From the NCBI GenBank assembly GCA_017744355.1, contig JAGIBK010000003.1:54547-118546 (forward strand): 64,000 bases of DNA, given 5' to 3'. Position numbers and translations under genes: made by a program. How positions within the stretch are numbered: the first letter of the stretch is position 1; each line of letters starts with the position of its first letter. The notes beneath the pieces were generated by a model. It was not told the DNA's origin. It saw only the letters and a program-made list of their open reading frames with translations, and searched no databases. This DNA is from a bacterium (GTDB lineage: Bacteria > Cyanobacteriota > Sericytochromatia > S15B-MN24 > UBA4093). This document shows positions 1-64,000 of this stretch, one piece after another.

Positions 1-635
1 TGGCTCGAGCCGGGGCGCATGTACTCGTTGACCATGCTCTCGAGGAAGGCCCCATCGCCGGTGAAGTCTCGCCCCATGGCCTCCTTGGCGATCGCAAGCA
101 CGCTCTGCTCGGCCGAAGCGTGCAGGGCCGCCACGTCCCCTATGAATTGCGACTTGCTCACCTCGCCGTACATGGCCGGATCGTAGAAGCGATGGCGCGT
201 GTTCAGCTCATCTCCCGAGAGCTTCCCATCGTGGTTCATGTCCGCCTCGTCGAACAGGGCCGCGAACTTCTTCGCGCGCTCCGGATCGATGGAGGTTGCA
301 GCCTGAGGCGTCGCGGAGACGGCGCCGAAATCGGAGCCCGGCGCGGCCGCTTGAGGCTTGGCGTTGTCGAGGACCGCAAGCCCGCCCGTGACCTGGCTCT
401 GGTCCTGGGCCATCTCGGGCTTGCCGAAGTCCGCGAGGTTCTCCTTGGTCACCAGGTCCTGCCCGAGCTGCATGAGGCCCTGGGCCATCTCGCCCAGGCC
501 CTCGATGACCTCGCCGGCGGCGTCTATCTGTGCCTTGACGGGGTTCTTGCCCTGGAGCAAGTCCATGGCCATGTGGCCCCCCATCGCCATCGGATCGAAG
601 CGGGCCGCGCTCTTGAGAAAGCCGCCGATATCCAT
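1..635 (-). CDS. EF-hand calcium-binding protein, partial (3' end lies outside the window)
   Basis: Minus-strand frame absent from the ORF track because it runs off the window start. ATG at 635-633 preceded by GGAGGAGGA. GC-biased third positions. Canonical 12-residue EF-hand loop D-M-N-H-D-G-K-L-S-G-D-E in the translation (…FDEADMNHDGKLSGDEL…). The listed ORFs 120..650(+) and 208..717(-) are Arg-rich shadows of it. Confidence 0.7.
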   Translation of the reverse strand, partial: MDIGGFLKSAARFDPMAMGGHMAMDLLQGKNPVKAQIDAAGEVIEGLGEMAQGLMQLGQDLVTKENLADFGKPEMAQDQSQVTGGLAVLDNAKPQAAAPGSDFGAVSATPQAATSIDPERAKKFAALFDEADMNHDGKLSGDELNTRHRFYDPAMYGEVSKSQFIGDVAALHASAEQSVLAIAKEAMGRDFTGDGAFLESMVNEYMRPGSS

Positions 636-877
636 GCATCCTCCTCCTGACCGTCACAGGGCAACGCTTGTTGCCGATCAAATCGACGCACTGACGATAA
701 AATCGTCCTCTATCCAACAGCTATTAACCCCGAATGAAGTGAACTCTATCTTTCTTAATGAAACTAAAACAATACACAAAAAACTGAGATCGTTTCGTTA
801 TCAAAATACCTTTCACGGGAACATGGGATTCGATCGGCTTGCCACGTTTCACGCCTCTCGACCAGCGAGCAACATGC

Positions 878-3037
878 ATGCGTAAAAGCCTTCTCGCCCC
901 TCTTCTGATCGGCCTTCTCGTGAGCGCCGGCTGCACGACCGGGCAGCTCGTCGACACCACCGGGGGCAACGACTCCGGCCTCGCGGCGCGCAACACCGCC
1001 ACCGGCGAGTACACCGGGCAAGTCCTCGGACTGAACGGCAAGCCCGCCGTGAACGTCCAGGTGCAGGGCTATCTGGTCTCCAACAACAGCGCGAGCATCA
1101 TCTCGAACAACAGCGGGGGCCTCATCTCCCACAACGGCTCCAAGTATGCGATTCTCGCCGCCGAGACGCTCTCCACCACCACCGACGCCAAGGGTCGCTT
1201 CAAGCTCGTCAGCCGCAGCGGCTTGCCGATGAACGTCGAGGCCGTCCTCTCGGCGAACGTCAAGGCGATTCAGCTTGGCGTCACCGAAGAGACCAGCGCC
1301 AAGCTCCAGCTCGCCAAGACCGGGCAGATCAGCGGTCGAGTCACGACCCCCAAGGCCCCCTCGGTCACCAACTGGGAAGGGGTGGACGTCTTCATTCCCG
1401 GCACCTCGTACGTGGCCAAGACGGACGCGGCCGGTCGCTACACCCTCTCGAACGTGCCGGTCGGCACCTTCGACCTGGTGGGAACCAAGGCCGGCCTGGG
1501 CCGCGGCAACCAGCCGAGCGTCGGGGTCGCTTCCGAGCAGACGACGCAGGCGCCGGACCTGGCCCTCTCGGTCACCACCCCGGAGATCGCGAGCATCAGC
1601 CAGCCGAACGGTGGTCCCGGCAGCGTCGTCACCCTCACAGGCTCGAACTTCGGGGCCTCCACCGGCGAGAGCCTCGAAGTGACCTTCGGCGGCGCCCAGG
1701 TCGCCGCCCCCCAGCGCGTCGACGACCGGACCCTACGGGTCGAGGTGCCGCCCGCGGCCGACTCGGGGGCCGTCGTGGTCACGGTGAGTGGCATCAAGAG
1801 CAACGCCAAGAACTTCACCGTTCTATCCGAGCTCATCCTCTCGCCCCGCTTTCCGTACCTGCGCAAGGGCCGCCCCCAGCGCTACACCGTCACCGCCCTC
1901 GACCGCGACAAGCACGTCGTTTCCAACCCCTCGGTCACCTGGAGCGTGACGGGCAATACCTTCCAGCTGAACAACGGTCTGGTGACGCCCACGGGCGAGG
2001 GACAGGGAACCCTACGCGTCACCAGCGGCATGCTGCGCGCGCCCCTGGACCTCCAGGCCTTCGATGGCCCGGTCGTCAACACGCTCGCCGGCAGCTACAT
2101 GGGCTTTCGCGACGGGGTAGGCAGCGAGGCGCAGTTCTCCTACCCCAACGGGGTCGCGGTGGACGCGAGCGGCAGCGTCTACGTGGCCGATCGCAACAAC
2201 CACCGCATCCGCATGATCAGCGGCGACGGCCTGGTCAGCACCCTCGCGGGGACCGGCCTTCCCGGGCGCAAGAACACCATCGGGGCCGCTGCGGAATTCT
2301 ACTCCCCCGCCTGCGTCGCCCCGGACGGCAAGGGGAACCTCTTCCTGACCGAAGCGGGCAACCATGATGTCCGGTGCATCTCGCTCACGACCGGCATGGT
2401 CTCGACCGTGGCAGGAGACGGGGTCGCCGGCTACTACGACGCCTGGACCCCTCTAGAGACCGCCCGCTTCAACACCCCCCACGGCCTGGCCGTCGGGAGC
2501 GACGGGACCCTCTACGTCGCCGACTGGGGCAACCAGACCATTCGCTTCATCCTGCCCAACCGGGCCGTGCGCACCATGGCCAACATCATCGTCTACAACG
2601 GGACCCCCGTCCCGGGCTTCGTGGACGGTTCCTACGCGAACGCGCGCTTCAACTATCCCATCGGCGTGGCCGTGGATTCGAGCGGCAAGCTCTACGTCTC
2701 CGACCAGCACAACAACCGCATCCGGCGCATCGACACCGACCTCCAGGTGAGCACCTTCGCCGGCAACGGCGACCCCGCCCTGTTCAACGGCCCCCACGAT
2801 CTGGCGGTCGATGCCGCTGGCAACGTCCTGGTCGCCGATCACGACCACAACCAGATCAAGCAGATCGCCCCCGACGGGACGATCCGCGTGATCGCGGGCT
2901 CGGGGGAGTACGGGCTCGCCGACGGTCGCGGATCGCAGGCGAGCTTCAACGAGCCTTTCGGGGTCGCGGTGGACGCGAGCGGCAGCATCTACGTGGGCGA
3001 TCGCAACAACCACCGCATCCGCCTCATCTGGCCCTAG
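878..3037 (+). CDS. Cell-surface lipoprotein with IPT/TIG-like and Ig-like domains and C-terminal NHL beta-propeller repeats
   Basis: Track ORF 839..3037 begins at TTG; in-frame ATG at 878 gives MRKSLLAPLLIGLLVSAGC (signal peptide then Cys). At least four NHL-type repeats (NNHRIRMISGDG, NNRIRRIDTD, DHNQIKQIAPDG, NNHRIRLIWP). Confidence 0.85.
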   Translation: MRKSLLAPLLIGLLVSAGCTTGQLVDTTGGNDSGLAARNTATGEYTGQVLGLNGKPAVNVQVQGYLVSNNSASIISNNSGGLISHNGSKYAILAAETLSTTTDAKGRFKLVSRSGLPMNVEAVLSANVKAIQLGVTEETSAKLQLAKTGQISGRVTTPKAPSVTNWEGVDVFIPGTSYVAKTDAAGRYTLSNVPVGTFDLVGTKAGLGRGNQPSVGVASEQTTQAPDLALSVTTPEIASISQPNGGPGSVVTLTGSNFGASTGESLEVTFGGAQVAAPQRVDDRTLRVEVPPAADSGAVVVTVSGIKSNAKNFTVLSELILSPRFPYLRKGRPQRYTVTALDRDKHVVSNPSVTWSVTGNTFQLNNGLVTPTGEGQGTLRVTSGMLRAPLDLQAFDGPVVNTLAGSYMGFRDGVGSEAQFSYPNGVAVDASGSVYVADRNNHRIRMISGDGLVSTLAGTGLPGRKNTIGAAAEFYSPACVAPDGKGNLFLTEAGNHDVRCISLTTGMVSTVAGDGVAGYYDAWTPLETARFNTPHGLAVGSDGTLYVADWGNQTIRFILPNRAVRTMANIIVYNGTPVPGFVDGSYANARFNYPIGVAVDSSGKLYVSDQHNNRIRRIDTDLQVSTFAGNGDPALFNGPHDLAVDAAGNVLVADHDHNQIKQIAPDGTIRVIAGSGEYGLADGRGSQASFNEPFGVAVDASGSIYVGDRNNHRIRLIWP

Positions 3038-3041
3038 CCCT

Positions 3042-3083
3042 CAAACGAAACGACCGCCCGGTCTCGGGCGGTCGTTTCGTTTG
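3042..3083. terminator. Long perfect hairpin (18-bp stem, 6-nt loop) between convergent genes; putative bidirectional terminator without U-tract
   Basis: caaacgaaacgaccgccc (3042-3059) pairs exactly with gggcggtcgtttcgtttg (3066-3083). Sits between the NHL gene stop (3037) and the bcp stop (3099). Confidence 0.5.
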
Positions 3084-3098
3084 GGATGGGGGAATGCC

Positions 3099-3569
3099 TT
3101 ACGCCAGCGACTTGTAGATGCGCTCGGCGTGGCCGGTGGCCTTGACGTTGCGGTAGACGGCCTTGAGGACGCCGTCCGCGCCGATCACGAAAGTCGAGCG
3201 GATGACGCCGACGTAGACCTTGCCGTAGTTCTTCTTCTCGCCCCAGGCGCCGAATAGCTCCATCAACTTGTTCTCGGTGTCGCTCAACAGGGTGAAGGGC
3301 AGGCCGTACTTGGTCTGGAACTTGAGGTGCTTCGTGGGGGCATCAGGGCTGACGCCGACCACCACGACCTTCTCGCCGTGGGTGGCCAGGCCGTCGCGGA
3401 AGTCGCAGGCCTCGGTGGTGCAGCCGGGGGTGTCGTCCTTGGGATAGAAGTAGAGGACCAGGTCCTTGCCGGGCACCAGCAGATCGGCAAGGCGATACTC
3501 GCCCTCCTCACCTGCCGGATTGACGCCGCGCAGGGTGATGTCCGGGATGGGGGATCCGACTTCGAGCAT
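3099..3569 (-). CDS. bcp: Peroxiredoxin Bcp (thiol peroxidase, thioredoxin-dependent)
   Basis: LVLYFYPKDDTPGCTTEACDFRD peroxidatic-Cys motif. ATG at 3569 with AAAGGA RBS (track ORF extends to a TTG at 3587). Start is 21 nt downstream of the upstream gene's stop. Confidence 0.88.
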   Translation of the reverse strand: MLEVGSPIPDITLRGVNPAGEEGEYRLADLLVPGKDLVLYFYPKDDTPGCTTEACDFRDGLATHGEKVVVVGVSPDAPTKHLKFQTKYGLPFTLLSDTENKLMELFGAWGEKKNYGKVYVGVIRSTFVIGADGVLKAVYRNVKATGHAERIYKSLA

Positions 3570-3590
3570 GGGATAGGTTCCTTTCAAGAA

Positions 3591-4943
3591 TCAGGCGAGA
3601 ATGGCGCGCAGGGCCTCGCGGAACTCCTGCATCGTCGCGAAGCGCGAGGCGGGCAGGGGATGCATGGCCTTGGCGAGGGCGGTGCCAAGCGCCTCGGGCA
3701 GTTGCGGGTTCAGCTCGTGCGCGGGCGGGTTGGACGTGCGGGAGATGAAGCTCTCGGGCTTCTGGCCCGTCACCAGGTGGTAGAGGGTGGCGCCCAGGCC
3801 GTACACGTCGCTACGCGGATCGGCACCCGAGGCGTTGGTAAAGAGCTCCGGGGCCGAGTAGGCCGGGTCGCGGCCGTGGATCGCCTCGGTGAAGACGATC
3901 GAAGGGTCCCCCTCGATGTGCGCCCCCGAGAAGTTGGTAACCTTCACGATCTCGTCCGAAACGCGGATGCTCGCGGGCGTCACGTTGCGGTGCACGACGG
4001 GGGGCGTGGCGTGGTGGGCCGCGTTCAGACCGGCGGCGGCCTGCGCTGCGTAGCCCACGGCCTCGCGCCACGAGAGCGAGCCGATCCGATCGACCAGGTT
4101 GAAGCCCTCGACCCACTCGGCGATGACGTAGAGGTTGCCCTCGTCCTCGATCACGTCGAGGATGGTGACGAGGTTGGGGTGAGAGAGCTTGGCCGTCGCT
4201 CGGGCCTCGCGCACCGCCCGGTTCTTCCAGAGGGCGAGCTTGTCCGGCGGCAGGTTGACGTCGGAGATGAGCTTCTTGATGAAGACCTGGCGCTCGGTGA
4301 TGGCGTTGAAGGCCTTGAAGGAGACCGAGCGGGGCGAGCGCTTGAGGGTCTCGGCGATCCGGTAGTTCTCGAAGGGCAGGTACTCTTCCTCTTCGAGGTT
4401 GCTGCCGACCAGCACCTGGGCGATCGCCTGGACCTGGGCAGGGGTCGCCTCGTGGCGCATGCGCTCGGCGTCGGCCTGGATGACCGGCAACAGCCGCTCC
4501 AGCGTCACCAGCTCGATGTCGGTCGGGTTCTCCACGTGCATGGGGGTGTGGGGCGGCACGACGATGAGGGCCTTGGTCTTGAGCTTGCCCATCAGCCCCG
4601 AGTTCCAGCGCGAGAGGATGGTGTTGAGGGTCTTGGCCTTCATCTCGCAGCGCTGCAGGGGGTTCTCGATCTGGTGGGGCGGGTTGTTGTCCCGGTGCAC
4701 CCGCCAGGTCTTCTGGTTGACGTGGCCGTGGACCTCGCCCTGCCAGTACTTGGTCTCGATGGCGTAGACCGCGTGGGTCGAGACCAGGATGATGTCGATC
4801 TCGATGTTGCTCTGCTTGTGGTAGAAGCCGGGCAGGATAACGTTCGTCAACGCCACGAAGCCCTCGGGAAGATGGCCGAGCGTGCGCGCGACGGTCTTCT
4901 CGAATTCGTTCACGGGGTTTCCGGCCACGATGATCTGGGCCAT
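3591..4943 (-). CDS. NERD (nuclease-related) domain protein fused to a degenerate Ser/Thr-kinase-like (pseudokinase) domain
   Basis: N-terminal NERD/PD-(D/E)xK-like region (…NIEIDIILVSTHAVYAIETKYW…, D…E-x-K retained). C-terminal kinase fold with APE-like motif (YSAPE) but HRD replaced by HRN (VVHRNVTPAS), DFG replaced by NFS (KVTNFSGA) and no glycine-rich loop. RBS GGAAGGAG upstream of ATG 4943. Confidence 0.85.
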   Translation of the reverse strand: MAQIIVAGNPVNEFEKTVARTLGHLPEGFVALTNVILPGFYHKQSNIEIDIILVSTHAVYAIETKYWQGEVHGHVNQKTWRVHRDNNPPHQIENPLQRCEMKAKTLNTILSRWNSGLMGKLKTKALIVVPPHTPMHVENPTDIELVTLERLLPVIQADAERMRHEATPAQVQAIAQVLVGSNLEEEEYLPFENYRIAETLKRSPRSVSFKAFNAITERQVFIKKLISDVNLPPDKLALWKNRAVREARATAKLSHPNLVTILDVIEDEGNLYVIAEWVEGFNLVDRIGSLSWREAVGYAAQAAAGLNAAHHATPPVVHRNVTPASIRVSDEIVKVTNFSGAHIEGDPSIVFTEAIHGRDPAYSAPELFTNASGADPRSDVYGLGATLYHLVTGQKPESFISRTSNPPAHELNPQLPEALGTALAKAMHPLPASRFATMQEFREALRAILA

Positions 4944-5028
4944 GGGGCGAGGGCTCCTTCCACGTAAGGCATGAGTCTTGCTCTCTTCATCCTACCCGGA
5001 AGAGCGCTTGGCTACGCCTTTTCGTGGC

Positions 5029-6630
5029 TCACGCCAGCGATCGCGCCACCACCCGATGCCAGACCCCCTCCAGGGCGCGCTTGAAGCTGAGGGCGTCCGG
5101 ATAGCGATCGGCGGGGTTCTCTTCGAAGGCCCGGCGGATGATCGCGTCGAGCCCGGCGACCCAGCCCAGGTCCTCCGAGAGGGCCGGGGTGGCCGCGAGG
5201 GTGAGGGCGATCGCCCGGCTCTCGGCCGTCAGGGGCCTGAAGTGCTCGGTGGGGATCAGGCCGAAGGTCCGGGGCCCCAGCCAAGGCTCGGTGGGCATCT
5301 CCCCGGTGATGAGGCGATAGAGGGTGAGCCCCAGCGAGTACAGGTCGGAAGGGGCCTTGGCCTGGTTGGGGGCCGCGAACTGCTCGGGGGGCATGTAGGT
5401 GAAGGTGCCGATCGGCACGTTGGCGTCGAGCGTCAGGTTGGAGGTGCCGAGGGCCGCGTTCTTGGCGATGCCGAAGTCCAGGAGCTTGACGTGGCCCGTG
5501 TGCTGCGTGCGCATGATGTTGCTCGGTTTGATGTCCCGGTGCACGATCCCGCGGGCGTGAGCAAAGGCCAGCACGTCGCAAATGGCGATGCCGACCGAAA
5601 GCACCTGCTCCAGGGGCAGGGGCGCTGCCTCCTCGAGGTTCTCGCCCTCGATCCACTCGGTAACCAGCATGGAGGGCTCCATGTAGTCGTAGACCTTGAC
5701 CACCCCGTCGTGGTGGTTGGAGAGGGCGATGAGGCTCTGGACCTCCTTCTGGAAGCGGGAGATGATGCCGTCGAGGGTCCCGGCCCCGCTCGCCACCTGC
5801 TTGAGGGCGACCTGACGGCCCAGCCGCGTGTCCTCGGCGCAGTAGAGGATCGAGTGCAGGCTGCTGCCCACCACCCGCAGGATGCGGTAGGAGCCCACCA
5901 TCTCACCCGCCTCGCGCATGCGCACGCCCAGCGGGCCGTAGGTGACGGGTCCGGTCTGTTCGGCGCGCTCGCTCACCGGCGCCTGTGGGGGCGCCGGAGG
6001 CACGGGGCGCTTGCGGCGCGAGAAGCCAAACGCGAGCGCGCCGGCGCTGAGCGTCAAGAGCGAGCCCAGGGCCACGTACAAAGAGGTCGGCACCGCAGGG
6101 GCCACGGGGGGCGCGGGCGACGGCGTGGGCGAAGCGGTCGTCTCGGGCTTGAGGGCCCCCGACTGGATCTGGAAGATCAGGTCCTGGGCCGCGAGGCGCA
6201 CCGCCGGGTCGCGCTTGATGGCCTCGGTGCAGAGCGCGATCGCCGCCGCGGGCCGTCCGGCCAAGGCGAGCACCCGCGCGACCGGCAGGTAGTTCCAGCC
6301 GTTCTCGGGCCAGGCCTCGATGGCGTCGTTGCCGTGAGAAATGGCGGCGTCGTAACGCCCCAGCCGCCCGTACAGGCTCGCCAGGCGCAGGTGGGCCTCG
6401 CCGGCGCGCACCTTAGGGGCCGCCTTGAGGAGCGCCTCGAGCTGCGCGATCGCAGCCTCCGGCCTGCCCTGGGCGATCAGATCGTCTACCGCCTGCATGG
6501 CATACACCCAGGCGCGATCGCCCGTGACCTCCTGAGCCGCCCACGCAGGCGCCATCGCCCCGGCGGCCGTCAGGGCGACCGGGGCGATCGAGAGCGTCAT
6601 GGCGAGGATGAGGGCGGCCTTGCCTATCAA
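5029..6630 (-). CDS. Membrane Ser/Thr protein kinase with N-terminal signal peptide and extracytoplasmic TPR-like domain, one TM segment, C-terminal kinase domain
   Basis: VALK lysine, HRDIKPSN catalytic loop, DFG and PPE motifs. N-terminal signal peptide and TPR-like repeats; hydrophobic segment LYVALGSLLTLSAGALAFGF followed by RRKR before the kinase domain. Confidence 0.9.
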   Translation of the reverse strand: MIGKAALILAMTLSIAPVALTAAGAMAPAWAAQEVTGDRAWVYAMQAVDDLIAQGRPEAAIAQLEALLKAAPKVRAGEAHLRLASLYGRLGRYDAAISHGNDAIEAWPENGWNYLPVARVLALAGRPAAAIALCTEAIKRDPAVRLAAQDLIFQIQSGALKPETTASPTPSPAPPVAPAVPTSLYVALGSLLTLSAGALAFGFSRRKRPVPPAPPQAPVSERAEQTGPVTYGPLGVRMREAGEMVGSYRILRVVGSSLHSILYCAEDTRLGRQVALKQVASGAGTLDGIISRFQKEVQSLIALSNHHDGVVKVYDYMEPSMLVTEWIEGENLEEAAPLPLEQVLSVGIAICDVLAFAHARGIVHRDIKPSNIMRTQHTGHVKLLDFGIAKNAALGTSNLTLDANVPIGTFTYMPPEQFAAPNQAKAPSDLYSLGLTLYRLITGEMPTEPWLGPRTFGLIPTEHFRPLTAESRAIALTLAATPALSEDLGWVAGLDAIIRRAFEENPADRYPDALSFKRALEGVWHRVVARSLA

Positions 6631-6788
6631 TCCGGAGTCCTTCTTCGAACAGTGCCTGGGCCCCTTGCCTGAGTCATCATAACAAGCGCGCCGGCCTCTG
6701 CTCCATGTACCCCGGCAGCTGGCGAGCTATCCGGAAGACTGGACGAAAAGCGGCAATCTAAGCCAATCAGGGGCAGTTCAGGGCGCGA

Positions 6789-7541
6789 TCAGGAGCGACG
6801 CGCCAGGTAGGCGATCCGGTAGGTCGAAGCGCTCACGGCGTTCAGGGTCAGGCAGTCGTAGGCGTTCACGAGGTCGAAGCCCGCGCGCTCCAGCGCCTCG
6901 CGGACCTCGAAGAGCGAGTAGCCGCGGTGGTGGTGGGTCTCCCGGATGCGGCGGTACAGGCCGGTGTCGGCCTCCTCGACGAAGTAGTCCACCTTGAGGG
7001 CGCCGATCCGCTTGTGCGGGTCGTAGGAGGCGCGCCAGATGCGGGCGTAGGCGTCCTCGACCTTCACCTCGGTCTCGTTGCCCCAGGCGGTCGAGACCGC
7101 GTACTCGGTGATCGCGTCGAAGAGGAAGAGGCCGCCGGGAGCCAGGTGGGCGGCCACCCGCTCGAAGGCCTTTTCGAGATCCTCGGGAACCAAAAGGTAG
7201 TTGATGGAGTCATAGAAGCAGGTGGCGGCATCGAAGGTGCCACCCAGCGCAAGCTCCCTGATGTCCTGGCAACGCCAGCGCACCTCGGCGCCCCAGCGCG
7301 TGGCCTTGGCCCGCGCGAGCGCCAGCATCGCCTCGGACTGATCCACGGCGGTCACGGCAAGTCCCCGGTTGGCGAAGGCCACCGCGGCCGAGCCGGTCCC
7401 GCAGGCCAGCTCCAGCAGCGATTGAGGTTCATGACCGGACAGCTCCCAGAGCTCGCGGGCGTAGCTGACCATCCGCAAGCTGAAGCGGCTCTGGCCGGTG
7501 CGGTCGTAAACGGAGGCGTAAGCGTCGTAGAGGGCTGACAT
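6789..7541 (-). CDS. Class I SAM-dependent methyltransferase
   Basis: SAM-binding motif LELACGTGSAAVAFA; GC-biased third positions. Confidence 0.85.
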   Translation of the reverse strand: MSALYDAYASVYDRTGQSRFSLRMVSYARELWELSGHEPQSLLELACGTGSAAVAFANRGLAVTAVDQSEAMLALARAKATRWGAEVRWRCQDIRELALGGTFDAATCFYDSINYLLVPEDLEKAFERVAAHLAPGGLFLFDAITEYAVSTAWGNETEVKVEDAYARIWRASYDPHKRIGALKVDYFVEEADTGLYRRIRETHHHRGYSLFEVREALERAGFDLVNAYDCLTLNAVSASTYRIAYLARRS

Positions 7542-7901
7542 GGCAGGTCGCCTGATACAAAAAAGATCGGACGGGTACGATGAAAGACACGTCGCCCCGC
7601 CGGGAAAGCCGGTATTAAATGATTTTTAAAGATTAATAAAGAATACGCTAGAAATCGGTCGGATTTATCTATATACTGAAAAGCTGCCGAGCTCTTCGTG
7701 CGATCGACTGTGACACGCGTCACTTTTCCCGCGGAGCCCGGCGATCCGAGACCAGGGCATTATCCCCTGCGCAGGCGAATTTGGCAAACTGGCCATCCCC
7801 GCCTCGCCCGACCCGGAGCCCGATTCGGATCGCCCCGTCGCCCCGCGACACGCAGAGCGGCCACGCCAGTACGCCTGGCTTTAAATATGAGGAGGTGCTA
7901 G

Positions 7902-8933
7902 TTGCCTAAGCTCGCCGGTGAAATGCTCGTTGAGATCGCCGCTCCGGTCCCCTTCGAAGAAGAGCCCCTCACCCATTCGTCCGACCTCGCCTTCACCAAC
8001 GCCGAGGAAGAGACCGAAGATCTCGACGCCACCGAGACTCCCGAAGAAGAGAGCACTCACACCAAGAAGATCAACGTCGCCACCACGGGGGCTCACCACG
8101 AGCAATCCGACGACTCCATCCGGATGTACCTGCAAGAGATCGGCCGTCGCCGCCTGCTGACCCATCCCGAGGAGCTCGAGCTCGCCCGCCGCGTCGCAAA
8201 CGGCGACGAGAAGGCCAAGCGCATGCTGGTCGCCGCCAACCTCCGTCTGGTGGTTTCCATCGCCCGCAAGCACCTGGGTCGCGGCCTCTCCTTCCTCGAC
8301 CTGATCCAGGAAGGCAACATGGGCCTGATGCGTGCCGCCGAGAAGTACGACTATCGCAAGGGCTTCAAGTTCTCGACCTACGCCACCTGGTGGATCCGTC
8401 AGGCCATCACCCGCGCGATCGCCGACCAGGGCCGCACCATCCGCGTGCCGGTCCACATGGTCGAGACCATCTCGCGCGTCAAGAAGACCATCCGCCTGAT
8501 GAGCCAGAAGCTGGGCCGTGCTCCCAACGAGCACGAGGTCGCCACCGAGCTTGCGATCACCGTCGAGAAGCTCCGCGAGATCACCAAGGCCGACCGCGAG
8601 CCCATCAGCCTCGAAACCCCCATCGGCAAGGACGACGACAGCCGCCTGGGCGACATCATCAAGGACCAGTACACCGCAAGCCCCCCCGCGACCGTCATGA
8701 ACCGGATGCTCTCCGAGGACGTCCAGACCATGCTCGAGACGCACCTGACGGACCGCGAGCTGTACGTGGTGCGCCGCCGCTTCGGCCTCGACGGCGAGAC
8801 CCAGCGCACCCTCGAAGGCATCGGCCACGACATGGGCGTCACCCGCGAGCGGGTCCGCCAGATCGAAGCCAAGGCCCTCCAGAAGCTGCGCAGCTCGGCC
8901 TTCAAGGAGCAGCTGCGGGGCTACCTCAGCTAG
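7902..8933 (+). CDS. RNA polymerase sigma-70 family factor (RpoD-like; resembles cyanobacterial group-2 sigma factors)
   Basis: Regions 2-4 recognisable ([56 protein letters not shown]). TTG start at 7902 with AGGAGG 5 nt upstream. Acidic N-terminal segment. Confidence 0.92.
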
Positions 8934-8952
8934 AAACCTCAACCCCATCTCA

Positions 8953-8983
8953 CCCGGGACCTTTCGGTCCCGGGTTTTTTGTT
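8953..8983 (+). terminator. Rho-independent terminator of the sigma factor gene
   Basis: cccgggacc/ggtcccggg stem with tttc loop, followed by tttttt (8975-8980). Confidence 0.85.
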
Positions 8984-9065
8984 GCAAGGAAGTTCAATTA
9001 TTTTAACTTGTGAAATATCTAGTGAGCGAATATTTTAGTAACTGAAAGTTCAAAGGGAGAGCCCG

Positions 9066-9536
9066 ATGCCGTTTTCCGATCCGAGAGCCGAAGTCCTGAA
9101 TGACCTGTTCGACGGGTTCCGTGGGATGCGCGAGCTGTTCCACGGGCTCATCGCCCTGTACGGCCTGAACATCTCTCACTACGCGGCGCTCAAGCACCTG
9201 CACCGCCAGGGCCCCCGCTCCATGAGCCAGCTGACGAGTTTCCTGAACGTGACCCACGGCGCGAGCACCAGCGTGATCGATCGGCTCGCCGCCATCGGCC
9301 TCGCTGAGCGCCAGGCAGCCCCGCACGATCGCAGGGTCGTGCAGGTCCAAATCACCCTCCAGGGCCAGGAGGTCCTCAAGGCCATCGCCGACGAGTCCAT
9401 CCTGCGCCTGACGACGGTATTCGCCGATCTGTCGAACGACGACCGGCAGCAGCTGGCGCAAGGACTCAAGATCCTCGCCAATTCCATCCGTACCGCCCAC
9501 GCATCCCCGCTTGGAGAGAACCATGCCAACCGCTGA
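9066..9536 (+). CDS. MarR family transcriptional regulator
   Basis: Winged-helix MarR-like sequence (…LNISHYAALKHLHRQGPRSMSQLTSFLNVTHGASTSVIDRLAAIGLAERQ…). AAGGGAGAG RBS before the ATG. First gene of the efflux operon. Confidence 0.85.
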   Translation: MPFSDPRAEVLNDLFDGFRGMRELFHGLIALYGLNISHYAALKHLHRQGPRSMSQLTSFLNVTHGASTSVIDRLAAIGLAERQAAPHDRRVVQVQITLQGQEVLKAIADESILRLTTVFADLSNDDRQQLAQGLKILANSIRTAHASPLGENHANR

Positions 9537-10677
9537 ATCCAGCACCAACGGTCAAGCCCCCGCCCCCGTCGAAGACCTGAAGGTCACCCCGAAGCGCAAG
9601 CCTCCCGTCGTCCTGATGGGCGTGCTCGCCATCGGCCTGGTGATCGGCGGGGTGTACGGCGGCAAGTGGTGGACGCACCGCCAGGCCTTCGTCTCGACCG
9701 AGGACGCCCAGGTCGCAGGCAACCTGATCACCGTCAGCTCGCGCGTGCCGGGCCGCATCGGCCAGCTCCTGGTCGACGAGGGCCAGCAGGTCCAGGCGGG
9801 CCAGGTGGTCGCCGTCCTGGACGAGACCGACTTCAAGGCCCAGCTCGCTCAGGCCGAGGCGGGGCTCGCCGTCGCCAAGACCGGCCTCAAGACCTCCGAG
9901 ACCGGGGTCTCGCTCCAGAGCGCCCAGACCACCTCGCAAATCGCCCAGGCCGAGGCCGGGGTGCGCGCCGCCCGCGCGGCCCTCACCAGTGCCGAAGCCA
10001 GCGCCGAGAAGGCGCACGCCGACCTCTCGCGCGTCGAGCGTCTCTTCGAGGCGGGCGGCATCTCCAAGCAGGCGTACGAAGCCGCCAAGACTGGCGCGAC
10101 CGCGGCCGACTCGGCCCTGACTGCCGCCAAGAGCCAGCTCAGCTCGGCCCAGGAGGGGCTGCGCCTCGCCAACGCCGGCACCCAGGCGGTGAGCATCAAG
10201 CGCGGCGGGGTCGAGACGGTCCAGGCCCAGATCGCCCAGGCCGAGGCCGCGGTCAACCTCGCCAAGCTCCAGCTCGCCCACGCGACCATCACCGCCCCGG
10301 TCTCGGGCGTCATCGCCCGCCGCATGAGCAACCTCGGCGAGCAGGTCGCCCCCGGCCAGGGCCTCTACTCGCTGACCGAGACCGACAAGGTCTGGATCTC
10401 GAGCTACATCGAGGAGACCTACATCCGCCGCGTCCACCAGGGTGCTCCGGTCGACATCCGCATCGACGCCTACCCCGGCAAGACCTTCCACGGCAAGGTC
10501 CAGCAGGTCGGCTCGGTCACCGGCGGCCAGTTCTCGCTCTTGCCCGCCAACAACGCCGCCGGCAACTTCACCAAGGTCGTCCAGCGCATCCCGGTCAAGA
10601 TCGCCGTCGAGGACCAGGGCCACGAGCTGAAGCCCGGCATGTCCGCCGTCATCGACATCGACGCCCGCACGCTGTAA
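9523..10677 (+). CDS. HlyD/EmrA-family membrane fusion protein (efflux periplasmic adaptor)
   Basis: N-terminal TM anchor and long coiled-coil Ala/Gln-rich region typical of EmrA/HlyD adaptors. ATG 9523 preceded by GGAGAG; overlaps the marR stop. Confidence 0.88.
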   Translation: MPTAESSTNGQAPAPVEDLKVTPKRKPPVVLMGVLAIGLVIGGVYGGKWWTHRQAFVSTEDAQVAGNLITVSSRVPGRIGQLLVDEGQQVQAGQVVAVLDETDFKAQLAQAEAGLAVAKTGLKTSETGVSLQSAQTTSQIAQAEAGVRAARAALTSAEASAEKAHADLSRVERLFEAGGISKQAYEAAKTGATAADSALTAAKSQLSSAQEGLRLANAGTQAVSIKRGGVETVQAQIAQAEAAVNLAKLQLAHATITAPVSGVIARRMSNLGEQVAPGQGLYSLTETDKVWISSYIEETYIRRVHQGAPVDIRIDAYPGKTFHGKVQQVGSVTGGQFSLLPANNAAGNFTKVVQRIPVKIAVEDQGHELKPGMSAVIDIDARTL

Positions 10678-10689
10678 CCAGGAGGCCCC

Positions 10690-12285
10690 ATGGCCATCGC
10701 AAGCCCGCGCAAGGGGTTCCAGAACCCGTTCGCCAAGCTGATCACGGATCAGAACTACATGTGGTGGGCGGCCCTGCCGGTCATCATGGGCATGTTCATC
10801 GTCATCATCGACTCGAGCATCGTCAACGTGGCGCTGCCGCACATCATGGCGGCTTTCGGCTCCAACGTCGACGACATCGAGTGGATCTCGACCGGGTACA
10901 TGCTCGCCGCCGCGGCCATGATGCCGACCACCGGCTTCTTGGCCGATCGCTTCGGCCGCAAGAAGCTCTACGCCATCGCCATCTTCCTGTTCACCCTCAC
11001 CTCCATGCTGTGCGGAGCGGCATGGAGCGCCGAGAGCCTCATCTTCTTCCGCATCCTCCAGGGGATCGCGGGCGGCGCCATCCAGCCCGTCGGGCAAGCC
11101 ATCGTCTTCGAGGCGTTCCCGCCCGAAAAGCGCGGCATGTCCATGGCCATCGTGGGCATCGGTGCCATGCTCGCCCCGACCCTGGGCCCCACCCTGGGCG
11201 GGTACCTGGTCGAGTACATCAACTGGCGGTGGATCTTCTACGTCAACCTGGTCCCGGGGCTCATCGCCACCTTCATGGCCGCTGCGGTCCTGCGCGAGAC
11301 GGCCCTCAAGAACGTCAAGATGGACGTCTGGGGCTTCGTCTCCATGGCGATCTTCCTCTCGACCTTCCTGGTGGGCGTCAGCGACGGCCACGCCAAGGGC
11401 TGGGACAGCCCCTACATCTTGGGCCTGTTCGCGGTGGCCGCCGTCAGCTTCGGCCTCTTCCTCGTGATCGAGCTGTGGCGCAAGGAGCCCCTCATCGACC
11501 TACGCCTGTTCAAGAACTTCACCTACAGCGCGGGCACCGTCGCCTCCATCGTCATGGGCATCGGCCTGTTCGGGGGCATGTTCCTGCTGCCGGTCTTCCT
11601 GCAGACCGTCATGGGCTTCGACGCGGTCAAGACCGGCCTCATCATGCTGCCCTCGGGCCTATCGGTCGCCTTCATGATGCCGGTCGCGGGGCTGCTCTCC
11701 AACCGGCTGGACCCGCGGGTGCCGCTGATCGGGGGCCTCAGCCTGATGGGCCTCTCGCTCATCCTCCAGTCCCACATGACCCCCGAGACGCCGCTCTTGA
11801 CCATCTACGGCTGGACCATCCTGCGCGGTATCGGCATGGGGCTCGCCTTCCCCAGCATGAACCAAACGGCCCTGGGGGCGGTCCCCATCCAGAAGATCGG
11901 CCAGGCATCGGGCCTCTTCAACGTCACCCGTCAGATCGGCGGCAGCTTCGGCATCGCGATCCTCGCCACCATCCTGAGCCAGCGCACGGCCTTCCATACA
12001 GCCATTCTGGGCCAGGACGCGGCCCGCACCGGCGTGGCGGGCCACGCCATCGGCGCGCTCAAGGGGCTGATGCTGAGCCACGGCGCAAGCCCTCACGTCG
12101 CTCAGCAACAAGCCGGCGCCGTGATCGGCATGCTCGCGGGCAAGCAGGCCGCCGTCCTCGCCTTCCAGGACACCTTCTGGATCTCGGGGATCATCATGTT
12201 CGCGGGTGCTATCCCCGCCCTCTTCCTGGTCAAGAAGAAACAACAAGGCCAAGCGGGCGCTGCCCACATGGCCGTGATCGAGTAA
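10690..12285 (+). CDS. MFS transporter, DHA2 (EmrB/QacA) drug-efflux family, 14-TMS type
   Basis: MFS signature GFLADRFGRKK and many hydrophobic spans; position between the adaptor and the TolC-like gene. Confidence 0.9.
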   Translation: MAIASPRKGFQNPFAKLITDQNYMWWAALPVIMGMFIVIIDSSIVNVALPHIMAAFGSNVDDIEWISTGYMLAAAAMMPTTGFLADRFGRKKLYAIAIFLFTLTSMLCGAAWSAESLIFFRILQGIAGGAIQPVGQAIVFEAFPPEKRGMSMAIVGIGAMLAPTLGPTLGGYLVEYINWRWIFYVNLVPGLIATFMAAAVLRETALKNVKMDVWGFVSMAIFLSTFLVGVSDGHAKGWDSPYILGLFAVAAVSFGLFLVIELWRKEPLIDLRLFKNFTYSAGTVASIVMGIGLFGGMFLLPVFLQTVMGFDAVKTGLIMLPSGLSVAFMMPVAGLLSNRLDPRVPLIGGLSLMGLSLILQSHMTPETPLLTIYGWTILRGIGMGLAFPSMNQTALGAVPIQKIGQASGLFNVTRQIGGSFGIAILATILSQRTAFHTAILGQDAARTGVAGHAIGALKGLMLSHGASPHVAQQQAGAVIGMLAGKQAAVLAFQDTFWISGIIMFAGAIPALFLVKKKQQGQAGAAHMAVIE

Positions 12286-12325
12286 CCCCTACGACTATCC
12301 CTGACGGCACCGGAGGCCGCTTGCC

Positions 12326-13636
12326 ATGAACCATCCCCTCACCCGGGGCCTTTCGCCCCTCCTCGCCGCCGCGACGCTTGCCGTCGCCACCCTCCCGGCT
12401 CAGGCGGCCGAGCAACCCCTCGACCTGCGCGCGGCGGTATCGGCCGCGCTCGACACCAGCCCCGCCGTCACCGCCGCCGAGGCCAAGATCGGCGCCGCCG
12501 AGGCCCGGCAGGGCGAGGCGAACGCCCGGGTGCTGCCAACCGTGACCCTCAGCGCCATGCCGGTTCACATCGGGATCCTCGACAACAACCTCTCGCGCAT
12601 GCTCAAGGCGATGGCCCCGGGCCTCAGTCTCGATTTCATGCTCAGCGAGACGCTGACCGTCACCCAGCCCCTCTTCACCGGCGGCCGCATCGGGCTCGGC
12701 CGCGAGGCCGCCGAGGCAGGCAAGGCCATGGCCCAAGAGGGCGCGCGCCTCTCGCGCCAGAACGTCGCCTTCGAGACCGCCACCTACTACCTCAACGTGC
12801 TGCGCGCCGAGAGCCTGCTCGAAGCGGTCCTCGAGAACGATCGCCAGGCACAGGCCCACCTCAAGGACGCCCAGGCCCGCGAGAAGAACGGGCTCGGCAC
12901 CCGCTTCGACACCCTCCAGGCCCAGACGGCCCTCGCCAACGTCAAGGGCCGGGTCATCCAGGCCCGCAACGCGGTCAAGCTCGCTCGGCTGAGCCTCTCG
13001 ACGGCGATCCACCAGCCGCTCAACGACCGCCCCCTGGCAGCCCCCAGCCTCCCGATGTTCAAGATCAGCGAGAGCAGCATCGCAAGCGGCATCGAGGCCC
13101 GGCCCGAGGTGAAGGTCGCCCAGGGCCAGCAGAAGATCAATGCCCTCAGCACCGAGATCAGCCGACGCTCCCTGCTGCCCACCGTGGGGGTCCAGGGCAT
13201 CCTCTTGGCCGACAAGCTCAACGTGCCGGGCTACGCCGTCATGGGCTCGGCCAGCTGGGAGCTCTTTGATGGCGGCAAGGTCCACGCCCAGATCCGCGCG
13301 GGCGAGAAGACCGAGGAGGCCGATGTGGCGAACCTCCAAGCCATGCGCGAAGGGCTCCGGCTCGAGGTCGAGAAGGCGATCGCCGATCGCAGCGAGGCCA
13401 AAGAGCGGATTACAGCCGCCGAGCAGGGTCTGAAGGCCGCTCAGGCCGGCTACGACCTGGCTCAGCTACGCTACAGCGAAGGGGCCGGCACCGGCACCGA
13501 GGCCATCGACGCGGCCAGCACCATGTCCCAGGCCCGCGCGACCTACATCCAGGCCACCTACGACGCCTTGGCCGCCGAGCTCAAGATCGCCAAGGCCCTC
13601 GGGCTGGACCTGGCGGGAATGCTGCGCAAGGCATAA
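12326..13636 (+). CDS. TolC-family outer-membrane efflux protein
   Basis: Signal peptide and coiled-coil-rich TolC-like sequence; last gene of the marR-adaptor-MFS-OMP operon. Confidence 0.85.
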   Translation: MNHPLTRGLSPLLAAATLAVATLPAQAAEQPLDLRAAVSAALDTSPAVTAAEAKIGAAEARQGEANARVLPTVTLSAMPVHIGILDNNLSRMLKAMAPGLSLDFMLSETLTVTQPLFTGGRIGLGREAAEAGKAMAQEGARLSRQNVAFETATYYLNVLRAESLLEAVLENDRQAQAHLKDAQAREKNGLGTRFDTLQAQTALANVKGRVIQARNAVKLARLSLSTAIHQPLNDRPLAAPSLPMFKISESSIASGIEARPEVKVAQGQQKINALSTEISRRSLLPTVGVQGILLADKLNVPGYAVMGSASWELFDGGKVHAQIRAGEKTEEADVANLQAMREGLRLEVEKAIADRSEAKERITAAEQGLKAAQAGYDLAQLRYSEGAGTGTEAIDAASTMSQARATYIQATYDALAAELKIAKALGLDLAGMLRKA

Positions 13637-13648
13637 TCCTCGAAGCAG

Positions 13649-13682
13649 ACGAGGCCCGCCATCCTGGGACGGCGGGCCTCGT
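13649..13682. terminator. Hairpin between convergent genes (putative bidirectional terminator)
   Basis: acgaggcccgcc / ggcgggcctcgt 12-bp stem, followed on the plus strand by ttcgtcctgtt. Confidence 0.6.
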
Positions 13683-13704
13683 TTCGTCCTGTTGGGTCCT
13701 GCCG

Positions 13705-14202
13705 TTACCAGCGCTTAGGAGGCGCGCTCTTCTTGCTGCTGCCGCTGCTGAGGTTGTTGCCGTTGCCCGTCTGCTGGCTGGAGCCGCCGACGGCTTGGTT
13801 GTTCTGGTTGATGCGCACCTTCGAGCGATCGCCGGCATAGACGTCGCTGTAGTTGAGCTGCATCGTGTTGCCGCTGTTGCCCCACTCGCCGAAGTTGTCG
13901 CGGTTGTCGCTCGGCCCACCCGAGCCGCTCTTGGAGCCCGACCCACCGCTGCTCGCGTTGTTGCGGTTGCCGACTTGCTGGGCGGCGCCACCGACCGCCT
14001 GGTTGTTTTGATTGACGGAGACGTTCGACTTGGATCCGGCCTTCACCTTGCTCACGTTCGCCTGATAGGTGTTGCCGCTGTCGTCCCAGTCACCGAAGTT
14101 GTTGCGGTTGTCCGAGCCCTGGATCGACCCCACCGGGCTGTGCCCGCAGGCCACCGTGGTGAGGAGCACCGCCACAATCGCGGAAAGATGAACAATACGC
14201 AT
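13705..14202 (-). CDS. Secreted protein / possible lipoprotein with two internally duplicated Asn/Gly/Ser-rich ~60-aa repeats
   Basis: Signal peptide MRIVHLSAIVAVLLTTVAC. Two homologous repeats (DNRNNFGDWDDSGNT…NQNNQAVGG… and DNRDNFGEWGNSGNT…NQNNQAVGG…). RBS AAGGGGGA upstream of ATG 14202. Confidence 0.72.
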   Translation of the reverse strand: MRIVHLSAIVAVLLTTVACGHSPVGSIQGSDNRNNFGDWDDSGNTYQANVSKVKAGSKSNVSVNQNNQAVGGAAQQVGNRNNASSGGSGSKSGSGGPSDNRDNFGEWGNSGNTMQLNYSDVYAGDRSKVRINQNNQAVGGSSQQTGNGNNLSSGSSKKSAPPKRW

Positions 14203-14631
14203 GTTTCAAGTCCCCCTTCTTAATACTGGTCGTACGCTACGCCGTACCTTCTGCACGGGTTGCGGGGCAACTATAGGCTGCCAGCAGTCCGGAAAAATAC
14301 CCCGCCTCGCCGCATCATCTTTGGGCAAGAGCACCCAAGTGGCCGTTGAGCAAGCGGCCTGAAATGCAATAATTGAGCGCATTTGAGAGGGCACGGTCAG
14401 CGACGGGCAAGCAAGCAAAGGATAGGCCTCATTTCTTCTCCCGAACGACGGAAGACTCCGCGCCCCACCTGCGATGGCGCCTCTCAGCGGCACACGCCGG
14501 CGGCGGAGCGAAGGCGGGCTCTCCTTCGGCCCAGAACCGTCACCCCCTTCATTCCGCGCGACGCAGGGCGCAATCCCACAAAGCAAGGTCCGAGACTGGA
14601 CGCGTCCCCGCAGCGACCGTAAGATAAGGGC

Positions 14632-15465
14632 ATGAGCGACATCCAGCACCCTTTGACCCTCAACGCCCCCCTCTGCACCACTTTCCTCGAGAAGTTCCTC
14701 GTCAACGAGGTCACGAAGGTGGGCTTCAAGCGAGTCGTACTCGGCCTCTCCGGCGGCATCGACTCGGCGCTCGTGGTCTACCTGGCGGTGCGGGCGCTCG
14801 GCCCTGAAGCGGTGAGCGTCATCGCCATGCCCTACAAGTCGAGCAATCCCGAGAGCCTCGCCCACGCGCAGCTCATCGCGGACGACCTGGGCCTCTCGCT
14901 CATGACCGAAGAGATCACCCCGATGGTTGACGCCTTCTACGCGCGCCACCCGGAGGCGAGCGCCCACCGGCGCGGCAACTTCATGGCCCGCCAGCGGATG
15001 TGCGTCCTCTACGACCACTCGGCATTGGTCAATGGCCTGGTGCTCGGCACCTCCAACAAGACCGAGCTCCTCCTGGGCTACGGCACCCAGCACGGCGACC
15101 TGGCCTCGGCCTTGAACCCACTGGGCGACCTCTACAAGACCCAGGTCCGCCAACTCTCGCGTTACGTCGGCGTCCCTGCTCCGGTCATCGACAAGCCGCC
15201 TTCGGCGGACCTGTTCGAAGGGCAGAGCGACGAGGCGGATCTCGGCTTCACCTACGACGAAGTCGACCGCTTGCTCTATCACCTGGTGGACCTGCGCAAG
15301 AGCCGCGAGGAGGTCCTGGCCCTGGGCTTCTCGCCCGAGATGCTCAAGACCGTCGAGCGGCGCATCCGCCTGAACCACTTCAAGCGCCGCCCGCCCATCC
15401 TGCCCAAGATCTCGAACCGCACCATGGACAAGGACTTCCACTACCTCAGGGATTGGGGCGTCTAA
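14632..15465 (+). CDS. nadE: NH3-dependent NAD+ synthetase
   Basis: PP-loop motif GLSGGIDS and NadE-like sequence throughout. Confidence 0.9.
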   Translation: MSDIQHPLTLNAPLCTTFLEKFLVNEVTKVGFKRVVLGLSGGIDSALVVYLAVRALGPEAVSVIAMPYKSSNPESLAHAQLIADDLGLSLMTEEITPMVDAFYARHPEASAHRRGNFMARQRMCVLYDHSALVNGLVLGTSNKTELLLGYGTQHGDLASALNPLGDLYKTQVRQLSRYVGVPAPVIDKPPSADLFEGQSDEADLGFTYDEVDRLLYHLVDLRKSREEVLALGFSPEMLKTVERRIRLNHFKRRPPILPKISNRTMDKDFHYLRDWGV

Positions 15466-15479
15466 GCCTCGCTCGAACG

Positions 15480-16283
15480 TTAGTAGGGCGAGTCCTTCGG
15501 TTTCCCCCCCTTGGGCCAGTCGTGGACCTTCGGCCCGAAGTCGGGGCGGGGCTGCGAGAGCAGGTAGGCGGCCACGTCGTACGCCTGCTGGTCGCTGAGG
15601 GTGCCCCCCTGCCCCAGGGGCATGTTCCACTTGATGAAGGCCGCCGCCGTGTCGAGCCGCGCCATGCCGGCTCCGATATTGAAGGAGCGCTCGCCCCAGA
15701 GGGGCGGGAAGGCGGCCGTCCCTTGTCCATCGGGCCCGTGGCACTGCGCGCAGCTCGTCCCGTAGACCTGGCTTCCACGTTTCGCGTCAGGGGGAGCGGA
15801 CGGGCTGATCCGGGAAAAACCTTGGCCTTCGACCTTCATGCCCGTCGGCACTCCCTCCGAGAGCCAGGCCATGTAGGCGACCAGGGCGGTCATCTCTCGG
15901 CTCTCGTAGGGCAGGGCCTTGCCGTTCAGGCTGCGCTGGAAACAGTCGTTGATCCGATCTTCGATCCGATCGACCTTTCCGCTCCGGGCGCGGTACTGGG
16001 GAAAGCTGGCATACACCCCGACGTACGGGGCCGCCTTCGGCTTGCGGCCCGCCTCCAGGTGACAGTTGGTGCAGCTCAGGGCGTTGCCGACGTAGGGCTT
16101 GGCGAAAACGCCCGTCTGGGTGACGATCCGCTGGCCGTATCGGATCGTCTCGCCGCGCACGTCCGAGGGGAGCATCGCCTCGGATGGCGGGTTGAAGGGG
16201 GCGACGGGGGCGGCACCCGAAGATGGCGTCGCCCCGAGCGCCAGGAGCGCCCAGGCGGTGATCGCCACTGCTTGCAAGTTCAT
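15480..16283 (-). CDS. Diheme c-type cytochrome (TsdA/thiosulfate-dehydrogenase-like family)
   Basis: Signal peptide; two CxxCH heme-binding motifs (CTNCH, CAQCH). RBS GAGGAGG 5 nt upstream of ATG 16283. Confidence 0.85.
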   Translation of the reverse strand: MNLQAVAITAWALLALGATPSSGAAPVAPFNPPSEAMLPSDVRGETIRYGQRIVTQTGVFAKPYVGNALSCTNCHLEAGRKPKAAPYVGVYASFPQYRARSGKVDRIEDRINDCFQRSLNGKALPYESREMTALVAYMAWLSEGVPTGMKVEGQGFSRISPSAPPDAKRGSQVYGTSCAQCHGPDGQGTAAFPPLWGERSFNIGAGMARLDTAAAFIKWNMPLGQGGTLSDQQAYDVAAYLLSQPRPDFGPKVHDWPKGGKPKDSPY

Positions 16284-16307
16284 GGCGCCTCCTCGCTTCG
16301 CGGCACG

Positions 16308-16361
16308 CCCTCAAACGAACGGCCGGCCACTCGAATGAGCAGCCGGCCGTTTGTTTGAGGG
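16308..16361 (-). terminator. Long hairpin (19-bp stem with one G-U wobble, 16-nt loop) immediately downstream of the pepA stop
   Basis: ccctcaaacgaacggccgg (16308-16326) pairs with ccggccgtttgtttgaggg (16343-16361). No U-tract; shares the CCCTCAAACGAA start with the hairpin at 3042. Confidence 0.5.
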
Positions 16362-16364
16362 ATG

Positions 16365-18017
16365 TTACTTCTTGGTCGCCTTCTTGGCGGCCGGGGCCTT
16401 CGCAGCCGGCGCCTTGGCGGCAGCCTTCGCGGGGGCCTTGGCGGCGGTGGTCTTGGCCGGAGCCTTGGCCGCAGCCTTCAGGGTCGCGGGCTGGGGAGCC
16501 GAGGCGGCCTCAGCGGCGTACTCGGTGGCCAGCTCGACCAAGAGGCGGACGCCGATGCCGGTCGCGCCCTTGGGCACGTAGGCGGAGCCCTTCTCGTTCC
16601 ACGCGGTGCCCGCGATGTCGAGGTGGGTCCAGGGGTAGTTCTTGGCGAACTTCGACAAGAAGGCGCCGGCGGTGATGGTGCCGCCCGCGCGGCCGCCCGT
16701 GTTCTTGAGGTCGGCCACGTCGCTCTTGATCAGATCGAAGTAGTCGTCCCACATGGGCAGCTTCCAGGCGCGCTCGGCCGAACGCTCGCCAGCCTGGCGG
16801 ACCTTCTCGCCGAAGGCGTCGTCGTTGGTCATCAGGCCGATGGCCTGGGTGCCCAGGGCGATGACGCAGGCGCCGGTCAGGGTCGCGAGGTCGACCACGC
16901 CGCGGGGCTTGTAGCGCTCGGCGTAGGTCAGGGCGTCGGCGAGGATCAGGCGACCCTCGGCGTCGGTGTTGATGACCTCGATGGTCAGGCCGCTCATGGA
17001 GGTGAGCACGTCGCCGGGGTGGATGGCGTCGCCCGAGGGCATGTTCTCGGTGGCGGGCACCAGGGCGACTACGTTGACGGGCAACGCGAGCTTGGCGATC
17101 GCGCGGATGGCGCCGATGACCGCCGCAGCGCCGGCCATGTCGTACTTCATCTTCTCCATGCCCTCGCCGGGCTTGATGGAGATACCGCCCGAGTCGAAGG
17201 TGATGCCCTTACCGACGAAGACCAAGGGAGCTTCCTTGTCGCCGTTGGGCATGTACTCGAGGACGATGAAGCGGGGAGGCTCGGCGTCGATGGAGCCCTG
17301 GGCGACACCCAGGAACGAGCCCATGCCTTCCTTCTTGATCTGCTTCTCGTCGAGGACCTTGCAGGTGATCCCGACTTCGGCGGCCATCTTCTTGGCCATC
17401 TCGGCCATGGTCGAGGGGGTCAGGTCGTTGGGGGGCATGGAGACCATGTCCCGGCTCAGGGCCACCGCATCCGCGATCGCCTCGGCCTCGGCCTGGGCCT
17501 CGCCGATGAGCTCGGCCTGCGCCTTGTCGGCGGCAAGCAGGGTCACGCCGTCGAGATACTTGTGCTTGTCCTTGTTCTCGGTGCGGTAGACGTTGAACTG
17601 GTAGTTACCGAGCAGCATGCCCTCGACGAAGGCGCGAGCGGTCGCATGCGCGTCGATGTCCTCGGCGTCGAGGCCGAAGACCGCGGTCGAAAAGGTCTTG
17701 ATGCCCAGGTCGCGGGCAGTCACGGTCGCCTTGCCGGCGGCCTGGCGCACGCGCTCCACGGTCAGCTCGGCGGGCTTGCCGAGGCCCACGAGCAGCAGGC
17801 GCTTGGCGCCGAGCTTGCCGCCGGTGGGGATCATCATGGTCTGGTTGAGCTTGCCGGCGAAGTCGCCCGACTTGAGCACGTCGGCGACGATACCGCCGAG
17901 GGCCTTGTCCACGGCCTGCGCGTCGGCGCCGAGCTTGCTCTCACCTTCGAACAGGGCGATCGCGATCAGTTCGCCTTTCTCGGCGGCCGGAGCACCGGTC
18001 TTGATGGTTAGCTTCAT
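16365..18017 (-). CDS. pepA: Leucyl aminopeptidase (M17 family) with a C-terminal Ala/Lys/Pro-rich histone-H1-like tail
   Basis: M17 signature NTDAEGRL and VGKGITFDSGG. C-terminal ~45 residues are AKAPAKTTAAKAPAKAAAKAPAAKAPAAKKATKK. RBS GAGGAG upstream of ATG 18017. Confidence 0.92.
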   Translation of the reverse strand: MKLTIKTGAPAAEKGELIAIALFEGESKLGADAQAVDKALGGIVADVLKSGDFAGKLNQTMMIPTGGKLGAKRLLLVGLGKPAELTVERVRQAAGKATVTARDLGIKTFSTAVFGLDAEDIDAHATARAFVEGMLLGNYQFNVYRTENKDKHKYLDGVTLLAADKAQAELIGEAQAEAEAIADAVALSRDMVSMPPNDLTPSTMAEMAKKMAAEVGITCKVLDEKQIKKEGMGSFLGVAQGSIDAEPPRFIVLEYMPNGDKEAPLVFVGKGITFDSGGISIKPGEGMEKMKYDMAGAAAVIGAIRAIAKLALPVNVVALVPATENMPSGDAIHPGDVLTSMSGLTIEVINTDAEGRLILADALTYAERYKPRGVVDLATLTGACVIALGTQAIGLMTNDDAFGEKVRQAGERSAERAWKLPMWDDYFDLIKSDVADLKNTGGRAGGTITAGAFLSKFAKNYPWTHLDIAGTAWNEKGSAYVPKGATGIGVRLLVELATEYAAEAASAPQPATLKAAAKAPAKTTAAKAPAKAAAKAPAAKAPAAKKATKK

Positions 18018-18238
18018 AGAGACTCCTCAATTCGTTCGACGGCCTGAGCGATCCGCTTATTTAAGCCCGTCTAAACCCCATGATAACAGATTTTCGCGCA
18101 TGCTCGCTCGCGCGCAGGAACGTGACGAGCTTGTGAGGTTTCGATAAATCTATCAGGGGACGGGTATAGTCATGTCAGGCGAGGGTCATCCCCCTCGCCC
18201 CTCGCCGGCCTACTTTCAGAAATGGTTGACGGATTCGC

Positions 18239-19453
18239 ATGAGCACGTCGATTCGCACGCCCCTCGAAGCCCTGCAGCCCGGGATGGTCCTGGCAGAGCC
18301 AGTCTTCCATCCCTCGGATCGGCAGCAGTTACTGGGGCCCGGCACCGCCATCACCCCCCAGAACCTCTCGCTGCTCTATCGCGCAGGGGTCGAGGCGGTC
18401 ACGGTGATCAACTTCCAGGCCCAGCCCGTGAAGGCACCCTCCCGCCCCTTGGCGGCTCCCGTGCGGCAGACGGCCAAGACCGGCCCCCTGGGGCGCCTCT
18501 TCGGCGCGAACGAGGCCCCCGCGAAGCCCGCCACCCCCGCTCCGCCTTCCCGCGCCGAGACCGGCGCCCTGTCGCGCTTCACCGAGAGCCGCATCGAGAA
18601 GCTCGCCCGCGACGTGGTCACCCACAACGTCGCCTCGATCCGCGAGATCGCCAACACTTACAAGGAGTCGGCAGCCATCGACTTCGAGAAGGCCGACTCG
18701 TGCGTGCAGACCACGCTCCAAGAGATCGTGATGAACAAGGAGATCCTCAACAGCCTCTGCGATCTGCGGGTCTACGACGAGTACACCTACGCCCACTCCG
18801 CCAACGTCATGAGCCTTAGCCTCCTAATGGGAGTCACCCTGGGCTACCCCATCGACAAGCTGCGCCTCCTGGGGATCGGCGCCCTGTTGCACGACGTGGG
18901 CAAGAACCTCATCCCCGACTTCATCCTCAACAAGCCCGGCAAGCTGACCGAGGCGGAGTTCGCGGTCATGAAGACCCACTCCGAGAAGGGCCTGCGCCTG
19001 ATCCAGAACCACCGCTGGGCCACCCCCGAGATCAAGGGGATCGTCCTGCACCACCACGAGAAATGGGCGGGCGGCGGCTACCCCTACGGCCTCAAGGGCA
19101 ACGACATCCCCGAGATGGCCCGGGCCGTCGCAATCTGCGACGTGTGGGACGCCCTCATCTCCAACCGCGTCTACAAGAAGGGCATGCCCCCCAACCAGGC
19201 CTACCGGATCATCCTGGAGGGCATGGACACCCACTTCGAGCGGCGCATGGTCTGGGCCTTCCAGAACTTCATCGTGCCCTACCCCAAGAACGCGCTGGTG
19301 CTGCTCAACTCGGGCGAGATCGCGAAGGTCGCCCAGGTCAACCGAGAGGACCCGACCCGGCCGGTGGTCGAGATGGACGGCCAGCTCATCGACCTGGGCA
19401 AGCACGGCCGCCTGGTGGTCCAGGACCTGTACCGCCCCGAGGTCAAGGCCTAG
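18239..19453 (+). CDS. HD-GYP domain phosphodiesterase (c-di-GMP-type)
   Basis: HD motif (LHDVGK) and HD-GYP signature HHHEKWAGGGYPYG. Confidence 0.88.
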   Translation: MSTSIRTPLEALQPGMVLAEPVFHPSDRQQLLGPGTAITPQNLSLLYRAGVEAVTVINFQAQPVKAPSRPLAAPVRQTAKTGPLGRLFGANEAPAKPATPAPPSRAETGALSRFTESRIEKLARDVVTHNVASIREIANTYKESAAIDFEKADSCVQTTLQEIVMNKEILNSLCDLRVYDEYTYAHSANVMSLSLLMGVTLGYPIDKLRLLGIGALLHDVGKNLIPDFILNKPGKLTEAEFAVMKTHSEKGLRLIQNHRWATPEIKGIVLHHHEKWAGGGYPYGLKGNDIPEMARAVAICDVWDALISNRVYKKGMPPNQAYRIILEGMDTHFERRMVWAFQNFIVPYPKNALVLLNSGEIAKVAQVNREDPTRPVVEMDGQLIDLGKHGRLVVQDLYRPEVKA

Positions 19454-19516
19454 GCCGGCGCCTGAGGTATAATGGGGCGAAACGTCCCACGATACCTTGA
19501 GGAAGAACCCACCACC

Positions 19517-20395
19517 ATGGCGAGAACGGTCAAGTGCGGCCTGATCCAGGCCGCGAACGTCGAGAAGGACACCTCCAAGCCCATCGAAGCGATCAAGAAG
19601 GCGATGATCGACCACCACGTCGCCATGATCCACGAGGCCGGCAAGCAGGGCGTCCAGATCCTTTGCCTGCAAGAGATCTTCTACGGCCCGTACTTCCCGG
19701 CCGAGCAGGACACCCGCTGGTACCAGGCCGCCGAGCGCATCCCCGACGGCCCCACCGTCAAGCTCATGCAGGAGCTGGCCAAAGAGCACCAGATGGTGCT
19801 GATCGTCCCCATCTACGAAGAGGAAATGGCGGGCGTCTACTACAACACCGCCGCGGTGATCGATGCGGACGGCACCTACCTGGGCAAGTACCGCAAGCAC
19901 CACATCCCGCACCTGCACCCCGGCTTCTGGGAGAAGTTCTACTTCAAGCCCGGCAACCTGGGCTACCCCACCTTCGAGACCCGCTACGCCACCATCGGCG
20001 TCTACCTCTGCTACGACCGGCACTTCCCCGAAGGGGCCCGGGCCCTGGGCCTCAACGGCGCCGAGATCGTCTTCAACCCCTCGGCCACGGTGGCGGGCCT
20101 CTCGGAGTACCTCTGGAAGCTGGAGCAGCCCGCCCATGCGGTCGCCAACGGCTACTACGTCGGCGCCATCAACCGGGTGGGCCACGAGGCCCCCTGGAAC
20201 ATCGGAGAGTTCTACGGCCAGAGCTACTTCTGCGATCCGCGCGGCCAGATGGTCGCGGTCGCGAGCCGTGACCAGGACGAACTGCTCGTCGCCGACCTGG
20301 ACCTGGACATGATCCGCGAAGTGCGCGACACCTGGCAGTTCTTCCGCGATCGCCGGCCCGAAACCTACGACGACCTCACGACCCAGAGCCGGTAA
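19517..20395 (+). CDS. Carbon-nitrogen hydrolase (nitrilase superfamily; beta-ureidopropionase / N-carbamoylputrescine amidase-like)
   Basis: Catalytic Cys context GVYLCYDRHFPE. ATG 19517 with GAGGAAG RBS; TATAAT-like hexamer at 19468-19473 upstream. Confidence 0.88.
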   Translation: MARTVKCGLIQAANVEKDTSKPIEAIKKAMIDHHVAMIHEAGKQGVQILCLQEIFYGPYFPAEQDTRWYQAAERIPDGPTVKLMQELAKEHQMVLIVPIYEEEMAGVYYNTAAVIDADGTYLGKYRKHHIPHLHPGFWEKFYFKPGNLGYPTFETRYATIGVYLCYDRHFPEGARALGLNGAEIVFNPSATVAGLSEYLWKLEQPAHAVANGYYVGAINRVGHEAPWNIGEFYGQSYFCDPRGQMVAVASRDQDELLVADLDLDMIREVRDTWQFFRDRRPETYDDLTTQSR

Positions 20396-20405
20396 CAGCC
20401 AGCAA

Positions 20406-20437
20406 GAGGCCCCGGAACCAAACGGTTCCGGGGCCTC
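20406..20437. terminator. Hairpin between convergent genes (putative bidirectional terminator)
   Basis: gaggccccggaacc / ggttccggggcctc 14-bp stem with aaac loop, followed by aatctttgt. Confidence 0.6.
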
Positions 20438-20450
20438 AATCTTTGTCGGA

Positions 20451-21890
20451 CTACTCGACCATCACCGGGACCATGGTGGAGTCCACCATGCCGTGGATAG
20501 CCTTCTTGTCCGCCGGTGCCACGGTGGCCAGGATCCCGTGCAGGTGCGCCTGTTCGCCGTCCACGAAGTAGTAGGGACAGAGGCGCACGCGGCCATCGAA
20601 CTGGCGGATCTCGCGCCGGTTGAAGTCGTAGTACCGGCTCTGGACCTTGGCGGGCTTGTGGTACTCCTGCAGCAGGTACGGGGTCTCGGGGAAGCTCGCA
20701 AGCGCCGCCTCGACGCGCGTGGCCCACTCCTCGGAAGGGGTGTCGCTGCCGAAGGTGATGCCCCGGCTGCCCCAGGCGAGCTCCGAGAAGCCCGAGGGCT
20801 TGAGCACGAACTCGCGCTGCTTCTTGGTGGTCGGGATCAAGTCGCGGAAGTCGCTGACCGGGCGTCCCTCGACCGTGAGGCCCGGGATCACCCCGTGCGG
20901 CGGCAGGGGGCGCGCATCCACGATCCAGGTGCGGGGCAAGAGCCGCTCCATGGCATGGAAGCTCTCGGCGCCCAGCTCCTGCTCCCAGTAGCCCTGGAGC
21001 ATGGGGTGGTGGAAGAGGGCGAAGAGCATCTTCTCTTCGAGGAAGGTCTTGAAGGGGGGCGTGACGACGACCTGCTGCTTCTTGGCCGCGTACATCATCA
21101 GCTCGGTCTTGGGCACGTTCTTGAGATCGAACAGCTCGAAGAAACGATAGATGACGTCGAGGCGCTCGGCGTCGAGCCAGAAGGCCTCGTCGGCGTAGCG
21201 CAGCTGCTCGGGACGCACGACCTGGACCCGCAAGAGCCCCGCGGCGTTGAGCGCGTCGGCGACGTGGGCCATCTCGTTCCAGTAGTCGTTCGACTCCTGG
21301 GAGATGACGATGGCGACGAAGGGATCGGCCACCTCGGGCACCTGGGCACGGATCATGCGGGCGAAGCCATGCAGCATGCCGTCGGCGCCGCCCACGGTCT
21401 CGAAGCCGAGCTTGGCGTAGGCCGTCGAGAGGCTCGAGACGAAGCCCTGACCGCCGGGCACCGAGTCGAGCTCGCAGGCGATCGCGCGTCCCTCGTCGGT
21501 GAAGATGAGGTCCGGCCGGATGATCGCCGGCACGAGCTTCTTCTGGCGATTCATGCGGGCGTACTCGATCAGGTGCTCGGGCTTGCCCTGCTCCAGGTAC
21601 TCGGCCACCCAGGGCGCGATCTTGCCCTTGACGCTCTCGTAGTAGAGCTTGTTGGCGGCCTGGTAGAACCGCAGCAGGTGGTTACCCAGGCTCTTGACGT
21701 AGAGGTACGTCTCCTTGGAGATGCAGAAGGGCTCCGGCGCGATGCGCCAGGGGATGTGGCTGTCGGGGTGATGGTCGCGGGTGGTCGATTTGAAGATCGC
21801 CTCCCCCTCGGCCATGCGGTTGAGGCTCAGGCAAGCCTCGACCGGATCCACGTGAGAGGGCTTGAGCGCACAGTTTCCGACAATGGTCAT
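20451..21890 (-). CDS. Conserved hypothetical protein, possibly ATP-grasp / glutathionylspermidine-synthase-like ligase (function uncertain)
   Basis: 479-aa ORF with GC-biased third positions; start 9 nt after the upstream zinc-ribbon gene's stop (translational coupling). Family assignment is a guess from overall composition, not a motif match. Confidence 0.75.
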   Translation of the reverse strand: MTIVGNCALKPSHVDPVEACLSLNRMAEGEAIFKSTTRDHHPDSHIPWRIAPEPFCISKETYLYVKSLGNHLLRFYQAANKLYYESVKGKIAPWVAEYLEQGKPEHLIEYARMNRQKKLVPAIIRPDLIFTDEGRAIACELDSVPGGQGFVSSLSTAYAKLGFETVGGADGMLHGFARMIRAQVPEVADPFVAIVISQESNDYWNEMAHVADALNAAGLLRVQVVRPEQLRYADEAFWLDAERLDVIYRFFELFDLKNVPKTELMMYAAKKQQVVVTPPFKTFLEEKMLFALFHHPMLQGYWEQELGAESFHAMERLLPRTWIVDARPLPPHGVIPGLTVEGRPVSDFRDLIPTTKKQREFVLKPSGFSELAWGSRGITFGSDTPSEEWATRVEAALASFPETPYLLQEYHKPAKVQSRYYDFNRREIRQFDGRVRLCPYYFVDGEQAHLHGILATVAPADKKAIHGMVDSTMVPVMVE

Positions 21891-21899
21891 AAGCTCGGC

Positions 21900-22214
21900 C
21901 TAGTTGTTGCCGGTGGCGCGCGAGACGCCCCAGGCGATGAGGATCACCACCAGTACCAGCACCATGCCGATGCCGAACCAGGAGTCCTTGCCCCCCTCGC
22001 CGTGCTCCCCGTCGCCGAAGTCGCGGTCCTCGATGCCCAGGGCATCCAGGTCATCGGCCTTGAAGCCCTCGGTCGCGGTGGGCGGGGGGATGGTGATGCC
22101 CGTGAACTGAGGCGTCTGAAGGTAGCTGGCCTTGGCCTCGGACACCATCAGGGCCCCGCAGTGCTTGCAGAACTTGGTGTCTTCCTTGTAGCCGCAGCTC
22201 GGACAAGTCATCAT
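21900..22214 (-). CDS. Small zinc-ribbon protein with C-terminal transmembrane helix
   Basis: CPSCGY…CKHCG zinc-ribbon Cys pairs; C-terminal hydrophobic helix WFGIGMVLVLVVILIAWGV; GC-biased third positions. Confidence 0.65.
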   Translation of the reverse strand: MMTCPSCGYKEDTKFCKHCGALMVSEAKASYLQTPQFTGITIPPPTATEGFKADDLDALGIEDRDFGDGEHGEGGKDSWFGIGMVLVLVVILIAWGVSRATGNN

Positions 22215-22328
22215 CGCGTCAATACCTCAATGCGTGCGAATGAACCCTGCGAGCCGGCACGACGCGCGGCACGCAAGACCTCCATTATCGTCGATCGCGG
22301 CCCGTCTGAAAAGGGGGCTAACCTTTCG

Positions 22329-22820
22329 TTAGTGACTTTCGCGCCGTTCGAGGATCACGATGCCCGGCGGCCAGGGGATTCCCGCCGGTTGCGGCGACAG
22401 GATCCGGGCCCCGTCCCCGTCCACCTGGAAGCGCGCGACCCGCTGGAAGGTGCCCCCGCCGCCGTCCTTGACGGTGAGAAAGACCTCGTAGATGCCCGGG
22501 GTACGCGGCGGCAGGTAGGCGCTGTAACTGGTGGCCAGCGAGTCCGAGGCGACCGGCACGCTCTCGGAAGCGACCGATAGCCAGCCTGCGCTGGTGCGCC
22601 AGTTGAAGGCCATCATCCCCACCCCGCTCGCAAGGGCCATGAGTTCGAAGGGGCCGCGCTTCTCCAGGGTGGAGGCAGGGCGCGCCTCAAAACGGACGAT
22701 CAAGGGATTTTGCTCGCTGCGCGGGCCGTAGGCCCCGGTCAAGTGGTCGCAGGCGCTCAACGACGCCACGATCATCGCCCCGGCCACAACCCAGCCCATC
22801 CACTCGCCTGCCTGACGCAT
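22329..22820 (-). CDS. Hypothetical lipoprotein (last gene of the pilus-like locus)
   Basis: ATG at 22820 (GGGAGG upstream) gives MRQAGEWMGWVVAGAMIVASLSAC with a canonical LSAC lipobox. Track ORF extends further 5' without support. Confidence 0.6.
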   Translation of the reverse strand: MRQAGEWMGWVVAGAMIVASLSACDHLTGAYGPRSEQNPLIVRFEARPASTLEKRGPFELMALASGVGMMAFNWRTSAGWLSVASESVPVASDSLATSYSAYLPPRTPGIYEVFLTVKDGGGGTFQRVARFQVDGDGARILSPQPAGIPWPPGIVILERRESH

Positions 22821-22938
22821 GGTGCAGACCTCCCGGGCTGCGCTTATGCAGCCAAGGCTTACGATACCTGCCTTCACGCCCATGCCACAGGCCGGGACCG
22901 ACGAAGTTTCACGCATGCCTCGTGCGATATGACCAAAG

Positions 22939-25437
22939 CTAATTTCTGAGCTTGAGCGTCAACACCAGGCGCTTGATGCCGCGCGGCGCGGTCATTTGAA
23001 GCTCCACCCGGCACGAGCCGGCGGGCAGCGTGGCAGGGAGCCGGGTCGTCACTTGCCAGTCACGTTTGTCCACCCGGCGCAAGGGGATGGGTGGCGATCC
23101 CTCGAAGCGCAGCCAGACCTGACGCGCCGTGGCGATCGCCCGGACCCGCACAGTGACGGGCCGCCCGCGCACGGCGGGGTCGGGGGTGAAGACCACGGGC
23201 GGCGGCGAGTTGTGCGGCGCTTGAGGCTCGGCCGCCGTCTCGAAAAACTCAGCGGACAGGGAGCCGTCGAGCTTGAGCAGGGGGGCCTCTTTCTGGCTCA
23301 CGACGAAGTCCAGGTCGTCGCGTGCGGCCTGCTCTTTCAGAGAAATGGCATGGGCCTGCTCTTCCCAGGTATAGTCGCCGTCCATCGAGGAGCTCGCAAG
23401 GCGTACCACGTAATGGCCCGCCGGCAGGGCCTCGAAGGCGTAGCGACCTTCCGCGTCGGTCCATGTCTCGCGCGCCTCCTCGCCTTCGAGCGCCACGGTG
23501 AGCGACGCCACGCCGCGCCCCTGGCGATCGCGCACGCGGCCCGCGAGGCGGCGCGCGAGCTGGACGTCGAAGCGCAGGTCCAGAAGCTGCTGCCCCTTGG
23601 CCAGGGTAACGGCGCGCACGGTCTGAGCAGGCGCGATCGCAAGCGCCAAAGGCAAGCGATTGGCGTCGAGCGACACGAGGTGAGGGCCCGGCGTGACCTC
23701 GTCGAAGGCAAAGCGCCCATCCGGGGCCACCGTCGCAACCTGCACCCGATCCAGCAGGACCCGCAGCTCGCCTGTGACCGTGCCGGGCGGCAAGAAGACG
23801 CGTCCGCCGAGGCGCGCCGGGCGCTCATCAGGCGTCCTCTCGCCCGGTGGCCCGAAGCGGCTCTCGTAGCGAGCGAGCCAGCGGGCACTCGCCGGCCCAC
23901 CGATGCTCTGTTCGAGCGCCCCCGTCGCGCTGAGCTGCTCGCTCTCGGAGAGCAGGGTGCTCAGATCGAGGCTCAGCCCCACGCGGCTGCTCGGATCGAA
24001 GGGTTCGGTCGCCAGGTGTTCGAGAAAGGCGCCGCTACGGACCTGCACCCGTCGATCCAGGAGCGGCCCGCCCCAGGCGAGGCCGTGCAGGAGCCTGGTC
24101 GGGGCATCCGCGCGAAGCGTCACGTTCTCGTTCCAGTCCAGGGCGCTGCCGAACAGGCCGCTCTCCTGCAAGCCCAGCAGGTGCTGCTGAATGGGAGCAC
24201 CTGAGAAGTGGCTCTGCCACCACTCCCAGCGGGCCCGGCTGCGCTGCGCGAACGGCAGCTGAAAGGTCAGCTCGCTCGCGAGGCGGTCGAAGCGCAGCGC
24301 ATAGGACGTAGAAGCGCTGGTCGTGAGCATGTCGCTCTGCGAGTAGCTCACGTTCGTGCCGGGCCCCTGCCGTGGCTGGTAGGCGAGCCCCACCATGGCA
24401 AAGCCCGATTGCTGGCGCGGCAGGGCCGCATCCCCGGCCAGGTTGAGCATCCCACGCCCCATGGTGGCGTTGGCCTGCCATTCCCCCGAGAGCTCCGCTT
24501 TCAGGGACGCGTTCCAGTTCTCGCGCCCCCCCTCGCGCAGGAAGGCCTGGTAGCGAACCGGCTGGAAGTCGGCCCCCTGGCGCAGGTAGGTACCCTGGAA
24601 GCGCAGGCGATCCCATGGCACCTCGGCCGACCAGCGCGTCCCCCAGTCGGGACGCGCGCCTCCGAGCGCGGCGGCGAGGTCCCCTTCGAGACGCGTCCCG
24701 CCCTCCACGTAGGCTGCCCCGACGCTGGTGAGGCCGCCGCGGATCGCAAGGTCCTCGTCGTCCTGGGCGAGCAGCCTCCCGCGCAAGACGAGGCGATCGG
24801 AGAGGGGCGTCTCCGCCTGGGCGCCGGCGAGGGTGCGGCGGCGCTCGGCCGAGGCGATGGCAGGGCGATCGCGTCCGGCGAAGGCCATCCCCTTCCAGTT
24901 GCGGCCCTGCAGGTGGGCTCCCCCACCGCGGATCGCCAGGTCGTCCATCAAGAGCGCGCCCAGCGAGAGCGCCTCGTCGCCGATCGTCAAAAAGCCACGA
25001 TCGCCCAGGTGGCCGACGAGGCTGAACTCACCGAGTTGCCAGGCCTGGTCCTGCCGGTCGGCGACCGAGCGAAAAGACCAGAGCGTGTCTCCCTGGCTCC
25101 CGCGCAGCGACAAGCCCAGGCGCGACGTGCTCATGCCCTGGCCCGCGTCGCCCCCGTAGCGGCTCGCCCCTTGATGAAGCTGCATTTCGCCCGAGGGCAG
25201 CCAGGGCATGAGGCGCAGGGGGTTGAGCACCCCTTCCGGCAAAGGAGTGGTCGGCACCTTGAGAATGGTTCCCTGGGTCGAAGCCGGTGGTGGCGAGGGT
25301 GCGGCCTTCTTGACGCGCTTGACCACGGGCACCTTGGCCTCGGGCAGCAGGAGCTGTTCGCTCGGCACGGCCCCCCACGCCGCGCCGGCGAAGCCGAGCA
25401 CCCCGATTGCGCATGCCCAGCGGCAAAGCGTACGCAA
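22939..25437 (-). CDS. Large outer-membrane protein, putative pilus usher-like assembly platform (atypical; C-terminal CarboxypepD_reg-like domain)
   Basis: 832 aa with signal peptide; TTG start 3 nt after the chaperone-like gene's stop. Assignment rests on size and gene order (pilin, adhesin, chaperone, this gene), not on a recognised usher motif. Confidence 0.6.
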   Translation of the reverse strand: MRTLCRWACAIGVLGFAGAAWGAVPSEQLLLPEAKVPVVKRVKKAAPSPPPASTQGTILKVPTTPLPEGVLNPLRLMPWLPSGEMQLHQGASRYGGDAGQGMSTSRLGLSLRGSQGDTLWSFRSVADRQDQAWQLGEFSLVGHLGDRGFLTIGDEALSLGALLMDDLAIRGGGAHLQGRNWKGMAFAGRDRPAIASAERRRTLAGAQAETPLSDRLVLRGRLLAQDDEDLAIRGGLTSVGAAYVEGGTRLEGDLAAALGGARPDWGTRWSAEVPWDRLRFQGTYLRQGADFQPVRYQAFLREGGRENWNASLKAELSGEWQANATMGRGMLNLAGDAALPRQQSGFAMVGLAYQPRQGPGTNVSYSQSDMLTTSASTSYALRFDRLASELTFQLPFAQRSRARWEWWQSHFSGAPIQQHLLGLQESGLFGSALDWNENVTLRADAPTRLLHGLAWGGPLLDRRVQVRSGAFLEHLATEPFDPSSRVGLSLDLSTLLSESEQLSATGALEQSIGGPASARWLARYESRFGPPGERTPDERPARLGGRVFLPPGTVTGELRVLLDRVQVATVAPDGRFAFDEVTPGPHLVSLDANRLPLALAIAPAQTVRAVTLAKGQQLLDLRFDVQLARRLAGRVRDRQGRGVASLTVALEGEEARETWTDAEGRYAFEALPAGHYVVRLASSSMDGDYTWEEQAHAISLKEQAARDDLDFVVSQKEAPLLKLDGSLSAEFFETAAEPQAPHNSPPPVVFTPDPAVRGRPVTVRVRAIATARQVWLRFEGSPPIPLRRVDKRDWQVTTRLPATLPAGSCRVELQMTAPRGIKRLVLTLKLRN

Positions 25438-25440
25438 AGG

Positions 25441-26250
25441 CTATCGTTCCAGGAAGGTCTCCGCCTCCAGGGCCTCCTCGCCGCCATAGTCGAGGGAGAC
25501 CTGGGCCTGGTAGCGTCCCGGGGCGAGGTCCTTCTCAAGGGGAAGCTGAAGCAGGCGCTTGCTTTCGCGGATGAGGGCCACGTCCTCGATCTTGAGCTCC
25601 GCGACGGTCGTGCCGTCCGGTCGACTCAGCTTGACCACGCCCGAGCACCGCACATGGACCTTGCCGGGATTCTCCAGCACGAGGCCGACCCGCGCAGGGG
25701 CCTTGCCCTTAGGCGGTAGGTAGGCGACGCCCCCGATCGTGGCCTGCCGCTCGAACGGCGGAACCGCCACGTACAGGGTGTCCCCCAGGCGCTGGCTGAA
25801 GAGGATCATGGAGCGACCCTTCTTGGTGGGCACCTGAGGCGGTGTCGTCTCGAAGAAGAGCATGCCCTGGTACTCGCCCGGCTCGACGCCCGCTGGCACC
25901 GCCACGTTGACCCGGACGGCCTGCTGCTGGTTGGGCAGCAGCACGAACTGCGCCGGCGAGAAGGTGACGAAGCGCTGCGCGGAGTACGCAGACTTGCCCG
26001 GCAGCAAGAAGAGCATCTCCCCCGACGGGTGAAGGCCCCAGTCGGAGTAGTAGGCGCGGACCCGCAGGGCGTCTTTACCCGAGTTGGCGACGGTGACCGA
26101 GAAGGCCTGATTCTCGCCAGGCGTCACGACCAGCTCCTGGCGCGCGGGAAAGATCGACAGCGAGGAGAGCCCAGCCTTGGCGGGGGATGCCCAGGCGAGA
26201 CTCAGCAGGCAGAGGGCCAGGAAGAGGAGGGGGCGAGCTTGGTGCTGCAC
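25441..26250 (-). CDS. Periplasmic pilus-assembly chaperone-like protein (PapD-like fold predicted)
   Basis: GTG start at 26250 gives signal peptide (V)QHQARPLLFLALCLLSLAWASPAKA. Beta-rich pattern IFPARQELVVTPGENQAFSVTVANSG…RVRAYYSDW resembles chaperone N-domain signatures. The track's 57 extra N-terminal residues are Arg-rich and unlikely. Confidence 0.65.
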   Translation of the reverse strand: MQHQARPLLFLALCLLSLAWASPAKAGLSSLSIFPARQELVVTPGENQAFSVTVANSGKDALRVRAYYSDWGLHPSGEMLFLLPGKSAYSAQRFVTFSPAQFVLLPNQQQAVRVNVAVPAGVEPGEYQGMLFFETTPPQVPTKKGRSMILFSQRLGDTLYVAVPPFERQATIGGVAYLPPKGKAPARVGLVLENPGKVHVRCSGVVKLSRPDGTTVAELKIEDVALIRESKRLLQLPLEKDLAPGRYQAQVSLDYGGEEALEAETFLER

Positions 26251-26264
26251 GGAAGAGGCGCCTT

Positions 26265-27776
26265 TCAATACCCGGCCGCCGTGTAGGTGACGGTCGAGAC
26301 GTACGTATCGGAGGTGTAGGCCCAGCTGGGCAGGAACCGGTAGTCGAAGGTCAGGATCCCGCCGTCGGTGCGGCCGTCGAGCGTGGCGAGGCTCAAGGCC
26401 TGCTGGCTGAAGGCGTCCCAAACGCCGTTGCCCCGGCTCAGCTGCACCTGCGCCCTCACCGCCTCTCCCCCGACCGGCGGCCGCGAGGGGCTCGCGCGAA
26501 AGAGGAAGCTCGAAAGGGGGAGGGTCTCGCGCTCCGAGGTGGGCGCGGTCGCCGCGACCGAGAGGGTGGTTTGGCCATAGTTGCTCTTGAGCGTGACCAC
26601 CGCCGCGCCATCGGCCTGATCGGTGCCGGGGGCCTCCGGGTCGGAGACCAGCTGGATGGGCCCCGTGTTGACGGTGAGCGTCAAGCGAGGGGGCACCGTC
26701 ACCGCAACGGTCGTGGGGGTCAGGACCGCGGGCGGTGCGGCGCCGCTCGCGAAAGCGGCGGTATAGGTCAACTGCGACGTGTAAGTGGCCGGGGCGTACG
26801 CCCAGTCGCTGTCCACCTGAAAGCTCAGATCGAAGGGCGTCTCGGCGGAAGGCCCCGAGAACGAGGCCACCGTCTGGTCCGTTTCGCTCAGGGCACGGGG
26901 CGCGGCCGAGCCGAGACGGAAGGTATAGGCGCCGAAGGGGATGGTGTTGATGCCGTCCGAGAGGGGCCTTGCCCGGATGGCGAGCGTCGTCGCCTCCCCT
27001 GGCCGGGCGTTGCTCTTGAGCACCGCCCTCACGTTGGAGGTGGCGGGCGAAGCCGCCAGCGGATCGGCCGTCAACGTGAAGTGACTCGGCGGGACCGAGA
27101 GGGCCACGCGAGGCGGCACGGTAAGCGCGATCGCGAGGCTGGTCGGCAACACCGGCCCATCCTCGAGGCGGTATCCGTAGCTGAGGCCTGCCGAATAGGT
27201 GCCCCAGGGCTGCAGCCAGCTGTTCTTCAGCTTGAGCTGCGTGTTGTAATACCGGGCACCCTTCTTGCTCTTGCTCAGCCCGAACTGGCGCGTCGCGGTC
27301 GCAAGGGCCTGGTTATTGGGGTTGCTCCGCGATCGCGTGGCCGTCCAGACGGACTTGGAGTCGGTCCCGGCCCCGTCCCAGACCAGGTTGGCGAGCGGCA
27401 TGCTGCCGAACGAGGATAAAAGGTCGCCCGACGCGCCGAGGAAGGCCCCGACCTCGTCCTTCTTGGGGGTCAGAAACCAGAGCGGATCCTGGAGCAGGCC
27501 GCCGAGATCCAGGTCCAGATCGAGCGAAAGACCATCGTCGGGGCCGTTCTGCGAATAGCTGAGTTCGTACTGGATACCGGGGGAGAGGATCGAGACGGGC
27601 TCCGTATCAGGGTTGGAGGCCTCCATGACCCCTACCAGGGAGACGGCACCGCCAAGGGGCGCCCCCGTGGCGGCGTTTTTCAACGACGTCACGGGCGGCG
27701 CCACCTTGGAATCAGCGATCGCCTCGGTTGCCAGTCCCAGCCATGTCGCCACGACCAGGAGGGACAGCCGACGCAT
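26265..27776 (-). CDS. Secreted multi-domain pilus subunit / tip-adhesin-like protein with two SCPU-like modules
   Basis: Signal peptide. Two modules ending in the motif YTSQLTYTAA / YTSDTYVSTVTYTAA, shared with the adjacent 170-aa pilin. Start 2 nt after the pilin stop. Confidence 0.7.
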   Translation of the reverse strand: MRRLSLLVVATWLGLATEAIADSKVAPPVTSLKNAATGAPLGGAVSLVGVMEASNPDTEPVSILSPGIQYELSYSQNGPDDGLSLDLDLDLGGLLQDPLWFLTPKKDEVGAFLGASGDLLSSFGSMPLANLVWDGAGTDSKSVWTATRSRSNPNNQALATATRQFGLSKSKKGARYYNTQLKLKNSWLQPWGTYSAGLSYGYRLEDGPVLPTSLAIALTVPPRVALSVPPSHFTLTADPLAASPATSNVRAVLKSNARPGEATTLAIRARPLSDGINTIPFGAYTFRLGSAAPRALSETDQTVASFSGPSAETPFDLSFQVDSDWAYAPATYTSQLTYTAAFASGAAPPAVLTPTTVAVTVPPRLTLTVNTGPIQLVSDPEAPGTDQADGAAVVTLKSNYGQTTLSVAATAPTSERETLPLSSFLFRASPSRPPVGGEAVRAQVQLSRGNGVWDAFSQQALSLATLDGRTDGGILTFDYRFLPSWAYTSDTYVSTVTYTAAGY

Positions 27777-27778
27777 GC

Positions 27779-28291
27779 TTAGGGGGCAGCGACGGTGTAG
27801 GTCACGGTCGAGGTGTAGTCGCCCGCGTCATAGTCGAAGCTGTTGCCGAGCAGATAGGTGACGTTGACGTGGGCGCCGTTCTTGCCGGTCTTCGTGTTGA
27901 GGTCCTTCACCGAAGTCGCCGTGGTGTCCGAGAAGGTGACGGCGGTGTTGGAGCTATCCACCCGGTACTTGAAGTTGGAAAGGGGAATCGACGAGCCGGC
28001 CGCGGTGCCCGCGCCCTGCGGGGCGGTGGCGGTCACGCTGACCTTGGCGCCGCCCTTGTAGTTGCTGAACACGGTGAGGCCCGAGGCGAGGCTCGAAGCG
28101 GTGCCGTCGGCCGCGTCCGGATCGACGGTCAGGGTGCCGGCGAGGTTGTCCATCACGATGGAGAGACGCGCCGGAACGCTGATGTTGACGGTGTGGGTGC
28201 CGTTGGTGGCAGCCTGCGCCACGGGGGCCATGGCAACGAAAAGGCCGAGCGCGAGGGCGCCGGCGCTAAACTGGGTGATTGACTTCATCAT
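27779..28291 (-). CDS. SCPU (spore coat protein U)/Csu-type pilin-like secreted subunit
   Basis: Signal peptide MMKSITQFSAGALALGLFVAMAPVAQA; ~145-aa Thr/Ser/Val-rich mature part ending YTSTVTYTVAAP. First gene after an AT-richer promoter region. Confidence 0.72.
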   Translation of the reverse strand: MMKSITQFSAGALALGLFVAMAPVAQAATNGTHTVNISVPARLSIVMDNLAGTLTVDPDAADGTASSLASGLTVFSNYKGGAKVSVTATAPQGAGTAAGSSIPLSNFKYRVDSSNTAVTFSDTTATSVKDLNTKTGKNGAHVNVTYLLGNSFDYDAGDYTSTVTYTVAAP

Positions 28292-28478
28292 TCGAAGGGG
28301 GCCTTTCTGAACAAGAGGGCTTCGCCACGATGCAACATGGCAACGCGCGAGCGGAAAAACTTCAGCTATCGGAGTTATTCCCTTCGCCTAATGCATTCTT
28401 ACGAAAGACTTCATATAGAAATAATAAAGACTTAGTGAAGGTCAAGCACCACGCGCCTTATCGCTTCACGTCCGTCTT

Positions 28479-28850
28479 CTAACGCAAGGGCCACCAGCGT
28501 CTGGGGATCGCGCTACGGTGCTCGGCCACCCATCGATAGAGCCGATCTTCCCCCCACCGCACGGGAGGCACGTGATAGAGCAGGGCCAGGCAGCCCCAGA
28601 CGCCGCCGAGGGCGCGGAAAGTTCGATTGATCGCCGCTGCCCCTGCGTAGCGTCGTCCCTGAGGCTCGATCGCCCACGCCTCGCGCGCGGCTTGCTCACG
28701 CGTCAAGCCCAGCTCCTCGAGCAGGCCAGGTTCCTGAAAGGGAACGGCCTGGATGCGGCCCGCGCGATCGCGGGCCCTCACCCAGGCCACGGTATCCCGG
28801 CACAAGCCGCATTCCCCATCGTAGACGAGGATCAAGCGCTGCGCGTCCAC
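28479..28850 (-). CDS. Thiol-disulfide oxidoreductase, DCC family (DUF393)
   Basis: Motif VYDGECGLC near the N-terminus; GTG start at 28850 closely following the upstream gene's stop. Confidence 0.82.
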   Translation of the reverse strand: MDAQRLILVYDGECGLCRDTVAWVRARDRAGRIQAVPFQEPGLLEELGLTREQAAREAWAIEPQGRRYAGAAAINRTFRALGGVWGCLALLYHVPPVRWGEDRLYRWVAEHRSAIPRRWWPLR

Positions 28851-28858
28851 CTCGGGGC

Positions 28859-29332
28859 TCAGTACATGCCGAACCGGTCGGGAGTCTGGACCAAGTTGCG
28901 ATCGCGCTCCATGGCCCCCGCCTGCATCTGCTGCGCGAGCTGGGCCTGTTGCTGCTGAGCTTGAAGCGACCCCGCCTCGAGGCCGGTGGTCTGGGCGATC
29001 GCCTCGAGTTGCTTCTTGATATCGTCCAGCTTGCGCGCCACGTCGAGAGCGGCCGCCCCGCCGCCTCCTTGGCCGCCGCCAGCGTCGAGGCCCCCGTCAC
29101 CCTTGCCCGGGGCGGCGTCCGCCATTTGCTGGAGCTGGGCGAGCTGGGCCATGAGGGCCTTCATCGCCTCGGGATTGGCCCCGCTCGCCAGGGCATTCTT
29201 GATCAGCTCGCCGAGCTGCTTGATCTCCTGATCCAGCTTGGCGCCGACCTCTTGGAGCTGTTTGAAGTCAGGAGCACCCTGCGCGCGCTGCAGCGCCTGG
29301 AACCCACCGCCCCCGATCCCGTCGATGCCCAT
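28859..29332 (-). CDS. Hypothetical Gln/Ala/Gly-rich protein (predicted coiled-coil / disordered)
   Basis: AAGGAGG RBS 5 nt upstream of ATG 29332; GC-biased third positions; low-complexity but in-frame throughout. Confidence 0.68.
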   Translation of the reverse strand: MGIDGIGGGGFQALQRAQGAPDFKQLQEVGAKLDQEIKQLGELIKNALASGANPEAMKALMAQLAQLQQMADAAPGKGDGGLDAGGGQGGGGAAALDVARKLDDIKKQLEAIAQTTGLEAGSLQAQQQQAQLAQQMQAGAMERDRNLVQTPDRFGMY

Positions 29333-29449
29333 GGCGTTCCTCCTTGATGAATCACGCGACTCGTCAAGTTATCCCGCCAGGGATCCTCGAAGTGACCTTC
29401 CAGGAAATAAAGGAGCGTTTGGCTTGCGTTAAATCTTCGTTCGAGTGGC

Positions 29450-31114
29450 TCAGATGTGATAGCCGCGGAAGCGCTCGGTCTTGGCCTGCGGGCGCAGCAC
29501 GGCCGCGTCCTGGACCCGGGCGGCCTCCTGGGCCACGCCGAAGTAGTCGAGCCACTCTTGCGGGGCGTCGATGGTCTCGCCGCCGTGGCTCGTCAGGCGC
29601 GATCGCACCTGGCACAGCACCGGAGTATTGATCGCAACCCCCGCCACCACCACTTGCCCCTTGGTCAGGGCCGGCAGCTCGTCCAGCAGGTCGCGCCCCG
29701 CGCCCTCGACCGAGCTTGCGATGGTCTGCTGGTCGATGGGGTTCACGATCTTCATGATGAACTGGGTCATGCACTGGGAGAGCACGTCGCTGTCCAGCTT
29801 GCCCGGTCGCTGGGTGATGAGGCCGACCCCCACGCCGAACTTGCGGCCCTCGGCGAGGATCGTCTTGAGGATCGGGGTGCTGACGACTGTGGCCCCGGCC
29901 GGTGCGAAGCGGTGGGCCTCTTCGAGCAGCACGAAGACCGGGTAAGGCACGTAGGTCTCGCCGTCGTGGACCTTGCCGTTCTTGGTGTCCATCCGCGCGC
30001 GGTTGATGCGCCTGAGCAGGGTCGAGACGATCACCTGCTGCATGTCCTGGTCGATCTCGTTGAGCTGGATGACCGTGACCTGGCCGGGGGCGAACAGCTC
30101 GGGCAAAGGCAGGTGGTCCCGGTCGTGGAAGATCCGCGATCGCGCGAAGCGGTCCTCGAGGCGCCAGCGGATGCCCTCGATGGTGCTCGCGTTGGAGGAC
30201 GGATCGTCCTCGGCCCCCTCGGTGCGCATGGCATCCAGCGCGTTGAAGAGGTCCTGGAGGCCCCACAGGTGGCCGTCACCCTTGCGGCCCCGGACCCGGT
30301 CGAAGGCCTTGCCGAGGAAGGCGTTCATCTTCTCGCTCATCATGGGCAGCAGCGATCGCACGTCAGTCTCGGTGAGGCTCGAGAAGCGGATCCGCACCTG
30401 ATCGTGCGGGATGATCCGCACCCGAGGCCGGTAGCCGCCCTGCGAGAAGGCCGGATGGTTCTCGAACTCGCGGAAGGTGTGGTACTCGCCGTGGGGGTCG
30501 ATGACGAGCACCGCCGCGCGGTTGTAGGGGCGCAGCAGCTCCTCGATGAGCACACCCGCCGTGTAGCTCTTGCCGGAGCCGGTGGAGGCCAGAATGGCCA
30601 GGTGGGTCGAGACCAGGTTCTTGACGTCCAGCACCACGGGCACCTCGCCGGCCGCTCGGGTCAAGAGCGAGCCGAGGTGGGCCGAGCCTGGCGCCCCTTC
30701 GGTCTTGGGGCTCAAGACCTCGGTCAAGAAGGCGCTACTGGCCAGGTGGACCCGCGCACCCGGATCGGGCATCATCCGCGGATTGACGAAGCCCTTGAAG
30801 CGCGGATCGAAGTAGCCCGCGATCGAGACCGTCACCTCGTAGAGCTCAGGGGTGGCCGCGTCGAAGCCGATCAGCTCGGCCACCTCGGAAGGCGGGATGT
30901 GGGGATCCGCGAGGAAGGCGTCGGGCAGGGTGCGAACGATGGCCTTCTCGGTGATCTTGCCGAGGATCAGGCGCTCGGTGCCGTCCACCGACACCGGGTA
31001 GTAGACGAACTCGCCCACCTTGGTGCGGGCGTTGTCCGGGGTGATGAAGCGGTACTCGTGGGCGCTCTCGCCCGGGCCCTTGACGGTGCCGATCAACAGG
31101 TCTTGGCTCATCAC
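29450..31114 (-). CDS. herA: HerA-like ATPase/helicase (FtsK-HerA superfamily, DUF87-type)
   Basis: Walker A ILASTGSGKSYT, Walker B VFVLLEEAHRF, LITQRP motif, N-terminal barrel-like region. GTG/ATG start overlaps the upstream gene's TGA (GTGATGA). Confidence 0.88.
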   Translation of the reverse strand: MMSQDLLIGTVKGPGESAHEYRFITPDNARTKVGEFVYYPVSVDGTERLILGKITEKAIVRTLPDAFLADPHIPPSEVAELIGFDAATPELYEVTVSIAGYFDPRFKGFVNPRMMPDPGARVHLASSAFLTEVLSPKTEGAPGSAHLGSLLTRAAGEVPVVLDVKNLVSTHLAILASTGSGKSYTAGVLIEELLRPYNRAAVLVIDPHGEYHTFREFENHPAFSQGGYRPRVRIIPHDQVRIRFSSLTETDVRSLLPMMSEKMNAFLGKAFDRVRGRKGDGHLWGLQDLFNALDAMRTEGAEDDPSSNASTIEGIRWRLEDRFARSRIFHDRDHLPLPELFAPGQVTVIQLNEIDQDMQQVIVSTLLRRINRARMDTKNGKVHDGETYVPYPVFVLLEEAHRFAPAGATVVSTPILKTILAEGRKFGVGVGLITQRPGKLDSDVLSQCMTQFIMKIVNPIDQQTIASSVEGAGRDLLDELPALTKGQVVVAGVAINTPVLCQVRSRLTSHGGETIDAPQEWLDYFGVAQEAARVQDAAVLRPQAKTERFRGYHI

Positions 31115-31686
31115 TTCACCGCCTGGATGGTTCGCTGCCAGTTGAGCGCGTTGCGCAGCACCCCGAGCCGTGCGCGATCCTCAGGGCAGAGGGAGTTGAG
31201 GCGATCGAGGACCGCAAGGAGCAAGCTAAGGCTCGCAGGGCCTCCGTTCGCCTGCACCAGGGGCAGGTAGCGCAGCTGGAGGCGCCCCGTCTCGTCCCGG
31301 TGAAAGCGAACAAAGTCCTCGTCCGGCAGGGTCTCGACCTCGGAGTGGACCGGGATCACCTCGCCCGGCACCTCGTGGACCCCGTGCAGAGCGCCCAGGC
31401 GCCCGAGCAACAGGACGCTCACGAGCGTTGCCTGCTCGTCGATGAGGTCCGGCGTGAAGACCCGGATCTCTTGGGGCGAGTTGCTCAGGCGGGGACCGAA
31501 GTGGCCGAAGTCGGGGTTCTGGAGCTGGGAGTCGAAGACGATGCCGATCGCATCCCCCGCCAGGCGCACGAAGCGGCCGAAGGCGTAAGCGCCAGGCTCG
31601 GGAGGCTCGGGGATCTCACCCGGATGGTAGATCTGGCAGACGTAGTCCAGGTGCGATCGCGACGAGACGATCTTTCCGATGCGCAA
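31111..31686 (-). CDS. Hypothetical protein encoded between nurA and herA
   Basis: TTG start at 31686 with GGAGGGAAGG RBS; stop overlaps herA start; GC-biased third positions; no recognisable motif. Confidence 0.6.
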   Translation of the reverse strand: MRIGKIVSSRSHLDYVCQIYHPGEIPEPPEPGAYAFGRFVRLAGDAIGIVFDSQLQNPDFGHFGPRLSNSPQEIRVFTPDLIDEQATLVSVLLLGRLGALHGVHEVPGEVIPVHSEVETLPDEDFVRFHRDETGRLQLRYLPLVQANGGPASLSLLLAVLDRLNSLCPEDRARLGVLRNALNWQRTIQAVK

Positions 31687-31743
31687 GGCCTTCCCTCCAG
31701 TCGAAGCAACCTTTCGATTCTAGAACAAACGATTGATGTCCGG

Positions 31744-32901
31744 CTAGCGGCGCCGGAGCTTGGAGAGGGCCTTCTTCGAGAAGCGCAGCGGCACGCCGCG
31801 CACGTCGAGGAACTCCTGGACGGTGCGGTAGAAGCCGTCGCGATCGGCCGCCGAGAGCACCGCCGTCGCATCCGCCGCCGCCAGCGTGTAGGGGTAGCCG
31901 CCGCCTGCGATCGCATCGGCGCGCACCACGTCCAGCACCTCGTCCAAGAGGCCCGCCTCCTGGATCCAGAGGGGGTACTCCAGGCGCGCGGGCGGCGCGT
32001 CGGCATTGGTCTGCAGGTAGCAGAAGCCGATGCGGCGGGCCCAGTCTCCATAGTTGTCGAGGATCCCCTCGCGCGCGCAGATGGCGGTCGGGGTGCGATC
32101 GCCCCACTCCAGGCGACCCGCAAGCAGCGCGGCGTCGCTGACCCCGCCGGTCCCCGAGAGGCCCCGCCAGCTGGCGAGCATGGTCGCGAGGTCGTGGGCG
32201 TAAGAGGTGTCCACGTAAGCGATGAGCGGCACCCGCGCGGCCTCGGCGTCAGCCAAGAGCCCTCTCACGAGCTCCACGTACCGAAGTGAATAGGCGTCCT
32301 GCTTGCGCTTCTCAGCAAAGGAGACCACCAGGCTGCCGTCCAGGTAGACGATGCGCCCGGGCTCACCCGGCGCGGCCAGGTAGCGCCTGAGGGCGGCCAC
32401 CTCCAGCTCGAAGCGCGCGAGGTCCACCTTGCGCTTGGGCGGGCCCACCTCGTCCTCCTTGAGGTCGTCGGGGCCCAGCACTCGCACGTCCACGTCCTTG
32501 CGGTAGCCTGGGGCCTCGGCGGCATGCAGGTTCTCGAACCACCCCACCTGGACCAGGGCCACCGGCAGCGAAAAGCGCCGATCGGGCTCGATCTGGCTGC
32601 CGTCCGCCGCGAAGGTCGGCCGGCCCGCGAGCTTATTGAAAGCCCAGGCCCTCGCCGCGGAGTGGTCGTTCCATGAAAGGCCGAAAGGGATCCGCGCACC
32701 CCGGTCCCACTCTTCGGTGGGCAGAGCGCCGGGCGCATCGAAAGTGGCAAGGGCCGCCCCGAGCGACGCGGCATCGGCCTCGGAAAGCGCATCGAGGGCC
32801 GCGACGAGCGCTTCGAGCCGTCCGGTCAGGGCGGCGTCGTAGGCGTCGAACGCGCTCGCGCAGGCTTCCAGGGCCCCCAAGAGGCGATCGCGGTAGAGCA
32901 T
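31744..32901 (-). CDS. nurA: NurA-domain 5'-3' nuclease
   Basis: NurA-like N-terminal catalytic motif (…FAADGSQIEPD…); ATG 32901 lies 2 nt after the patatin stop (TGAgcATG); position upstream of herA as in known nurA-herA pairs. Confidence 0.8.
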   Translation of the reverse strand: MLYRDRLLGALEACASAFDAYDAALTGRLEALVAALDALSEADAASLGAALATFDAPGALPTEEWDRGARIPFGLSWNDHSAARAWAFNKLAGRPTFAADGSQIEPDRRFSLPVALVQVGWFENLHAAEAPGYRKDVDVRVLGPDDLKEDEVGPPKRKVDLARFELEVAALRRYLAAPGEPGRIVYLDGSLVVSFAEKRKQDAYSLRYVELVRGLLADAEAARVPLIAYVDTSYAHDLATMLASWRGLSGTGGVSDAALLAGRLEWGDRTPTAICAREGILDNYGDWARRIGFCYLQTNADAPPARLEYPLWIQEAGLLDEVLDVVRADAIAGGGYPYTLAAADATAVLSAADRDGFYRTVQEFLDVRGVPLRFSKKALSKLRRR

Positions 32902-32903
32902 GC

Positions 32904-34172
32904 TCAGGCGTCGAGGGCGTGGTCGAACTCGCGCGCCATGATGAGAGCCTCCTCGGGGATGTCGGCGACACCCAGGTCGGTGGTGACCCAGGCCTCGCGC
33001 CCCAGGGCGAGGTTGGCGTCGTGATAGCCCTGCTGAATGTAGGTCTCGCGCAGCTCAGGGTGGAAGAACCCCTCGAAGACGTCACCCGGCAAGGACGGCC
33101 GGGGGAAGATGGGGATCAAGCGCACGATCCGCCGCCCCAACAGATCGTCGAGGCTCTTGTAGCCTGCCGCCAGGGCCAGGGTCTCGTTGAAGGTGTTGGC
33201 GAGGACATTGCCGTTCTTGCCGCGCTTGAGCAGCTGGTGAAGGCGAGCGAGCTTGTCGTTCTCCTTGCGGACCTTGCGGTAGTTCTGGACGACGAAGCGG
33301 CCCGCGAGCATCGAGAAGACCCGGCCCAGGACCCCGTAGAGCGTGTCGGGCTCGTGCTCGGGTCGATCGACCACCGTCACGCCCGACACCACCAGCACCG
33401 TGTCGATGTCAGGATCCATGCTGATCACGCGGCCGATGGGCGCGTTGTCCATCAGGCCGCCGTCGAACAGCATCGCGCCGCTCGCCGCGTCGCGGGTGGG
33501 CGGGAAGAGGAAGGGAAAGGAGCTCGACGCCTCGATCATCCGCGTCAGGCGGGGCTGGACGTTCGCCTCCCATTCCTCGTGGGTGGTGTCGGCGCTCCAG
33601 ACGTAGTCCTCGTAGACCGAGTAGCGCGCAGCAAGCTCCATGGCGTCGCTCAAGGAGGTGGAGCCCATCAGGTCGGTGGCGACCAGGCTCAGCTTGACGG
33701 GCCGCTTGATGACCTGCGGAAGGCGGACGTAGTCCTCCATGATCTGCCGGACGAAGTGGTGGGAGATGAGCGAGGCGAAGTCGCCACGGATCAACTGCTC
33801 GAAGGCGAAGAGGGAGTCGAAGCCGATGCGGGGGCGGTACTGCCGGCGCAGGGGGTCGACCCCGATGCGGTTGAAGAGGGTGCGCAGGTTGCGGCGCTCC
33901 AATTCGTCGCCGTCCATCCGGCCGAAGCCGTGGTAGAGGTTCTGCGCGTTGACCGTCTCGCGCCAGTGGTACACCAGCTCCGACTCGACCGCCTGGCCCG
34001 TGAACTGACCGGCGGCAATGAGCTGGGCCGCGAAGGTCCCGTTGATGGCCCCCGCCGAGATGCCCACGATGGCGTCGGGGTAGATCTGGTGCTCAGCGAT
34101 GGCCTTGAGGACGCCCGCTTCGTACGCCCCCTTGGCGACCCCGCCGCACAGTACCAAGCCTACCTTGCCCAT
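32904..34172 (-). CDS. Patatin-like phospholipase
   Basis: Oxyanion-hole motif GGVAKGAYEAG, lipase serine motif GISAG, catalytic Asp motif DGGLMDN. RBS GGAGGG before ATG 34172; first gene of the operon. Confidence 0.88.
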   Translation of the reverse strand: MGKVGLVLCGGVAKGAYEAGVLKAIAEHQIYPDAIVGISAGAINGTFAAQLIAAGQFTGQAVESELVYHWRETVNAQNLYHGFGRMDGDELERRNLRTLFNRIGVDPLRRQYRPRIGFDSLFAFEQLIRGDFASLISHHFVRQIMEDYVRLPQVIKRPVKLSLVATDLMGSTSLSDAMELAARYSVYEDYVWSADTTHEEWEANVQPRLTRMIEASSSFPFLFPPTRDAASGAMLFDGGLMDNAPIGRVISMDPDIDTVLVVSGVTVVDRPEHEPDTLYGVLGRVFSMLAGRFVVQNYRKVRKENDKLARLHQLLKRGKNGNVLANTFNETLALAAGYKSLDDLLGRRIVRLIPIFPRPSLPGDVFEGFFHPELRETYIQQGYHDANLALGREAWVTTDLGVADIPEEALIMAREFDHALDA

Positions 34173-34262
34173 ATCGTGTCCCTCCGCGCGAGCGCCATCG
34201 CTTGCACCCTCCTTGTACCCAGCAGGCGCCGGATCGTCGCGCTTACAGCAAAGCGGGCCTTA

Positions 34263-34490
34263 TCCGAAAAAATGGCCAAAATGCTGAGGGCAAGTAGCCA
34301 AATATCAGGATGACAAGGTCACCACCTGGCTTTCAGGCCCAAGCTCGCCCCCCGAAAAAGCGCGAGAGCACGCGTTGTAGAAGGATGGACCAGCCCCTAG
34401 CATCGACGTCGGCGCACAGGGGGACGAGCTTCATTGCTCGGGGCTCCCCAACACCGCCGGATGGCCCTCGGGGCCGGGAGGTTGCGAACG
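34263..34490 (+). repeat. Conserved 5' leader, copy A, upstream of the first RGG/aromatic-rich secreted protein gene
   Basis: Shares long near-identical blocks with 35209..35424 (CCG(A/G)AAAAATGGCCAAA(A/G)TGCTGAGGG…, a ~90-nt core …AGAGCACGCGTTGT…CAGCCCCTAGCATCGAC(G/C)TCGGCGCACA…GGGGG…CGAG, and GGAGGTTGCGAACGATGAAACGGGT). Confidence 0.8.
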
Positions 34491-35114
34491 ATGAAACGGG
34501 TGAAGATGTCGACTTGGATCATCGGCGGCTTAGCCGTTACGGCGACAGCAGCTTGCTCGACCGTGGTTCCGAACACCCCCACGGTCAGCGAAGCTCCGAA
34601 GCCCTTGGCGCAAGTCGCCCCCGATCGCACGATCCTCGCTGAGATCCAGATGCCCAACGAGGATATCTTGAAGTCGCTGCCCAAGGAGATCAGCGAAGCC
34701 GATGCCAAGAAACTGCTCGTTACGCTCCCCATAGATAAGGTTGAGGCTCCTCTGACGATGGGCGACGAGCCGTCGCGCACCACCCTGCAACGGGGCTTCC
34801 GCGGTGGCTTCCGTGGCGGCTTCGGCCGGGGCTTCGGGTTCGGCCGCGGCTTTGGTCGCGGATTCGGCTTCGGCCGCGGCTTCGGCCTCGGCTTCGGCGG
34901 CCTCGGCTTCAGCGGCCTCGGTTGGGGCGGCTGGGGCGGCTGGGGGCCACTCTGGTACCCCTACCAAAACTGGTGGTTCCCCTACACTTGGTCCGGCGCC
35001 GCCTGGACGCCCTACTACTGGCCGACCACCTGGGGCGGCTACAACTACCCCTTCGCGTGGGGCGCGCGCGGACGTTGGTGGCCCTCCGTCTGGCGTTCCC
35101 GCTGGATGTGGTAA
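34491..35114 (+). CDS. Secreted protein (possible lipoprotein) with RGG/FG glycine-arginine repeats and Trp/Tyr-rich C-terminal tail, paralog 1
   Basis: ATG 34491 with GGGAGG RBS; signal peptide MKRVKMSTWIIGGLAVTATAAC; GFRGGFRGGFGRGFGFGRGFG… then WYPYQNWWFPYTW…; GC-biased third positions. Confidence 0.72.
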   Translation: MKRVKMSTWIIGGLAVTATAACSTVVPNTPTVSEAPKPLAQVAPDRTILAEIQMPNEDILKSLPKEISEADAKKLLVTLPIDKVEAPLTMGDEPSRTTLQRGFRGGFRGGFGRGFGFGRGFGRGFGFGRGFGLGFGGLGFSGLGWGGWGGWGPLWYPYQNWWFPYTWSGAAWTPYYWPTTWGGYNYPFAWGARGRWWPSVWRSRWMW

Positions 35115-35126
35115 GCGACACCTAGC

Positions 35127-35173
35127 GCGCGCATGGCGCGGGATCCGCTCGGATCCCGCGCCATGCGCTTTTT
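35127..35173 (+). terminator. Rho-independent terminator of RGG paralog 1
   Basis: gcgcgcatggcgcgggatcc / ggatcccgcgccatgcgc stem with gctc loop, followed by ttttt. Confidence 0.8.
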
Positions 35174-35208
35174 GAGGCGCTGAAACACACCAACCCCTTG
35201 GTGGCCCA

Positions 35209-35424
35209 TCCGGAAAAATGGCCAAAGTGCTGAGGGTAAGTCGAACGATCTCGCTGCAAGAGGGGTGGGGACCTCGATCAGGGCCGAAGCCCGCCCCCTG
35301 CGAAAGCGCCAGAGCACGCGTTGTGGGATTGATGGCCAGCCCCTAGCATCGACCTCGGCGCACAAGGGGGCGAGTTGCTCCTCGGTGTCGCCGAACGGCC
35401 CCAAGGGCCAGGAGGTTGCGAACG
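35209..35424 (+). repeat. Conserved 5' leader, copy B, upstream of the second RGG/aromatic-rich secreted protein gene
   Basis: See copy A; tandem duplication of leader plus gene plus terminator. Confidence 0.8.
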
Positions 35425-36072
35425 ATGAAACGGGTAAACATGTCAACCTGGATCGTCACGGGTCTCGCCCTCACGGCAGCCGGTTGCTCGACTGCGGCTC
35501 CGAGCGTCCCGCCCGTCAGCGACACGCAGAACCCGACCCCTCAAGTCGCCCCTGAGCGCGGCGTTCTCGCGGAAGGCCAAGAGCCCAACGCAGAAGTATT
35601 GAACGCGCTGCCCAAGCGGATCAGCGAAGCCGATGCCAGGAAGATCCTCGTCAACCTGCCCGCTGACAAGGTCCAGGGCTCTTTGACGGGCGACGACGAC
35701 CGTAGCATCATGCAGCGTGGTCGCGGCGGTGGGTTCCGGGGCGGTGGGTTCCGGGGCGGTGGGTTCCGGGGCGGCGGGTTCCGGGGCCGTGGCTTCACGG
35801 GTCGCGGGTTCCGGGGCCGTGGCTTTACGGGTCGTGGCTTCCGGCGATTTACGGGCCGCGGCTTCCGTAACAACATCTTCGTTGGCGGCCTCGGGTTTGA
35901 TACTTTCGCCTACTATCCCTACGCCAACTACTACTATCCGTACTATCTGTACGACGGCTACTACTATCCGTACTCCTACCCCTACTACGGCAATTACTAC
36001 TATCCGTACTACTACGGCGCTGGCTCGTACTACTATCCGAGTTACTGGCGCTACGGCCGCCGGTGGTGGTAG
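35425..36072 (+). CDS. Secreted protein (possible lipoprotein) with RGG repeats and Tyr/Pro-rich C-terminal tail, paralog 2
   Basis: ATG 35425 with identical RBS context; signal peptide MKRVNMSTWIVTGLALTAAGC; GGGFRGGGFRGGGFRGGGFRGRGF… then YYPYANYYYPYYLYDGYYYPYSYPYYG…. Confidence 0.72.
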   Translation: MKRVNMSTWIVTGLALTAAGCSTAAPSVPPVSDTQNPTPQVAPERGVLAEGQEPNAEVLNALPKRISEADARKILVNLPADKVQGSLTGDDDRSIMQRGRGGGFRGGGFRGGGFRGGGFRGRGFTGRGFRGRGFTGRGFRRFTGRGFRNNIFVGGLGFDTFAYYPYANYYYPYYLYDGYYYPYSYPYYGNYYYPYYYGAGSYYYPSYWRYGRRWW

Positions 36073-36092
36073 GCAAGGAGCATCTTGCCGAT

Positions 36093-36135
36093 GGCGCGGG
36101 ATCCCGGCGGATCCCGCGCCGCTTCTTGTTTTGCG
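36093..36135 (+). terminator. Rho-independent terminator of RGG paralog 2
   Basis: ggcgcgggatcc / ggatcccgcgcc stem with cggc loop, followed by gcttcttgttttg. Confidence 0.7.
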
Positions 36136-36213
36136 CGTGATTCATTCGTGATTTGGCCGCAACACGCCGCCCTTACCATCGAAGCCGTCAGCCACATCCC
36201 GAGGAGGATCCCG

Positions 36214-36435
36214 ATGGAGAGCCAATCGCCCGAACTGGAGCAACTCTTTCGCACCATCTCCCTGGCCACCGTCGTCATGGCCGTGGTCTGGCTCGGGCTC
36301 TTCCTCACGGATCCCCCGAGCGTCCTCGGCCCGGCCAGCTTTGCCCAACCCCGCCCCGAGGCCAGAGTGCTCGACGCCTACGACACGAGCGAGCGAGCCG
36401 AGACCTTCCGCGCGATGGTCAAGGATCTGAACTAG
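36214..36435 (+). CDS. Small hypothetical membrane protein (73 aa)
   Basis: GAGGAGG RBS 6 nt upstream of ATG 36214; one hydrophobic helix (ISLATVVMAVVWLGLFL); GC-biased third positions. The track's longer ORF from 36085 has an implausible Arg-rich N-terminus. Confidence 0.55.
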   Translation: MESQSPELEQLFRTISLATVVMAVVWLGLFLTDPPSVLGPASFAQPRPEARVLDAYDTSERAETFRAMVKDLN

Positions 36436-36445
36436 AAGGCGGTGC

Positions 36446-36451
36446 TATAAT
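36446..36451 (+). promoter_or_regulatory. Consensus -10 hexamer TATAAT 6 nt upstream of the mnmA ATG (leaderless-type arrangement)
   Basis: TATAAT at 36446-36451; ATG at 36458; no SD sequence in between. Confidence 0.35.
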
Positions 36452-36457
36452 GGCCGC

Positions 36458-37510
36458 ATGGCAAAGAAAGTCGCAATCGGACTCAGCGGCGGGGTCGACA
36501 GTGCCGTCGCCGCCTACCTCCTCCAGCAAGCGGGACACGAGCTGGTCGGGGTCACCTCGCTCAACTACGCCGAGTCTCGCTGCTGCGACGCACGCTCCGT
36601 CTTCGAGGCCAAGCGCGTCGCCGAGTTCTTGGGCTTCCCGTACCACACCATCGACCTGATCCTGCCCTTCAAGCAGCGGGTGGTGGACGCCTTCACCGAA
36701 GGCTACCAGGCGGGCCTCACCCCCAACCCCTGCACCATCTGCAACGCCGAGGTCCGCTTCGAGGAGCTCTTCGACGAGGCCGAGTGGCGCTTCGAGGCCG
36801 AAGCGATCGCGACCGGCCACTACGCCCGGGTGCGCTACAGCGAGGAGCACGGTCGTCACCAGCTCTTGCGCGGGGTGGATGCGAGCAAGGACCAGTCCTA
36901 CATGCTCTACCGCCTCGACCAGCGCCAGCTCGCGCGTGCCATCTTCCCGCTCGGCGAGCTCCACAAGACCGAGACCCGCGCCATCGCCGAGAAGATCGGC
37001 CTCGAAGTCGCCAAGAAGGCCGATAGCCAAGACGTATGCTTCGTCATGGGCGACACCCTGGGCTTTATCAAGCGCGAGATCGGCGATCGCCTCTCGCCGG
37101 GCCCCATCGTGGACACCGAGGGCAAGCGCCTCGGCACCCACGAGGGCATCGCCTACTACACCGTCGGCCAGCGTAAGGGCCTGGGCATCACCAGCGCCCA
37201 GCCCATGTACGTGGTGCGGCTCGAGCCTGCGACCAACACCGTGGTGGTGGGCCCCCGTGAGGCGGTCCTGGTCGATTCGCTCGTCTCGCGCGAGGTCAAC
37301 TGGGTCTCGTGGGCCCGACCCGACGCCCCCTTCCGGGCCGAGGTCCAGATCCGCTACAAGACGACACCCGCCCCCTCGACCGTCACCCCCACCGAGGACG
37401 GCTTCCGGATCGACTTCGACGAGGGCCAGTTCGCGGCCTCTCCCGGCCAGGTGGCTGCGGTCTACGTGGGGGACGTGCTGGTAGCAGGCGGCGTGATCGC
37501 TGTTTCCTGA
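36458..37510 (+). CDS. mnmA: tRNA 2-thiouridine(34) synthase (tRNA-specific 2-thiouridylase)
   Basis: PP-loop motif GLSGGVDSAVAAYLL and catalytic Cys region NPCTICNAEVRF. Confidence 0.92.
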   Translation: MAKKVAIGLSGGVDSAVAAYLLQQAGHELVGVTSLNYAESRCCDARSVFEAKRVAEFLGFPYHTIDLILPFKQRVVDAFTEGYQAGLTPNPCTICNAEVRFEELFDEAEWRFEAEAIATGHYARVRYSEEHGRHQLLRGVDASKDQSYMLYRLDQRQLARAIFPLGELHKTETRAIAEKIGLEVAKKADSQDVCFVMGDTLGFIKREIGDRLSPGPIVDTEGKRLGTHEGIAYYTVGQRKGLGITSAQPMYVVRLEPATNTVVVGPREAVLVDSLVSREVNWVSWARPDAPFRAEVQIRYKTTPAPSTVTPTEDGFRIDFDEGQFAASPGQVAAVYVGDVLVAGGVIAVS

Positions 37511-37523
37511 CCCCTCGGCAAAG

Positions 37524-37552
37524 CGGGTGCCCAACGGCACCCGTTCTTTTTT
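37524..37552 (+). terminator. Rho-independent terminator of mnmA
   Basis: cgggtgcc / ggcacccg stem with caac loop, followed by ttctttttt. Confidence 0.85.
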
Positions 37553-37554
37553 GC

Positions 37555-37597
37555 TTGACAACTGACCAGCGGTCATTTATTAATTGACCATCGGTCA
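37555..37597 (+). promoter_or_regulatory. Predicted sigma-70-type promoter (TTGACA-N17-TATTAA) overlapped by two 13-bp palindromes TGACCnnnGGTCA; putative TetR operator
   Basis: TTGACA 37555-37560; TATTAA 37578-37583; palindromes TGACCAGCGGTCA (37563-37575) and TGACCATCGGTCA (37585-37597); AAAGGAG RBS then ATG 37615. Confidence 0.6.
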
Positions 37598-37614
37598 GTT
37601 AAAGGAGCCCCCCC

Positions 37615-38295
37615 ATGCGTCGCGCCCGCCACAGCGAACAGAAGCTCGAACGACGTTCGTGCATCCTCGAAGCCGCGCTCGCCCTGTTCGTCGAGACATC
37701 CTTCCAGGCCATCACCATGGCCCAGGTCGCCGAGCGGGCTGGCGTCGCCAAGGGCACGCTCTACCTCTACTTCACGAGCAAGGAGGCTGTCTTCCTCGCG
37801 ATCCTGCAGGAGCAGCTCTTGCCCGCCTACTTCGACGGGGTCGAGCGCGCCCTTGGCGCGCTCAGCCCGCCCACGGGGCCGCACAGCCTCGCGCGCCTCA
37901 TCTGCGAGCCGTTCCGCGAACGACCCGAGATCGCGCGCCTGCTCGGCATCCTGCCGGGGATTCTCGAACAGAACCTCTCGCTCGAAGCGGCGATTTCCTT
38001 CAAGCGTTTTCTGCTCGCGCGCACCGCGCAGGCAGGCGCCACCCTCGAGCGAACGCTCCCCGTGCTCGCACCCGGGGATGGCCTGCGGCTCATCCTCCGC
38101 AGCCACGCCTTGATCATCGGCCTCCAGCAACTCGCGGACCCCAGCCCCCTCGTTCGCACCGCCTACGAGGCCCCCGGCCTCGACGTGTTCAAGCTGGATT
38201 TCACCCAGGAGCTCGAAGCCACCCTCGGCATGCTCTTCGCCGGGCACGCCCTCGTGACAGGAGAATCCAATGAATCTCACCAGCCTCAAGGGTAG
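37615..38295 (+). CDS. TetR family transcriptional regulator
   Basis: N-terminal HTH (…FQAITMAQVAERAGVAKGTLYLYFTSKEAVF…). Confidence 0.85.
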   Translation: MRRARHSEQKLERRSCILEAALALFVETSFQAITMAQVAERAGVAKGTLYLYFTSKEAVFLAILQEQLLPAYFDGVERALGALSPPTGPHSLARLICEPFRERPEIARLLGILPGILEQNLSLEAAISFKRFLLARTAQAGATLERTLPVLAPGDGLRLILRSHALIIGLQQLADPSPLVRTAYEAPGLDVFKLDFTQELEATLGMLFAGHALVTGESNESHQPQG

Positions 38296-39058
38296 GACCG
38301 CGCTCGTGACGGGCGCCTCGAGCGGGCTCGGCAGCGACTTCGCGCGCCACCTGGCCGAGGCGGGCTGCCACCTGGTCCTCACGGCCCGACGCGAAGAGCT
38401 GCTCAAGGCCTTACAGCAAGAGCTCAGCGAGCGCCACGGCGTCAGGGTCGAGGTCGTCGCGCTCGACCTCGGCGCGCCGGGCGCCCCGGACCAGCTCTAC
38501 GAGCGCCTCGCAGCGGACGGCATCGAAATCGACGTGCTCGTCAACAACGCGGGCTTCGGACTCTACGGCGACTTCCTGGACATCCCCTGGGAGCGCGAGC
38601 GCGCCATGCTGGAGCTCGACATCCTCGCCCTGGTGCATCTCACCAAGCGATTCGCCAAGGACATGGTCGCGCGCAAGTTCGGCTATATCCTCCAGGTGAG
38701 CTCGATCGGGGCCTACCAGCCCACTCCGACCTACGCCAGCTACTCGGCGGCCAAGAGCTTCGTGCTCAGCTTCGGCGAGGCGCTCAACCACGAGCTCAAG
38801 GGCACCGGCGTCTCCTGCACCGTCCTCTCGCCAGGCGTCACGGCCACCGCCTTCCTCGAGGTCTCGGGCCAGGCCCCCACCTTCTACCAGCGCCTGGCCA
38901 TGATGCGGAGCCCCGAGGTCACGCGCATCGGCCTGCAAGCGCTGCTGCGCCGCCAGTCCAGCGTCGTGCCCGGCCTCTTGAACGCCGTGACGGCGTGGTC
39001 CACCCGCCTGATGCCCCGACCGTTCGCCGCCGCCGTCGCCCACCGCCTGATGCGCTAG
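38270..39058 (+). CDS. Short-chain dehydrogenase/reductase (SDR) family oxidoreductase
   Basis: TGASSGLG cofactor motif and YSAAK catalytic motif; overlaps the tetR 3' end. Confidence 0.88.
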   Translation: MNLTSLKGRTALVTGASSGLGSDFARHLAEAGCHLVLTARREELLKALQQELSERHGVRVEVVALDLGAPGAPDQLYERLAADGIEIDVLVNNAGFGLYGDFLDIPWERERAMLELDILALVHLTKRFAKDMVARKFGYILQVSSIGAYQPTPTYASYSAAKSFVLSFGEALNHELKGTGVSCTVLSPGVTATAFLEVSGQAPTFYQRLAMMRSPEVTRIGLQALLRRQSSVVPGLLNAVTAWSTRLMPRPFAAAVAHRLMR

Positions 39059-39086
39059 GCGCAAGGCCCCGACCAAGGAGGTCCCC

Positions 39087-40463
39087 GTGAGCCCCGATGC
39101 CCTCCCTGCCACCATGGACGCCCAGCGCGCCTTCTTCCGGAGCGGCAAGCCGCACGAGCCGGAATTTCGCATGGAGAGCTTGCGCCGGCTGCAAGGCGCC
39201 CTCCAGCGCCACGAAAAGGCGCTCCTCGACGCGCTGCGCGCGGACCTCGGCAAGTCCGAAGCCGAGGGCTACCTGACCGAGGTGGGCTTCGTCCTGCAAG
39301 AGGTCCGGCATACCCTCAAGCACCTGCCCCGCTGGGTCCGCCCCCGCCGGGTGCCGACGCCCCTCGTGTTCCAACCGGCCAGGCAGCGTCTTTACTATGA
39401 GCCCCTGGGCGCGACGCTCATCATGGCCCCCTGGAACTACCCGGTCGGCCTCACCCTCTCGCCGCTGGTCGGTGCGATCGCCGCGGGCAACACCGTCGTC
39501 CTGAAGCCCTCGGAGCTCGCGCCGGCCTCCTCGCGGGCGATCGCCGAGCTGGTGCGCGACGCCTTCGACCCCGCGCACGTGTCAGTCGTGGAAGGCGGCA
39601 AGGAAGTCTCCCAGGCCCTCTTGGCCGAGACCTGGGACCACATCTTCTTCACGGGGGGCACGGGCATCGGCCGGATCGTGGCCAAGGCCGCAGCCGAGCA
39701 CCTCACCAAGGTGACCCTCGAGCTGGGCGGCAAGAGCCCTGCGATCGTCACGGCTCAGGCCCGCCTCGACGTGGCGGCCCGCCGCATCGCCTGGGGCAAG
39801 TTCACCAACGCGGGCCAGACCTGCGTGGCTCCTGACTACCTGCTCGTCGAAGCGCGCGTCTACGCGCCCTTCCTCGCCGAACTCAAGGCGGCCATCCGCG
39901 CCATGTACGGCGAGAATCCCGCCACGAGCCCCGACTACGGGCGCATCATCAACGGGGCGCACTTCGAGCGCCTGAAGGGCCTCATCACCCCGGAGGCGCT
40001 CATCCTGGGCGGGGAGCACGACGCCCAAGCGCGCTACATCGCTCCGACCCTCCTCGGCGACGTGCCTGCGACGCACCCGGCCATGCAGGACGAAATCTTC
40101 GGGCCCATCCTGCCGGTGCTCAAGGTTCCGGACCTGGAGGCTGCGATCGCGCGGATCTCCGAGCACCCCAACCCGCTCGCGCTCTACGTGTTCTCAGAGG
40201 ATCGCCGCGAGCAGCAGCGGGTGATCGCGAGGGTGCCCTTCGGGGGCGGCTGCGTCAACCACACCATCGTTCACCTGGCGGATCCGAACCTGCCGTTCGG
40301 TGGGCGCAATCAGAGCGGACTCGGGGCCTACCACGGGGAGCACTCGTTCGAGGTGTTCTCCCACCGCAAGGCCGTCCACGAGGCGGCGACCTGGCTCGAC
40401 CCGACCCTCAAGTACCCGCCCTATGCGCGCCAGCTGCCCCTGTTGCGCAAGCTGCTCCGCTAG
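39087..40463 (+). CDS. Aldehyde dehydrogenase family protein (class-3-like)
   Basis: ELGGKSP and catalytic Cys in GQTCVAPDY; GTG start with AAGGAGG 5 nt upstream. Confidence 0.9.
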   Translation: MSPDALPATMDAQRAFFRSGKPHEPEFRMESLRRLQGALQRHEKALLDALRADLGKSEAEGYLTEVGFVLQEVRHTLKHLPRWVRPRRVPTPLVFQPARQRLYYEPLGATLIMAPWNYPVGLTLSPLVGAIAAGNTVVLKPSELAPASSRAIAELVRDAFDPAHVSVVEGGKEVSQALLAETWDHIFFTGGTGIGRIVAKAAAEHLTKVTLELGGKSPAIVTAQARLDVAARRIAWGKFTNAGQTCVAPDYLLVEARVYAPFLAELKAAIRAMYGENPATSPDYGRIINGAHFERLKGLITPEALILGGEHDAQARYIAPTLLGDVPATHPAMQDEIFGPILPVLKVPDLEAAIARISEHPNPLALYVFSEDRREQQRVIARVPFGGGCVNHTIVHLADPNLPFGGRNQSGLGAYHGEHSFEVFSHRKAVHEAATWLDPTLKYPPYARQLPLLRKLLR

Positions 40464-40921
40464 ATCCGGAAGCCCTGGGCGGGCAGCTCGCCACGCTCGC
40501 GCAGGCGGGCGATCGCCTTCTCGACGGTCTCACGCTCGCTCTTGTAGGTGAGGATGGGCAAGGTCTCTTCGAGCGACCACCAGCGAGCCTCGTCTACCTC
40601 TTCGCAGGCATCGGTCGCCTCGCCGCTCACGTAGCGCAACAGGTAGAAGTGAACGGTCTTGTGGACCTTGACCTCTTCCTCCTTGGCGTAGAACCAGTAG
40701 GAGATGGTGGAAAGGCGGTCGATGACCTCGCCCTCGATGCCGGTTTCCTCGAAGATCTCGCGCCGGGCGGTCTGCTCGAGCGTTTCGCCGGCTTCGACGC
40801 GTCCCTTGGGCAGCGCCCAGACGCGCCCGCCGCGGATGGCGATGAGCGCGATCTCGATGCGATCCTCGTGCCGGCGAAAAACCACGCCGCCAGAGGATAC
40901 CTGGTGCTTGACCTTGGCCAA
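40460..40921 (-). CDS. NUDIX hydrolase
   Basis: NUDIX box GRVEAGETLEQTARREIFEETGIEGEV. No in-frame ATG in the NUDIX region; TTG at 40921 with AGGAAG-like RBS chosen (alternative GTG at 40972 lacks an RBS). Stop overlaps the convergent aldehyde dehydrogenase stop. Confidence 0.7.
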   Translation of the reverse strand: MAKVKHQVSSGGVVFRRHEDRIEIALIAIRGGRVWALPKGRVEAGETLEQTARREIFEETGIEGEVIDRLSTISYWFYAKEEEVKVHKTVHFYLLRYVSGEATDACEEVDEARWWSLEETLPILTYKSERETVEKAIARLRERGELPAQGFRI

Positions 40922-41005
40922 GAGGGCTTCCTGTCCTTTCCAATGCCGTAAGGGCGTCTGATATTCTAACACGCAAGGGACCCAAGAGGCGCTAGAATTA
41001 CTCCC

Positions 41006-41617
41006 ATGGCCGCATTCCGCTACCTCATGCTCAACAAGCCCTATGACGTCCAGAGCCAATTCTCGGGCGACGACCCCGTCCAGACCCTCAGGGGCTACGT
41101 CCAGGTCCCGGGCGTCTACCCGGTCGGCCGTCTCGACAAGGACTCGGAAGGCCTCCTGCTCTTGACCGACGACGGGGGGCTTTCGCACCGGCTCACCGAC
41201 CCGCGCTACGAGCATCCCAAGACCTACCTGGTCCAGGTCGAGCGCATTCCCGACGAGGCCGCGCTCCACGCGCTGCGCACCGGGGTCGTCTTCGAGGGCA
41301 AGCAAAGCCGCCCGGCGGAGTTCGAGCTGCTGGACGCGCCGCCGGATCTTCCCGAACGGCCGGTGCCGGTGCGTTTCCGCAAGAACGTGCCCACCGCCTG
41401 GCTCAAGGTAGTGCTGCGCGAAGGACGCAACCGCCAGATTCGCAAGATGACCGCCGCGGTGGGGTTTCCGACCCTGCGCATCTACCGGGTGGGGCTCGGG
41501 GGCCTCAGTCTCGGGGCGCTGCCCCCCGGCGCCTGGCGCGAGCTGAGCTCCGAGGAGGTCGCCGCCCTCCGCGCCCTCTCGCGCCCCCCGTCAGGTGGCC
41601 GGCGGCGTCGCCGGTAG
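41006..41617 (+). CDS. rRNA pseudouridine synthase (RsuA/RluE family, no S4 domain)
   Basis: Catalytic Asp motif GRLDKDSEGLLLLTDDG and RNRQIRKM motif. Confidence 0.85.
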   Translation: MAAFRYLMLNKPYDVQSQFSGDDPVQTLRGYVQVPGVYPVGRLDKDSEGLLLLTDDGGLSHRLTDPRYEHPKTYLVQVERIPDEAALHALRTGVVFEGKQSRPAEFELLDAPPDLPERPVPVRFRKNVPTAWLKVVLREGRNRQIRKMTAAVGFPTLRIYRVGLGGLSLGALPPGAWRELSSEEVAALRALSRPPSGGRRRRR

Positions 41618-43597
41618 GGTGAACCAGAAAGAGCTGCCCTTGCCCGGCGCGCTGTCGACGCCGACCTCGCCGCCGTGGGCCTCCACGATGGTCCGGACGA
41701 TGGGCAGACCGAGGCCCGTGCCGCCGGCCTTCTTGCCGGCCTCGGTCTGGAAGAACTGGTCGAAGAGGTGGGGGACAGCCTCGGGGGGGATGCCGAGGCC
41801 CGTGTCGTTTACCTCGGTCCGGGTCCGACCGTCGGCCTCCTTGCAGGCCTTCACCGTGATCCGCCCGCCCGTGGGCGTGAACTTGATGGCGTTGGAGAGC
41901 AGGTTGTTGAGCACCTGGATCAGGCGGTCCGGATCCGCCACGAGGGTGATGGGCGCGCTCGGCGGCTCGACCGAGAGCGTCAAGCCCTTGCGCTCGGCCT
42001 CGTACTCGAACTTGGCGCACGTCTCTTGCAGGAAGGGCCCGTAATCGAACTCGGTCGGCTCGATCTTGAAGCGGCCGGCTTCGAGGCGGGCGAAGTCCAG
42101 CAGCTCGTTGAGCAGCCGGGTCATGTAGTCGCTGGACTTCAGGATCTGGTCGACGAATTGCAGCTGCTCGTCGCCGAGCTTGCCGCCCATTCCCTCTTGC
42201 AGGAACTCCGCGTAGCCCACGATCGAGGTGAGCGGGATGCGCAGGTCGTGGCTGACGGCGTTGAGGAAGGTCCACTTCACCTTGTCGAGCTCGGTGAGCC
42301 GGGCCATGGCGCGCTGGAGCTTCTCGTTGGCCTCCTGAAGGGCGTGGACGTTCTCCTCTAGGCGCGAAGTGGTGGCATTGAAGCTCTGCCCCAGGTCGTC
42401 GATCTCGACAAGCTCCTCGCGCCCCGCCCGGGTCGAGAGGTCCCCGTCCGCCACGGCGTGGAGGGCCTGGCGCAGGCGGCCCAAAGGTCGAGTGAGCAAG
42501 GGGGTCATGAGCCTGGCGAGCACGAGCGCGCAGGCCAGGAGGACCGCAAGCACGATGAGCGCGTTACTCAAGCGGCGCGTGACTTCTTGGAGCAGCACCT
42601 GGTGGTCGATCACGGCGACGACCTGCCACGGCCCCCGCACGAGGGTGACGTAGGCGCCCCGCACCACGTCCAGCTCCTGCAAGAAAACCGGCTGGTTCTT
42701 TGTTCCGGCCGCGATCGAGACGGTCCCCTGCGGGCCGGCGAAGGGCAGCCGGCGGACCAAGGCCTCGGGCAAGGGGTTCCCGACGGTCACAAGCACGCGC
42801 CCATCCCCCGCCACGAGGGCAAAGGATGCGACCGAATGCGTGGGATCCTCCGCGAGGCGCGCTTCGAGCTCCGCCTTCAAGTCTTCCGGCTGCGAGGCCG
42901 CCCCGTCGTTCGCGAAGCGGCGCTGGATCGCAAGCGCCGCCTCGCTCGCCGTGTTCTGCGCGATCGCCTCGGCCCGCTGCCCCCAGAGCTCGCCGAACTC
43001 GCGCGAGCCGGTCGCCGTCAGTACCAGGATCGGGATGCTCGCGGCGAGCATCGCGAGGATCAAGACCAGCTTGCGCAGGGTCATCGCCGGCAGGTAGGCA
43101 CCGCTGATGGCGCCACGGAGCCAGCGGCGCACCGGCGGAACGAGCAGGAGGGTCTCGGCGAGTGTCGCGCAGATCAGGGCGTTGAGCAGTTGCTTGAAGC
43201 CCACCGCGAACAGCGCGAAGCGGACGGTGTCCGAGAGGGGCCACCCGTCGGTGAGCGCCACCTCGGAGGGAATCCCGAACACGAGCCAGAAGAGCGGCGC
43301 CGAGACCAGCGGCGACCAGCGGCGCGCCAGGGCGCCGACGAAGAAGCCCTCGAAGCCATAGCGCAACAGGGCGGGCGGATCCGCCCAGTAGACGAGCGTC
43401 GGAAGGGCCGAGGCCATGCCCGCGACCAGCCCCCACCAGGGCCCACCCACGATAGCTGCCACCATGACCACCGCGCTGCCGAGCACGAAGTGGATACCGG
43501 GCAAAAGCGGGACGGGAAAGAGGTTGACCAGGCAGGCGAGACCGGCGAAGGCGGCCAAAACGAGGAGGCGCTTTCCTTTCGAGTCCGGCGTTTGCAT
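41591..43597 (-). CDS. Sensor histidine kinase with multi-pass membrane sensor domain
   Basis: N-terminal hydrophobic region; H-box SHDLRIPLTSI; HATPase region with N, G1 and G2 motifs (NLLSNAIKFT, DTGLGI, GGTGLGL). Confidence 0.88.
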   Translation of the reverse strand: MQTPDSKGKRLLVLAAFAGLACLVNLFPVPLLPGIHFVLGSAVVMVAAIVGGPWWGLVAGMASALPTLVYWADPPALLRYGFEGFFVGALARRWSPLVSAPLFWLVFGIPSEVALTDGWPLSDTVRFALFAVGFKQLLNALICATLAETLLLVPPVRRWLRGAISGAYLPAMTLRKLVLILAMLAASIPILVLTATGSREFGELWGQRAEAIAQNTASEAALAIQRRFANDGAASQPEDLKAELEARLAEDPTHSVASFALVAGDGRVLVTVGNPLPEALVRRLPFAGPQGTVSIAAGTKNQPVFLQELDVVRGAYVTLVRGPWQVVAVIDHQVLLQEVTRRLSNALIVLAVLLACALVLARLMTPLLTRPLGRLRQALHAVADGDLSTRAGREELVEIDDLGQSFNATTSRLEENVHALQEANEKLQRAMARLTELDKVKWTFLNAVSHDLRIPLTSIVGYAEFLQEGMGGKLGDEQLQFVDQILKSSDYMTRLLNELLDFARLEAGRFKIEPTEFDYGPFLQETCAKFEYEAERKGLTLSVEPPSAPITLVADPDRLIQVLNNLLSNAIKFTPTGGRITVKACKEADGRTRTEVNDTGLGIPPEAVPHLFDQFFQTEAGKKAGGTGLGLPIVRTIVEAHGGEVGVDSAPGKGSSFWFTLPATPPAT

Positions 43598-43618
43598 CGT
43601 GCCTACCTCGCTGCGGCC

Positions 43619-44062
43619 TCAGGCCTGCGGGCTGATGATCGCATCGCCCCGAAACGAAGCCTCGCCCTGAATCCGCTCGCGCAGATCGGCAGGGAGCTGG
43701 ATGGGGCGCCCCTCCCGGTTGACCACCACGTGCGCCGTCCAGCCCTCGGTGACGAGGCGATCGCCCTTGTAGATCCGGTAGACGAAGCGGAAGGACCGGC
43801 TGCGCAACTCGGCGATCCGGCTGACGATCGTCAGCTCGTCGTCGTAGCGGACCGGCGCCAGGTACTTGGCCGAGAGCTCGGCGACCACCACGAAGGCCCC
43901 CGAGGCTTCCATGGCGTTGTAGTCGAGGCCGATGGCCCGCAGGTAATCGCCACGCGCCACCTCGAACCAGACGATGTAGTTGGCGTGATAGGCGACCTGC
44001 TGGGCGTCGGTCTCGGCGTAGCGAACGCGCAGCGACGTCTTGACTTCGCGCGACAGGCTCAT
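43619..44062 (-). CDS. Acyl-CoA thioesterase, YbgC/FadM-like (hotdog fold)
   Basis: …DAQQVAYHANYIVWFEVARGDYL… typical 4HBT region. Confidence 0.82.
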   Translation of the reverse strand: MSLSREVKTSLRVRYAETDAQQVAYHANYIVWFEVARGDYLRAIGLDYNAMEASGAFVVVAELSAKYLAPVRYDDELTIVSRIAELRSRSFRFVYRIYKGDRLVTEGWTAHVVVNREGRPIQLPADLRERIQGEASFRGDAIISPQA

Positions 44063-44089
44063 GGCGTCAGGGGCTCCTCTCTGGCGCCA

Positions 44090-44287
44090 TTATACTGCGG
44101 CGGCGTCATAGCCTTCTTCGCGCACCGCCGCAACGAGCGCCTCGAGGCTCGCGTCGCCCTCGATCCGGGCGACGCCCGATTCGAGCTCGACCGTGGCCGC
44201 GGTGACCCCCGGGACCGCTTCGAGGGCGTGGGTGACGTGCTTGACGCAGTTGTTGCAGGTCATCCCCGAGACCTTGAGCGAACGCAT
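44090..44287 (-). CDS. copZ: Heavy-metal-associated (HMA) domain metallochaperone, CopZ-like
   Basis: GMTCNNC metal-binding motif in a 65-aa protein. Confidence 0.85.
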   Translation of the reverse strand: MRSLKVSGMTCNNCVKHVTHALEAVPGVTAATVELESGVARIEGDASLEALVAAVREEGYDAAAV

Positions 44288-44355
44288 GTGGTTTCTCCTT
44301 CAAAAACGAAGCGGGAGGCGGCCCCGCCACCTCCCGCTTGCAGCCGTTCAGGCGG

Positions 44356-44634
44356 CTAGCGAACCTCCTGGCCCCCCTCCGCGTCCCGGCGCAGGAGCAG
44401 CTCGAGCTTCTCGCGGTTGCGATCGATCGAGGAGGTGGTGATCCCGATCAGCAGTTGCAGGGGCATCAGATTGTGAGCCACGACGTTCTCTTCCTCGTCG
44501 CAGGCGTCGAACTCGATGTAGTCCTGGCCGACCCGGGTGATCCGAGCGAGGTAGTAGTTGTTGGTCGGCGCGAAGAAGAGTTCGACCAGGTCGCCTTCAT
44601 CCATGATCTTCCGCAGGCGATCGCGCAGTGTCAT
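44356..44634 (-). CDS. Hypothetical protein (92 aa)
   Basis: AAGGAGG RBS 8 nt upstream of the ATG; GC-biased third positions; no recognisable motif. Confidence 0.6.
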   Translation of the reverse strand: MTLRDRLRKIMDEGDLVELFFAPTNNYYLARITRVGQDYIEFDACDEEENVVAHNLMPLQLLIGITTSSIDRNREKLELLLRRDAEGGQEVR

Positions 44635-44828
44635 GACGTGGACCTCCTTGACGTTCGACGGCAGAGCGGGGCAAAGCGCCCGCAGCGCACGCTCGTAAGC
44701 TTCTTATTCCCGAAACATGGCCCGAATATCGACCCTCTCATGCCCGGGCGATGGAGCGAACGAACATTGTAGCGCATGGGGGCCGGGAGCATAATCGGCG
44801 TGCCGACTCTGTCCGTAGGGAGGTGTCT

Positions 44829-45083
44829 ATGCGCCGCCGTGAGTACGATCTAGAGAACCGCCTCGTCGAAATGCTCGGCCCCGGCCCCGGCCCCGAGAAA
44901 TTCGTGCTCGACCAACTGGACGATAGCCAGTTCGCCTGGCATCTGGAGCACGACGGGCGCCTGGTACCGCCCGACGCGATCAGCCCCGAATGGCGCCAGT
45001 ACGCCGAAGAGGCCCTCTGCCGCCTCGGCCGTACCAAAGGCATGGGGGTGGGGCTCGCCGCCGGCCAGAAGCACCGGGCCTGA
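44829..45083 (+). CDS. Hypothetical protein (84 aa)
   Basis: GGGAGG RBS 5 nt upstream of ATG 44829; GC-biased third positions. The track's longer ORF from 44751 has an Arg-rich N-terminus. Confidence 0.55.
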   Translation: MRRREYDLENRLVEMLGPGPGPEKFVLDQLDDSQFAWHLEHDGRLVPPDAISPEWRQYAEEALCRLGRTKGMGVGLAAGQKHRA

Positions 45084-45161
45084 GCGCCATTCTTTAACAC
45101 AACTTTTCCTCCGATTTCACGATAAGATCGAAAGGTCCTGCGATCTCCGGAGGAAGCCTCG

Positions 45162-46490
45162 TTGTCCCGACGCACCCGCACCGTTCTAGCGCTCGTCCTC
45201 TCGGCCCTCACGGCCGCGACGGCGGGCTGCGGGCTGGGCGGGGCTTCGGGCGTGAGCCCCACCGCCCATCAGCTCTCGAGCGCAGGCAAGATGCCGGCCG
45301 GCACCTACTCGACCCGACGCGTTCTCGTCTCCTTCAAGGCGGGCCAGGAGGCCGCCGGCAAAGAGAGCCTGAAGGCACGCCTCGGCATGCGCGTGGTCCA
45401 GGACATGCCCCAGCTGGGCATGAGCGTGCTCGCCCTCCCCGCCGCTGCCCAGCGCGAGAGCGCCATGGCCGCCATCGCCGCCCAGCCTGCCGTCACCTCG
45501 GTCGAGGCCGACGTCCGGATGCGCGCGGGCTACCGCCCCCAGGATCCCCAGTCGAGCCTCGGCAGCTTCAGCGGCCTGTACGTGGGCTTCCGCTCGGCAC
45601 TGTTCCGGGCGTGGGATGCGACCCTCGGCGACCCCAGGGTGGTGGTCGCGGTGGTCGACACCGGGGTGGACATCACCCACCCCGACCTGCGCGATCGCGT
45701 CGTGACGGGCAGGAACTTCGTCACCCAGATCGAGGAGGACCAGGACGACGGCACCACCAAGCTGGTGGACCTACCGGATAAGGGCCCCCTGGACGACAAC
45801 GGCCACGGCACCCACGTGGCGGGCATCATCGCGGCCGCCGAGAACCTGCAGGGCATCACCGGCATGGCCCCGCGCTGCAAGATCATGCCGATCAAGAGCC
45901 TCGCCTACAACGAGAGCGGCTTCTCCAGCGACGTGGCGATGGGCGTGGTGTGGGCGGTGGACCACGGCGCCCACGTGATCAACATGAGCCTCGGGGCCTA
46001 CGGCGGCTCGAAGGCCCTCGAGAAGGCCGTGGCCTACGCCCTCTCGAAGAACGTGACGGTGGTCGCCGCCATGGGCAACGACCGCGCCGACGCCGATGCC
46101 GGCTTCGGCCTGAGCCCGAGCTACCCCGCCGCCCTGCCCGGGGTGATCGCGGTGGGGGCGACCGACGGCGACGACAAGAGCGCCTACTTCTCCAACGCGG
46201 GGCGCTGGATCTCGGTCTCAGCGCCCGGCGACGGGATCCTCTCGACCACCCCGACCTACCCGGTCCATGGCTTCGTCGCCCAGGACTACGACGAGATGAG
46301 CGGCACCTCCATGGCAACCCCGTTCGTCGCGGGCCTCACGGCCCTCATGCTCAGCCTCACGCCGAACCTCACCCCCCAGCAGCTCAAGGGCCGCCTCGAG
46401 GCGAGCGCCGACGACGTGGGGACGCCGGGCTTCGACACCGCCACCGGCCACGGCCGCATCAACCCGATGCGCGCCCTGGGCATGAAGTAG
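45162..46490 (+). CDS. Subtilisin-like serine protease (peptidase S8), secreted / possible lipoprotein
   Basis: Catalytic triad motifs VVDTGVD, HGTHVAG, GTSMATP; signal peptide ending TAATAGC; TTG start with GGAGGAAG RBS. Confidence 0.9.
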   Translation: MSRRTRTVLALVLSALTAATAGCGLGGASGVSPTAHQLSSAGKMPAGTYSTRRVLVSFKAGQEAAGKESLKARLGMRVVQDMPQLGMSVLALPAAAQRESAMAAIAAQPAVTSVEADVRMRAGYRPQDPQSSLGSFSGLYVGFRSALFRAWDATLGDPRVVVAVVDTGVDITHPDLRDRVVTGRNFVTQIEEDQDDGTTKLVDLPDKGPLDDNGHGTHVAGIIAAAENLQGITGMAPRCKIMPIKSLAYNESGFSSDVAMGVVWAVDHGAHVINMSLGAYGGSKALEKAVAYALSKNVTVVAAMGNDRADADAGFGLSPSYPAALPGVIAVGATDGDDKSAYFSNAGRWISVSAPGDGILSTTPTYPVHGFVAQDYDEMSGTSMATPFVAGLTALMLSLTPNLTPQQLKGRLEASADDVGTPGFDTATGHGRINPMRALGMK

Positions 46491-46663
46491 CGACCACCCC
46501 TTGCCTTGGGCGCCCCAGCGCCTATGATGGCCCCGGCTCCCCTCGACGGGGAGCAGCGCCTGCGGCTTTTCCGTAGGGCAGCGAGAGATAGGGGCAGCGC
46601 AGGCAAGGAGACCTCGAACGACATCTCTCGCTGTCCCGAAGGAAAGACTTTGGGGAGGCTCGC

Positions 46664-46990
46664 ATGCGCATCCGCTCGCTTACTCCGTTCGCCCTCGCCG
46701 CGATCGTAGCACTCGCAGGCTGCCAGCAGGGGAAGCCCGCCCCGAAGGGCGGCGGCGGTGGCGGTCCCGGGGCCGCCTACAACCCTGCCGACCAGCCCGC
46801 CGCCAACCCGCTCAGCTCACAGGGGCCCGTGGTCTCGGGTGGACGCCTGCAACGCTCGGAGGGCGGGATCAACGCGGGGGCCTACGGCCCCACCCCGCCC
46901 GAAGGGGTGAGAGGCTCGGGCAGCGCCTACAACCCCAACCCGGTGGCCCGTAGCAAGCGGCAACAGTACAACCAGCAGCAAAAGCACTAG
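46664..46990 (+). CDS. Small hypothetical lipoprotein, Gly/Pro/Gln-rich
   Basis: GGGGAGG RBS; signal peptide with canonical LAGC lipobox (…AAIVALAGC). Confidence 0.58.
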   Translation: MRIRSLTPFALAAIVALAGCQQGKPAPKGGGGGGPGAAYNPADQPAANPLSSQGPVVSGGRLQRSEGGINAGAYGPTPPEGVRGSGSAYNPNPVARSKRQQYNQQQKH

Positions 46991-47089
46991 CCGCCGGCTT
47001 TGCCGCCCGGTAAGGCTCGCTACCCTCCTGCGGGATGATAAGATGGGACGGCACCGTACCGCCCCGGTGGCATCCCGACAGGAGCGGCC

Positions 47090-48703
47090 ATGCTGACCCC
47101 CGCCTATCCCGCGCTCTCGGGCAAGATCTTCGGCTTCAACGCGGAGCGCGACGCCATCGTCGCGGACGTGGTCGCACGCGAGTACGCGCGCAAGGCCTCC
47201 TCCGAGAGTGCCCTCGAACTTGCGATCAACGACGCCGCCGTGCAAGAGATCGCCCGGCTCGAAGGCTCGCGCAAGTCGAGCTCCCTCGAGCGCTGGCGCG
47301 AGCTCTACCGCACGCTGGGGCGCCGGCCCCTCGCCGACAAGCAGGCCCTTTACCGGCGCCTGCTCGATGACTCGGCCCGCGACATCGTGGGCAACTTCAA
47401 CCCGAGGGTGTACGACTTCGCCACCAAGGCCGTCCCCTACGGGCTCACCTGGCTCTTCAAGAAGCAGAGCCACTTGCCCGCGCTCTCGCCGTCGCTCGCC
47501 GACCGGATCCATGTCGAGGGCCACGTGGACACCCTGCGCGCGCTCGCCCAGCGCGGTACGGTGATCCTGGTGCCCACCCACTCGAGCAACCTGGACTCGC
47601 TGGTCATCGGCTACGCCCTGTACCACATGGGCCTACCTCCCTTCACCTACGGCGCCGGCAAGAACCTCTTCACCAACGCCCTGCTTTCCTTCTTCATGCA
47701 CAACCTGGGCGCCTACAAGGTCGATCGCAGGCTCACCTACACCCTCTACAAGGACGTCCTCAAGACCTACTCGACGGTCTTGCTGGAGCGGGGCTATCAC
47801 TCGCTGTTCTTCCCGGGCGGGGGGCGATCGCGCTCGAACGCCCTCGAGTCCAAGCTCAAGCTCGGCCTCGTGGGCACGGGGCTTGCCGCCTACATCAACA
47901 ACCTGCAGGCAGGCAAGGCCAACCCCGAGGTCTTCGTGGTGCCCGCCACCCTCAACTACCACCTGGTGCTCGAAGCCGAGACCCTCATCGACGACCAGTT
48001 GCAGCGGGTGGGCAAGTCCCGCTACATCATCGAGGATGACGAATCGGCCCAGGCCCGCCGGGTCGCGAGCTTCGTCAACCAGATGCTCAAGCTGGACACC
48101 AGCATGGTGCTCCGCTTCGGCGAGCCGCTCGACCCCTTCGGCAACACGGTCGGGCCGGACGGCGTCAGCCGCGATCTGCGCGGACGCGCCATCGACCTGC
48201 GCAAGTACGTCGAGGTGGACGGCGTGCCCCAGCACCGAGCACAGCGCGACGCCGAGTACACCCGCGAGCTGGGGACGGCCATCGCTTCGAGCTACCGCAA
48301 GAACGCGGTGGTCCTTTCGACCCACCTGGTGGCCTTCGCCCTGTTCACCCTCGCCAAGGAGCTGCACCCCCACCTGGACCTGTTCCAGCTCCTGCGCCTG
48401 CCCGACGACACGGCCTACCCCCTCGCCATGGTCTGCGAGCGGATCGATCGCCTACGCGATCGCCTGGTCGCGCTCGCCGAGGCGGGCGAGGTCGTGCTCG
48501 GCGATCACGTCCGGGACGACGGGACCGAGGCCCTGGTGGACCAGGCCCTCAAGATCTTCGGGGTCTACCACACCCGGCCGCTCGCCACCCGCCAGGGCGA
48601 CGAGGTGCGCCTGGTAGACCTCAAGCTCCTGCTCTACTACCACAACCGCCTGACGGGCTACGGCCTGGAAGCGGCGCTCTCGCCCCAGGAGGCCCACGCA
48701 TGA
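47090..48703 (+). CDS. Glycerol-3-phosphate acyltransferase, PlsB-like (LPLAT superfamily)
   Basis: Acyltransferase HxxxxD motif (PTHSSNLDSLV) and FFPGGGRSRS motif; immediately followed by, and overlapping, gpsA. Confidence 0.82.
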   Translation: MLTPAYPALSGKIFGFNAERDAIVADVVAREYARKASSESALELAINDAAVQEIARLEGSRKSSSLERWRELYRTLGRRPLADKQALYRRLLDDSARDIVGNFNPRVYDFATKAVPYGLTWLFKKQSHLPALSPSLADRIHVEGHVDTLRALAQRGTVILVPTHSSNLDSLVIGYALYHMGLPPFTYGAGKNLFTNALLSFFMHNLGAYKVDRRLTYTLYKDVLKTYSTVLLERGYHSLFFPGGGRSRSNALESKLKLGLVGTGLAAYINNLQAGKANPEVFVVPATLNYHLVLEAETLIDDQLQRVGKSRYIIEDDESAQARRVASFVNQMLKLDTSMVLRFGEPLDPFGNTVGPDGVSRDLRGRAIDLRKYVEVDGVPQHRAQRDAEYTRELGTAIASSYRKNAVVLSTHLVAFALFTLAKELHPHLDLFQLLRLPDDTAYPLAMVCERIDRLRDRLVALAEAGEVVLGDHVRDDGTEALVDQALKIFGVYHTRPLATRQGDEVRLVDLKLLLYYHNRLTGYGLEAALSPQEAHA

Positions 48704-49734
48704 CGACCCCCCACGGCGTTTCGGTCATCGGGGGCGGCTCGTGGGGCACGACCATCGCCCACCTCATCGCCGAGAACGGACATCCGGTCAAGCTCTGGAT
48801 GCGCGACCCCGAGCAGGTGGCAGAGCTCAACCGCACCCACCGCAACGCGCGCTACCTGGGGGATCTGCCCCTCAGCCCGCGCCTGCTCGCCGTCAGCTCG
48901 CTCGAAGAGGCCGCCCGCGACGCGGCCACCCTCTTCATCGTGACGCCCAGCCACTCGCTCAGGACCATCGCCCGGGAGCTTGGCGACCACTTGGACGGCT
49001 CCCGGATCCTGATCCACGGGGTCAAGGGGCTCGAACCCGGCAGCTTCAAGCGCATGAGCCAGCTCTTGCGCGAGGAGACCTGCTGCCGCAAGATCGGCGT
49101 GCTCTCGGGCCCCAACCTCGCCAAGGAGGTCGCCCAGGGCCAGCCCAGCGCCACCGTCGTCGCCTCGGCGTTCCAGGAGGTCATCGAGGCCGGGGTCTCC
49201 ATGCTCAAGAGCAAGACCTTCAGGGTCTACGGCAACGACGACGTGGTCGGCACCGAGCTGGGCGGCACCCTCAAGAACATCTTTGCGATCGCAGCAGGCC
49301 TCGCTCACGGTCTGGGCTTCGGCGACAACACCAAGGCTCTCTTGCTGACCCGCGGGCTGACGGAGATGACCCGCCTCGGCGCCCACATGGGGGCCTCGGC
49401 CGCGACCTTCTCGGGCCTCTCCGGGATCGGCGACCTGATGGCCACCTGCTTCAGCCCCCTCTCGCGCAACTACCAGGTGGGCTTCCGCCTCTCGAAGGGC
49501 GAGAGCCTGGAGGCCATCACCGCCGATCTGCGCCAGGTGGCCGAGGGCGTCCGCACCACCAAGACGGTCGCGGACTACGCCCGCTCCAAGGGCCTGTACC
49601 TGCCGATCACCCAAGGCGTGGCCCGGGTTCTGTTCGAGGGCGCGACCCCTCAGCAGGCCCTTTCGGGCCTGCTCGAAGTGGGCCGAAACCCGTTCGAGAC
49701 GGACGCCCCCGACCGGGAGATCTCGATCCTGTGA
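48700..49734 (+). CDS. gpsA: NAD(P)H-dependent glycerol-3-phosphate dehydrogenase
   Basis: N-terminal Rossmann motif VIGGGSWGTT and GpsA-like sequence throughout (…GTLKNIFAIAAG…). Confidence 0.92.
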   Translation: MTTPHGVSVIGGGSWGTTIAHLIAENGHPVKLWMRDPEQVAELNRTHRNARYLGDLPLSPRLLAVSSLEEAARDAATLFIVTPSHSLRTIARELGDHLDGSRILIHGVKGLEPGSFKRMSQLLREETCCRKIGVLSGPNLAKEVAQGQPSATVVASAFQEVIEAGVSMLKSKTFRVYGNDDVVGTELGGTLKNIFAIAAGLAHGLGFGDNTKALLLTRGLTEMTRLGAHMGASAATFSGLSGIGDLMATCFSPLSRNYQVGFRLSKGESLEAITADLRQVAEGVRTTKTVADYARSKGLYLPITQGVARVLFEGATPQQALSGLLEVGRNPFETDAPDREISIL

Positions 49735-49750
49735 TCTTACGGTCGATACC

Positions 49751-49779
49751 TTGCCATGTCGTACAACAGGTGTTATCAT
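49751..49779 (+). promoter_or_regulatory. Predicted promoter (TTGCCA-N17-TATCAT with TGn extension) upstream of a ~140-nt 5' UTR
   Basis: TTGCCA 49751-49756; TGtTATCAT 49771-49779; downstream ATG at 49923. Confidence 0.4.
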
Positions 49780-49922
49780 GCGTTGTATATAGGCTGTCCA
49801 GGATTCACCAGCCGTCTATCGCATCTTTTCGAGTTGGGGGCCTTCGCGGTGACCGCGGGGGCCCTGGTGATTGAAGGGGCGCGTGAAACCGCAAGTCCGT
49901 TCCGTTAGGGAGAATTAAGTCA

Positions 49923-50222
49923 ATGGCCATGTTTACTGAGCAAACGATCACCTGCGTTGATTGCGGAGCGCAGTTCCCCTTCACCGTTTCCGAGCAAGAG
50001 TTCTACGCCGAGAAGGGTTTCAGCAACCCTCCCCGTCGCTGCAAGCCCTGCCGCACTGCGGCCAAGGCCTCCCGTGAGGGTGGCGCCGGCGGCTTCGGTG
50101 CCGCCCGTCCCCAGCGCGAGCTGTTCGACGTGACCTGCAGCGCCTGCGGCGTCGCCACCAAGGTGCCCTTCAAGCCCAACGGTGCCAAGCCCGTCTACTG
50201 CCGCGACTGCTTCCGCAAGTAA
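49923..50222 (+). CDS. Small duplicated zinc-ribbon protein (two CxxC…CxxC modules)
   Basis: CVDCG…CKPC and CSACG…CRDC Cys pairs; GGGAG RBS region; GC-biased third positions. Confidence 0.7.
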   Translation: MAMFTEQTITCVDCGAQFPFTVSEQEFYAEKGFSNPPRRCKPCRTAAKASREGGAGGFGAARPQRELFDVTCSACGVATKVPFKPNGAKPVYCRDCFRK

Positions 50223-50240
50223 GCATCAGCGCCTAGGCTT

Positions 50241-50274
50241 CGAGGCCCCTTCCACTACGGTGGAAGGGGCCTCG
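50241..50274. terminator. Hairpin between convergent genes (putative bidirectional terminator)
   Basis: cgaggccccttccac / gtggaaggggcctcg 15-bp stem with tacg loop, followed by tcttatcg. Confidence 0.6.
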
Positions 50275-50301
50275 TCTTATCGCTCCCTACAGCTTGGTGG
50301 C

Positions 50302-50799
50302 TTAGCGCCGCGAGCCGGCGAAGTTGAAGCGCAGGCCGAAGGTGGCTCCGGAGAAGGCGGTATCCTCGGGCATGTAGAGGTAGCCCGCCGTGAGGCTCAC
50401 GCGGCTCTTCTCGTCGAGCTTCAGGCCGAGGGCGAGAGAGGGCTCGAGCACGAGGCCCGCCGCCTTGTCGGCGCCGATGGCACCGCCGCCACCGCCCACG
50501 AGCAGGCGCAGATCGTAGGTCGAACGGCCGAAGAGGGTATCGGTCGCCCCGAGCATCACGCCGCCGTAGCCGAAGGCCGAGCGCGGCTCCGAGAGGACGG
50601 GTCCACCGCTGCCCGCGCCGCCCAGGTAGAAGGGACCACTCGTATAGAAGGTCCCTTCGCCGCCGAACAGCACGGCCGTCTTGCCGGCGGAGTTCGCGAA
50701 GCCCCGGATCCCCACGCCGTCAAAACCCTCGGCGGCGCTGGCAGGAGCCGCCCCCAGGGCGACGGCGAACAGGGCGGCTGCGATAACACGCTTCTTCAT
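50302..50799 (-). CDS. Secreted Gly-rich protein, possible small outer-membrane beta-barrel
   Basis: Signal peptide MKKRVIAAALFAVALGAAPASA; alternating hydrophobic pattern; AAGGAG RBS 6 nt upstream of the ATG. Confidence 0.65.
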   Translation of the reverse strand: MKKRVIAAALFAVALGAAPASAAEGFDGVGIRGFANSAGKTAVLFGGEGTFYTSGPFYLGGAGSGGPVLSEPRSAFGYGGVMLGATDTLFGRSTYDLRLLVGGGGGAIGADKAAGLVLEPSLALGLKLDEKSRVSLTAGYLYMPEDTAFSGATFGLRFNFAGSRR

Positions 50800-50910
50800 G
50801 GTGGACTCCTTGTCGTGGTGCGAAGTGGCTGAGAGAAAAGCGCCGAATGGCGCGTCATACCTTCAAGATAGCCCCTCGCGATCACGCGGCCGATCACCGC
50901 AGCGATCACG

Positions 50911-50974
50911 CCAAAAAAATCATCCAGACACCGCGAGCGCCGAGGACTTCATTGTCCTCGGCGCTCGCGGTGTC
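50911..50974 (-). terminator. Strong Rho-independent terminator downstream of czcA (21-bp perfect stem, then U7 on the minus strand)
   Basis: gacaccgcgagcgccgaggac (50927-50947) / gtcctcggcgctcgcggtgtc (50954-50974), loop ttcatt. Plus-strand A7 at 50913-50919 is a T-tract on the minus strand; plus-strand side also followed by ttttg. Confidence 0.75.
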
Positions 50975-50988
50975 TTTTGCGGTCGGGG

Positions 50989-53900
50989 CTAGGCCACCGG
51001 CACCCGCTCGGGCTCGGGCACCGGGTGCTTCACGCGCCAGCGAATCAACCAGCGGTAGAGCACCGGCAGCAAGAAGAGGGTCAGTGCCGTCGAGGTGAAG
51101 AGCCCCCCGATGACGACCCACGCGAGCGGCCGCTGGATCTCGGAGCCGATGCCCTGCGACAGGGCCAGGGGCACCAGGCCGAGGCTTGCGACCATGGCGG
51201 TCATCAGGACCGGCCGCAGACGGACCGCGGCCGCCTCGCGCACGGCCTCCTCCAAGGGCATCCCCTCGTGCCGTAGCTTGTTGAAGGTGCTGACGAGGAT
51301 CACCCCGTTCTGCACCGCCACCCCGAAGAGGGCGATGAAGCCCACCGAGGCGCTCACGCTCAGGTGCTGGCGCGTCAGGAACAGGGCGACGATGCCCCCG
51401 ATCAGGGCGAACGGGATGTTCAAGAGGATCAGCGCCGACTGGGTCACGGACCCGAAGGTCCCGAACAGGAGGGCGAAGATCAGGCCGATGACGAGGGGCA
51501 CGACGACCGCGAGGGTCGCCATGGCGCGCTGCTGGCTCTCGAACTGGCCGCCCCAGGTGACCCAGTAGCCGCTCGGGATCGTGACCTCGCGCGCAAGGGC
51601 TTCCTTGGCGTCGGCCACGAACGAGCCGATGTCCCGGCCCCGCACATTCGCCTCGATGACGATGCGGCGCTGGCCGTTCTCACGGCTGATCATCGCGGGG
51701 CCGCTCTCGACGGTGATCCGCGAGAGGTGCGCGAGCGGCACCCGGGCCCCGGTGGGGGTGGGCACCAGAATGGCGCCCAGCTTATCGGGATCGTTGCGGT
51801 CCTGCTCGCTCAGGCGGACCGCAACGCCGACCCGGCGCTGGCCCTCCTGGATCTCGGTGACGACCCGACCGCCGATGGCCGCCGCGACCACCTCGCCGAG
51901 ATCGTCGATCGCAAGGCCATAGCGGGCGATCGCCTGCCGGTCGTAGCGGATCTGGACCTGGGCGAGACCCGCGGTCTGCTCGGTCTTGACGTTGATGGCG
52001 CCGGGCACCTTCTGGAGGGCCTCCTGGACCTGAGCGGCCTTCTCGGCGAGCACCGTCATGTCCTCGCCGAAGATCTTGACGGCCACCTGGCTCTTGACCC
52101 CCGAGACCATCTCGTCGACGCGCACGGCGATGGGCTCGCCGAACGACAGACCGATGCCGGGGACGTGGGCCACGGCCTCCTGCATCTTCTCGACGAGGGC
52201 CTCCTTGTCCTTGGCCGTCACCCACGCTTCACGCGGCTTGAGCTTGATGAAGATGTCGGACTGGCTGACGTCCATGGGGTCCGAGGCGACCTCGGCGCGG
52301 CCGGTGCGGGTGACGACCGCCTCGACCTCGGGGAACTGCTTGAGGATGTTCTCGACCGCGTTGGACTGGGCGTTGGCCTTGGCCAGAGAGACGCTCGGCA
52401 GGCGCGAGGCGGTGATGACGCTCGAACCTTCGTCCATCTTGGGCAGGAACTCGGAGCCGAGGCTCGGCACCAGGGCGAAGGAGGCCACGAGGGCCGCGAC
52501 CGCGCCACCCAGGAGCCAGCCGCCGTGGCGCAGGGACCAATCGAGCGAGCGGGCGTAGGCCCGGCGCACGGGGGTGAAGAGGGGGTTCTCCTTCTCGCTC
52601 AGGGGGCCCTTGAGCCAGAACGAGGCGAGGACCGGCACCAGGGTCAGGGCGAGGACCAGCGAGCCCAGCATCGCGAAGGAGATGGTGAAGGCCATGGGGC
52701 TGAACATCTTGCCCTCCATCCCCTGGAGGGTGAAGAGGGGCAGGAACACCACGATGATGATCGCGATGGCGAAGACCACCGGCCGACCCACCTCGATGGC
52801 CGAATGGTAGATGGTCTCGACCAAAGGCTTCTCGCCGTGCTCCTCGCTCAGGTGGCGGAAGATGTTCTCGACCATGACGATGGCCGCGTCGACCATCATG
52901 CCGAGGCCGATGGCGAGGCCCCCCAGGCTCATGAGGTTGCCCGGCAGGTTGAAGAGCTTCATCATCGCAAAGGCAAAGAGCATCGCGAGCGGGATCGTCA
53001 CGGCGACGATCAGGCTGGAGCGCAGGTTCCACAAGAAGAACAGCAGAACCCCCACCACCATGACGCCGCCTTCGAGCAGGGCCTTCTCGACGGTGTGGAC
53101 CGCCTTCTCCACCAGCTCGAGCTGGTCGTAGAAGGGCTTGAGCTTCACGCCGGGAGGCATGATCGCGTTGGCTTCGGCGAGCTTCTCCTTGACGCGGCCG
53201 ATCACCTCGCGCGAGTTCTCGCCCTTGAGCTTCATGACGATGCCGATGACGGTCTCGTGGCCGTCGCGGGTGGCGGCCCCCTGGCGAGGAGCGGCGCCCT
53301 CGACGACCCGGGCCACGTCGCGCAGGTAGACGGGGTGACCCTGGCGGGTGGCCACCACGGCCCCCTCGAGTTCCTCGGGCCGATCCACCAGGCCCAGCCC
53401 GCGGATCAGGTACTGCTCGTCACCGTGCTCGAGGTAGTTGCCGGCAGCGTTGGCGTTGTTGCGCGCCACCGCGCTCATGACGTCGTGGAGGGTCAAGCCG
53501 TAGGCCGCCAGGCGATCCGGCCTGACTTCGACCTGGTACTGCTTGAGCAGGCCGCCCAGGCTGTTGACCTCGGTCACCCCGGGCACCCCACGCAGGAAGG
53601 GCCGGACGATCCAGTCCTGGATCGAGCGGCGCTCGGCCAACGACAGGGGGCCTTCGACCGAGTACTGGAAGACCTCGCCCATGCCGGTGGCGACCGGGCC
53701 CATGGCGGGCCTCACCCCTTCGGGCATCTGGCTCTGGACGTTGTTGAGGCGCTCGGCGATGAGCTGGCGCGCGAAGTAGATGTCCACCCCGTCGTGGAAG
53801 ACGACGGTGATGACCGAGAGGCCGAACTTGGAAGCCGAACGGACCTGATCCACCTTGGGCAGGCCGTTCATCTCGATCTCGATGGGGTAGGTGACCAGGC

Positions 53901-54087
53901 GCTCGACCTCGGCGGGGGCGAGCCCCTCGGCCTCGGTCAGGATCTGGACCTGGACGTTGGTCACGTCCGGGAAGGCGTCGATGGGCAGGCGCTGGAACGA
54001 GAAGAGCCCCACCCCGACCAGCATGAAGCACAGGATCAGGGTCAAGAGGCGCTGGCGCAGCGCAAAGCGGATGAGGCGATCGATCAT
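50989..54087 (-). CDS. czcA: Heavy-metal efflux RND transporter, CzcA/CusA family
   Basis: 1032-aa RND permease with N-terminal MIDRLIRFALRQRLLTLILCF… and 12-TMS architecture typical of the HME-RND family. Confidence 0.93.
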   Translation of the reverse strand: MIDRLIRFALRQRLLTLILCFMLVGVGLFSFQRLPIDAFPDVTNVQVQILTEAEGLAPAEVERLVTYPIEIEMNGLPKVDQVRSASKFGLSVITVVFHDGVDIYFARQLIAERLNNVQSQMPEGVRPAMGPVATGMGEVFQYSVEGPLSLAERRSIQDWIVRPFLRGVPGVTEVNSLGGLLKQYQVEVRPDRLAAYGLTLHDVMSAVARNNANAAGNYLEHGDEQYLIRGLGLVDRPEELEGAVVATRQGHPVYLRDVARVVEGAAPRQGAATRDGHETVIGIVMKLKGENSREVIGRVKEKLAEANAIMPPGVKLKPFYDQLELVEKAVHTVEKALLEGGVMVVGVLLFFLWNLRSSLIVAVTIPLAMLFAFAMMKLFNLPGNLMSLGGLAIGLGMMVDAAIVMVENIFRHLSEEHGEKPLVETIYHSAIEVGRPVVFAIAIIIVVFLPLFTLQGMEGKMFSPMAFTISFAMLGSLVLALTLVPVLASFWLKGPLSEKENPLFTPVRRAYARSLDWSLRHGGWLLGGAVAALVASFALVPSLGSEFLPKMDEGSSVITASRLPSVSLAKANAQSNAVENILKQFPEVEAVVTRTGRAEVASDPMDVSQSDIFIKLKPREAWVTAKDKEALVEKMQEAVAHVPGIGLSFGEPIAVRVDEMVSGVKSQVAVKIFGEDMTVLAEKAAQVQEALQKVPGAINVKTEQTAGLAQVQIRYDRQAIARYGLAIDDLGEVVAAAIGGRVVTEIQEGQRRVGVAVRLSEQDRNDPDKLGAILVPTPTGARVPLAHLSRITVESGPAMISRENGQRRIVIEANVRGRDIGSFVADAKEALAREVTIPSGYWVTWGGQFESQQRAMATLAVVVPLVIGLIFALLFGTFGSVTQSALILLNIPFALIGGIVALFLTRQHLSVSASVGFIALFGVAVQNGVILVSTFNKLRHEGMPLEEAVREAAAVRLRPVLMTAMVASLGLVPLALSQGIGSEIQRPLAWVVIGGLFTSTALTLFLLPVLYRWLIRWRVKHPVPEPERVPVA

Positions 54088-54088
54088 G

Positions 54089-55249
54089 CTAGTCCTCGCC
54101 TCCGAACAGGTCCTTGCGGGCCTGGGCGCGCAGGTCGAAGCTGCCGCGGCCGATGACCGTCATCCCCTCGGCAAGGCCGCTCTTGATCTCCAGGTAGTCA
54201 CCGAAGCGATCACCCACCTGAACGCTCACCTCCCGGTAGCGATCGCCGCCCAGAGGGGCGTAGGCGAAAGAGCGGGCGTCCTCGCGCTGTACGGCCGCAA
54301 GCGGCACGCTGAGCACGCCCGCTCGGGGCAGGGCGATGGCGACCTTGACCGACATGCCGGGGCGCAGGCTGCCGTCGGGGTTGGGAAGGTCGATGAGGGC
54401 CTCGCCCGTGCGGCTCTCGGCATCCAGGACCGGCGAGAGGCGCACGACCTTGCCCTGATAGGGCTTGCCGGGGACGGCCACGAGCGAGACCGACGCGACC
54501 TGGCCGGGGCGAATCGAGAGGAAGTCCCGCTCGGCGAGATCCGCCCGGACCCGGACGATCGAAAGGTCCATGAGCGAGAAGAGGGGCGAAGCGGCGTCGG
54601 GGGACACGTACTGACCGACGGTCGCCGCCCGCTCCACCACGGTGCCGGCGAGCGGCGCTCGGACCACGACCATGGGGTCGATGCGGCCCCGGGCCTCGAG
54701 CGAGGCGAGCCCGCCGTCGGTGAGGCCCAACAGGCGCAGGTGCTCGCGGGCCTGGGTCCGGGTGACGGTCGCGGCCTCCAGGCGCTGCTTGGCCGCCTCC
54801 AGGTCCTTGGTCGCAGCCACCTCGGCGGCGATCAGCTTCTTGATCCGCGCAACCTCGCGCTCGGCCAGTTCAGCCTCGCTCCGGGCCTTGAGGAAGGCCG
54901 CCTGGGCCTCGCCGAGCTCCGCGCTCTTGAGGGTCGCAAGGGCAGCACCGGCCGCGACGCGATCGCCCGCCTTGGCGTGGAGGGCGACCAGGTGGCCCGC
55001 GATGGGGGGCAGGACCACGCTCTGACCTTCGGGACGCGGCACGATCTGGCCCATGGCCTCCTGCGTCGCGGTAAGCGACCGGCGCACGACGCTCGCGCTC
55101 TCAAGGGTGATGAGGCGGCGGGCGCTTTCGGGCAGAACCACCACGTCCGAGGCCGTCGCTTCGGCGGTTTCCGAGGCGGGGGCGGGCTCGTGCTTGCTGC
55201 AGCCCAGGAGGCAAGAGAGCGTGACGAGGCCCAAGAGAAGGGGCTTCAT
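54089..55249 (-). CDS. czcB: RND efflux periplasmic adaptor (membrane fusion protein), CzcB/CusB-like
   Basis: Lipoprotein-type signal (LLGC), coiled-coil hairpin region and beta-barrel domain pattern; stop 2 nt before czcA start. Confidence 0.88.
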   Translation of the reverse strand: MKPLLLGLVTLSCLLGCSKHEPAPASETAEATASDVVVLPESARRLITLESASVVRRSLTATQEAMGQIVPRPEGQSVVLPPIAGHLVALHAKAGDRVAAGAALATLKSAELGEAQAAFLKARSEAELAEREVARIKKLIAAEVAATKDLEAAKQRLEAATVTRTQAREHLRLLGLTDGGLASLEARGRIDPMVVVRAPLAGTVVERAATVGQYVSPDAASPLFSLMDLSIVRVRADLAERDFLSIRPGQVASVSLVAVPGKPYQGKVVRLSPVLDAESRTGEALIDLPNPDGSLRPGMSVKVAIALPRAGVLSVPLAAVQREDARSFAYAPLGGDRYREVSVQVGDRFGDYLEIKSGLAEGMTVIGRGSFDLRAQARKDLFGGED

Positions 55250-55273
55250 TGAAATATCTCCTTCGCGCGTGAT

Positions 55274-56491
55274 CTAACGTCCGGCGGCGCTTTCGAGCCG
55301 CAGGTAGGAAAGTTGGTAAGCCAAGAGGGCCTGGAGACGATCGGAGGCCACGTCCGAGAGGGCGTGCCGCGCGGCGGCGAGCTCGGCGATCGGACCGACA
55401 CCGGCCTTGCGGCGCGCCGTGGCCTTCTCGAGCATGTGCTCGGCGAAGGGCAGGCTGCGCGTGTCGATTTCCGCAAGGCGGGTCTTGGCCTCGAGGGCCG
55501 CGTAGTAAGCGGCGAGGACCTCCTGGGCGATCTCTTGATCCTTGACCAGGCGCTCGGCTTCGAGGCGCGCGGCCTCGGCCGTGGCCGCGGCACGTTCGCC
55601 CGCCTGGTTATAGCGCACGGGCAGGGGCAGGTCGAAGCCCCCGACCACCACCGGCTCGGTGTTGGCCGCCGTACCCAGCTGCGCCTCGATTTCGCCGTTG
55701 CCGAAGCGCAGCGAATCCGCCAGGCGCACGCCGCGCTCCTCGCGGCGGCGGGCGATCGCGATCTCTTGAGGTTCAAGGCGCTCTCGGCGCGCCTCGGCGA
55801 GCCAGGCATCCAGGGGCTGAAGCGAGATCGGCTGCGGAGCGACGAGCTCGGCGAGGGCGAGCGGCTCGCCCAAAGGACGTCCGAGCAGGAAGGCAAGATG
55901 GGCCTCCTGGCCGACGACCTGCTGCTCGGCGCCGCGGCGCGCAAGCTGGAGCTTCAGCAGCTCGAAGTCGGCGTCCAGGCGCTCGTGGGGGGCGAGCTCG
56001 CCTGCGGCGATCTGCTTGTTCACCCGGCCCACCTCGGCCTGTTGCCATGAGATGTCCCGGTCGTGGACCTTGAGGGCCTCGCGGACGCTCCAGAGGCGGT
56101 AGTAGGCCTCCTTGGCCTGGAGGGCCACCTGCTTCTCGAGGCGCTTCCGCGAGAGCTTCAGGATGGCCACGTCCTCGGCCGCCTGCTCTTTGCGCTGGCC
56201 GGCGAGGCCGCGAAAGTCGAGGGGCTGGCGCAGGCCCAGGGTGACCATGTTGTTGGCCGCCTGGGGTGAGAGCTGAAGCTGGCCGACGAGGCTCGGGTTG
56301 GCGGGGGCTCCGACCGCCGTCGCTCGGGCATCGGCGGCGGCGATGGCTTGATCCATCGCCTTGAGAGCGGGGCTGTGGGCCACCGCCGCGTCCACCACTC
56401 CGGCAAGCGAGGCGGCGGGCTGAGCCCAGACGGCGGCGGGTAGCAGGGCAAGTGCGCAGAAGGCAGCGAGCATGGTACGAGGCTGGATCAC
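55274..56491 (-). CDS. czcC: TolC-family outer-membrane factor of the metal efflux system, CzcC/CusC-like
   Basis: GTG at 56491 (GGAG 8 nt upstream) gives MIQPRTMLAAFCALALLPAAVWAQ signal peptide; alternatives are ATG 56473 or the track's TTG 56539. Confidence 0.78.
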   Translation of the reverse strand: MIQPRTMLAAFCALALLPAAVWAQPAASLAGVVDAAVAHSPALKAMDQAIAAADARATAVGAPANPSLVGQLQLSPQAANNMVTLGLRQPLDFRGLAGQRKEQAAEDVAILKLSRKRLEKQVALQAKEAYYRLWSVREALKVHDRDISWQQAEVGRVNKQIAAGELAPHERLDADFELLKLQLARRGAEQQVVGQEAHLAFLLGRPLGEPLALAELVAPQPISLQPLDAWLAEARRERLEPQEIAIARRREERGVRLADSLRFGNGEIEAQLGTAANTEPVVVGGFDLPLPVRYNQAGERAAATAEAARLEAERLVKDQEIAQEVLAAYYAALEAKTRLAEIDTRSLPFAEHMLEKATARRKAGVGPIAELAAARHALSDVASDRLQALLAYQLSYLRLESAAGR

Positions 56492-56687
56492 TGGGTGCTC
56501 CGTGTCGAAGGGGGAGGTCGCCTCCCTCCATGGTAGCAACGGTTCGTGAAAAAAACGGGAACCCCTCGATCGATGAATGCCCGTGCCAAACTCTGCCCGG
56601 GATCGAATTTCAAAAAAAACCCCTTCGGTCTATTTTTGCCTCGTGGCGGCACGACGAGCCGCCGTCCTCATAAAGGAGTGCGAACCT

Positions 56688-57521
56688 ATGAAGCATTTGA
56701 GCGCGACGATGCTGGTGGCGGCCATGGCGGCCTCGATCCAGCTGAGCGGCTGCGGCCGCATCGCCCCCGGCCCGGTGCAGGCGCCCCAGGCGACGGTCCA
56801 GACGGAGCGCACGACCAACTTCTTCGTGCTCGACGCCGCCGCCAGCAGCAACGCCCAGGCCCTTTCGACCGAAAGCACCCACGCCCGGATCCTGAGCCAG
56901 CTCGACCTCAGCGACACCCAGAAGACCCAGCTCAAGCTCATCCGCGCCAAGGCCCGAGCCCTCTACAACCGCGAAGAGATGAAGGCCAGATGGCAAACCC
57001 TCGAGGCCCTCATGAACGCCCCGACCCTCGATACGGCCGCCCTCAAGGCCTACGTTGCATCCATGGAAGCCGAGCACAAGGGCAAGATCGACGCCTTGGC
57101 GGCCTTGGCAGGTGAGATGCGCGACGTGCTGACCTCCGAGCAGCGCGATAAGCTGGTTTCGCTGGTGAGCGAGCAGCAGCCCGGCCGCATGGCCGCCCGG
57201 GCCCGCAGCGCCATCCGCACCAACGTGATCAACGCCCTGAACCTGAGCAGCAATCAGCAGAACACCCTCTCGGCCCTGCAGAACCAGATGGAAGCCCAGC
57301 ATGAGGTCAAGCGCGACGCCAAGCGCAAGGCCTTCATCGAGTTCATCGTGGACGGCAACCAGCTCGCCCTCGCCGAGAACCTCAAGCGCAGCATGGGGCA
57401 CGAGAACATCGACGAAGCGATCCAGTGGGTCGGCAGCCTGAGCCAGGATCAGCGCAAGGTCCTCGTCGAGAAGCTCGGCGAGATCAAGCAGCGGCACATG
57501 GCCCGCATGATGGCGGACTAA
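56688..57521 (+). CDS. Spy/CpxP/ZraP-family periplasmic protein with repeated LTxxQ motifs (lipoprotein)
   Basis: AAAGGAG RBS; signal peptide with LSGC lipobox; four LTxxQ-like motifs (LSDTQKTQL, LTSEQRDKL, LSSNQQNTL, LSQDQRKVL). Confidence 0.75.
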   Translation: MKHLSATMLVAAMAASIQLSGCGRIAPGPVQAPQATVQTERTTNFFVLDAAASSNAQALSTESTHARILSQLDLSDTQKTQLKLIRAKARALYNREEMKARWQTLEALMNAPTLDTAALKAYVASMEAEHKGKIDALAALAGEMRDVLTSEQRDKLVSLVSEQQPGRMAARARSAIRTNVINALNLSSNQQNTLSALQNQMEAQHEVKRDAKRKAFIEFIVDGNQLALAENLKRSMGHENIDEAIQWVGSLSQDQRKVLVEKLGEIKQRHMARMMAD

Positions 57522-57530
57522 GCATCCGGC

Positions 57531-57560
57531 AGGCCCCGGGGCGGCGCCGCCCCGGGGCCT
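57531..57560 (+). terminator. 30-nt perfect palindromic hairpin between the Spy-like gene and the response regulator (terminator/attenuator)
   Basis: aggccccggggcggc / gccgccccggggcct, followed by cttctctg (weak U-tract). Confidence 0.5.
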
Positions 57561-57581
57561 CTTCTCTGCTATGCTGGGGAT

Positions 57582-58265
57582 ATGCGCATCCTGGTCATCG
57601 AGGACGAGCCCCATCTCGCCAACGCCCTGCACGAGGCCCTCTGTGCCCAGGGGCACGCCGTGGACGTGGCACACGACGGCCTCGAGGGCCTCGACCTGCT
57701 GCGCGGTGCGCCCTTCGACCTGGCGGTGCTCGACGTGATGCTGCCGCGCCGCTCCGGTCTCGAGGTCTGCCGCGAGGCCCGGGCGCACGGGGTCGAGACC
57801 CCCATCCTGATGCTGACCGCCCGCGACACCCTCCAGGACAAGGTCCAGGGGCTCGATGCGGGCGCCGACGACTACCTGGTGAAGCCCTTCGAGCTGGCCG
57901 AGCTGCTCGCCCGGGTCCGAGCGCTCTTGCGGCGCAACGCGACGCAGAAGGAAGCGGTGCTGGTCGTGGGCGACCTCTCGCTGGATCCCGCCACGGGCGA
58001 GGTGCGGCGGGCGGGCCAAGAGATCAAGCTGGGGCGCAAGGAGCGCGCCCTGCTCGAGGCCCTGATGCGCAACGCGGGACGTACCCTCAGCCACGACCAG
58101 ATCATCGCCCACCTGTGGGATCTCTCCGCCGAGCCGAGCCCCGAGGTCGTCCGTGCCCACGTCAAGGGGCTGCGCCGTGCCATCGGCGATCAGGCGCCCT
58201 CGCGCCTCATCGAGACCGTCCACGGCCTCGGATACCGAATGAGCGCCCATGCTCCAGGCCCTTAG
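57582..58265 (+). CDS. OmpR/PhoB-family response regulator
   Basis: Receiver domain (…LAVLDVMLPRRSGL…KPFELAELLAR…) and winged-helix output domain. Confidence 0.92.
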   Translation: MRILVIEDEPHLANALHEALCAQGHAVDVAHDGLEGLDLLRGAPFDLAVLDVMLPRRSGLEVCREARAHGVETPILMLTARDTLQDKVQGLDAGADDYLVKPFELAELLARVRALLRRNATQKEAVLVVGDLSLDPATGEVRRAGQEIKLGRKERALLEALMRNAGRTLSHDQIIAHLWDLSAEPSPEVVRAHVKGLRRAIGDQAPSRLIETVHGLGYRMSAHAPGP

Positions 58266-59490
58266 GCGTCGCCTCAGCACCTATTACCTCAGCGTCCTCG
58301 CCTTGATCCTGATCGGGTACGGGCTCGGGGTGTACAGCTCCACTCGGGCGGTACTGCTGCGGGGCTTCGACGAGGTGAACCGCCACGCGCTCGCCAACTC
58401 GATCGGCGCTTTCCAGGTCCCCGGGGCCACCCTCGAGACCGTGAAGCACGAGCTCACCGAGATCGGCCTCGAAACAGACGAGCACCTGGCGCTGCTCAGC
58501 CCCGAGGGGCGGCTCCTGTACGCCCGCGGCGAGCACCTGGAAGCCGAGGCGCCCCTGAAGCCGGGGGCGACCACCTACCATCATCCGGACGGGGCGCTGC
58601 GCATGTACGTCGTCCCCCTCGAGAAAGATGGCAAGCTCCACGGTTACTTGCGGATTTGCCAGTCCCTGACCGAGACGGAGCGGACCCTGCGCACCCTGGG
58701 ACTGACCCTCGCAGGCCTGGTGCCCTTGGGCCTCCTGATCGCCTGGCTCGGCGGACGCTGGCTGGTCGGGCTCGCCGCCAAGCCGATCGAGGAGGCCCTG
58801 GAGCGAGAGCGGCAGTTCACCCGCGATGCGTCCCACGAGCTGCGGACCCCCCTCTCGGTCGTCCTCGCCCATTCCCAGCTGGCGCTCACCCAGGACCTGC
58901 CCCAGGCCGCCCGCGACAAGCTGGAGCTGATCGTCGCGACCACCCGCAAGATGAACGCCCTGGTCGCCGACCTGCTCGCCCTGGGACGGATCGACGCGGG
59001 CGGCGGGGGCGCGCCCTTGCGCTTCTCGCTCGCCGAGCTGCTCGACGAGGAGAGCGAGGCCCTTTCCCCCTTGGCGCAAGCGCGAGGCGTGGCGCTGGCC
59101 GTCACGCCCCAGCCGGACGGCGCCTGGGTGCACGGCGATCCTGCCCGCATCGGCCAGGTGGTCCGCAACCTGCTCGATAACGCCATCCGCTACACGCCAC
59201 AGGGCGGCTCGGTGAGGGCGGGCATCCAGGTCGAGCCCGGGGCGATCGTGCTCGAGGTGAGCAACACCGGCCCGTGGATCCCGCCCGAGCAGCAGCGGCT
59301 GATCTTCGAGCGGTTCTACCGGCTCGACACGGGACGCGCCGCCAACCCGGACGGCTCGGGGCTGGGGCTTGCGATCGCCCGGGCGATCGCAAAGGCGCAC
59401 GGCGGCGAGCTCTCGCTCGCGGCATCCAGCGCGCGCGAGACGACCTTTCGGCTGCGCCTTCCCCGACGCCAAAGCCCCCCGCCAAGCTAG
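58249..59490 (+). CDS. Sensor histidine kinase (cognate to the upstream response regulator)
   Basis: Two TM segments, H-box SHELRTPLSVV, HATPase_c with NLLDNAIRYT and GSGLGLAIA motifs; overlaps the regulator 3' end. Confidence 0.88.
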   Translation: MLQALRRRLSTYYLSVLALILIGYGLGVYSSTRAVLLRGFDEVNRHALANSIGAFQVPGATLETVKHELTEIGLETDEHLALLSPEGRLLYARGEHLEAEAPLKPGATTYHHPDGALRMYVVPLEKDGKLHGYLRICQSLTETERTLRTLGLTLAGLVPLGLLIAWLGGRWLVGLAAKPIEEALERERQFTRDASHELRTPLSVVLAHSQLALTQDLPQAARDKLELIVATTRKMNALVADLLALGRIDAGGGGAPLRFSLAELLDEESEALSPLAQARGVALAVTPQPDGAWVHGDPARIGQVVRNLLDNAIRYTPQGGSVRAGIQVEPGAIVLEVSNTGPWIPPEQQRLIFERFYRLDTGRAANPDGSGLGLAIARAIAKAHGGELSLAASSARETTFRLRLPRRQSPPPS

Positions 59491-59518
59491 GCGAGGGGCT
59501 TCGGGCCACAAGGGGCAG

Positions 59519-61552
59519 TTAGCGGCTGGCGGCGCTCAGGCGCGGCGGCTCGTGGGCGGCGATCGCAACGCGCCCCTCGCGGGAGAAATCGCTCGCCTGC
59601 TGCTCGTCCTGGAAGAAGGCGATGGCCTGCAGCAAGCCTTCGGCCTGCCCCCGCAGCTCGTGGACCGAGCCGGCGATGCCTTGGGTTGCGGCCAGGGACT
59701 CGCGGATGCCGTGGTTGATGTCCCCGATGGCCTTCAGGACCTGATCGCCCTCGAGCTTCTGCTCGCCGGTCGCCAGGGCCACTTCGCGGGTCATGCGGGC
59801 CATGACCCCGACGGCCGCGATGATCTGATCGCTGCCGAGGGCCTGCTCCTTGGTGGCCTCGGAGACCTGCCGGGTCATCAGACGCATGTTCTCGATGGCC
59901 CGGGTGATGTGGCCCGAAGCGGCAGTCTGCTCCTCGGTGGCGTGGGCGATCTGGCCCATCAGGCCCGAGGCCTCCGAGACCGCCGTGACGATCTCGGCGA
60001 GCGAAGCGCCCGCCCCCTGGGCGAGGCCCGTGCCCTCTTGGATCGCGACCTCTCCGTGGCGGGTGGAGGCAACCGCCTGCTGGGTCTCCTGCTGGATGCC
60101 CTTGATGAGGCTTGCGATCTCGCCGGTGGCGCGGGCCGAGCGCTCGGCGAGCTTGCGGACCTCGTCGGCGACCACCGCGAAGCCGCGGCCGTGTTCACCC
60201 GCCCTTGCCGCCTCGATGGCCGCGTTGAGCGCCAGGAGGTTGGTCTGCTCGGCGATGTCGTCGATCACCTCGATGATGTTGCCGATCTCGGCCGAGCTCT
60301 TGCCGAGGCCCTCGATGACGCCGACCACCTCGTCCATGACCTGGTGGATCCGCTGCATGCCCTCGATGGTCTGCGCGACGGCCTTGCTGCCGTCGTCCGC
60401 GACGCGCGAGGCCCGGGCCGCGGCCATGTTGGCACGCTGGACGTTCTCGGCGACCTGGGCGATGCTCGCGGTCATCTGCTCGATGCTGGCCGAGGTCTCG
60501 CCGACCACGGTCGCAAGCGAGTCGGCGTTGCCCGCGACCTGGGTGATCGAGGCGGCCATCTGGCCGATCGCGCTCGAGGTGGTCTGGACGTTGTCCTCGA
60601 GGGCCTCGGTGTTGCCCGCCACTTGCTGGATGCTGGCAGCCATCTCGCCCATGGTGCCGGTGGTCTGGTCGGCAGCGGCGGCCTGGATCTCCGAGGACTT
60701 GCCCAGGGCGACGGTTCGCGTGTCGATGAGCTCGGCGCTCGCGGCCACTGTGCGAGCGGTCCCCCGGACTTCGGCGACGATCCCGCGCAGCTGGGGCAGC
60801 ATCACGTTGAAGGCGTCCGTCAGATCCCCCACGCAGTCCTGGTAGCGCTTCTCCACCCGCTCCGGCAGCACGCCCCGGGCCATGCCCTCGGCGATCGCGA
60901 TCAGGCGCTTGAGGGGAACGGTGATGCTGCGGGCGATCCGCGTGGCGAGCAGGGTGCTCAGCACGAGGCTGAAGGCGCCGAGCACGCTCAGGCCCACGAT
61001 CAGGCGGTTGGCGAGCTCGCGGGTGGCTGCGGCCGAGGCGGCGCTCTCCTTGCCTACCGCCGCCTTCAAGTCATTGATGGCGGTGTTGAAGTCGCCGAGC
61101 AACTGGGGCATGACGGTCTGCTCGATGCGGATGATCGCCGCGACGTCGCCCTGCTCGCGAAGGCGGCGCTTCTCTTCGAGCTTGCTCTCGGCCGCCCCGC
61201 GGGCCCGGTCGATCGTGGCGAGGGCGGCGGCGTGGGGGGTGCCCGCCAGAAGCCGCTCGCTCACGCTCAGGGCCTCATGGTAGGCCGCGCGCGCCGGCTC
61301 GAGATCGGCGAGGCCCGTCGCGCTCCCCGAGATGATGTAGCCGCGCATGGCGATGATCTCGCGGTAGACGCCCAGCTGCATCCGGCGCAGCGAATCCTGG
61401 GCTTCGGAGAGGCGATACGTCTGCTCCTGGCTCGCCTGGAAACTCTGCGTCCCCCAGACGGCCACGATCAGGATGGCCAGCATGAAGGCGAGCGACACCC
61501 CTTGCGACACCATCATCTTGGGGCCGATCTTGAGGTCATATAGACGCTTCAT
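59519..61552 (-). CDS. Methyl-accepting chemotaxis protein
   Basis: N-terminal TM and sensor region, HAMP, and MCP signalling domain with highly conserved region (…[39 protein letters not shown]…); GGAGG RBS 5 nt upstream. Confidence 0.9.
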
Positions 61553-61737
61553 GGTTCCTCCAAAAATCTAATACAGCTAGGCTTCAAGGCATCATAATTC
61601 ATCGGTGCTTAACGAACCATAAAAAACGGCTCGCGTAACACTTCTTCTCCAAATCTCCGGAATCAACCACGGACATAGATCCCATGGCACTTCAGTCAAC
61701 TCGCAAGTGACTCGAATTATGAAAAATCCCCGTCCAA

Positions 61738-61765
61738 GCGTCATCATCCCCGGGGATGATGACGC
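61738..61765. promoter_or_regulatory. 28-bp perfect palindrome in the divergent promoter region (candidate operator)
   Basis: gcgtcatcatcccc / ggggatgatgacgc; located about 110 nt upstream of the acyl-CoA synthetase ATG and about 190 nt upstream of the MCP start. Confidence 0.5.
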
Positions 61766-61872
61766 GGAGTGATGACAAGCAATCGCCTATTCGCTTGATT
61801 AACAGCCGTTTGCCTGCATTCAAATCCTGACTTGGCGGGTATGTGCTCCATGCCCGTCCAAAGGAGGATGCC

Positions 61873-63561
61873 ATGGTCACACCCGCCGCCGCCTTCATCC
61901 GAGCACGCGACTTCCTGCTCGCCCACCGCACGGACTACGAGACCGCCTACCGAGGCTTCGAGCCGCCGTCGCTTGCGCACTTCAACTGGGCGCTCGACTA
62001 CTTCGACCCCTACGCCCAGGGCAACGACCGCCCTGCCCTCATCGTCCTCGACGACGACGGGCGCGAGGAGCGCCTGAGCTTCGCGGCCCTTTCGGCGCGC
62101 TCGAACCAGGTCGCCAACTGGCTGCGCGCGCAGGGGGTCGAGCGGGGCGATCGCGTGCTGGTGATGCTGCCGAACGTGGTGCCGCTCTGGGAGACCATGC
62201 TCGCGGCCATCAAGCTGGGGGCCGTCCTCATCCCCGCGACCACCTTGCTCTCGCCCGAGGATCTCGCGGATCGCTTCGAGCGCGGCGGGGTCAAGCACGT
62301 GGTCACCGACCCCTCGGGGGCCGCCAAGTTCGAGGGGCTGCCCAACGCCTTCACCCGGATCGTGGTCGGGGGCGCTGCCGCGGGCTGGCGATCCTACGCC
62401 GAGAGCGCGGAGGCCTCGGCGACCTTCGTGCCGGACGGCCCGACCTCCGCCGATGATCCTTTGCTCATCTACTTCACCTCGGGGACCACGGCCAAGCCCA
62501 AGCTCGTCACGCACACCCACCAGAGTTACCCGGTGGGCCACCTCTCGACCATGTACTGGATCGGCTTGCAGGAGGGGGACGTCCACTACAACATCAGCTC
62601 GCCGGGCTGGGCCAAGCACGCCTGGAGCAACTTCTTCGCCCCCTGGAACGCCGGAGCCACGGTCTTCGTCTTCAACTACCAGCGCTTCGATGCCAAGCGC
62701 ACCCTCTCATACATGGTCCAGTACGGGGTCACCACCCTCTGCGCGCCGCCCACCGTCTGGCGCATGCTCATGCTGGAGGATTTGGCCTCCTACCCGGTCA
62801 AGCTCCGCGAGATCGTGGGGGCGGGCGAGCCCCTCAACCCCGAGGTGATCCGGCAGGTGGAGGAGGCCTGGGGCATCACCATCCGGGATGGCTACGGCCA
62901 AACCGAGACCTGCGCCCAGATCGGCAACACTCCGGGCCAGCCCCTCCGCCCGGGCTCCATGGGGCGGCCGCTGCCCGGCTATCGGGTGACGCTGTGCGAC
63001 CCGGACGGGCAGGAGGGGCACGAAGGCGAGCTCTCGCTGCGGCTCCAGCCCTCCCCTATCGGCCTGATGAAGGGCTACCTGGACGATCCCGAGAAGAGCG
63101 CGCGCCTCTTGGGCGGCGCCTACTACCCCACCGGCGACGTGGCGAGCCGTGACTCCGAGGGCTACTACTGGTACGTGGGCCGCGCCGACGACGTGTTCAA
63201 GAGCTCCGACTACCGGATCAGCCCCTTCGAGCTGGAGAGCGTGCTCATCGAGCACGAAGCGGTGCTCGAAGCCGCCGTCATCCCGAGCCCCGATCCCCTA
63301 CGCCTGAGCGTGCCCAAGGCCATCGTCACCCTCAAGCCCGGCCATTCGCCCTCGGGCGAGCTGGCACAGGCCATCCTGAGCTTCGCCAAGTCGCACCTCG
63401 CCCCTTACAAGCGGATCCGCCGGCTGGAGTTCGCCGAGTTGCCCAAGACCATCTCGGGCAAGATCCGCCGGGTGCAGTTGCGCAAGGAGGAGCTGGAGCG
63501 CCGCAAGCACGACGCGCGGGGCGCCCACGAGTACTGGGAAGAGGACTTCGCTACCCGCTAG
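61873..63561 (+). CDS. AMP-forming acyl-CoA synthetase (medium-chain fatty-acid-CoA ligase-like)
   Basis: AMP-binding motif YFTSGTTAKPK, TGD motif and C-terminal SGKIRR; AAGGAGG RBS 5 nt upstream of ATG 61873 (track ORF begins 10 codons earlier without RBS). Confidence 0.9.
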   Translation: MVTPAAAFIRARDFLLAHRTDYETAYRGFEPPSLAHFNWALDYFDPYAQGNDRPALIVLDDDGREERLSFAALSARSNQVANWLRAQGVERGDRVLVMLPNVVPLWETMLAAIKLGAVLIPATTLLSPEDLADRFERGGVKHVVTDPSGAAKFEGLPNAFTRIVVGGAAAGWRSYAESAEASATFVPDGPTSADDPLLIYFTSGTTAKPKLVTHTHQSYPVGHLSTMYWIGLQEGDVHYNISSPGWAKHAWSNFFAPWNAGATVFVFNYQRFDAKRTLSYMVQYGVTTLCAPPTVWRMLMLEDLASYPVKLREIVGAGEPLNPEVIRQVEEAWGITIRDGYGQTETCAQIGNTPGQPLRPGSMGRPLPGYRVTLCDPDGQEGHEGELSLRLQPSPIGLMKGYLDDPEKSARLLGGAYYPTGDVASRDSEGYYWYVGRADDVFKSSDYRISPFELESVLIEHEAVLEAAVIPSPDPLRLSVPKAIVTLKPGHSPSGELAQAILSFAKSHLAPYKRIRRLEFAELPKTISGKIRRVQLRKEELERRKHDARGAHEYWEEDFATR

Positions 63562-63581
63562 CCCTCGCTTCGAGACGCACG

Positions 63582-63616
63582 ACTCCCCCGGCCATCAAAT
63601 GGCCGGGGGAGTTTGC
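63582..63616 (+). terminator. Rho-independent-type hairpin downstream of the acyl-CoA synthetase gene
   Basis: actcccccggcc / ggccgggggagt stem with atcaaat loop, followed by ttgc. Confidence 0.65.
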
Positions 63617-63706
63617 ATGCGCAGGGGCCTCAGGCTCTCCGATCCGGCCGACGACCCGCGCGCCTCGGAGTGTTAGAACCGAGACGAAACGGCGAAGGAG
63701 GAAGCG

Positions 63707-64000
63707 ATGAAGCGCTCATTGGCGATCGCCTGCATCCTGACCCTGTCCTGCCTCGGGATGGCCCTGACCTGGCAGAGCTGGCTCGTCTATCCAGTCTTGC
63801 TCGGGGGGCTCGTCGCCATGCTCGCCGTGAGCCGCGAGAAGCTGGACGTGGCGTTCTACCTGCTCGGCCTGACCCTGGGGGCTGCGATCGACGTGGGCCA
63901 GACGGCCTCGGGCGTCACGGTCTACGCGGCTCCGGCCTGGCTGTTGTTCTTGCCGGGCTTCGTCTTCTTGTACTGGGCACTCGCGGGCATCGCCCTGCGC
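63707..64000 (+). CDS. Hypothetical integral membrane protein, partial (continues past the window end)
   Basis: AGGAGG RBS 7 nt upstream of ATG 63707; translation MKRSLAIACILTLSCLGMALTWQSWLVYPVLLGGLVAM… is strongly hydrophobic with GC-biased third positions. Confidence 0.5.
   Translation, partial: MKRSLAIACILTLSCLGMALTWQSWLVYPVLLGGLVAMLAVSREKLDVAFYLLGLTLGAAIDVGQTASGVTVYAAPAWLLFLPGFVFLYWALAGIALR

Follow-up and report, generated by a model that had tools for sequence, protein, structure and literature searches.

Regions rich in RGG/GAR and FG repeats are found in eukaryotic proteins such as FUS, hnRNP proteins, nucleolin and the FG nucleoporins; in FUS, Arg-Tyr interactions have been described for phase separation (PMC5927716). 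The protein family presented here has a loop with similar features: it carries RGG, RGF and GFG repeats, uses arginine rather than lysine, is predicted to be disordered, and shares a single chain with a tyrosine-rich partner region. In contrast with the eukaryotic proteins, the loop is predicted to be exported, is not conserved within its own family and is not accompanied by an RRM, and the tyrosine region is predicted to be folded rather than prion-like. The likeness is one of composition, not homology.

Bacterial lipoproteins, the substrates of Lgt and LspA, share other features with the family: a basic N-terminus, a hydrophobic stretch ending in [AG]-C at residues 16-27, an invariant cysteine followed at +2 by Ala, Ser, Thr or Gly, and then a disordered tether. 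The difference lies in the mature part, which matches no described lipoprotein family. A further likeness is to repeat-built beta proteins rich in aromatics, for example curli CsgA and the choline-binding (CW_binding) repeats, which share with the family four to five short strand-turn units carrying aromatic residues at fixed positions.

The gene pair and its control regions

The window (the whole stretch of DNA that was analysed, 64 kb in length) contains two adjacent plus-strand genes, g1 and g2, which are confirmed as paralogues with one common layout, each having its own Shine-Dalgarno site, upstream region and terminator.

34270-34290, plus strand: conserved upstream box AAATGGCCAAAATGCTGAGGG, repeated at 35216-35236
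34375-34403, plus strand: candidate promoter of g1, TTGTAG, 17 nt, TAGCAT, recognised by pattern; kept in all five close leaders of the alignment
34463-34481, plus strand: g1 leader hairpin GGCCC-TCG-GGGCC, adjoining the GGGAGG Shine-Dalgarno site
34491-35114, plus strand, stop codon included: g1, predicted 207-aa lipoprotein, Trp-type paralogue (open reading frame with GGAGG; AlphaFold2 model)
35129-35168, plus strand: g1 intrinsic terminator, 18-bp stem followed by TTTTT (hairpin scan)
35321-35349, plus strand: candidate promoter of g2, TTGTGG, 17 nt, TAGCAT, recognised by pattern in the leader alignment
35397-35415, plus strand: g2 leader hairpin GGCCC-CAA-GGGCC, adjoining the AGGAGG Shine-Dalgarno site
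35425-36072, plus strand, stop codon included: g2, predicted 215-aa lipoprotein, Tyr-type paralogue (family HMM; AlphaFold2 model)
36092-36121, plus strand: g2 terminator, a 13-bp hairpin whose core sequence is that of the g1 terminator (hairpin scan)

Both open reading frames are present as the first-pass annotation had described them, and the analysis supports its view that the genes are genuine paralogues whose products are exported and that each has regulatory signals of its own. The GGAGG core of the Shine-Dalgarno site lies 9 nt 5' of the ATG in each gene. GC3 is 0.82 for g1 and 0.77 for g2, with values of 0.54-0.60 at codon positions 1 and 2. The N-terminal 100 residues of the two proteins are 57% identical (BLASTP E=2e-34), and comparison of the genes gives a dN/dS of 0.36 at a dS of 0.77. 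The duplicated unit comprises the whole gene together with approximately 230 nt of upstream sequence and the terminator. When run on the window, the family HMM reports g1 (E=5.7e-37) and g2 (E=1.7e-44) and no third copy. From Met6 onward, g2 is the same as NCBI entry MBO9540767.1, annotated as a hypothetical protein, while the g1 protein is absent from a collection of 15 billion proteins.

The upstream box occurs at just these two sites in the 64 kb, where 0 are expected by chance, and is also found at two related loci (L002 and L003). A sigma-54 reading of the upstream TGGCC…TGCTG box was rejected, the GG-GC spacing being 3 nt too short. The candidate promoter of g1 was not listed by the promoter scan because it matches 8 of the 12 consensus positions; a similar TTGnnn/TAnnnT pair is seen at distant family loci. 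In the leader hairpin, which is shared by g1, g2, L001 and L002, the stem is conserved and the loop varies. Rfam gave no match in the window at the gathering threshold, nor in 34100-36500 at E<=5; the conserved leader thus belongs to none of the known RNA families. Single-sequence folding of the two leaders was not convincingly better than that of shuffled sequences (z=0.30 and -1.85).

Lipoprotein signal, family and distribution

Each protein begins with a signal peptide that ends in a lipobox.

34491-34556, plus strand: g1 signal peptide and lipobox MKRVKMSTWIIGGLAVTATAA-C, with Cys22 at 34554-34556 (invariant Cys; PS51257-type rule passed)
35425-35487, plus strand: g2 signal peptide and lipobox …GLALTAAG-C, with Cys21 at 35485-35487 (lipobox rule, family alignment)

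The rule that was applied, of the PROSITE PS51257 type, requires a K or R near the N-terminus and a hydrophobic stretch without D, E, R or K, followed by [LIVMFWSTAG]2-[LIVMFYSTAGCQ]-[AGS]-C with the cysteine at about position 15-35. It is passed by 95 of the 104 family members, including g1 (…VTATAA-C22) and g2 (…LTAAG-C21). The nine failing sequences have no N-terminal K or R, carry a proline at -3 or -4, or start only a few residues away from the hydrophobic stretch, in which case they are probably 5'-truncated or mis-started. At -3, where Leu, Val or Ile is canonical, g1 has Thr and g2 has Ala, and neither protein matches the strict form [LVI][ASTVI][GAS]C quoted in PMC12462473; many relatives have L/F-G-C at this site. 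Because the +1 cysteine is invariant (104/104), g1 and g2 are predicted to be lipoproteins rather than freely secreted proteins, and their mature forms are likely to be anchored rather than released. The signal peptides and export proposed in the first-pass annotation stand. The cysteine, which it had simply put past the predicted cleavage region, occupies position +1 of a lipobox, and the description of the products as secreted gives way to predicted anchoring.

A word-indexed search returned 34 relatives at E<=1e-3, and an exhaustive HMMER search returned 133 clusters at 50% identity, 90 of them at E<=1e-10. The named matches come from metagenome-assembled genomes (MAGs) of Sericytochromatia or UBA8530, and a profile search of genome contigs found only two loci, both in Sericytochromatia MAGs. 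Sericytochromatia are an uncultured, non-photosynthetic sister lineage of the oxygenic cyanobacteria and, to our knowledge, almost nothing is known of their cell envelope. Judged by sequence, g1 and g2 belong to an undescribed lipoprotein family, so far seen in Sericytochromatia-type genomes. Samples in which it occurs include ERR14173585, SRR5133178 and the JGI samples 3300042922 and 3300056724. Pfam and NCBIfam scans of g1, g2 and 33 relatives gave nothing above the cut-offs. The sole match of the family profile in the PDB was the signal peptide of BamB/YfgL (E=0.095), with no solved relative, and the family was not found in literature on Sericytochromatia lipoproteins, on Tyr/Gly-rich bacterial lipoproteins, on YYYPY, YYPYY or GYYYP, or on RGG together with periplasm.

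Tandem arrays of one to three paralogues recur, often upstream of mnmA, and arrays of two to three distinct paralogue subtypes are maintained across sources; singleton relatives lie in unrelated genomic contexts. The genes flanking g1 and g2 (patatin, NurA and HerA; mnmA, TetR, SDR and aldehyde dehydrogenase) include no functionally informative neighbour. Four relatives (P0062, P0076, P0093 and P0113) carry a C-terminal plastocyanin/azurin-type cupredoxin domain above the Pfam gathering score, with P0122 borderline, and the Pfam scan found no such domain (PF00127/PF13473) in g1 or g2. Cupredoxins are generally extracytoplasmic proteins, and the fusions fit an exported location for the family. 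The contigs that carry P0062 and P0113 are too short for neighbouring genes to be seen.

Helix pair, variable loop and aromatic module

Two independent AlphaFold2 runs, for g2 with a 33-sequence alignment and for g1 with a 104-sequence alignment, delineate three parts of the mature proteins.

34656-34742, plus strand: g1 helix-pair motif LPKEISEADAKKLLVTLPIDKV, aa 56-84; predicted helices 56-62 and 69-75, pLDDT 94-96; motif family-wide
34791-34949, plus strand: g1 Gly/Arg/Phe low-complexity loop (RGG, RGF, GFG, GWG), aa 101-153; pLDDT <50; tandem DNA repeats
34950-35111, plus strand: g1 aromatic (Trp-rich), Pro-punctuated, predicted beta module, aa 154-207; strands within 154-202, pLDDT 87-93; column conservation
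35587-35673, plus strand: g2 helix-pair motif LPKRISEADARKILVNLPADKV, aa 55-83; predicted helices 55-61 and 68-74, pLDDT 92-94
35716-35904, plus strand: g2 RGG/RGF low-complexity loop, aa 98-160; pLDDT <50; tandem DNA repeats
35905-36069, plus strand: g2 aromatic (Tyr-rich), Pro-punctuated, predicted beta module, aa 161-215; eight strands within 162-214, pLDDT 79-94; column conservation

The five models of each run scored alike. The pTM values are 0.47 and 0.52 with only about 40% of the residues ordered, from which we infer that two ordered pieces may form one body. With repetitive aromatic sequence, AlphaFold2 is liable to predict too much regular beta structure.

The helix pair contains the ISEADA linker motif noted in the first-pass annotation, which proves to be family-wide in the form LPxRISxADAxxxLVxID. 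Five relatives match the ExbD/TolR periplasmic domain (PF02472) weakly (E=0.016-0.16), over a strand-helix region before and including ISEADA. This candidate was rejected at approximately 13 bits against a gathering cut-off of 25.4 bits; hhalign of the family profile with an E. coli ExbD sequence gave a probability of 1.9%.

The RG/FG block is confirmed by the repeat counts: two RGG, five RGF and eight GFG in g1, and four RGG and five RGF in g2. Residues 93-144 of g1 and 91-157 of g2 have a predicted pLDDT below 50, and the underlying DNA consists of 15/30-nt tandem repeats in g1 (34794-34945) and 15/30/45-nt tandem repeats in g2 (35725-35844). The g1 loop contains no Lys, Asp or Glu; the pooled loop composition of the family is G 34%, R 15%, F 12%, Y 9%, K 0.3%, D 1% and E 0.1%. 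Across the 104 relatives the loop is the least conserved part, ranging in length from 5 to 81 aa (median 37); P0013, P0082 and P0108 have almost none of it, and other members carry GH-, GY- or GW-rich sequence instead of the RGG block, with GGHGGH-type loops in several. The models and repeats suggest a disordered loop that evolves by repeat slippage. Although g1 and g2 have the clustered RGG/RG repeats of an RGG/GAR box, the block is not conserved as a functional element and is not the defining functional module. Its Gly/Phe/Arg sequence gives weak profile matches, to the keratin type II head (PF16208) in 11 members and to plant glycine-rich proteins (PF07172) in 3, with a best E of 0.0011; the former (19.5 bits against a gathering cut-off of 28.2 bits) was rejected as composition-driven and confined to the variable loop.

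The aromatic tail behaves differently. It is 25% Trp in g1 and 43% Tyr in g2, and all six prolines and 20 aromatic positions align between the two, with nine of the aligned aromatic positions being Trp in g1 and Tyr in g2. The tails do differ between the paralogues, as had been claimed, but this alignment is at odds with free divergence. Among relatives the prolines are held in columns (g1 numbering) P164 (103/103), P174 (95/104), P187 (99/104) and P198 (100/104), several columns are 95-100% aromatic, and the turns are Gly or Asn. The aromatic type is Tyr in most relatives, Phe in P0088, P0097 and P0107, and Trp in g1, and is interchangeable within the module. Dityrosine cross-linking, or other Tyr-specific chemistry, was rejected as the conserved function because Phe-only and Trp-rich variants exist. 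The column-specific conservation and the high-confidence fold in both AlphaFold2 runs speak against reading the tail as unstructured low complexity; it is predicted to be a conserved folded domain. Because consecutive residues are aromatic, both faces of the sheet would be aromatic; a sheet of this kind would be just as compatible with a fibre or with insertion into a membrane.

The eye-catching RGG/FG repeat of this family is a caution that such an element can be dispensable, and that a seemingly low-complexity tail can be a conserved domain.

Possible functions of the family

From what was shown or predicted above (how the genes are built, their lipobox and family, the conserved columns, the variable loop, and which parts are ordered or disordered in the models), we propose, with a confidence that falls somewhat short of even, that g1 and g2 are independently transcribed paralogues of an envelope lipoprotein family with a split alpha/beta domain, serving as an anchored binding or tethering module. 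The mature protein would start with a lipidated N-terminal cysteine and a disordered Pro/Thr/Ala tether of about 30 residues, followed by the short helix pair carrying the LPxRISEADAxxLLV motif. Next would come a disordered cationic loop without Lys or acidic residues, made of Gly, Arg (or His) and aromatics and resized by repeat slippage, and then a C-terminal module of about 55 residues in which [YFW][YFW]P[YFW] strand units are linked by Gly/Asn turns. We infer that the helix pair packs against the aromatic beta-meander to give a single small alpha/beta domain of two layers, interrupted by the loop, with one solvent-exposed sheet face that would be almost entirely Tyr (Trp or Phe in some paralogues). 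This flat aromatic face could stack on sugar rings or on other aromatic surfaces, and the partner of the Arg-rich loop could be another copy of the protein or an anionic polymer (polysaccharide that is extracellular or associated with peptidoglycan, LPS, possibly eDNA); the paralogues of an array would vary aromatic type and loop, tuning the interaction. The first-pass annotation had listed matrix binding, self-assembly and an antimicrobial role as possibilities; the likeliest kind of function is still self-association or binding to a polymer.

A rival reading, along the lines of the first-pass annotation, is an exported sticker-and-spacer protein, in which the RGG arginines and the Tyr or Trp of a disordered tail would drive cation-pi condensation or nucleic-acid binding, giving a gel or condensate in the periplasm or matrix. 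The composition of g1 and g2 does match the Arg-Tyr interactions of FUS (PMC5927716), the family loop relies on Arg or His, with Lys, Asp and Glu almost wholly missing, the C-terminal halves have a pI of 10-11.6, and the loop is predicted to be disordered. However, the RGG block is precisely the part that is least conserved and that some members lack or replace, the tail is predicted to be folded with fixed Pro, Gly and aromatic columns, and the profile scans found no RNA- or DNA-binding domain. The signal peptide also argues against an intracellular nucleic-acid role. On balance condensation of this kind seems unlikely.

Self-assembly of the beta structure, as a lipid-anchored amyloid or fibre, or as an outer-membrane-inserted oligomer recognised through its C-terminal aromatic residue, is likewise rather improbable. 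It is favoured by the four to five [YFW][YFW]P[YFW]-x-Y units with Gly turns, by the runs of consecutive aromatics that would place aromatic side chains on both faces, by the regular beta-meander in the models, and by the C-termini: of the 160 sequences that two homology searches retrieved, 85 have Trp, Tyr or Phe as their final residue, and aromatics alternate along the last strand. This alternation resembles the beta-signal of outer-membrane proteins. Strands of 3-9 residues with a mid-strand proline are nevertheless short if they are to cross a membrane as a barrel, a closed small domain would suit the conserved helix pair and the pTM, Pfam shows no amyloid-repeat match of the curli or Fap type in g1, g2 and the 33 relatives scanned, and there are no curli- or Fap-like secretion or nucleator genes among the neighbours of g1 and g2.

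A role as a copper or redox accessory, the aromatic domain and some His-rich loops binding metal or relaying electrons with a cupredoxin partner, appears quite unlikely. The cupredoxin fusions and the GGHGGH-type loops point towards it, as does the capacity of Tyr/Trp chains to carry electron holes. But fusions are found in only about 4 of the 133 clusters, the loop and tail of g1 and g2 have no His, Cys or Met ligands, no copper or respiratory genes lie near the pair, and the three Phe-only variants cannot be redox-active.

Release of a Trp/Arg/Pro-rich antimicrobial peptide from the C-terminus, or a RiPP precursor, is very improbable: the paralogues are diversified and the g1 tail (…WWFPYTW…RGRWWPSVWRSRWMW) has a composition that we take to resemble indolicidin- or tritrpticin-type peptides, but the lipobox is invariant, positions are conserved over the whole 55-residue module, and there is no adjacent protease, modifying enzyme, exporter or immunity gene. 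That the frames are non-coding artefacts of GC-rich repeats, which the first-pass annotation had itself thought unlikely, could draw on the long opposite-strand shadow frames that high-GC DNA yields and on the missing g1 database entry, but is already contradicted by more than 100 divergent homologues with the same frame-specific motifs, by the GC3 (0.77-0.82) and dN/dS (0.36), and by the Shine-Dalgarno site and terminator of each gene.

A bolder and rather unlikely reading is a new small fold with an almost entirely aromatic sheet (about 45% Tyr, with Trp and Phe freely exchangeable) split by a hypervariable, disordered Arg/Gly/aromatic loop, whose lipid-anchored copies would cohere through Arg-aromatic and aromatic-aromatic contacts into a gel-like or adhesive layer of the Sericytochromatia envelope. 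If true, bacteria would have, outside the cytoplasm, an equivalent of the eukaryotic sticker-and-spacer proteins that form condensates, and the tandem paralogues would adjust its material properties. A domain predicted with confidence to have an almost purely Tyr sheet, and occurring with Trp or Phe in those positions too, would, if real, be an unusual fold, and nature would thereby offer a test of how the kind of aromatic residue tunes binding or self-association. As a lineage-restricted lipoprotein family in regulated tandem arrays, the family is a candidate Sericytochromatia-specific envelope component.

The g1/g2 pair and its leaders

Both plus-strand ORFs proposed in the first-pass annotation, g1 (the Trp-type paralogue) and g2 (the Tyr-type), were recovered, together with the following elements.

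Elements of the g1/g2 pair
34270-34290 and 35216-35236, plus strand: 21-nt box AAATGGCCAAAnTGCTGAGGG, that is, AAATGGCCAAA(A/G)TGCTGAGGG
34375-34403 (g1) and 35321-35349 (g2), plus strand: candidate promoters, TTGnnn-17 nt-TAGCAT, 8/12 consensus matches
34463-34481 (g1) and 35397-35415 (g2), plus strand: GGCCC-nnn-GGGCC hairpin abutting the Shine-Dalgarno
34491-35114, plus strand: g1 ORF, 207 aa
35129-35168, plus strand: terminator-like hairpin of g1, 18 bp and a T run
35425-36072, plus strand: g2 ORF, 215 aa
36092-36121, plus strand: terminator-like hairpin of g2

GGAGG precedes both ATGs with a spacing of 9 nt; GC3 is 0.82 in g1 and 0.77 in g2, and the GC pattern over codon positions fits real genes in a genome of 67% GC. 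Artefactual ORFs are excluded. Over their first 100 residues the two proteins are 57% identical (E=2e-34), and a dN/dS of 0.36 with a dS of 0.77 over the same residues indicates that the duplication is old and under purifying selection. The duplicated unit is larger than the coding sequence, taking in approximately 230 nt of upstream DNA and a terminator hairpin whose core is nearly the same in both copies; since each gene has its own terminator-like hairpin, each looks monocistronic. Scanning the window with the family HMM returned these two copies only.

Several blocks are common to the leaders of g1, g2 and three loci holding relatives (L001, L002 and L003). The TTGnnn-17 nt-TAGCAT pair is read, from its pattern, as a putative promoter, and a similar pair (TTGnnn/TAnnnT) occurs in distant loci. 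The hairpin stem (GGCCC/GGGCC) is invariant across four leaders while the loop varies (TCG, CAA, ACA, ATA), and the hairpin might modulate ribosome access; no Rfam family matches the leader region or the hairpin, and single-sequence folding of the leaders was not clearly better than that of shuffles. The 21-nt box is a possible regulator-binding site, with approximately 85 nt between it and the candidate -35 element downstream of each copy. These two copies are the only ones in the 64 kb window (chance expectation 0), and L002 and L003 have kept the box as well.

Anatomy and predicted fold

The anatomy of the family was taken from 104 aligned members. An invariant cysteine (104/104) is positioned at residues 16-27, preceded by an N-terminus that is first basic, then hydrophobic, and 95 of the 104, including g1 and g2, satisfy the PROSITE PS51257-type lipobox rule; the members are predicted lipoproteins. 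The strict form, with Leu/Val/Ile at -3, is not satisfied by g1 (Thr) or g2 (Ala). Of the nine that fail the rule, some start only a few residues from the hydrophobic stretch and are probably truncated or mis-started; the others have no K/R close to the N-terminus or carry Pro at -3/-4. A variable Pro/Thr/Ala/Gln tether leads to a DRxVL-like motif and then to the family signature LPxRISxADAxxxLVxIDxxK, which corresponds to the conserved "ISEADA linker" noticed earlier. A conserved (Y/F)SVQQ(R/W) motif lies between the signature and the low-complexity RGG/RGF loop.

Loop length ranges over 5-81 residues (median 37, 104 members), with a pooled composition of G 34%, R 15%, F 12%, Y 9%, W 4%, H 4%, K 0.3%, D 1% and E 0.1%. 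Three relatives (P0013, P0082 and P0108) almost lack the loop; P0010, P0058 and P0059 have a GH-rich version, P0083 and P0100 a GW-rich one. The loop DNA of g1 and g2 is made of 15/30-nt tandem repeats and therefore evolves by slippage. The family proteins may self-associate through an Arg-aromatic mechanism.

In the C-terminal aromatic module four prolines are near-invariant (103/103, 95/104, 99/104 and 100/104), several columns are 95-100% aromatic, turn positions are Gly/Asn/Ser, and Trp occupies the penultimate conserved column in 72/94. Judged from the sequence, the region is more than compositional noise. When g1 is compared with g2, the six prolines all align, as do 20 aromatic positions; at nine of these 20, Trp in g1 is replaced by Tyr in g2, with two nucleotide substitutions per change. 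Three relatives (P0088, P0097 and P0107) have Phe-only aromatic regions. Because of these swaps and the Phe-only versions, the conserved trait is aromaticity at set positions rather than the chemistry of tyrosine.

Two AlphaFold2 runs, of g2 with a 33-sequence alignment and of g1 with a 104-sequence alignment, agree. Both predict two short helices across the ISEADA motif (pLDDT 92-96) and a beta-meander for the aromatic module (pLDDT 79-94), with the signal peptide, tether and RGG loop below 50. The pTM values of 0.47 and 0.52, with only ~40% of residues ordered, suggest that helices and sheet form one body. Amyloid or membrane-inserted beta structure is a minority possibility. The RGG-centred view taken initially is weakened, because some members can dispense with the block and because the tail seems to be folded. 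An anchored lipoprotein with a conserved aromatic module and an accessory loop is well supported and, in our judgement, very probably the correct anatomy.

Family extent, neighbours and fusions

The g1+g2 profile retrieved 34 proteins from a 5.8-billion-cluster collection; one, P0033, is unrelated and matched through low complexity. Searching 1.84 billion representatives exhaustively with HMMER gave 133 clusters at E<=1e-3, of which 90 reach E<=1e-10. The entry P0001 is g2 itself from Met6 onward (NCBI MBO9540767.1, "hypothetical protein [bacterium]"). The g1 protein, from either plausible start, is absent from a 15-billion-protein collection in which g2 is present; the source record may lack an annotation for g1 or call the gene differently. 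Organism names given by the sources are Candidatus Sericytochromatia (loci LC003 and LC028), "Cyanobacteria bacterium UBA8530" and a "Pantanalinema sp." MAG, the last also sharing the gene order of the window. On these grounds the window is probably part of a genome of Sericytochromatia type. Pfam and NCBIfam scans gave no model for the family, a PDB sequence search no relative, and literature searches nothing on it; the family is undescribed, as its predicted fold probably is.

Neighbours of the pair
29450-31114, minus strand: HerA/DUF87
31111-31686, minus strand: 191-aa ORF, no assignment
31744-32901, minus strand: NurA
32904-34172, minus strand: patatin-like phospholipase
36214-36435, plus strand: 73-aa ORF with one hydrophobic helix, ending 22 nt before mnmA
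36458-37510, plus strand: mnmA

To the left lies the minus-strand, co-directional HerA-x-NurA-patatin cluster (29450-34172), and to the right, on the plus strand, the 73-aa transmembrane ORF, mnmA, a TetR regulator, an SDR and an aldehyde dehydrogenase. This order recurs in L001, with two family copies, and in L002, with one. The HerA-x-NurA-patatin cluster is also found in L002; PADLOC reports HerA matches and a weak phospholipase-effector match, so HerA-NurA could form a module of defence type here, with the lipase as its effector. The 73-aa ORF has no Pfam match and keeps its position in L001, L002 and L003. Genomes of the LC028 type, which are more distant, have three tandem family genes immediately upstream of mnmA and a NUDIX gene. 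Such three-gene arrays (L006/L007, 7001-9583; L013, 6001-8687; intergenic regions 345-579 nt) comprise a Tyr/Arg subtype, a Phe/Arg-rich one and one whose C-terminal Gly/Tyr extension contains Cys, all conserved across two independent sources; the remaining members include singletons in unrelated contexts. None of the neighbour genes at the loci examined hints at function.

In four relatives the C-terminal part is a cupredoxin of plastocyanin/azurin type that scores above the Pfam gathering cut-off; a fifth case is borderline. Cupredoxins are generally extracytoplasmic, so the fusion fits an exported location, and it suggests that the module can serve as an anchor for another domain. That the family itself is a copper/redox module is a minority reading. 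Among P0078, P0117, P0119 and P0137, some have C-terminal (T/V)VP(R/K/Q)TV-like repeats with a high content of Val, Pro, Thr and Gln, and others Pro/Gln-rich tails; neither type of extension has a Pfam match.

A proposed role at the envelope

In kind, the family remains a lineage-specific envelope lipoprotein with no assigned function. An antimicrobial precursor is a minority possibility; specific evidence speaks against it, as it does against the amyloid or membrane-inserted and the copper/redox readings. We favour a reading in which g1 and g2 would be envelope-anchored binding or tethering modules. An exposed, flat aromatic sheet face combined with a cationic, Arg-rich loop would be suited to glycans, anionic envelope polymers or other copies of the protein, and the paralogues would tune that binding or sticking interaction.
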